DNA of 26,006 nt from Promethearchaeota archaeon (GTDB taxonomy: Archaea; Asgardarchaeota; Lokiarchaeia; Sigyniarchaeales; SOKP01), in assembly GCA_048941285.1 (NCBI GenBank), contig JBHLNS010000044.1:1-26006 (forward strand), in the 5' to 3' direction. The position numbers and the translations under genes were made by a program. The notes under the pieces are model-generated. The model had not been told where the DNA came from. It ran no database searches and saw only the letters and a list, made by a program, of their open reading frames with translations. Within the stretch, counting starts at the first letter, position 1. Every line of letters starts with the position of its first letter. Of the stretch, positions 1 to 26,006 are shown one piece after another.

Positions 1-623
1 AAAACCCTTATCTCATCAGCAATATCGTGTATTCTATCACAAAGTTGTTCAAGTAATACTATGCTGTCTCTTAATCGTAAAAGATTCCTTATATCTAAAT
101 CATCATTGGAATATAAATATTCAAGAAATTGCCTATATATTGTATCAATTTCATTTTCAAGTTCATGAATCATTGTTGTGTTCTGAAATACTACATCTGG
201 CTTATCTCTTAAGCTTTTAATTGTTGATTTTAATACGTCTGCCATTTCAATTGTTTTATTGATTAATTTTTCATATCTATTTGTTATCTCTGGGTAATCC
301 TTACCTTTTATTTTAATTTTGGGTAGCATGTCAACGAATTCTAAAGGATAATTCAGGACATTATCCATTTTAAGAATTAGGGATATAAAATTCCCTAAAC
401 CTGCTCCTGATTCTGAAAAGTTCTGAATTAGTTCAATTTTAATAGCATCAGCATCTTCTTCAGATAATAGCATTTTATTTTTCTTCTTTTCGAGTGATGC
501 TTTATTTTTTTCATAATCTTGAGACCATCTATTATAAAAAACGGCCATATCACTAAGAACCGAATAAATAATTCTTGAATGTTCTATAATCATTGATATG
601 ATTTCTTCTTTAATCTTATTCAT
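1..623 (-). CDS. DUF47 (PhoU-like phosphate transport regulator) family protein, C-terminus runs off the window
   Basis: Not in the ORF track. Manual translation from ATG at 623: MNKIKEEIISMIIEHSRIIYSVLSDMAVFY...SEEDADAIK...HELENEIDTIYRQF...LEQLCDRIHDIADEIRV. Two E-x3-D helical repeats; colinear with 13491-14126, so only about 4 codons are missing. Confidence 0.85.
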   Translation of the reverse strand, partial: MNKIKEEIISMIIEHSRIIYSVLSDMAVFYNRWSQDYEKNKASLEKKKNKMLLSEEDADAIKIELIQNFSESGAGLGNFISLILKMDNVLNYPLEFVDMLPKIKIKGKDYPEITNRYEKLINKTIEMADVLKSTIKSLRDKPDVVFQNTTMIHELENEIDTIYRQFLEYLYSNDDLDIRNLLRLRDSIVLLEQLCDRIHDIADEIRV

Positions 624-834
624 GAAAATTCCATTTAAATATTTAATTAACTCTTATAATTATAAAAAAATAGATCAATAAAAAATATAGTATTTAGAGA
701 AATTTTAATATATTCTTAATTTTATTTACAAGTAAATTCTAAAAGAGTTGAAAATATCTATTTAATAAAACGTTATTTGTGTTTCATACGGTTTTGACTT
801 ATTCACATTGATACTAAGGTGAAAGAAAAGTTTA

Positions 835-1497
835 ATGAAGATTAAGGAGAAATGGCAGCAATGGAAAGAATTTTCCAAAATGTCTGATTTAGGAATTATC
901 GCTAGAAGAAAGTTCTTTAACAATGCATTTGATGGCGCATTAACATGCGCAGGAATTATTAGTGGAATTTTTATAATATTCCTAGCTGAACCTTTCACAT
1001 TTGAAAGCCAAGATGTTCTAATAACTGGATTTGCGACAGCATTGGCAATAGGAATTAGTGGTTTATGGGGTGCATTTCTTTCTGAAGAAGCGGAACGGAA
1101 GAAAAAAGTGTTAGAGATGAAGAGGGACATGGCAGAGGTTGAGGAAGAACCCGAAATAATAGAATTGAAACACATAAAAAAAAACTATATGAAAGGAAAT
1201 AAAAAAAAACCTAGAACAATCCTAGAAAAAGCAGAAAAATTCGCAACAATTGTAGCTTCTTTAGTAGACGGTGCTGCTCCAGTTTTAGGAAGTTCGCTTC
1301 CTTTAATCCCTTTTTTCTTTGGGGGCTCTCTAACTATATTACATTTTATATTTTCTTATCTAATATTGGCTGGTTTGTTAATATACTTAGGGATATTTTT
1401 GGGACAAATTTCGGGAGGAGGCCGTTTAAGATATGCACTGCATTTAATAACCGCAGGTATTGTAACCCTAATTATTTCGATACTACTTGGTATCTAA
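835..1497 (+). CDS. VIT1/CCC1-like membrane protein (archaeal TIGR00267-like), paralogue 1
   Basis: RRKFFNNAFDG TM1 motif, GAFLSEEAE motif, charged cytosolic loop, PLIPFF followed by hydrophobic helices; AGGTGA SD upstream. Confidence 0.8.
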   Translation: MKIKEKWQQWKEFSKMSDLGIIARRKFFNNAFDGALTCAGIISGIFIIFLAEPFTFESQDVLITGFATALAIGISGLWGAFLSEEAERKKKVLEMKRDMAEVEEEPEIIELKHIKKNYMKGNKKKPRTILEKAEKFATIVASLVDGAAPVLGSSLPLIPFFFGGSLTILHFIFSYLILAGLLIYLGIFLGQISGGGRLRYALHLITAGIVTLIISILLGI

Positions 1498-1612
1498 AGT
1501 TATAAGGTGTGTCAAAATTTTGATTGATAATCATTTCACTATATATATTATAAAAATCTACTAGATTGAATAAAAAAATCTACTCTCTAGTATTGTTCAA
1601 ATAATAAATAAA

Positions 1613-2326
1613 ATGTTAGAAAAAATCAGAACATACGCGAAAATTACGAATTTATGGGCGATTGCTAGAAGATATTTTGTAAATAACTTTTATGATGGGA
1701 TGTTAACAGTTTTAGGTATATTATTAGGCTTTTTTGTAATAATTTTAAAGGAGGGTAGCCAAGCGATTGACAGTCACCTAGTTATTTTAACCGGGATGGG
1801 GAGTTCTATTTCAATGTTTATTTCAGGTTTAACTGGATCATATCTTTCAGAGAAAGCTGAACAAAAAAAAATTAAAGAGGAATTAAAGAAAGCAATGGTA
1901 ATAGATATAATTGAAGATGACATTGGCATTGAAGTGGATTCTGACGATATCGATGAGATTGAGAAAGCAATGTTGATTAAAATTAATCAAGACGTAGAAT
2001 CAAAAACTAGAATCAGGTTGAGAAAAAGAAAAAAAAAAATAAAAACTCTTCAACAAAAAGCTGAACATTTTGCTAGTCTAATTGTTTCGTGTGTAAACGG
2101 AGGATCTCCATTTTTAGGAGGTTTAATACCATTAATTCCTTTCTTTTTTGTTCCTTTTGCAAATTTACTTATTTTCATTTACTCCTTTTTTATAATCCTT
2201 GTATGTATAATTTTACTTGGAGTATTTTTAGGGATAGTTTCAAAAGAATCCATTATAAAAAATATTCTTCAGATGACATTTGCGTTTTTTATAACTATGG
2301 TAATTTCTATCTTTCTATTAGGTTAA
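1613..2326 (+). CDS. VIT1/CCC1-like membrane protein (archaeal TIGR00267-like), paralogue 2
   Basis: ARRYFVNNFYDG, SISMFISG, GSYLSEKAE, PLIPFF; same architecture as the upstream gene. Confidence 0.8.
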   Translation: MLEKIRTYAKITNLWAIARRYFVNNFYDGMLTVLGILLGFFVIILKEGSQAIDSHLVILTGMGSSISMFISGLTGSYLSEKAEQKKIKEELKKAMVIDIIEDDIGIEVDSDDIDEIEKAMLIKINQDVESKTRIRLRKRKKKIKTLQQKAEHFASLIVSCVNGGSPFLGGLIPLIPFFFVPFANLLIFIYSFFIILVCIILLGVFLGIVSKESIIKNILQMTFAFFITMVISIFLLG

Positions 2327-2395
2327 ATTATTATCATAAATTTTAATTTTTCAATTTCATTTCCCTATTTAACAATTAAATTGAAATGATAACCC

Positions 2396-3190
2396 ATGAA
2401 GACATTTGTAGGAATTGATATTGGTTCATTAGAGACTAAAGTTGTCTTATTGGAAAATAAAAAACTATTAGATTTTCGAGTTGGGCGATCAACATTTGAT
2501 TTTAAACGCGTTGGAAGTAATATGTTTAAGGAACTTTTAGATCAGCACAATTTGAAAAAGGATGATGTTTTCGTAATGAGTACAGGATATGGAAGAAATA
2601 CAGTGTCATTTGCAAATGATCGTATCACCGAAATCACAGCACATGCACGTGGAGTCCAATATTTCTTTCCAGATGCACATTCAGTTATAGATATTGGTGG
2701 TCAAGATAGTAAAGCAATTGTAATATCTAAAAAGACTAAAAATGTAATTGATTTCCAAATGAACGATAAGTGTGCAGCAGGAACAGGTCGTTTTATTGAA
2801 GTAATGGCTGGAGCTCTTGAGGTTCCTATCCACGAAATTGGAGGTCTAGCACTTAAATCTAAAAATCCTGCATCAATTAGTTCAACCTGCACCGTTTTTG
2901 CCGAATCTGAAGTTATTTCACTTTTTGCCAAAGGATCAAATAAGGAAGATATCGCCGCAGGAATTCATAAATCCATTGCGAAAAGGGTTGCTGGTATGGC
3001 TAAACGAATAGGTGTTGCTCCTCTTTTGGTTTTTTGTGGGGGTGTCGCTAAAAATGTAGCAGTTAAGAGTTTTTTGGAACAAGAGTTGGGGTTTGATATT
3101 GTTATTCCTGAACTTAACGGAACTAGTACTGCTCAACTGACGGGAGCAATTGGAGCTGCTCTAATTGCTCAGGATCAAAATAATAGTTGA
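2396..3190 (+). CDS. 2-hydroxyacyl-CoA dehydratase activator ATPase (HgdC/BadFG/BcrAD family)
   Basis: GIDIGS, STGYGR, ITEITAHARG, IDIGGQDSK, MNDKCAAGTGRF, SSTCTVFAESE, GGVAKN, GAIGAAL: ASKHA ATPase with the two Fe-S cysteines. Confidence 0.95.
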   Translation: MKTFVGIDIGSLETKVVLLENKKLLDFRVGRSTFDFKRVGSNMFKELLDQHNLKKDDVFVMSTGYGRNTVSFANDRITEITAHARGVQYFFPDAHSVIDIGGQDSKAIVISKKTKNVIDFQMNDKCAAGTGRFIEVMAGALEVPIHEIGGLALKSKNPASISSTCTVFAESEVISLFAKGSNKEDIAAGIHKSIAKRVAGMAKRIGVAPLLVFCGGVAKNVAVKSFLEQELGFDIVIPELNGTSTAQLTGAIGAALIAQDQNNS

Positions 3191-3296
3191 TTTCTTTTAT
3201 AACTTTTTTTGAAAATTTATGTTTTAGTTAATTATAAAAAATTTTATGAATAATTAAGTCTTTTTTGATAAATAATTCATAGTTTTAAAAATTAAA

Positions 3297-4427
3297 ATGG
3301 AGAACTTAGAGCTTTTATCTGATTACGCAACATTTTTAAGAGAAAAGAAAGAAGAAGGCAAAAAAATTGTAGCATTTATTTCTCATGATAATATTCCAGA
3401 AGAGTTATTAGATGCTGCAGGTTTTATCCCTTTAAGATTAATCTTTGCAGGTAATGATGATTTAATGGATGCTAGCCATGATTACTTACCTCCTTCAACT
3501 TGTGCATTTGCTCAATCGTGCATTGGATTATATTCTCTAAAACCAACCCAATTTAATTTCTTAGATTTAGTAGATTATATTATTGTTTCAAATCACTGTG
3601 TAAGCGATATATGTGCATCTGAAATTATTTCAAAATATTTTAACATTCCTCGTTTGAATTTTTATATATCATATACTAAAAATGCAAATAGTCTGAAATA
3701 TTTTAAATTAGAACTAATGAATTTAAAAGAGCAACTTGAAAAAATTAATGGAATTCAAATAAATACCAAAGATTTGATGAAAAGCATAAATAAATATAAC
3801 AATTTTAAAAAACTACTATCAGAATTAAATAATCTAAAGATAAAGGGCTCACAAAAGTTAAAGCATCTCCAGAAGGCAATGCTATTTGGACCCGAATATC
3901 TTGATGAATTGAAGATTTTTTTAGAAAATAAATCTAATACTCAATTCTCTAATAATGAAAAAGATATTTTACTTACGGGTTGTTCTATTTTTATAAATGA
4001 TTACTTGATTGATTTGATTGAGGATGGTGGAGGAAATATCATCTTTTTTGATACTTGGATAGGATTTAATTATTATTCGCAAATAATTGACAATAAAATC
4101 ATTAATTCTTCAAAAGATCCATTAGATCTATTAGTCAATCGATTTAAAAATAACATTTATACTGATCATTCAGTTCCAAACTTCTTAGAAGAAAAAGTCT
4201 CCCAAATAGAAGCATTTTATACTAATCATAAAAATAAAACGGGCAAAAAGCTTGCTATTATAAACCATATTATTAAATTTTGTGATCATATGTCAATTAT
4301 GGCTCCACATTTGAAAAAAGTATTGCAGGAGAGAGGAATTCCTTTGTTGAATTTAGAAAGGGACTATTCAAGAGCTAACAGAGGACAATTATCAACAAGA
4401 GTAGAAGCATTTTTAGAGATGATTTAA
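3297..4427 (+). CDS. 2-hydroxyacyl-CoA dehydratase family subunit (HgdAB/FldBC-type Fe-S protein)
   Basis: IPEELLDAAGFIP, YLPPSTCAF, NHC, ILLTG, IKFCD and the family C-terminus GQLSTRVEAFLEMI; follows the activator gene. Confidence 0.9.
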   Translation: MENLELLSDYATFLREKKEEGKKIVAFISHDNIPEELLDAAGFIPLRLIFAGNDDLMDASHDYLPPSTCAFAQSCIGLYSLKPTQFNFLDLVDYIIVSNHCVSDICASEIISKYFNIPRLNFYISYTKNANSLKYFKLELMNLKEQLEKINGIQINTKDLMKSINKYNNFKKLLSELNNLKIKGSQKLKHLQKAMLFGPEYLDELKIFLENKSNTQFSNNEKDILLTGCSIFINDYLIDLIEDGGGNIIFFDTWIGFNYYSQIIDNKIINSSKDPLDLLVNRFKNNIYTDHSVPNFLEEKVSQIEAFYTNHKNKTGKKLAIINHIIKFCDHMSIMAPHLKKVLQERGIPLLNLERDYSRANRGQLSTRVEAFLEMI

Positions 4428-4430
4428 AAA

Positions 4431-5792
4431 ATGAGTCTTATAGCTGATGATATAATTCGTTTTAGCTCCGTATTAAGGATTGCTTATAATCTATTAACAG
4501 GTAGAGATTATTTGAAAAGAAAGAAATTTCGAGAAAAAAAGAAATTAATTTCAGTAGCATTGCCTTTTTCTGATTTAGTTTATGGATTTCCCGATTTAGT
4601 TCCTGTGTTCCCAATAAGAATGCATCAGTTTGAAATGCACAAATATCTAACCTATTTGGGAAGTGCCTCAGGAATTTTTGGTTGGAAAAATGTATCAAAT
4701 TTTTTAGGGTTTATAAAAAACATTGGTATTGGAGATGTAAATGAAATTATCGATGAAATTATTGAAAATGTTATAGATACCGTAAATAAAAAGTATAATG
4801 AGATGTACGAACTAGGAATAGAAAGTGGAGTTCCAACAGATTTTTGCTATGGAATAAAATCTCTTTACGGAATGCATGTAAGTAAAGGAAAGAACGTTGA
4901 AGCTACAATAAATTATACGATTCGATGTAGTGCTTGGAATAAATATTTGGAATCATTGAAAACAATTGATAATCCTGCTAAACAGATTTGGCTTGATATT
5001 CCTCCAAGAAACATTGGAAATGCGGTAGAATTATTAACAGAGAATCTTTATGATGTCATCAGGGAATTAGAAAAAATTAGTGGAAATAATTATGATAAGA
5101 ATATTCTACATAATCATTTTCAAGTTGCTAACGATATAAGGAACTATTATAAAACTATACTCTATGAAATAAGCTCTTCTGGATTTTATCCTTGCAATCC
5201 CGCTACTTTTAGCGAAATATTAGTTATTCTCAACAATAGTTATCAGGACTATAATTCTAATGCCATTCGATACCGCGATAATATGGCATCTTTAGTAAAA
5301 GAAATGAAAGAAAGAATCAAAAATAAAATTGGAATGGATGTAAGTGGGATGCCCCGAATATTAATTACACCTATGTTTGGAGGATGGGAACCGAAAAGTC
5401 ATGAAATAATATATGAACTGGGAGGTCGGGCATTATATGCCGATTGGGATATGTTATTATTGCTAGAAGAGATACCAATAACGAAAATCTCAGATCCAAT
5501 TGAAGCTTATGCACATTATTTAATGAATGCAACAGTTAATGGAATTGGATGTGATAATGATGCTCTATCAGATTCTTATTTGAGGATAGCGAAAAAGTTA
5601 AATGCTGATGGTCTTGTGTTTATTCAGCTTTTTGGTTGTCATTCAATATCTAATTGCTTCACAATGTTAAAAGAAAAAGTTCGTCAAGAACTAGAAATTC
5701 CCTGCATAGCTTTAAATTTCAATAAAATTGGTGAAAATGTGGAGCAAGTGCGCACTAGACTAGGAGCATTTATGGAAATGTACAATGTTTAG
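4431..5792 (+). CDS. 2-hydroxyacyl-CoA dehydratase family subunit (second, divergent subunit)
   Basis: GVPTDFCYGIK, IRCSAW, LDIP, ADGLVFIQLFGCH, EQVRTRLGAFMEM; starts 3 nt after the previous stop. Confidence 0.85.
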   Translation: MSLIADDIIRFSSVLRIAYNLLTGRDYLKRKKFREKKKLISVALPFSDLVYGFPDLVPVFPIRMHQFEMHKYLTYLGSASGIFGWKNVSNFLGFIKNIGIGDVNEIIDEIIENVIDTVNKKYNEMYELGIESGVPTDFCYGIKSLYGMHVSKGKNVEATINYTIRCSAWNKYLESLKTIDNPAKQIWLDIPPRNIGNAVELLTENLYDVIRELEKISGNNYDKNILHNHFQVANDIRNYYKTILYEISSSGFYPCNPATFSEILVILNNSYQDYNSNAIRYRDNMASLVKEMKERIKNKIGMDVSGMPRILITPMFGGWEPKSHEIIYELGGRALYADWDMLLLLEEIPITKISDPIEAYAHYLMNATVNGIGCDNDALSDSYLRIAKKLNADGLVFIQLFGCHSISNCFTMLKEKVRQELEIPCIALNFNKIGENVEQVRTRLGAFMEMYNV

Positions 5793-5930
5793 AGGTTTAA
5801 ATTATATATTAATTAAAAAATCAAGTAAAAGTCTATATTTCTTACTTAAAATATTAAATTCTATAATTTTTTAATAATAATTTCTTTTTATATTACAAGA
5901 GAGTTATTAAATCAGAAAGAATGAGATTCT

Positions 5931-7394
5931 ATGTTATTCCATGAAAAGAATAAAGAAATTGATGCCGATCCTTATACGGAATACCAAGTACTATGTGGAA
6001 TCGAAGAGGAATTTCTTATTATAAATAAAAATGGGAGGTTAGCAAGGGTTGCAGATGATATAATGGTAAAATCTGCTGAAATTCTTGAAAAAGATCAAAA
6101 TTTTTTAAGTTCACTTCAAGTTAGAATACGAGGATTAGATGCGGAACCCTCACCTTCTCAAATAGAATATGTTACATTACCTTTACCCCCTAAGTCGCTG
6201 GAACAAGCTGTAAAAGAGGGAAGGAAACTATTAACTGAAGCTGCAAATCAAATTGGAGTTAAAATTCTTGCCCAAAGTCTTCATCCAATTCAAAGTGATC
6301 CACACCCTATCGCAGGTACTCATATCAACGTTTCCGTCCAAAAAAAAGGGAGTTTGATGATTCCTGAAGAAATTAAGGTAGTATATAATTATTTATGGGA
6401 TTATCTTCCAGAAATAATTGGAATTTCTGCAAATTCATATATATATAGAGGAAATTGGAATAATATTGCTAGTAATCGATGTGCCAATAGTACTGTTCTT
6501 AAATCAAATGGATTTGCATCAGTACATGTTCCAGAAAATCGTCCAGCTTTAGTTCCAATGCGGTATTATGGTCAAATGAGATATAAACTTAAAATAGGAT
6601 TTGAAAAAGATGAGTTTTCTAAAAAAGTAATCACAAACGAACGAGGAGATCGATTGGTAGATATAACACCAAGAGGACCGTTTACTAATATTAGTGATGA
6701 TAATGATGAGTTACCTTCGAGAAATCGTATAGAAGTCCGTATTGTTGATGTACAATATAATACTGAAGATTTAATGGACATGGCTTATCTTTGCTGTGTA
6801 TCGGCACTTCATGCGATTAATCTTCAAGCAACAGGGGAAATTGTTCAAGATCCATATCATTCGAATAATGTAGAAAATGCAATAGCAAATGGAACTAAAG
6901 CTATTTTTAAGAGAACAAATGGGAGTACAGAATCATTGGAAACTAGTATATCACGATGGATTAAAGAAACAAAGATATATCAAGATTATTTGGGAATTAA
7001 AATCAAGAATCTACCTGATATGAAACTTCGAATTGACCAATCTCAAAAAGAACTAAATATTGATTATAAAACAAGAAAAATTGAGAAATTGAGGCAACAA
7101 GGAAAAACTTATGTTCTTATGGAATTAGTAGAGCCAAGAATTGTCAGCGATCGAAGAGGAAATCGTTATAAGATAACTGGTGGTACCCAAGTTAGAGGTA
7201 CTTTAGAAGCAAGTTATAGTTTTTCTTATGAAGATATTAATGGAATGGTTACTAATTTCAATGGGATACAAGTTGTTAATAATCTTGTAGTGCAAAATCT
7301 TAAAATTCCTTTATATGAAAATGATCGCGTATTAAGAGGACAATCTGAATCTGAATCATTAGTTGATAGATTATTTGGAGATCTTTTCTTTTAA
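5931..7394 (+). CDS. Glutamate-cysteine ligase family 2 (GCS2/YbdK-like) carboxylate-amine ligase with C-terminal extension
   Basis: GIEEEF, QIE, LHP, GTHINVS, SANS, SNR, DITPR, RIEVRIVD match the ordered GCS2 motifs (GxEEE, GxHxH, SANSP, DxRP, ExRxxD). Confidence 0.8.
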   Translation: MLFHEKNKEIDADPYTEYQVLCGIEEEFLIINKNGRLARVADDIMVKSAEILEKDQNFLSSLQVRIRGLDAEPSPSQIEYVTLPLPPKSLEQAVKEGRKLLTEAANQIGVKILAQSLHPIQSDPHPIAGTHINVSVQKKGSLMIPEEIKVVYNYLWDYLPEIIGISANSYIYRGNWNNIASNRCANSTVLKSNGFASVHVPENRPALVPMRYYGQMRYKLKIGFEKDEFSKKVITNERGDRLVDITPRGPFTNISDDNDELPSRNRIEVRIVDVQYNTEDLMDMAYLCCVSALHAINLQATGEIVQDPYHSNNVENAIANGTKAIFKRTNGSTESLETSISRWIKETKIYQDYLGIKIKNLPDMKLRIDQSQKELNIDYKTRKIEKLRQQGKTYVLMELVEPRIVSDRRGNRYKITGGTQVRGTLEASYSFSYEDINGMVTNFNGIQVVNNLVVQNLKIPLYENDRVLRGQSESESLVDRLFGDLFF

Positions 7395-7420
7395 TTAAAA
7401 TCAACACATTTACTATAAAG

Positions 7421-7786
7421 ATGGAAAATAATAACCAAATATTTTTAAAGTGTGATAAACTCTTCGTCTATGGCACATTACAACATGGTCAAAGCCGAAA
7501 TTATATCCTTATAGGATTGGAATATGAAAAAGCGACTCTAGTAAATTATAGAAAAATAGAGCCCCCATCCTTAGGGTTTCCATTTATCATTAAAGATGAT
7601 AATTCTAGTGTCAAAGGAGAAGTATATTATGGTGTTGGAAAATCTCTCATTAATCAAATTGATATGATTGAAGGAGAAGGAAAATTATATCATAGAATTC
7701 TAATAAAAGTAAACCTAGAAGATGGAAGAGAAACAGAAGCTTATACATATTACCCCTCTGAAATTTTACTTAAAAATTACATATAA
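7421..7786 (+). CDS. Gamma-glutamylcyclotransferase (GGCT/AIG2-like)
   Basis: LFVYGTL, FP, VKGEVY, IDMIEG (catalytic Glu position), YHRI, AYTY. Confidence 0.92.
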   Translation: MENNNQIFLKCDKLFVYGTLQHGQSRNYILIGLEYEKATLVNYRKIEPPSLGFPFIIKDDNSSVKGEVYYGVGKSLINQIDMIEGEGKLYHRILIKVNLEDGRETEAYTYYPSEILLKNYI

Positions 7787-7794
7787 ATTAATGG

Positions 7795-8535
7795 ATGATG
7801 TTAATGAGTGAGGAAAATACGTTTGAAACCGAAAAAATTAGCAAGATATTACTTATAGATAATTATTCTCGAGGTCTTCCGACAGATAGAATAACAAGAA
7901 TAGAGACTATAATTAATACCTGTTTAGCAAAAGTAGAGTTAAATACTATCCATTTTACTCAATTTAAAGCAGAAATGGCAGAAGAATATATTGGTATTAT
8001 ACTTTCAGGATCTGAATTAAACGTTTCCAGTTTTTACTATAATGAGAGATTAAAAAAAAAGTTTGAGCCTCAATTTGCATTAATTACAGAAACTAATAAA
8101 ACACCTATTCTCGCTTTATGCTTTGGATTTCATTTGGCTGCTTATGCATACGGAGCACAAATAAGCAGGATGGGGCTCTATGGATTAGGAGGTAGGATTA
8201 TTTTTATTTTACTAAAAGAAACGGATGAATTAATAACTCAGAAAAACATTCCAGTTAATGTCCACCACCTTGATTTTGTATCCCCTAATGATTGTAAAAT
8301 TCAAGAAAATTTCAATGTTATCAGTATCTCCCGTACAATGGGGTATAGAATGATTCAATATATGAAACATAAAGAAAAGCCTATTTTTGCTCTTCAATTT
8401 CATCCAGAAACACATAATCCGTATTATTTTAATCCAAATTTATTCGATGATAGAATTACAGAAAAAACCAGGATGACTGGAGAAAGAATAATTGAAAACT
8501 TTATTTGGATGTGTTCTTATATTAAAAAAATCTAA
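7795..8535 (+). CDS. Class I glutamine amidotransferase-like protein (possible gamma-glutamyl hydrolase)
   Basis: LIDNY, IILSGS oxyanion loop, PILALCFGFH nucleophile elbow, QFHPE His-Glu; Cys-His-Glu triad intact. Confidence 0.9.
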   Translation: MMLMSEENTFETEKISKILLIDNYSRGLPTDRITRIETIINTCLAKVELNTIHFTQFKAEMAEEYIGIILSGSELNVSSFYYNERLKKKFEPQFALITETNKTPILALCFGFHLAAYAYGAQISRMGLYGLGGRIIFILLKETDELITQKNIPVNVHHLDFVSPNDCKIQENFNVISISRTMGYRMIQYMKHKEKPIFALQFHPETHNPYYFNPNLFDDRITEKTRMTGERIIENFIWMCSYIKKI

Positions 8536-8699
8536 ATCTCTTTTCTTATGAAAGTTTATCCATTATTTTAAAAATGCAATCGTCTGATTAGTATTAATAA
8601 TTAAAATCAAAATTTGAAAAAGAATGAATATGAATTTTAAAATATACAATTATTCAATCATTTCCTTATAATAGAAATTTAGTAAATTTTGTGATTTTT

Positions 8700-9320
8700 A
8701 TGGAAAAAATTTTCAAACTCAATTTAAAAGCTCAAGAAAACATAATAATCGCTACAAAAGAAAAGGTGGTTGCTCTAGAATTAAAGAAATTAGCTAAAAA
8801 TCTTTTAAAAAAAGTAAGAACTAGAGAGAAATTCGTTGAAAAAGAGATAAAATTAGCTCAAATTAGAAAGAAATTAGTTGAAAATAATGAAAAATTATTG
8901 GAAAACAAGATTAAATCTAAGGAATTATTAAAATTTTCAGAGGAAGTAATCAAAAACGAGAGGAATTTTATTAATTATCATGAAAAAGTTGCTGAAAATC
9001 AATTAGAGTTAGCAAAACATCATAAAGAGATTGCAAAACTAGAAGAAAAGTTAGCTAATAGTAAAATGATATTGGCTAATTCTAAACTAAATACAGCCAA
9101 TATTAGAATTAAACTAGGAAAATTACAATTAAAATATGTATTAGCTGTTCAAAAAAAAAACCTTCAAAAAGCATTACTAATAAAAGCATTTTATAAGCAA
9201 GAACAAAAAAAGTTAGAGATTCAATTTAAAGAGTCAATTCAGATAGAAAACGAAATAAAAACGCTTCAAAACGATATCGCGAATGAAACAGCTAAATTCT
9301 CTCAGGTATTGATAAAATGA
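8700..9320 (+). CDS. Lys/Glu-rich coiled-coil protein, function unknown
   Basis: Long ORF with continuous heptad pattern; ATG at 8700 preferred over GTG at 8691. Confidence 0.7.
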   Translation: MEKIFKLNLKAQENIIIATKEKVVALELKKLAKNLLKKVRTREKFVEKEIKLAQIRKKLVENNEKLLENKIKSKELLKFSEEVIKNERNFINYHEKVAENQLELAKHHKEIAKLEEKLANSKMILANSKLNTANIRIKLGKLQLKYVLAVQKKNLQKALLIKAFYKQEQKKLEIQFKESIQIENEIKTLQNDIANETAKFSQVLIK

Positions 9321-9406
9321 AAATTTTGAATCTCAGATTATTAATAGATATTAATAGGATTTTATGTTTTAATCAAATGAAATAAAAATTTAAGTGAAAT
9401 GTTAGA

Positions 9407-10456
9407 ATGATGAAAGAACATAATATTGGAAAACCTCCAGGTACTTTAATATTTACTGGAAAAAAAAAAGAGTTGAAAACTAAGATTAAAATAGTAGATT
9501 ATAATGAGGAAGATTATAACATCATAAAAACAGATAAAACAGATAGAGATTTTTCAAATATTGATAAATCAAGGAATAGATGGATTAATATTATAGGATT
9601 ATCCTATATGAATGTTATTGAAGATATTGGAAATCAATTCAATCTACACCGATTGCTTTTAGAAGACATTCTTAGTTCAAATCAAAGACCTAAATTAGAA
9701 AATTATGGAGAATATCTATTTATAGTATTAAAAAGTGTAAACTATAATGAAGAAACAGAAAGTTTTGAGACTGAACAAATATCTCTCATCTTAGGAACTA
9801 ATTTTGTTATATCTGTACAAGAATATGAAGATGATTTTTTTACACCAATCTTAAATAGAATTAAATTTTCAGAAGGTCACATTCGACAAATGGGCAGTGA
9901 TTATTTATTATATAGTTTAATAGACTTTGTTATTGATAATTATTTTATTATACTTGAACGAATTACAGAATCAATCGAGAATATAGAGGATAAAATAATA
10001 AAAAATCCAGTACCCGAAACCTTAAGAATTGTATATTCATTGAAAAGAATTATGATTAATATCAGAAACTCAATTTGGCCTACTAAAGAAGTAATTAACA
10101 AGTTACAAAGAGAAAAGTCTAAATTGTTAAGTACGGAATTAGAATTATATTTAAGGGATGTTAATGACCATGTTTTTATTATAAGTGACCTACTTGAAAC
10201 TCAGCACGATATACTTTTTGGGATGCTTGACATGTATTTATCAAGTGTAAATAATAAAATGAATGATATTATGAAGATCCTAACAATAATTTCAACCATA
10301 TTTATACCTTTATCATTTTTAGTGAGTTTATATGGAATGAACTTTAAATATATGCCTGAACTTTCATATCCACTATCATATCCAATATTGCTTTTTACGA
10401 TGTTTATTATTGGAATTGTGATGATACTGTTTTTTAGGCGTAAAAAATGGTTATAA
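9407..10456 (+). CDS. corA: Magnesium/cobalt transporter CorA
   Basis: GKPPGTL N-terminus, WINI, LHRLLLEDI, QRPKLE, two C-terminal TM helices with YGMNF and MPEL, RRKKWL tail. Confidence 0.97.
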   Translation: MMKEHNIGKPPGTLIFTGKKKELKTKIKIVDYNEEDYNIIKTDKTDRDFSNIDKSRNRWINIIGLSYMNVIEDIGNQFNLHRLLLEDILSSNQRPKLENYGEYLFIVLKSVNYNEETESFETEQISLILGTNFVISVQEYEDDFFTPILNRIKFSEGHIRQMGSDYLLYSLIDFVIDNYFIILERITESIENIEDKIIKNPVPETLRIVYSLKRIMINIRNSIWPTKEVINKLQREKSKLLSTELELYLRDVNDHVFIISDLLETQHDILFGMLDMYLSSVNNKMNDIMKILTIISTIFIPLSFLVSLYGMNFKYMPELSYPLSYPILLFTMFIIGIVMILFFRRKKWL

Positions 10457-10476
10457 CAGAATTCTATTTAATTCTG
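10457..10476. terminator. Small inverted repeat between convergent corA and tfb
   Basis: CAGAATT-CTATTT-AATTCTG directly after the corA stop; short and AT-rich. Confidence 0.25.
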
Positions 10477-10546
10477 AAAGATAAAATTTATTGAAATTAA
10501 TTATTATTTTACTCAATAAATAGAAATTCTAAAAAATTATTTATAA

Positions 10547-11470
10547 CTAAATTAAACTAGTTATCTCTTTTAATCTCATTCTTAATGTAATCTCAGAAAC
10601 CTTAGCAATTTTACATATTTGTTTTTGAGTTCGATATTCGTCATTATTTTTTGAAGAAATATAGAGAGATGCTGCAGCAATTCCTTTTGGGTCTTTTCCC
10701 GAGGTAATTAATCCTTTTTTCTTACTATTTTCAACAATTTTTATAGCAATATTTCGACAATTTAAAGATAAGTTCAATTCGTCATAGAATTTATTTATAT
10801 ATTCTTGAGGGGTAAAGTTATGGACTTTTAAATTTAAATTTGGAATAATTTTATTTACTAGTGCTTTATAACAATATACAAACTTTTTCTTAGAAATTTG
10901 AAAAGCGGAAAGGATTTCGTCAATAATTACTGGTTTTCCATAAAATTTTAGTGCAAAATATAGCGATACACTGAGGATTCCATTAATAGACCTTCCAAGT
11001 GTAATTTTTTTTTTTACAGCAGATATATAAATCTTAAAAACGTCTTCTAAAATATAACTAGGGAGGTTAAATTGAGTCGTAATTTGACTTAATTTTGGTA
11101 TTGCGATTGATAAATTCCTTTCAAATCCATTTACGAATCCTCTATTTATTTTAGATAATCTCTTATAATTTATCAATGCTGTTGGAGATAAAAAATTTCC
11201 TTTTCCATCTAAATTGCCCTTAATGATTGTACGATTACCAATGGGAGAACGTACTGGCTCGTTATTATCAGAATTTATATCTTTTTCAAAATAAAATTTC
11301 CTGCTAGGTTTATAAGAAATAACTTTTGATTGAGTGATTCCACAGTTAGTACAAACATTATATCCATTAGATGAAATAATGTTGGGATTATTGCAACAAT
11401 CTTTTTCTTTATCTTTTGGAATCATCACATAATACTTATTTAATTTATCTGAGGTTGTCATTTTCATCAT
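10547..11470 (-). CDS. tfb: Transcription initiation factor IIB (TFB) paralogue
   Basis: Zn-ribbon (CC...VCTNCG), ERNL, two cyclin repeats (GRSI, GKDPKGIAAASLY), TQKQICKIAKVSEITLRMR helix-turn-helix. Confidence 0.93.
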   Translation of the reverse strand: MMKMTTSDKLNKYYVMIPKDKEKDCCNNPNIISSNGYNVCTNCGITQSKVISYKPSRKFYFEKDINSDNNEPVRSPIGNRTIIKGNLDGKGNFLSPTALINYKRLSKINRGFVNGFERNLSIAIPKLSQITTQFNLPSYILEDVFKIYISAVKKKITLGRSINGILSVSLYFALKFYGKPVIIDEILSAFQISKKKFVYCYKALVNKIIPNLNLKVHNFTPQEYINKFYDELNLSLNCRNIAIKIVENSKKKGLITSGKDPKGIAAASLYISSKNNDEYRTQKQICKIAKVSEITLRMRLKEITSLI

Positions 11471-11490
11471 ACATTATTTTCGAATTTTAG

Positions 11491-11706
11491 TTAAATTATA
11501 TCAATTAAATAGATTTTATCTGAAATGTCGAATTTATTTAAAATAATATTCATATTATCCATTTCACCATTCTTTGCTATTGGAATTTTTATTACAATTT
11601 TTTCTTCTTCCATAAAATAATTTATAAAGATTGTCGATTTTGGTTTATCAAAATCCATAAAGACTTTCAACCCATTAAACCTTTCTCTATAAATTATTTG
11701 ATTCAT
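11491..11706 (-). CDS. Small hypothetical protein (about 71 aa) between lrp and tfb
   Basis: ATG at 11706 (MNQIIYRERF) lies 7 nt after the lrp stop and the ORF ends 20 nt before tfb; it fills the operon gap. Confidence 0.55.
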   Translation of the reverse strand: MNQIIYRERFNGLKVFMDFDKPKSTIFINYFMEEEKIVIKIPIAKNGEMDNMNIILNKFDISDKIYLIDII

Positions 11707-11713
11707 TTTACAT

Positions 11714-12205
11714 TTATTCCTCAATACATTTGCATTTTCTAATTTGAAAATCAAATGGAATTACAAATTCATTTATTATTTCCGAAATTATTTCTACTTC
11801 AACGTGTTTTACATTGGAATTACTTCTAAAATGATGGTTGACAATTTTATCTAAATCTCTGAACTTTGAATAAATCACAATTATTACAAAATTGAATAGT
11901 CCACTTACTCTGTATCCATTTATCAAATAAGGACAAGATTTAATTATTTTTATAATGCTCTCAGGATCAGATGATTGAATATTTAATTTTGCGAGATAAT
12001 AATCTAAATTCTTTGGGTTTAGGCCTGCTTGAAATTTTAATATTCCTGACTTCTCAAGCTTTTTTATTCTCATTCCGATAGTAGGTTGACTTCTATTAAC
12101 TTTTTTTGCTATTTGTGTATGAGTCGAAGTAGGATCTCTTTGGATAAATTGGACAATTCTTTTATCAATATCATCCATAATTAGCGCTTCATTAACTATA
12201 TTCAT
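11714..12205 (-). CDS. Lrp/AsnC family transcriptional regulator
   Basis: MDDIDKRIVQFIQRD...IAKKVNRSQPTIGMRIKKLEKSGIL HTH; RAM domain with VSGLFNF. Confidence 0.93.
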   Translation of the reverse strand: MNIVNEALIMDDIDKRIVQFIQRDPTSTHTQIAKKVNRSQPTIGMRIKKLEKSGILKFQAGLNPKNLDYYLAKLNIQSSDPESIIKIIKSCPYLINGYRVSGLFNFVIIVIYSKFRDLDKIVNHHFRSNSNVKHVEVEIISEIINEFVIPFDFQIRKCKCIEE

Positions 12206-12281
12206 TCAATTTCCACTTCTTTTTTGGTTTGATTTGCTGATATTTTCGGTTGTTTTTTATATTAATATTATTATAAAATAG

Positions 12282-12329
12282 TGATATTATGATATTTAAA
12301 TATTATGATTTAATGATATTATGATATTC
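12282..12329. repeat. Three 16-bp-period direct repeats in the divergent lrp/arsR promoter region
   Basis: ATATTATGAT at 12284, 12300 and 12316; copies 1 and 3 share the 15-mer TGATATTATGATATT (12282-12296, 12314-12328). Confidence 0.6.
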
Positions 12330-12449
12330 CATCTTAATTATATTTAAATATTTTAATAATATTATTTATATAGATAAAATTCTGAATATGTTTCAGTAGA
12401 TTTTATTTCTTGAATATTAAGAATATTTGATATTGAGGGAATTCTAAGA

Positions 12450-12785
12450 ATGGATGTATTAACAGAGGTTACATCAGAATTTTTAAAATTATTGAGTGAT
12501 CCATATAAATTAGAAATTATTAAGTTTCTAAAAATAGGGGAAAAATCATCAAAAGAAATCGAAGAAGCCTTAAACATAAGTCAATCTTACACATCGCAAC
12601 TATTAAAACAACTGCAATTAGCAAATATTATTTATCATAAAAGAAAAGGAAGCATTAAAAAATATTTTATAAAAAGCTCTAACATTTTCAGAGTTATTTC
12701 TGCTATTAATTCAATTGTTATAGAGTTATATAAAGATAAGTTTCAAAGATTGATTGATTCAGATAATATCGAAAAATTAAAATAA
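12450..12785 (+). CDS. ArsR/SmtB-type winged-helix transcriptional regulator
   Basis: FLKLLSDPYKLEIIKFL, ISQSYTSQLLKQL, RKG...YFI wing. Confidence 0.88.
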   Translation: MDVLTEVTSEFLKLLSDPYKLEIIKFLKIGEKSSKEIEEALNISQSYTSQLLKQLQLANIIYHKRKGSIKKYFIKSSNIFRVISAINSIVIELYKDKFQRLIDSDNIEKLK

Positions 12786-12821
12786 TAAAAGGAAATCTAA
12801 CTTAATTTTTTAAAAACAACA

Positions 12822-13364
12822 ATGTCAATCACTATTGAGCAAAAAAAGAAAAAAATTTTGGTATTGGGATTAGAAAAAAGTGGTAAATCTTCTATTGTCT
12901 CAAGTTTTATAGGTAAATTTAATTTATCTGACTTTATCTCTTCTAATATTACTAAAAGTCCTAATATAATCAAATTAGAAAAGGGGAATATACTGTTTAG
13001 TATTTGGGATTTTAATGGTAAAGAAATTAATCGTAATGCATTTTTAAAAAACTTTAATGACCTTATTATTGATACGGAAGAAGTATTCTATGTTATTGAT
13101 ATCCAAGATTTTAAGAAATATGATTTAACATTAAAATTCTTACAGGAAATTATTGAAAACCTAAAAAAAATTGATCATAAAGTAGAATTTACTTTTTTTC
13201 TTCATAAATATGATCATGATCTTTTTGAACAAATTCCGGAGATTAATATAGAAAAAATTGAAAACCTTATAGAAACAATAAGAAAGATTATCCCTCCAGA
13301 AGATTTTCATGAAATTTACAAAACCACGATTTACACTGTTTTGGACAAAATTCATATTTATTAA
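12822..13364 (+). CDS. Small GTPase, Arf/Rag-like (Asgard-type)
   Basis: G1 GLEKSGKSS, G3 WDFNG, YVID strand, G4 HKYD, G5-like KTTIY. Confidence 0.85.
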   Translation: MSITIEQKKKKILVLGLEKSGKSSIVSSFIGKFNLSDFISSNITKSPNIIKLEKGNILFSIWDFNGKEINRNAFLKNFNDLIIDTEEVFYVIDIQDFKKYDLTLKFLQEIIENLKKIDHKVEFTFFLHKYDHDLFEQIPEINIEKIENLIETIRKIIPPEDFHEIYKTTIYTVLDKIHIY

Positions 13365-13490
13365 ACAGAACCCTTGTTTTACGATAATTCAATAAAAACC
13401 AGATTTATATATTAAAAGAATTGGTATATTCTCTTTTTTATAGGCTTTCCAGCAGTGAAAATTCCTTGCCAAATCCCCATAATAAAAAAT

Positions 13491-14126
13491 TTATTCATAA
13501 TTCAAAACTCTAATGATTTCTGCTATATGATGGATTTTATCAACAAACTGCTCCAAAGTAATAACGCTATCTCGAATAATTAACAAATTTCTAATATTTA
13601 AATCTTTATCTTTATAAAGATAATTCAAAAATCGATGGAAAATTGTCTCTATAGAATTAACAAGCTCATGAATCTCATTTATTCTGTAAATCGTTTTATT
13701 GGGAGTTTTTATTAACAATTTAATTGATTCCTTTAATAATTGTACCATTTCTAATATTATATTGAGTGATTTATGATACATCTCTTTCATTTCATTATTT
13801 AAGTCATTCAATTCAATGTACATTAGTAGTTCTACAAATTTTAAAGCGAGATTTGATAAATTATCCATTTTCTGAAGTAATAAAATATAATCTCCTAATC
13901 CTAATGCTATACCTTCAGAAAAATCTTTAATAGTTTGATTTTTTAATGAAGTCGCATCATCTATATCTAATTTCAATTTATTTAATTTGCTTTCTAATTT
14001 CTCACTACTAAATTTTGATTCTTTTGCCCAAGTTATATAAAACACCCCCATATCACTAATAATTGAATATAAAATTCTTGAATGGTCAATGAGCACCATT
14101 AATAGTTGATCTTTAATTTTGTTCAT
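13491..14126 (-). CDS. DUF47 family protein, divergent paralogue
   Basis: Colinear with 1-623 (MNKIK..HSRI.Y..SDM.VFY; KMDN; L.IRNLL..RDS); GGTGA SD upstream; follows hppA. Confidence 0.8.
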   Translation of the reverse strand: MNKIKDQLLMVLIDHSRILYSIISDMGVFYITWAKESKFSSEKLESKLNKLKLDIDDATSLKNQTIKDFSEGIALGLGDYILLLQKMDNLSNLALKFVELLMYIELNDLNNEMKEMYHKSLNIILEMVQLLKESIKLLIKTPNKTIYRINEIHELVNSIETIFHRFLNYLYKDKDLNIRNLLIIRDSVITLEQFVDKIHHIAEIIRVLNYE

Positions 14127-14189
14127 TAATTTATTTCACCACTTCCATATTTGTTAAAACATTTACTAATTTATTTTTGGAAATTTTTA

Positions 14190-16259
14190 TTATAAAATTA
14201 TTAAAGCCCCATACGTGAGGAAAATAGGAGCAAAAGCTATTGAAACTGTATTTATTACTTTTACAAGAATATGAAGGGATGGCCCTGCAGTATCTTTTAA
14301 TGGATCACCGAACGTATCTCCTATGATTGAGGCCTCATGGGCATAAGAACCTTTTCCCCCCAGAATTCCTCCCTCAATTGCCTTTTTTGTATTATCAAGA
14401 GCACCTCCCCCTGTATTCAACACAAATCCTAATATTATTCCCGATATTGTTCCAGATATTAAAAATGCGGCTAGAGCAATGGGACCAAATAAAAAACCAA
14501 GAACAATAGGTGTTAATGTAGGGATTAATGCAGGTATAATCATTTGCTTTAAAGCTACTTTTGTACCAGCATCGATACACTTATCATAATCCGGTAATGA
14601 TTTATTTTCAAGTATTCCTGGATCTTCTTTAAATTGTCGTTGAATTTCTTTAATCATACCATATGCTGCTACTCCTGCAGATCTAATCGCTAACGCGGAA
14701 AAAACAAAAGGAATCACTGCTCCAATTAACAACGCACATAAAATAATAGGATGATATATATTAACATCAATAGTTTTAATTTCTTCTAAATAAGCTTCAA
14801 ATAATATTATAGCAGATAAAGCGGCACAAGTGATACCAAAACCTTTTGCTAATGCTTTAGTTGTATTACCAACAGCATCCAATTTATCTAAATTATATCG
14901 TATTTCTTCGCCTTGATGTGACATTTCTGCAATTCCTGCTGCATTATCAGATACTGGACCAAAACCATCAAAAGCTAAAATTATGGTTGTAATTGATAAT
15001 AAACCCATTGTTGTAACAGTTATTCCAAAAACTCCTCCTAAATACAGATCTAAACCGTTTACAATAGCATATTGCTCACCAAGAAAAAAACTAATAATTA
15101 TTCCTACAACAAAGGAGATCACTGGTATTGTAGGAGATTCTAAACCTAAAGAAAAACCACTTATAACATTAGTAGCTGCCCCCGTTTCTGAGCTTTTTAT
15201 TACATTTTTCACTGGTTTATATCTTGATGAGGTGTAGTAATCAACTATAAAATAAGTTGATAAACCTAAAACTACTCCTAAAATTGAAGAAATGAATAAA
15301 AATAGCCATCCTAATTGAAAACAAATTAATGTTAATATTAAGAAAAATATAATATTTATTAATGCAGTAGCGCTAAGGCTCCTCGCAAATGCTTTGATAG
15401 GTGATTTGTCTTTTTTTTTAATTTTTACAAAAAAACCTCCCAGTATCCCAGAAATATTGCCCAAGGCTCTTGAAACTAAGGAAAAAATAATGAATAATGG
15501 ATTATTTGTAATAGTACTTAAGGTTACTCCGATTATCATTGCAGCAATATTATTAGCTGAAGAAGATTCATAGAGATCTGCTCCTCTACCAGCACAATCT
15601 CCGACATTGTCTCCAACATTATCAGCGATCGCAGCGGGATTTCTTACATCATCTTCAGGTAACCCATATTCTAATTTTCCTACTAAATCAGCTCCAATAT
15701 CTGCACCTTTAGTATATATTCCTCCCCCTAATTGAGCAAAAAGTGCTGAGAAAGATGCTCCAAATGCAAAACCTACAATATTCTGAATATTGAAGTCAAA
15801 CAAAATGTATAAAATACTGATTCCTAATAAGGAAATCGAAATAACTGAAACTCCAATTACCATTCCAGCATTAAAACCTATTTTCAAAGCTTTATTTAAG
15901 TCATTTTTACATGCTTGTGTTACTTTTACATTTGATAAAGTAGAAGCAACCATACTAATATAACTTGCAATCAGAGATGTTACTGCACCAATTATAAAAG
16001 AGACTGCCAGAGGAATATTAACTATTAAAAGGATTACAGATAGGATTAGTAAAACTACACTAATTGTCTTAAATTGCCTTTTTAAATATGTATTAGAACC
16101 CAATTTTATTAATTTGTGAATTTTAACCATTTCTTCTGATCCGTTATCTAAATTTTTTAGTTTTTTCATAATCCATAAAATATAAAATATACCTAATATA
16201 GAAAGTATAATTCCCAAAGAAAACAGGATCCAATAAAGGAAGGTAAAGTATTCAGACAT
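14190..16259 (-). CDS. hppA: Membrane-bound H+-translocating pyrophosphatase, K+-independent type
   Basis: GGGIYTKGADIGADLVGK, EDDVRNPAAIADNVGDNVGD, DNAAGIAEM, GDTFGDPLKDTAGP. GNTTKA carries the Lys diagnostic of K+-independent enzymes. Confidence 0.96.
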   Translation of the reverse strand: MSEYFTFLYWILFSLGIILSILGIFYILWIMKKLKNLDNGSEEMVKIHKLIKLGSNTYLKRQFKTISVVLLILSVILLIVNIPLAVSFIIGAVTSLIASYISMVASTLSNVKVTQACKNDLNKALKIGFNAGMVIGVSVISISLLGISILYILFDFNIQNIVGFAFGASFSALFAQLGGGIYTKGADIGADLVGKLEYGLPEDDVRNPAAIADNVGDNVGDCAGRGADLYESSSANNIAAMIIGVTLSTITNNPLFIIFSLVSRALGNISGILGGFFVKIKKKDKSPIKAFARSLSATALINIIFFLILTLICFQLGWLFLFISSILGVVLGLSTYFIVDYYTSSRYKPVKNVIKSSETGAATNVISGFSLGLESPTIPVISFVVGIIISFFLGEQYAIVNGLDLYLGGVFGITVTTMGLLSITTIILAFDGFGPVSDNAAGIAEMSHQGEEIRYNLDKLDAVGNTTKALAKGFGITCAALSAIILFEAYLEEIKTIDVNIYHPIILCALLIGAVIPFVFSALAIRSAGVAAYGMIKEIQRQFKEDPGILENKSLPDYDKCIDAGTKVALKQMIIPALIPTLTPIVLGFLFGPIALAAFLISGTISGIILGFVLNTGGGALDNTKKAIEGGILGGKGSYAHEASIIGDTFGDPLKDTAGPSLHILVKVINTVSIAFAPIFLTYGALIIL

Positions 16260-16654
16260 AATTTATTATAATCTAGAATTTATTTGTACTAGCGTTCAGA
16301 AGATTCCCCTTTTAAAGATATGGATAAAAATTTATAAATTAAAATGACTACGAAAATTGGACTTTTTCAACAACAGATAATTTTTGATGTTATATAACAA
16401 ATTTGAGTAGAACACTATGACAAATAAAATCATAAGAGAATATCCTATTTTAAGTGTCCGACAAACTAAAATTAAAATTATAAAAAATTACTTGGTTATA
16501 AACCTTAAAAAAATAATTATTTTTTATAAAAGTTTAATTTTTTTTCTTACATTTTTTAAATTAATTTAAAGTAGTTTTCACTATAACGAAATATTAAAAT
16601 TTAAAGGTTTAGATTAGCAAAAGAATAATTCTCAATTAAGGAAAATTTGAGTTT

Positions 16655-17131
16655 TTAATTGATTTTTATTTCTTGAATAAACATATTGATTTTATCAAGA
16701 TGATAATCGCTTTTAATCTCTTTCCTTTTAAGTTCTAATGTTGATATCGGCTCTTTATCACATAAATTAGCCATACTTTCAAAGATTTTAGGCCCACCTT
16801 TTTTAATCTCAGTGCAGAAAAAAGCTATTTTCTTAAATTTACTTTTGTTATTATTGATGTATGTTCTTATGGCAGGTGGCATTCTTGAATTCCAACTCGG
16901 AGTTCCTAATATAATTAAATCATACAATTCGGGATTTTGTTGAAGTTCTTTAATGGTAGTTAGTTTTTTTTTTGATGCATCCATGCCGCTCTTAATATAT
17001 CCTACAATAAAACTAGTTCTTTTTTTCATATCAACAATTTCTTCGTAATCACAACTTAGACTGTTTGAAATTAATTCAGCAATTTTCTTAGTTCTTCCAG
17101 TTCTGGAATAAAAAGCTATCAGTATACTCAA
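16655..17131 (-). CDS. Flavodoxin-family protein
   Basis: FYSRTGRTKKIA phosphate loop, GTPSW, IAFFCT. Start reassigned to TTG at 17131, preceded by GTGGT, just before the first beta-strand. Confidence 0.88.
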   Translation of the reverse strand: MSILIAFYSRTGRTKKIAELISNSLSCDYEEIVDMKKRTSFIVGYIKSGMDASKKKLTTIKELQQNPELYDLIILGTPSWNSRMPPAIRTYINNNKSKFKKIAFFCTEIKKGGPKIFESMANLCDKEPISTLELKRKEIKSDYHLDKINMFIQEIKIN

Positions 17132-17368
17132 AATTACCACTTTTATTTTAATAATATTTTTAGAAATTTTTAAAATTCTATTCCTATATAATAACACATA
17201 ATTTTATAATAATTTGCTTAAATTAGATTTCTTAAAAATTATTCTAAAAAATAGGTATACACTCAAACAATTATTTAAAATTAATTTTTTTTAAGGGATA
17301 TTCTTATAATCTTAAGATCAATATTACTCTTTATCATTTAAATAGCATTAATCAGGTGCAAGTTAAAA

Positions 17369-19078
17369 ATTAATGATTTTGAGAAAAACCAAAAAATTGC
17401 ATATTTTTCTATGGAAATTGCCTTAGAAAGTAGTTTACCTATTTATTCTGGAGGTTTAGGAATATTAGCAGGAGATTCACTTCGATCTGCAGCCGATTTG
17501 GGTTTACCAATGGTTGCTGTAACATTAATATATGATGCTGGTTATTTCTATCAGCAAATTGGTTCAAGTGGCGAACAAATTGAAAAAGAAATGGAATGGG
17601 ATTTTGGTGATGATTTTGAAAAAATTGATCAACAAGTAACCCTTGAATTACAGGATAAAATAATTCAAGTTGAAGCTTGGAAATATGAAATTACTGGTAG
17701 AAATGGACAGAAAGTACCTGTAATACTCTTAGATACTGATCTTGATGAAAATCAGCCATGGCAGAGAAAATTAACTCACATGTTATATGATGCAAATCCA
17801 TTTCAGCGAATAGCTCAAGAGATGATTCTTGGTATTTGCGGATATAGAATGTTAGAAAAACTTGGATATAATCATATAAAAACTTATCATCTTAATGAAG
17901 GACATGCAGCGTTTTTAATCTTTGAACTTCTAAAGAAATATAAAAATTTAGAGGAAGTAAAAAAACACTGCGTATTTACAACTCATACTCCTGTAAAGGC
18001 AGGACTCGAGGAATTTAACTATAATTTAGTGAATGATGTCTTTCGAAATCGCCTACCAGATCAAATCCATGAATTTGCGGGCAAAAATGCACTCAATATG
18101 ACTATTCTAGCTTTAAATTCAAGTGGTTATATCAATGCTGTCTCAAAAAAACATGCTGAAGTTTCAAATAAATTGTTTCCGAACTATAGTATTAATAGTA
18201 TAACTAATGGAGTCCATGTAGGATATTGGTTATCTCCTTATATGAGAAATTTTTATAATAACGAATTAACACGAGATTGGCATCATAATTTAAATCTTTT
18301 TGAGGGTGCTTTAGATTTAGATAGTTATGAGTTGTGGAGAGTGCACAATAAAGCGAAGAATCATCTTATTGAATATGAAAAATCACATTCATGGATTTTG
18401 TTTGATAAACGTTTATTAACAATAGGATTTTGCCGCAGAATGGCTGAATATAAACGACCACTTTTGATTTTCAATAATCTTGAACGGTTAGCTAAAGTTA
18501 TAAAAAAGAAAGCACAATTAATATTTGCTGGAAAAGCTCATCCTGCTGATTTGCAATCTAAAAGCTATATTAGAAAGATTTACGAATATAGTAATTACCT
18601 ATGGAATTCATATGGTATAGGTGTTGTATTTTTAGAAAATTATGATATTTCATTGGCGAAATTATTAGTGAGTGGAGTCGATTTATGGCTAAATAACCCT
18701 AGAAGATATTTAGAAGCAAGTGGAACAAGTGGAATGAAAGCGGCTATTAATGGAGTTCTTAATTTTTCCACATTAGATGGATGGTGGATAGAAGGTTATG
18801 ATCTGTCTGATAAAAAGGCAGGATGGACAATAGGTCCTCTTCCCTCTGATCCAAAAGCACTAGATTTTGATGATAATTCTGATGCTGAAGATTTATATAC
18901 TAAATTAGAAAAAGAAATAATACCGCTATTCTATCAAAATAGGAGTGAATGGCAAGAAAGGATGAAATATGCAATAAAATTAGGTGCTTATTTCAATACA
19001 AATCGTATGATGGAGGAATATGCATTGAAATCTTATAAGTTAGTAAGGCAACCATTATGGAAAATTATTACTGATTAA
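17369..19078 (+). CDS. glgP: Alpha-glucan (glycogen/maltodextrin) phosphorylase; start position uncertain
   Basis: YSGGLGILAGD, HLNEGHAA, FTTHTP, ITNGVH, AGKAHP, PLP site EASGTSGMKA. The conserved KIAYFS precedes the ATG at 17411 in frame. Confidence 0.93.
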   Translation: MNDFEKNQKIAYFSMEIALESSLPIYSGGLGILAGDSLRSAADLGLPMVAVTLIYDAGYFYQQIGSSGEQIEKEMEWDFGDDFEKIDQQVTLELQDKIIQVEAWKYEITGRNGQKVPVILLDTDLDENQPWQRKLTHMLYDANPFQRIAQEMILGICGYRMLEKLGYNHIKTYHLNEGHAAFLIFELLKKYKNLEEVKKHCVFTTHTPVKAGLEEFNYNLVNDVFRNRLPDQIHEFAGKNALNMTILALNSSGYINAVSKKHAEVSNKLFPNYSINSITNGVHVGYWLSPYMRNFYNNELTRDWHHNLNLFEGALDLDSYELWRVHNKAKNHLIEYEKSHSWILFDKRLLTIGFCRRMAEYKRPLLIFNNLERLAKVIKKKAQLIFAGKAHPADLQSKSYIRKIYEYSNYLWNSYGIGVVFLENYDISLAKLLVSGVDLWLNNPRRYLEASGTSGMKAAINGVLNFSTLDGWWIEGYDLSDKKAGWTIGPLPSDPKALDFDDNSDAEDLYTKLEKEIIPLFYQNRSEWQERMKYAIKLGAYFNTNRMMEEYALKSYKLVRQPLWKIITD

Positions 19079-19229
19079 TTTCAAATAAATATTTAATAAG
19101 TAACCTTGCTAGTTGAAAAATTAATTCTAAAAATTATTATTATTGGCAATTATATAAGAAATGCAGAGTAAAATTTTTTAATTCCTAAATAGATTCATGT
19201 TTTATTAATAATTTAAAAAAATTTAGTTC

Positions 19230-20480
19230 ATGAAACATATGCAACCAACAAAATTGAAAGATGGTATATATTGGATTGGCGCAAATGTACATACAGAAGA
19301 TTTGTTTGAAGGAATATGGCCAATACCTAATGGTGTAGCTCTTAATTCATATATTATAAAATCTGATAAGATTGCTGTTGTAGAACTCGTAAGAGAATGG
19401 GGTGGTGCGGCTATGACTTTTTTGGAGAATTTAAATTCTCTTTCGATATCGACAAAAGATATCGATTATATTATTCTTAATCATCTTGAACCGGACCATA
19501 CCGGATTTACTTATATTCTTCGATCTATTGCTCCAAAAGCTCAATTTATCACTACAGAAAAGGGTGCTGCTTTATTAGATGCATTCTATGATATAAATGA
19601 TAATATAATTACTGTAAAGTCTGGGGATTCAATAAAACTTGGCAAGAGTAAATCACTAGAGTTTACAGAAATCCCACATGTACATTGGCCTGAAACAATG
19701 ACATCTTTTGAACCAGAATCGAGGATTTTATTTTCTGGGGATGCTTTTGGTGCTTTTGGAGTTCATCAAGGAAGTATTTTTGATGATGAAACCCCTGATG
19801 CAAATAAACCTTATTGGGAAAGTGAGATGTTAAGATATTATGCAAATATCATTGCTATGTTTTCTCCAAATGTGATTAAAGCAATAGAATCATTATCATC
19901 TTTTGATATTGATATGATTGCTCCATCTCATGGTTTAATTTGGCGAAGTAATCCACAAGTAATTATAAATAAGTATCTTCGTTATGCTAATTATAATAAG
20001 AATTTTGCTGAACCTGAAATATGTGTAATATGGGGGAGTATGTATGGAAATACTGAAGCGATGTTAAATGCAATTTTAAAGGGAATTTCAAATGAAGGAG
20101 TTCCAGTTCATGTCCATCGAGTTCCTAATGAAAATGTTTCCTATATCATTGCTGATGCATATCGATCATCAGGATTAGTTATAGGGACACCTACTTATGA
20201 ATATAGTATGTTTCCTCCGATGAAATATCTAATGGAACTTTTGCAAAAAAAACATATTTGGTATAAAAAAATTCTCTTTTTTGGTTCTTATGGATGGAGT
20301 GGTGGAGCTCAAAAAGATTTTGAACGCCTAGCCGAGAATATGCATTGGGATATCTTTGAACCTATCACATTTAAAGGCCATCCTACGCTTGAGCAACTTG
20401 AAAGAGGAGAAAAAATGGGAAAAGAAATTGCGATACAAGTTAAAGAAATTCCATCTAAAATTAAAAATGAAGATTATTAA
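19230..20480 (+). CDS. fprA: Flavodiiron protein (FprA, A-type flavoprotein; O2/NO reductase)
   Basis: Metallo-beta-lactamase diiron ligands HLEPDH, HWPE, SGDAFG, PSHG; flavodoxin domain SMYGNTE, GTPT, FGSYGWSGGA. Confidence 0.95.
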   Translation: MKHMQPTKLKDGIYWIGANVHTEDLFEGIWPIPNGVALNSYIIKSDKIAVVELVREWGGAAMTFLENLNSLSISTKDIDYIILNHLEPDHTGFTYILRSIAPKAQFITTEKGAALLDAFYDINDNIITVKSGDSIKLGKSKSLEFTEIPHVHWPETMTSFEPESRILFSGDAFGAFGVHQGSIFDDETPDANKPYWESEMLRYYANIIAMFSPNVIKAIESLSSFDIDMIAPSHGLIWRSNPQVIINKYLRYANYNKNFAEPEICVIWGSMYGNTEAMLNAILKGISNEGVPVHVHRVPNENVSYIIADAYRSSGLVIGTPTYEYSMFPPMKYLMELLQKKHIWYKKILFFGSYGWSGGAQKDFERLAENMHWDIFEPITFKGHPTLEQLERGEKMGKEIAIQVKEIPSKIKNEDY

Positions 20481-20631
20481 ATCATCTATGAAACAAGCAT
20501 CATTTTTTATTGATAATTAAGTACCCTAGTGCTCTAGAAAAAAATAATTAATCTCAACAAATAATTTGATTAGTACACTAAATGAAAATCTAATTTACTC
20601 AAAAATAAATAAAAAAAATTTTAATGATGTA

Positions 20632-21105
20632 TCATCTAATTATTAAAATATCACATGGAATATGTCTTAAGACTTTCTCTGCAACTGATCCTAGTAATAT
20701 TTCTGCAAAAAGAGAATGAGTTCCTTTACTGCCGATTATAACAAGATCAACGTTTTCTTTTTCTACCATTTTTTTAATATAAGATATGGGATCAAATTCA
20801 TAAACTAATCGAGTTTCTACCTCTATTCCTTGTTCCATAAATATTACTTTAGCTCTATCTATTATTGCTTGAGCATTTTTTTCATATACCTCTTTTATTC
20901 TTTGAATATCTGGACTTGAAATACTGTAGACATGAGGAACCCCATAAGACGGTGCCATAAACATACCACTCGGTTCGGCATGATGTTCTATTGAATGAAA
21001 AACAACCACTTTACTTTTAAATAATTTTTGAAGTTCTATTGTTTTTAACAAAGCTTTATATGAGTGTTCTGATCCATCAATACCAATTAATATTTTCTGA
21101 TAAAT
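20632..21105 (-). CDS. Universal stress protein (UspA family)
   Basis: YQKILIGIDGSEHS N-terminus (upstream of the track's TTG start at 21051), DLVIIGSKG, LLGSVAEKVLRHIPCDILIIR. Confidence 0.93.
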   Translation of the reverse strand: MYQKILIGIDGSEHSYKALLKTIELQKLFKSKVVVFHSIEHHAEPSGMFMAPSYGVPHVYSISSPDIQRIKEVYEKNAQAIIDRAKVIFMEQGIEVETRLVYEFDPISYIKKMVEKENVDLVIIGSKGTHSLFAEILLGSVAEKVLRHIPCDILIIR

Positions 21106-21424
21106 AATAAATCACCTTGGTGAACTTTTACTCTTAAAACTAATAATTATCTATTAAAACGTATTGTCTATAATTTTTAGATAAAATATACAAGCTCTTT
21201 AAATTAACAAGGAGAGATATTTTTTAGCAATATTATACATAGCAGCCTTAATTATTCTATAAATGTTATTATCTAAGAATTATTTGACTTATAGTTTTAA
21301 ATATTTCATGAATTGAAATAACTCAATAAAAATGAAAAGTTATCATTTCTTAATAAATTCAATTTCATCAAAATTAATTTATTAAATACTAAAATTAAAT
21401 CATTAACAGTGAAAAACATAAATC

Positions 21425-22702
21425 TTGGCTATTAAAAAATCTCAAGAGGATATTCCTTCTAATGGGGAAAAATTGTTTAATTATGTGAATAAATTTAGTT
21501 TTCCAAGATTAGCTGGTTCGCAAGGAGAGAAGCAAGCAGTTGATTCTACTATTAAGACCTTCAAAGAGATAGGTTTTAAATCCGATCAAATTAAATCCCA
21601 AGATTTTGAGTTTTCAACATTTTATTCAAAAGCTATGATTAAAATTATTATTCTATTGAATTTAATCTTTGTATCAGTTATTCTTTTGATTAAATTTTTA
21701 TATAGGTTTCTTACCTTTATTGCTATTTTAATTCTAGTACTAATTTTTTTTTCAATGCTTAAAGCATTAAGATATCCCGAGTTAAAAGGATTTTGGGAAA
21801 AATATTTTGGTAAGTTCCTCGAGGCTACAAATGTTTTTATAAAGATTTCCCCTATTAATGAATCTTCAAGAAAAGTTGGAAATATAATCGTTTCAGCCCA
21901 TTTAGATTCAAAATCGCAAACTTTTAAAACATTTTGGAGAGTTATACTTGCCAGAATATGGTTATATAGCGAAATTACTTTATTTTTGTTTTATGCACTA
22001 TTTTTAATAGATTATCATTTAATTATTGAAGATTTTAGTCAATTAATCCTATTATTAGAAATAATTATATTAATAACGACTATTTTAACTGTTATCTCAA
22101 ATTTGTTTTTATTATTTCTTAGAATAGGAAATAATTCTAGAGGATCCTTAGATAATGCTACAGGCATGTCAATTGTATTCGAATTAAGTAATTTTTTTAA
22201 AAATCATCCTTTAAATAACTTCAATTTATGGTTTTGTCAATTTTCAGCTGAAGAGTTGGGAACTATGGGCTCTCGTAAATTTTTAGATATTTATGATGAT
22301 AATTTTACTAAAGATTATACTTATCAAATTAATTTTGATATGATTTCGGTTAAAAATAATGAAAAAAATCATATTGAATATATTAAGTCTTATGGTATTA
22401 TTCCAAGAAAAAAAATTTCACCAATTTTAAGTGAGTATTTTAAAAAAATAGCAAAAACTGAACATATTAATCATAAAGGATTTCATGTTTCACTTGGAGC
22501 TCATACTGATTCCATTCCATTCCATTTAAGAAAATTTGATTCTATAGACATTACTACTAGAGCAGCTGCTAAATATGCTCATAGTTCTGATGATAATCCC
22601 GACAAAGTAGACCCCCAAATTCTTTTCGAGGCTTTCAAGGTTACTAAATTACTTTTAATAATGCTTGATAATAATTTTGAAAAGTTGATTGAATCGGATT
22701 AA
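21425..22702 (+). CDS. M28 family Zn-metallopeptidase with inserted transmembrane segments
   Basis: PRLAGSQGE, SAHLDS, DNATG, SAEELG, NFDM, HTD, AHSSDD: full ligand set; two hydrophobic insertions. Confidence 0.88.
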   Translation: MAIKKSQEDIPSNGEKLFNYVNKFSFPRLAGSQGEKQAVDSTIKTFKEIGFKSDQIKSQDFEFSTFYSKAMIKIIILLNLIFVSVILLIKFLYRFLTFIAILILVLIFFSMLKALRYPELKGFWEKYFGKFLEATNVFIKISPINESSRKVGNIIVSAHLDSKSQTFKTFWRVILARIWLYSEITLFLFYALFLIDYHLIIEDFSQLILLLEIIILITTILTVISNLFLLFLRIGNNSRGSLDNATGMSIVFELSNFFKNHPLNNFNLWFCQFSAEELGTMGSRKFLDIYDDNFTKDYTYQINFDMISVKNNEKNHIEYIKSYGIIPRKKISPILSEYFKKIAKTEHINHKGFHVSLGAHTDSIPFHLRKFDSIDITTRAAAKYAHSSDDNPDKVDPQILFEAFKVTKLLLIMLDNNFEKLIESD

Positions 22703-24441
22703 ACGTGAAGCAACCTAACAATTGAGCCTAATCCAAGAATGGTTGAAACGGCTGAACCAAAAAAAATTTGGATTATTATAAAAGAACTTATCATAACAGA
22801 ACTAAATTTATTAGTTCTTTCATAAATAATTGAGTTCATAACCATAACAGCTAAAAATATCAAATAAGTAACAAGCATTGCACTAATAAGAAATAATGAA
22901 CTAGAAAAATAGAACAAAATAAAAATATTTATCGTTTCCATTAATGAAGTAATGATAGTTTTATTTGAGGCTGATTTTATGAAATTTAGGTTAGGATAAA
23001 TAATTTTTCTATAAAATATTTCCATTGATAAATAAAAAGGATAAATTTCAAAGGTTAAAATATATGATATTAAATTAACTGGAGAAAAAAATGCAAATGG
23101 GTAAGCAAGAGAAAACACTATATATAATAATAAAAATATAGCAGAAGAAAATAAAGAATAAAAAATAACATTTTTTTTTACTTGAGATTTAATCTCATCT
23201 TTTAACCTCAATTTTATATATACATTTACCTTTTCACCTTTAACTTCAGCAGTTATTACATATTTCATTAATATATAGAGAAAATAGATTAAAAGGATCA
23301 CTATGGGAGTAACAAGTAAACTAAGTATTCCGATAAATTTTAACATTGAGATCCAAAGAGTTAGGAAGCCTATAAAGCATAAAACGACTATAATATAATT
23401 TCGTGTATATTGGCGTTTACTTGCAGAATCGTGTTTATTTACTCTTTTATCTATTTTAGAATAATCTTCGATTGAAAAATATTTAAATGCATATTTCATG
23501 ATTGATAATACTGTTAAAAATAAACCTATAAAACTTAATCCTATTAAAATATATGTGGTAACATAAGATAATCTTATAGGACCATTAATATCATTAGAAT
23601 TGAAGAAACTTAGCTCAAACCATTTAATTGTTTCAGAAATTACCTTATCTGAAAATAAATAATGGGCTCCCCCGAATAGAGGGTTATTAATTTCAATTAA
23701 CTCACAATTTGTTAGATTTTTTGCAACTAAAGCATTATCTGTAAATGAAATTGTCGTATCATAAATAGATTGAATAACCATCAAATTATGGGGACTAGTT
23801 TCATTAATAATTTTAGCTGGAATATATTTCATAAATGGATGATCTTCAGAAATTCCAAAAAAGCTTGCAGAAAAATTAACTAAACCTGCCCAGGTTACAG
23901 TTACCTTAAATCTATCGTCCAATGCACTATTCATTAAGGCAACCATACCCCCTAATGAATGCCCAACTATTCCTATTTGAGATCGATTAATATTTGCAAA
24001 AAAGCTCATATGTGATAAAGTATCTAGCAATCTAGAACAGTCTTGCGCAATACAAGGGACATTAGTTCTGTTCATATATGTATTGGAATTTAAATCTAAA
24101 AGATGTCCACCACTTTCCCCATTTCCTCTATAATCTATACTTGCAACATAAAAGCCTCTTTTCGTAAACTCATTTGGGACTCTTGGATCTAAATCTTTTT
24201 GACTTCCTAATCCATGGGCAAATATAATTAATGGTGAATTTGTTTGAAATTCCAATTTTTTAATTGGATGATACAGATTCGCATAAAGATTTGCATTTGA
24301 TGATTTAAATAAAATCCTTTCATAAATCAAATAGCTTTCAGATCTAAACGTAAATAGAAAACTTGTAGAAACCGCAAAAAATATTATTGAAGAGATCAAA
24401 AACCAGTGATGCTTCCATTTTCTTTTTTTTCTTATATCCAT
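22699..24441 (-). CDS. Membrane-anchored alpha/beta hydrolase with multi-TM C-terminal domain
   Basis: N-terminal TM anchor, HGLG oxyanion motif, DYRGNGES, GHSLGG nucleophile, candidate Asp (YDTT) and His (GAHY); about 8 hydrophobic helices C-terminally. Confidence 0.87.
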   Translation of the reverse strand: MDIRKKRKWKHHWFLISSIIFFAVSTSFLFTFRSESYLIYERILFKSSNANLYANLYHPIKKLEFQTNSPLIIFAHGLGSQKDLDPRVPNEFTKRGFYVASIDYRGNGESGGHLLDLNSNTYMNRTNVPCIAQDCSRLLDTLSHMSFFANINRSQIGIVGHSLGGMVALMNSALDDRFKVTVTWAGLVNFSASFFGISEDHPFMKYIPAKIINETSPHNLMVIQSIYDTTISFTDNALVAKNLTNCELIEINNPLFGGAHYLFSDKVISETIKWFELSFFNSNDINGPIRLSYVTTYILIGLSFIGLFLTVLSIMKYAFKYFSIEDYSKIDKRVNKHDSASKRQYTRNYIIVVLCFIGFLTLWISMLKFIGILSLLVTPIVILLIYFLYILMKYVITAEVKGEKVNVYIKLRLKDEIKSQVKKNVIFYSLFSSAIFLLLYIVFSLAYPFAFFSPVNLISYILTFEIYPFYLSMEIFYRKIIYPNLNFIKSASNKTIITSLMETINIFILFYFSSSLFLISAMLVTYLIFLAVMVMNSIIYERTNKFSSVMISSFIIIQIFFGSAVSTILGLGSIVRLLHV

Positions 24442-24817
24442 CTAATCATTTGTTTAGGAGATTTTATTTTATATAATTAAATTTTTACTTGATACTAATA
24501 ATTTTAGCATAGATAATTAGGAAACCTAAGAGAGATTAAAAAATTTGGGATAAAATATGATTATATTTTTTAATATAAGAAATTTCGTAATAAAAATCTG
24601 GGTTTTTAATTAATATTATTTTTAATGTAAAGGGATCAATAAAACTATAATCTGCTTTATTATTTTTTAAAAGAGTTTCAAAATAATAAAATCTTAATTA
24701 AATTCCAACTTAAGCGGATTTATCATAACTTCTACCATCTTTTATAATTTTTTAAGCATTGGTTTAAATATTTAATTTACAGTTTATTTTTAGTAGAAAG
24801 AATTAATGTGAATTTAT

Positions 24818-25273
24818 ATGTATGGGAAAATTTTAGTCGGTATTGATGAATCTCAAGATGCTATGGATGCTGTTAAAGTTGCATTAGAGTTTGGAAAAAA
24901 AGAAAATAGTGAAATTGTAGTTTTTCACTCTGTTATCCATCATTTATCAGAAATAAATCCCGGTATTTCACTCACCGCATCCTCAGGCACTTCAATGTCA
25001 TTATTGATTCACGAGGATTATGTCAATCTTGGAAAAAAGCTTTTAAAAGATGTTGAAAAACTATTTAAAAAGAACAATACAATAGTTGAGACAAGACTAA
25101 TATTAGATATTCCTCCAGAAGAATATATTAAAAATATAACAGAAGAAGAAAACTTTGATTTGGTAATATTAGGATGTAGGGGACACCATTCAAAATTAAA
25201 GCAACTATTTTTAGGAACAGTTCCAAATAAAGCAGTCAATAGTGCTTCATGTGATGTATTAATCGTGAGATAG
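24818..25273 (+). CDS. Universal stress protein (UspA family)
   Basis: MYGKILVGIDES, DLVILGCRG, LFLGTVPNKAVNSASCDVLIVR. Confidence 0.95.
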   Translation: MYGKILVGIDESQDAMDAVKVALEFGKKENSEIVVFHSVIHHLSEINPGISLTASSGTSMSLLIHEDYVNLGKKLLKDVEKLFKKNNTIVETRLILDIPPEEYIKNITEEENFDLVILGCRGHHSKLKQLFLGTVPNKAVNSASCDVLIVR

Positions 25274-25310
25274 ATTAATAATTATTTAGTAAATCTATAA
25301 AATTAATTAT

Positions 25311-25781
25311 TTATTTATTCGCTTTTGGAAAAAACAGTTTTCTTCCTGAATGAACTGCTTCAAATGATTCCTTATATTTTTCAATATCTTCATGAATATC
25401 TGCTAATTCTTCATTTTCCAACATACTATTGAAAATTCCTTTTGTTTGTATATACAATTTAGGAACAAATGTATCAATTTGACTTAATTGATAAGCAAGT
25501 TCTTTAATTGAAGAGAAATCTAGTTTTAAGTTAATTTCTCTCCTTTTAATTCGTTCAATAATTTTCTTTTCGAGTTTTCTTCTAGAAATATTGCTCCATG
25601 TTAATTCATATATGAAATAATTGATACCCTGCACTGTTTCTGTTAAAATAGCAGTTCCTGTAGCAATTGCTATACTACCAGTAACTACATATGCCGTTAG
25701 AGTCCCCAACACTAATGTAAGAGATCGATAGATTAAACTTTTAATTAAACTTTCCTTCCACTCAATTTTTTTAAGCTTCAT
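25311..25781 (-). CDS. DUF2061-like membrane hairpin protein with soluble C-terminal extension
   Basis: SLIKSLIYR...AYVVTGS...YFIYELTW matches the DUF2061 pattern, followed by about 90 charged residues. Confidence 0.7.
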   Translation of the reverse strand: MKLKKIEWKESLIKSLIYRSLTLVLGTLTAYVVTGSIAIATGTAILTETVQGINYFIYELTWSNISRRKLEKKIIERIKRREINLKLDFSSIKELAYQLSQIDTFVPKLYIQTKGIFNSMLENEELADIHEDIEKYKESFEAVHSGRKLFFPKANK

Positions 25782-26006
25782 CTTTATAATTCAATTTTTT
25801 CATATTTTTAGTTGATTTAATATAGATAAATAATTCCCAAATTAAAAAGTTACAAATTTATTTTTCGAATTTCATGTTTATTTAAAGGAATAAATGCTAA
25901 AAAGGAATATCAAATCATTTTTTTATCTATTTTAATACATAAGTGAATTTTTTTAATTCCTTGTAAAAATAAGTCAGAAAATTCAATATAACTTTTTAAA
26001 TGTATT

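Follow-up and report, generated by a model that had tools for sequence, protein, structure and literature searches.

What role could a carboxylate-amine ligase, a gamma-glutamylamine cyclotransferase and a glutamine amidotransferase-fold (GATase-fold) enzyme play when their genes stand side by side in an archaeon? Among known organisms, Asgard archaea are the nearest relatives of eukaryotes, and we know of almost no lineage-specific Asgard enzyme that has been characterised. The three genes lie in a stretch of 26,006 nucleotides from a Promethearchaeota archaeon (GCA_048941285.1, contig JBHLNS010000044.1), which is called the window here. An Asgard origin of the window is consistent with its TFIIB and Arf/Rag-like GTPase genes and with the sources of the homologues, which are Promethearchaeota, Hodarchaeota, Heimdallarchaeota and others. 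The proposal in an earlier note was that the genes form a self-contained module, consisting either of one writer and two erasers or of one eraser and an ammonia donor. As candidate functions it named a thiol cycle of the gamma-glutamylcysteine type, protection and deprotection of an amine, and reversible glutamylation of proteins. Comparative genomics, as described below, gives good support to a gamma-glutamyl module of functionally linked genes, and this part of the proposal stood; both alternatives for the third enzyme and the candidate functions are treated below as competing readings.

The three-gene unit

The triad consists of three co-oriented open reading frames separated by gaps of 26 and 8 nt (table 1). 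Both this arrangement and the retention of catalytic motifs in each gene had been noticed earlier, and both are borne out, the former by the coordinates and the latter by the conservation of the catalytic residues across the homologues of all three proteins. Across the genome loci the corresponding gaps have medians of 26 nt (n=40) and 11 nt (n=35). The spacer in front of the ligase gene is probably the unit's own promoter region; a scan for bacterial-type promoters and terminators, which is unsuited to archaea, performed no better on the window than on shuffled sequence. The Rfam search of the window gave no match, and PADLOC found no defence-family match for the three window proteins or the partner proteins.

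Table 1. Features of the three-gene unit and its upstream spacer.
Feature	Position	Strand	Basis
AT-rich spacer, 138 nt, 5' of the ligase gene, between HGD-like genes and the triad	5793..5930	+	direct sequence reading
Carboxylate-amine ligase, GS/GCS2 (YbdK-like) fold, 487 aa	5931..7394	+	Pfam GCS2, Foldseek, motifs
AIG2-like gamma-glutamylamine cyclotransferase (GGACT fold), 121 aa	7421..7786	+	PF06094, PDB sequence matches, motifs
Stand-alone class-I GATase-fold thiol enzyme, Cys-His-Glu triad, 246 aa	7795..8535	+	PF00117, triad

The HGD-like genes upstream were considered as further members of the unit and rejected, being absent 5' of the triad in two loci (L004 and L006) with ligases that share 84-85% identity with that of the window. 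Among ligases 84-86% identical to the window's, the triad is found both with and without these genes; the triad moves as a unit.

A divergent carboxylate-amine ligase

The ligase is a divergent member of the GCS2/YbdK-fold carboxylate-amine ligases. The best Foldseek matches of its AF2 model (pLDDT 75.4) are the YbdK structures 1tt4 (E 1.2e-11) and 1r8g (E 2.8e-11), followed by glutamine synthetases and the Pup ligase PafA (4bjr, E 1.2e-7), and the profile of its family reaches ordinary GCS2 proteins at E ~1e-9. With the YbdK/GCS2 family (PF04107) it shares the fold, the GhExE motif, which is the signature given for the superfamily by Iyer et al. 2008, the metal-binding His and the Arg motifs. 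These are invariant in an alignment of 17 rows and in a divergent alignment of 12 rows, where the invariant columns read G-x-E-x-E, E-P-x-P-x-Q-x-E, H-P, G-x-H and R-x-E-x-R-x-x-D; the ligases in the divergent alignment that have no GATase neighbour retain identical active-site residues. Unlike members of that family, the archaeal ligase carries an extra domain, its Pfam GCS2 match is marginal (23.4 bits, with a cut-off of 21) and confined to residues 23-121 in the N-terminal third, and it falls far below the cut-offs of the NCBIfam YbdK and GshA models (TIGR02050, NF010039-45; best scores 42.5 against 176.4 and 42.4 against 332). It should therefore not be named a glutamate-cysteine ligase.

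The GS/GCS2 fold occupies approximately residues 1-350, and it is followed by a family-specific small beta-barrel (approximately residues 375-475) and a conserved aromatic C-terminal tail. The model of the C-terminal domain has a pLDDT of 84.5, but Foldseek found nothing for it at E <= 0.001, and the best VIA-align match (Z 5.0, among mixed small beta-barrels) is not significant and shows neither a known nor a new fold. The weak matches of the barrel come mostly from SH3b, Sm and WYL-like domains that bind peptides or ligands. In the AF2 model of the ligase, residues 169-262 have a pLDDT < 50 in spite of their high conservation, and the acceptor pocket is for that reason not readable from the model. 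Prediction of a complex between the ligase and the class-I GATase-fold protein gave a score of 0.01, which is no verdict either way.

The ligase belongs to a small archaeal family of patchy distribution. This family occurs in 76 of 400 genomes of the phylum, in 13 of 90 high-quality genomes, and in 32 of the 53 other genomes of its own genus, 21 being without it. Only 68 representative clusters are reached by the family profile at E <= 0.001 among 1.84 billion proteins, and the ESM Atlas search returned only clusters of the family itself. The ligase is strongly conserved but accessory, and its patchy distribution argues against a core redox buffer.

The partner enzymes

YGxL together with a catalytic Glu is the functional signature of GGACT/AIG2-like cyclotransferases, whose chemistry depends on a free alpha-amino group and has been described for free isopeptides. 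In the protein encoded by the second gene (PF06094, 63.7 bits against a cut-off of 22.8) this motif (Y17, G18) is kept in 56 of 58 aligned rows and Glu84 in all 58. Its PDB sequence matches are the AIG2-like structures 2jqv, 2g0q and 3jub, and PHROGs returned only a generic gamma-glutamyl cyclotransferase family.

The third protein scores 58.4 bits against PF00117 (cut-off 22.8), and all 26 aligned rows have Cys109, His203 and Glu205. Its score against Peptidase_C26 (PF07722) is 24.0 against 20.5 bits, but no single stretch passes, and the PF07722 scores of its homologues (19.5-35.5 bits) are always under their PF00117 scores. The homologues start at the position of residue 4, and the true start may lie a few codons downstream of 7795. 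Judged by its sequence, the protein could be either a gamma-glutamyl amide hydrolase or a glutaminase. Its closest sequence relatives are GMP synthase subunit A of M. jannaschii (71 bits), then TrpG and CarA, whereas gamma-glutamyl peptidases are much weaker relatives (GGP1, 9k7i, E 3e-5; GGH, E 5e-4). That the closest relatives are true glutaminase subunits is an observation that speaks against hydrolysis of a gamma-glutamyl amide.

A grouping with GMP synthase A or TrpG had been named earlier as a finding that would count against the module. These are indeed the nearest relatives by sequence, but the protein is not an equivalog of them: it stays below every NCBIfam equivalog cut-off (GMP synthase subunit A 55.5 against 198, TrpG 29.3 against 121, CarA 36.5 against 221), the genome has its own complete fused GuaA (733 bits) and CarA (422 bits) as well as PyrG and PurQ, and the only conserved partner of the protein is the adjacent ligase. 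Assignment as GMP synthase subunit A or TrpG was accordingly rejected, and the idea of a module is not refuted.

In the Heimdall/Hod-type loci the third gene is probably a class-II GATase. In all 8 aligned rows of this partner the Cys2, DGWG, HAR and HNG columns do not vary, and Pfam GATase_6 scores above its cut-off in two of seven proteins, below it in three and is absent in two. The best NCBIfam match, a weak one (32 and 19 bits, cut-off 218), is EgtC, which is a gamma-glutamyl amidohydrolase. Alignment by hhalign with the GlmS N-domain of the same genome places the motifs in register at a non-significant E of 0.15; the alignment with the PurF N-domain of the same genome is not significant, and the search of the partner profile against PDB sequences gave no relevant match.

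Conservation of the neighbourhood

Fifty-five species-level loci were surveyed, of which four are cut by contig ends, leaving 51 evaluable. A gene for a glutamyl-amide hydrolase adjoins the ligase gene in all 51, and in 48 of them it is the GGACT gene, a GATase gene or both. Synteny in related genomes, which had been put forward as a test of the proposal, is kept: the complete triad with the class-I GATase is present in 28 of 55 loci, and a further seven have the probable class-II GATase as the third gene. A class-I GATase alone is found in ten loci, all from clade-A species without GGACT in the operon, GGACT alone in three, and an FGase-type (formylglutamate amidohydrolase) partner in three. 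The adjacency is far beyond chance, and it persists down to approximately 55% ligase identity and across the replacement of one GATase class by the other.

The ligase tree (64 rows) recovers the GGACT/GAT clade with an SH-aLRT of 99%, and within it the GAT-I ligases (95%) and the GGACT + GAT-II ligases (99%) form separate clades. In the deeper clades an FGase-like amidohydrolase takes the place of these partners, sometimes with an Amidohydro_2 protein or with an ATP-grasp ligase that gives weak TTL and RimK-like matches. As one hydrolase is replaced by another across the clades, the constant theme is a ligase with a hydrolase, and the place beside the ligase has been filled by four or five hydrolase folds that are unrelated to one another. 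The FGase, Amidohydro_2 and GGACT partners cannot donate ammonia.

In five genomes of a sister clade the FGase-like hydrolase and a genuine archaeal histone fold are joined in one protein, and the gene of this fusion adjoins the ligase gene divergently in all five. The ligase of this clade is approximately 44% identical to that of the window, and neither GGACT nor GATase is present. The fusion points to a macromolecular target and in this respect speaks against a small-molecule acceptor. A literature search on FGase with a histone fold found nothing, and one on FGase with ATP-grasp returned general reviews only.

Functional interpretation

We tentatively favour, as a nearly even call that falls slightly on the doubtful side, the reading that the triad is a self-contained unit which forms a gamma-glutamyl amide on an acceptor and then cleaves it. 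The ligase would act as the writer, phosphorylating a carboxylate with ATP, and attack by an amine (R-NH2) would give the amide. If the ligase behaves like all characterised GCS2, GS and PafA enzymes, this carboxylate would be the gamma-carboxylate of L-glutamate and the product gamma-Glu-NH-R; since the ligase is very far from the characterised GCS2 enzymes, glutamate as the carboxylate substrate is an analogy only. The GGACT-fold protein would be the first eraser, cyclising the glutamyl group intramolecularly to release 5-oxoproline and R-NH2, and the GATase-fold protein, as a hydrolase rather than an ammonia donor, would be the second, passing through a gamma-glutamyl-cysteine thioester to glutamate and R-NH2. 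The acceptor is more probably a small molecule, namely an amino acid, an amine or a short peptide, and the module would then resemble the cytosolic turnover of glutathione or gamma-Glu-Cys, or a pathway of the PuuA/PuuD type in which the gamma-glutamyl group serves as a handle. In that case it would define a new gamma-glutamyl metabolite or thiol in these organisms, whereas with a protein acceptor it would be a novel reversible modification in the lineage from which eukaryotes arose. Expressed together, a writer and two erasers would be futile without an intervening step, and no enzyme for such a step is conserved across the clades; the module would presumably have some way of avoiding the futile cycle.

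The strongest competitor, which we nevertheless regard as unlikely, is a glutamine-dependent amidoligase. Here the GATase, class I in the Loki-type clade and class II in the Heimdall/Hod-type clade, would be a glutaminase subunit supplying ammonia to the ligase for amidation of an ATP-activated carboxylate, and GGACT would be a salvage or proofreading accessory. The kinship of the class-I protein with the glutaminase subunits of amidotransferases and its invariant catalytic triad fit this role, the exchange of class I and class II is what would be expected of interchangeable ammonia donors, and Iyer et al. 2008 place GatB/GatE, which use separate glutaminase subunits, in the same superfamily. 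However, neither partner is obligatory beside the ligase, as ten clade-A species lack an operon GGACT and at least three an operon GATase, and ligases of the FGase-type clades have the same active-site residues without any GATase neighbour. Moreover, if the carboxylate were that of glutamate, the overall reaction would do no more than remake glutamine, and GGACT would be left without a role.

Less probable still is reversible gamma-glutamylation of proteins, possibly those of chromatin, in which the ligase would either attach free glutamate at a lysine or N-terminus or link a carboxylate of the protein with an amine, while the beta-barrel docks the target and the GGACT and GATase-fold enzymes strip the mark. 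The fold shared with PafA, the high conservation of the ligase (55% identity between Loki-type and Heimdall-type sequences), the additional barrel with its mostly peptide- or ligand-binding matches, the histone fusion and the TTL- and RimK-like ATP-grasp partner are all in keeping with a protein target. Against this, the operon, with its short gaps, has no room for a small tag ORF of the Pup kind, which would end in Glu or Gln, and inspection by eye of ORFs of at least 45 aa around 24 loci revealed no recurrent one; GGACT requires a free alpha-amino group; the histone fusion belongs to a different clade that lacks GGACT and GATase; the C-terminal domain has no significant fold match; and a core protein would hardly be marked by the product of an accessory gene that many genomes of its own genus lack. 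Extended to the whole family, this reading would make the ligase the writer of a reversible gamma-glutamyl protein mark, with chromatin proteins as leading candidates and GGACT, a class-I or class-II GATase-fold hydrolase or the FGase-histone fusion as erasers, which is a similarly improbable proposition; if true, it would describe an Asgard-centred modification system whose ligase differs in fold from the eukaryotic TTLL glutamylases.

Finally, that the genes are neighbours without a shared pathway, for instance a generic gamma-Glu-Cys synthetase, an orphan glutaminase and a housekeeping GGACT, is hardly credible: each family does occur alone in many genomes and all five GAT-only genomes tested carry a GGACT-family gene elsewhere, but the adjacency survives deep ligase divergence and the GATase class swap, and the operon copy is the sole GGACT-family gene in this genome.

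Relation to known systems

Synthesis and hydrolysis of gamma-glutamyl amides are combined in several characterised systems, to which the favoured make-and-break module can be compared. In the turnover of glutathione and gamma-Glu-Cys the bond is broken by ChaC/GGCT, by yeast Dug3, which is a class-II GAT, and by plant GGP1, which is a class-I GAT, and ergothioneine synthesis uses EgtA/EgtC. These systems apply the same three hydrolase folds to gamma-glutamyl amides made by a GCS-type ligase, and GGP1 and EgtC are weak matches of the proteins described here, but these systems are not known to have synthesis and breakdown encoded by a single operon. GshB, EgtB and EgtD are absent from the Loki/Heimdall clade.

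Gamma-glutamylation also initiates catabolism, as in the PuuA/PuuD pathway for putrescine and with the GS-like ligases for isopropylamine, aniline and 1-naphthylamine; the structures 8x6z, 8wwu and 9qur are among the fold matches. On the one hand, an ATP-dependent gamma-glutamyl-amine ligase is encoded there together with a gamma-glutamyl hydrolase of class-I GATase fold, as is proposed for our triad. On the other hand, the ligases are GS type III-like dodecamers rather than GCS2-like, and the clusters include oxidoreductases acting between ligation and hydrolysis, none of which is conserved here. PafA/Dop pupylation shares the ligase superfamily and the logic of writing and erasing a gamma-glutamyl isopeptide, but the present loci have no apparent Pup-like ORF and no proteasome linkage, and their erasers have unrelated folds.

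The earlier note knew of no characterised example of the exact triad, and our literature search likewise found none, although the 2009 survey by Iyer et al. may already cover part of these neighbourhoods. The earlier note's statement that previous predictions involved mostly class-II amidotransferases was not confirmed, as the sections of Iyer, Burroughs and Aravind 2008 available to us name no GAT class. Those sections do describe a 'new carboxylate-amine ligase' family, with Clostridium perfringens CJD_1902 as an example, that adjoins a GAT-like thiol peptidase among the proteobacteria or an Aig2 gamma-glutamyl cyclotransferase among the firmicutes, for which glutathione-like peptide-metabolite chemistry is predicted on computational grounds only. 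As far as that description goes, the two families are alike in pairing a GCS2-like ligase with the same two kinds of partner and apparently also in the absence of a Pup-like small ORF. Compared by description only, the family of Iyer et al. is bacterial, GCS2-sized and found with either partner, whereas the archaeal ligases are approximately 130 residues longer, carry the C-terminal beta-barrel, often have both partners, exchange class I for class II and extend to FGase-type partners.

Ligase and its distribution

The three co-oriented genes described in the earlier note, with gaps of 26 and 8 nt, were found as stated (see the table), and an AT-rich spacer of 138 nt lies 5′ of the ligase ORF. 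In Pfam the ligase ORF is a marginal GCS2 match (23.4 bits, cut-off 21) over residues 23-121 only, the second ORF is GGACT/AIG2-like (63.7 bits), and the third is a class I GATase (58.4 bits) that also matches Peptidase_C26 (24 bits). Among NCBIfam models the ligase is far under the YbdK and GshA cut-offs (best 42.5 against 176.4). The structures closest to its AlphaFold2 model (17-row alignment, mean pLDDT 75.4) are YbdK (1tt4, E 1.2e-11; 1r8g, E 2.8e-11), followed by glutamine synthetases, PafA and gamma-glutamyl-amine synthetases (Foldseek). The catalytic motifs, claimed to be intact, are indeed invariant in the close alignment (17 rows) and in the divergent one (12 rows, down to 28% identity): GhExE, given by Iyer et al. 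(2008) as the signature of carboxylate-amine ligases, and the EPxPxQxE, HP...GxH and RxExRxxD stretches. Residues 169-262 are highly conserved, yet they are modelled with pLDDT <50.

From residue ~352 onward the ligase has an additional domain, absent from proteins of YbdK size. A separate model of this domain (44 rows, pLDDT 84.5) shows a small β-barrel followed by a helix; it gave no Foldseek match at E ≤ 0.001, and its top VIA-align Z was 5.0, against a mixture of SH3b, Sm and WYL-like barrels. The ~15 last residues form a conserved aromatic tail; the C-terminal stretch encoded at window 7340-7391, acidic and then aromatic, is kept from Loki-type to Heimdall-type sequences and might serve in docking or autoregulation.

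A word-indexed search matched 166 proteins at E ≤ 0.001; among the 120 matches listed, length is ~480-490 aa, identity is 52-100%, and every source-named protein bears an Asgard-lineage label. When the ligase profile was searched exhaustively against 1.84 billion representatives, 68 clusters were obtained at E ≤ 0.001, of which 23 reached E ≤ 1e-30. Full-length ligase clusters number about a dozen, ordinary GCS2 proteins come next at E ~1e-9, and the divergent clusters have among their named members Korarchaeota (Methanodesulfokora) and a MAG with the label Methanopyri. The gene is present in 76 of 400 sampled genomes of the phylum (E ≤ 1e-30), in 13 of the 90 high-quality genomes of that sample and in 32/53 other genomes of the window's genus, several same-genus genomes of 97-99% completeness being without it. 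Given these counts and this patchy distribution, the family is strongly conserved where present but accessory. In one species a frameshift or break divides the ligase into two ORFs (locus L056:2745-4315; genome G269:C35:14747-16341), with GGACT and GATase still downstream.

Genes adjoining the ligase

Neighbours were classified at 55 loci, one genome per species (GTDB set), by tblastn, by Pfam on 54 downstream ORFs and by HMMs built from the loci themselves. The ligase lies beside GGACT and a class I GATase in 28 loci, GGACT and a ~300-aa class II-like GATase in seven, a class I GATase only in 10, GGACT only in three (in two of which a 4-alpha-glucanotransferase gene intervenes) and FGase-like hydrolase types in three, one of which also has a divergent GGACT; in the remaining four a contig end is ≤1.3 kb away. 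Therefore, a gene for a glutamyl-amide hydrolase adjoins the ligase in all 51 evaluable loci. The earlier note had proposed conservation of the neighbourhood as a check, and the triad proved syntenic in 28/55 loci, an outcome that does not refute a module. The gap between ligase and GGACT has a median of 26 nt (n=40), that between GGACT and GATase one of 11 nt (n=35). In each of five genomes checked whose operon is without GGACT, a GGACT-family gene occurs elsewhere (35-47 bits); among five without GATase in the operon, a class II-like partial homologue occurs elsewhere in one and very weak matches in two.

From 97 ligases (the window's and called ORFs of at least 440 aa), 64 were kept after dropping rows ≥88% identical to a kept row, and a quick IQ-TREE tree, rooted at its midpoint, was built with SH-aLRT as the sole support measure. 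The ligases linked to GGACT or GATase fall into a single group (44 rows, 99%), which divides into ligases with class II GATase and GGACT (8 rows, 99%) and those with class I (36 rows, 95%); operons without GGACT occur several times inside the latter. Outside lie the FGase-histone, then the Amidohydro_2 + FGase, then the ATP-grasp + FGase groups, a deep branching order that is tentative in view of several flagged long branches.

Scanning metagenomes with the divergent alignment yielded 56 loci, 11 of which have no called ligase ORF ≥60 aa because they are fragments. Neither GGACT nor GATase was found near these divergent ligases. Instead, 15 loci have the order ATP-grasp, FGase-like, ligase or, in Korarchaeota, FGase-like, ligase, ATP-grasp; three (L083, L084, L092) have ligase, Amidohydro_2, FGase-like; and in seven, some truncated, the ligase lies divergently beside an FGase-like gene. 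The three-gene ATP-grasp units occur in Korarchaeota, Njordarchaeota and other metagenome lineages (L055, L064, L066, L067, L071, L074, L076 and others), and their ATP-grasp proteins weakly match YheC/D, TTL and GSH-synthetase.

In L053 (Sifarchaeum), L089, L096/L097 and L105 the FGase-like protein ends in an archaeal histone fold, and the gene is divergent from a sister-clade ligase ~100-330 nt away. FGase-like partners occur in 16 of the 400 phylum genomes (E ≤ 1e-10), 15 of which also have the ligase; in all five genomes whose match runs through the histone region, the fusion and the ligase lie on opposite strands, ~220 nt apart. The host genome of the window has one FGase-like gene, unlinked and without the histone fold. 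In three genomes of two families the FGase-like gene has one or two TAG codons within its reading frame (G285:C113:2210-2803, G289:C223:3218-3778, G007:C11:61412-61966), which may reflect pseudogenes, sequencing errors or read-through/recoded TAG.

GATase partners

In sequence, the class I GATase is nearest, among solved proteins, to archaeal GMP synthase subunit A (71 bits, E 8.5e-19), with TrpG and CarA next; its similarity to plant gamma-glutamyl peptidase 1 (E 3e-5) and to human gamma-glutamyl hydrolase (E 5e-4) is much lower. As to whether it is a GMP synthase A/TrpG subunit, a possibility raised in the earlier note, ancestry agrees; however, it scores far below every NCBIfam equivalog cut-off (best GMP synthase subunit A, 55.5 against 198), and elsewhere the host genome has GuaA, complete and fused (733 bits), as well as CarA, PyrG and PurQ. 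Together with its family-specific invariant residues and N-terminal extension, this indicates glutaminase-type descent, yet identity with none of the known subunits. Three loci without GGACT have class I GATases with a low-complexity acidic/Lys-rich N-terminal extension of 60-110 residues (L025:7961-9019, L031:8464-9354, L045:8544-9467).

The ~300-aa partner is, from its sequence, a probable class II GATase: the N-terminal Cys and the DGWG, HAR and HNG columns are invariant (8/8 rows), Pfam GATase_6 is above cut-off in 2/7 and weaker in 3/7, EgtC matches weakly, and in hhalign the motifs are in register with GlmS in an alignment that is not significant.

Possible function

The constant of the family is a ligase of the glutamate-activating superfamily beside an enzyme cutting an amide on glutamate, and the hydrolase fold has been swapped repeatedly (FGase-like, Amidohydro_2, GGACT, class I GAT, probable class II GAT). 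Constant pairing with exchanged folds favours a write/erase or make/recycle relationship. Our tentative first choice, given nearly even chances, is that the ligase would make a small gamma-glutamyl conjugate, which the neighbouring hydrolases would break or recycle. A small-molecule acceptor is favoured by the likeness to glutathione or gamma-Glu-Cys turnover and to gamma-glutamyl handle pathways. Most of the other partner enzymes are unable to supply ammonia, and the active site is unchanged in ligases that lack a neighbouring GATase; both points favour a hydrolytic GATase. For the Loki and Heimdall clades a glutamine-dependent amidoligase, which the glutaminase-type ancestry of the GATase fits, is an unlikely reading. 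Protein glutamylation, with which the extra β-barrel, the strong conservation of the ligase and the histone-fused hydrolase are consistent, is less probable still than the amidoligase. Some explanation not considered here takes the rest, and that the triad genes are unrelated neighbours is very improbable.

A bacterial family of GCS2-sized ligases, encoded beside a GAT-like thiol peptidase or an Aig2 cyclotransferase, was described by Iyer, Burroughs and Aravind (2008), who predicted glutathione-like peptide chemistry for it. Literature searches found no paper on the archaeal ligase family, the triad or the FGase-histone fusion; the triad may be regarded as a variation on a computationally predicted arrangement, of which the literature searched gave no characterised member.

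Other genes of the window

The earlier note called the host Asgard-like, and the rest of the window, with TFIIB, an Arf/Rag-like GTPase, an H+-pyrophosphatase and two VIT1 genes, does resemble a Lokiarchaeia-type genome.

Features of the window and FGase-histone fusions at other ligase loci (L-numbers)
Feature	Position	Strand	Remark
Two tandem VIT1-family (vacuolar iron transporter-like) paralogues	835-1497 and 1613-2326		upstream of activase
BcrAD/BadFG-type activase + two HGD-D/double-cubane-cluster-like subunits	2396-5792		directly upstream of triad
Ligase ORF (487 aa)	5931-7394	+	first of three co-oriented ORFs
GGACT ORF (121 aa)	7421-7786	+	second
Class I GATase ORF (246 aa)	7795-8535	+	third
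Lys- and Glu-rich ORF (209 aa), probably coiled-coil	8691-9320		downstream of triad
ArsR-type HTH gene, then Arf/RagA-like small GTPase gene	12450-13364		typical of Asgard genomes
FGase-histone fusion	L053:449-1303	-	PF05013 + PF00808
FGase-histone fusion	L089:2733-3575	-	PF05013 + PF00808
FGase-histone fusion	L097:2471-3313	-	PF05013 + PF00808
FGase-histone fusion	L105:2958-3800	-	PF05013 + PF00808

The activase and HGD-D arrangement upstream of the ligase is common to ~22/55 loci and absent in L004 and L006, and an extra HGD-D paralogue lies 3′ of the GATase in L011, L012 and L028; a tie to glutamate fermentation is possible. The position of the VIT1 pair is kept in close relatives. The 209-aa ORF, for which a Pfam search gave no match, recurs 3′ of the triad in L002, L003, L005, L007, L013, L017, L024 and L047 with 68-75% identity.
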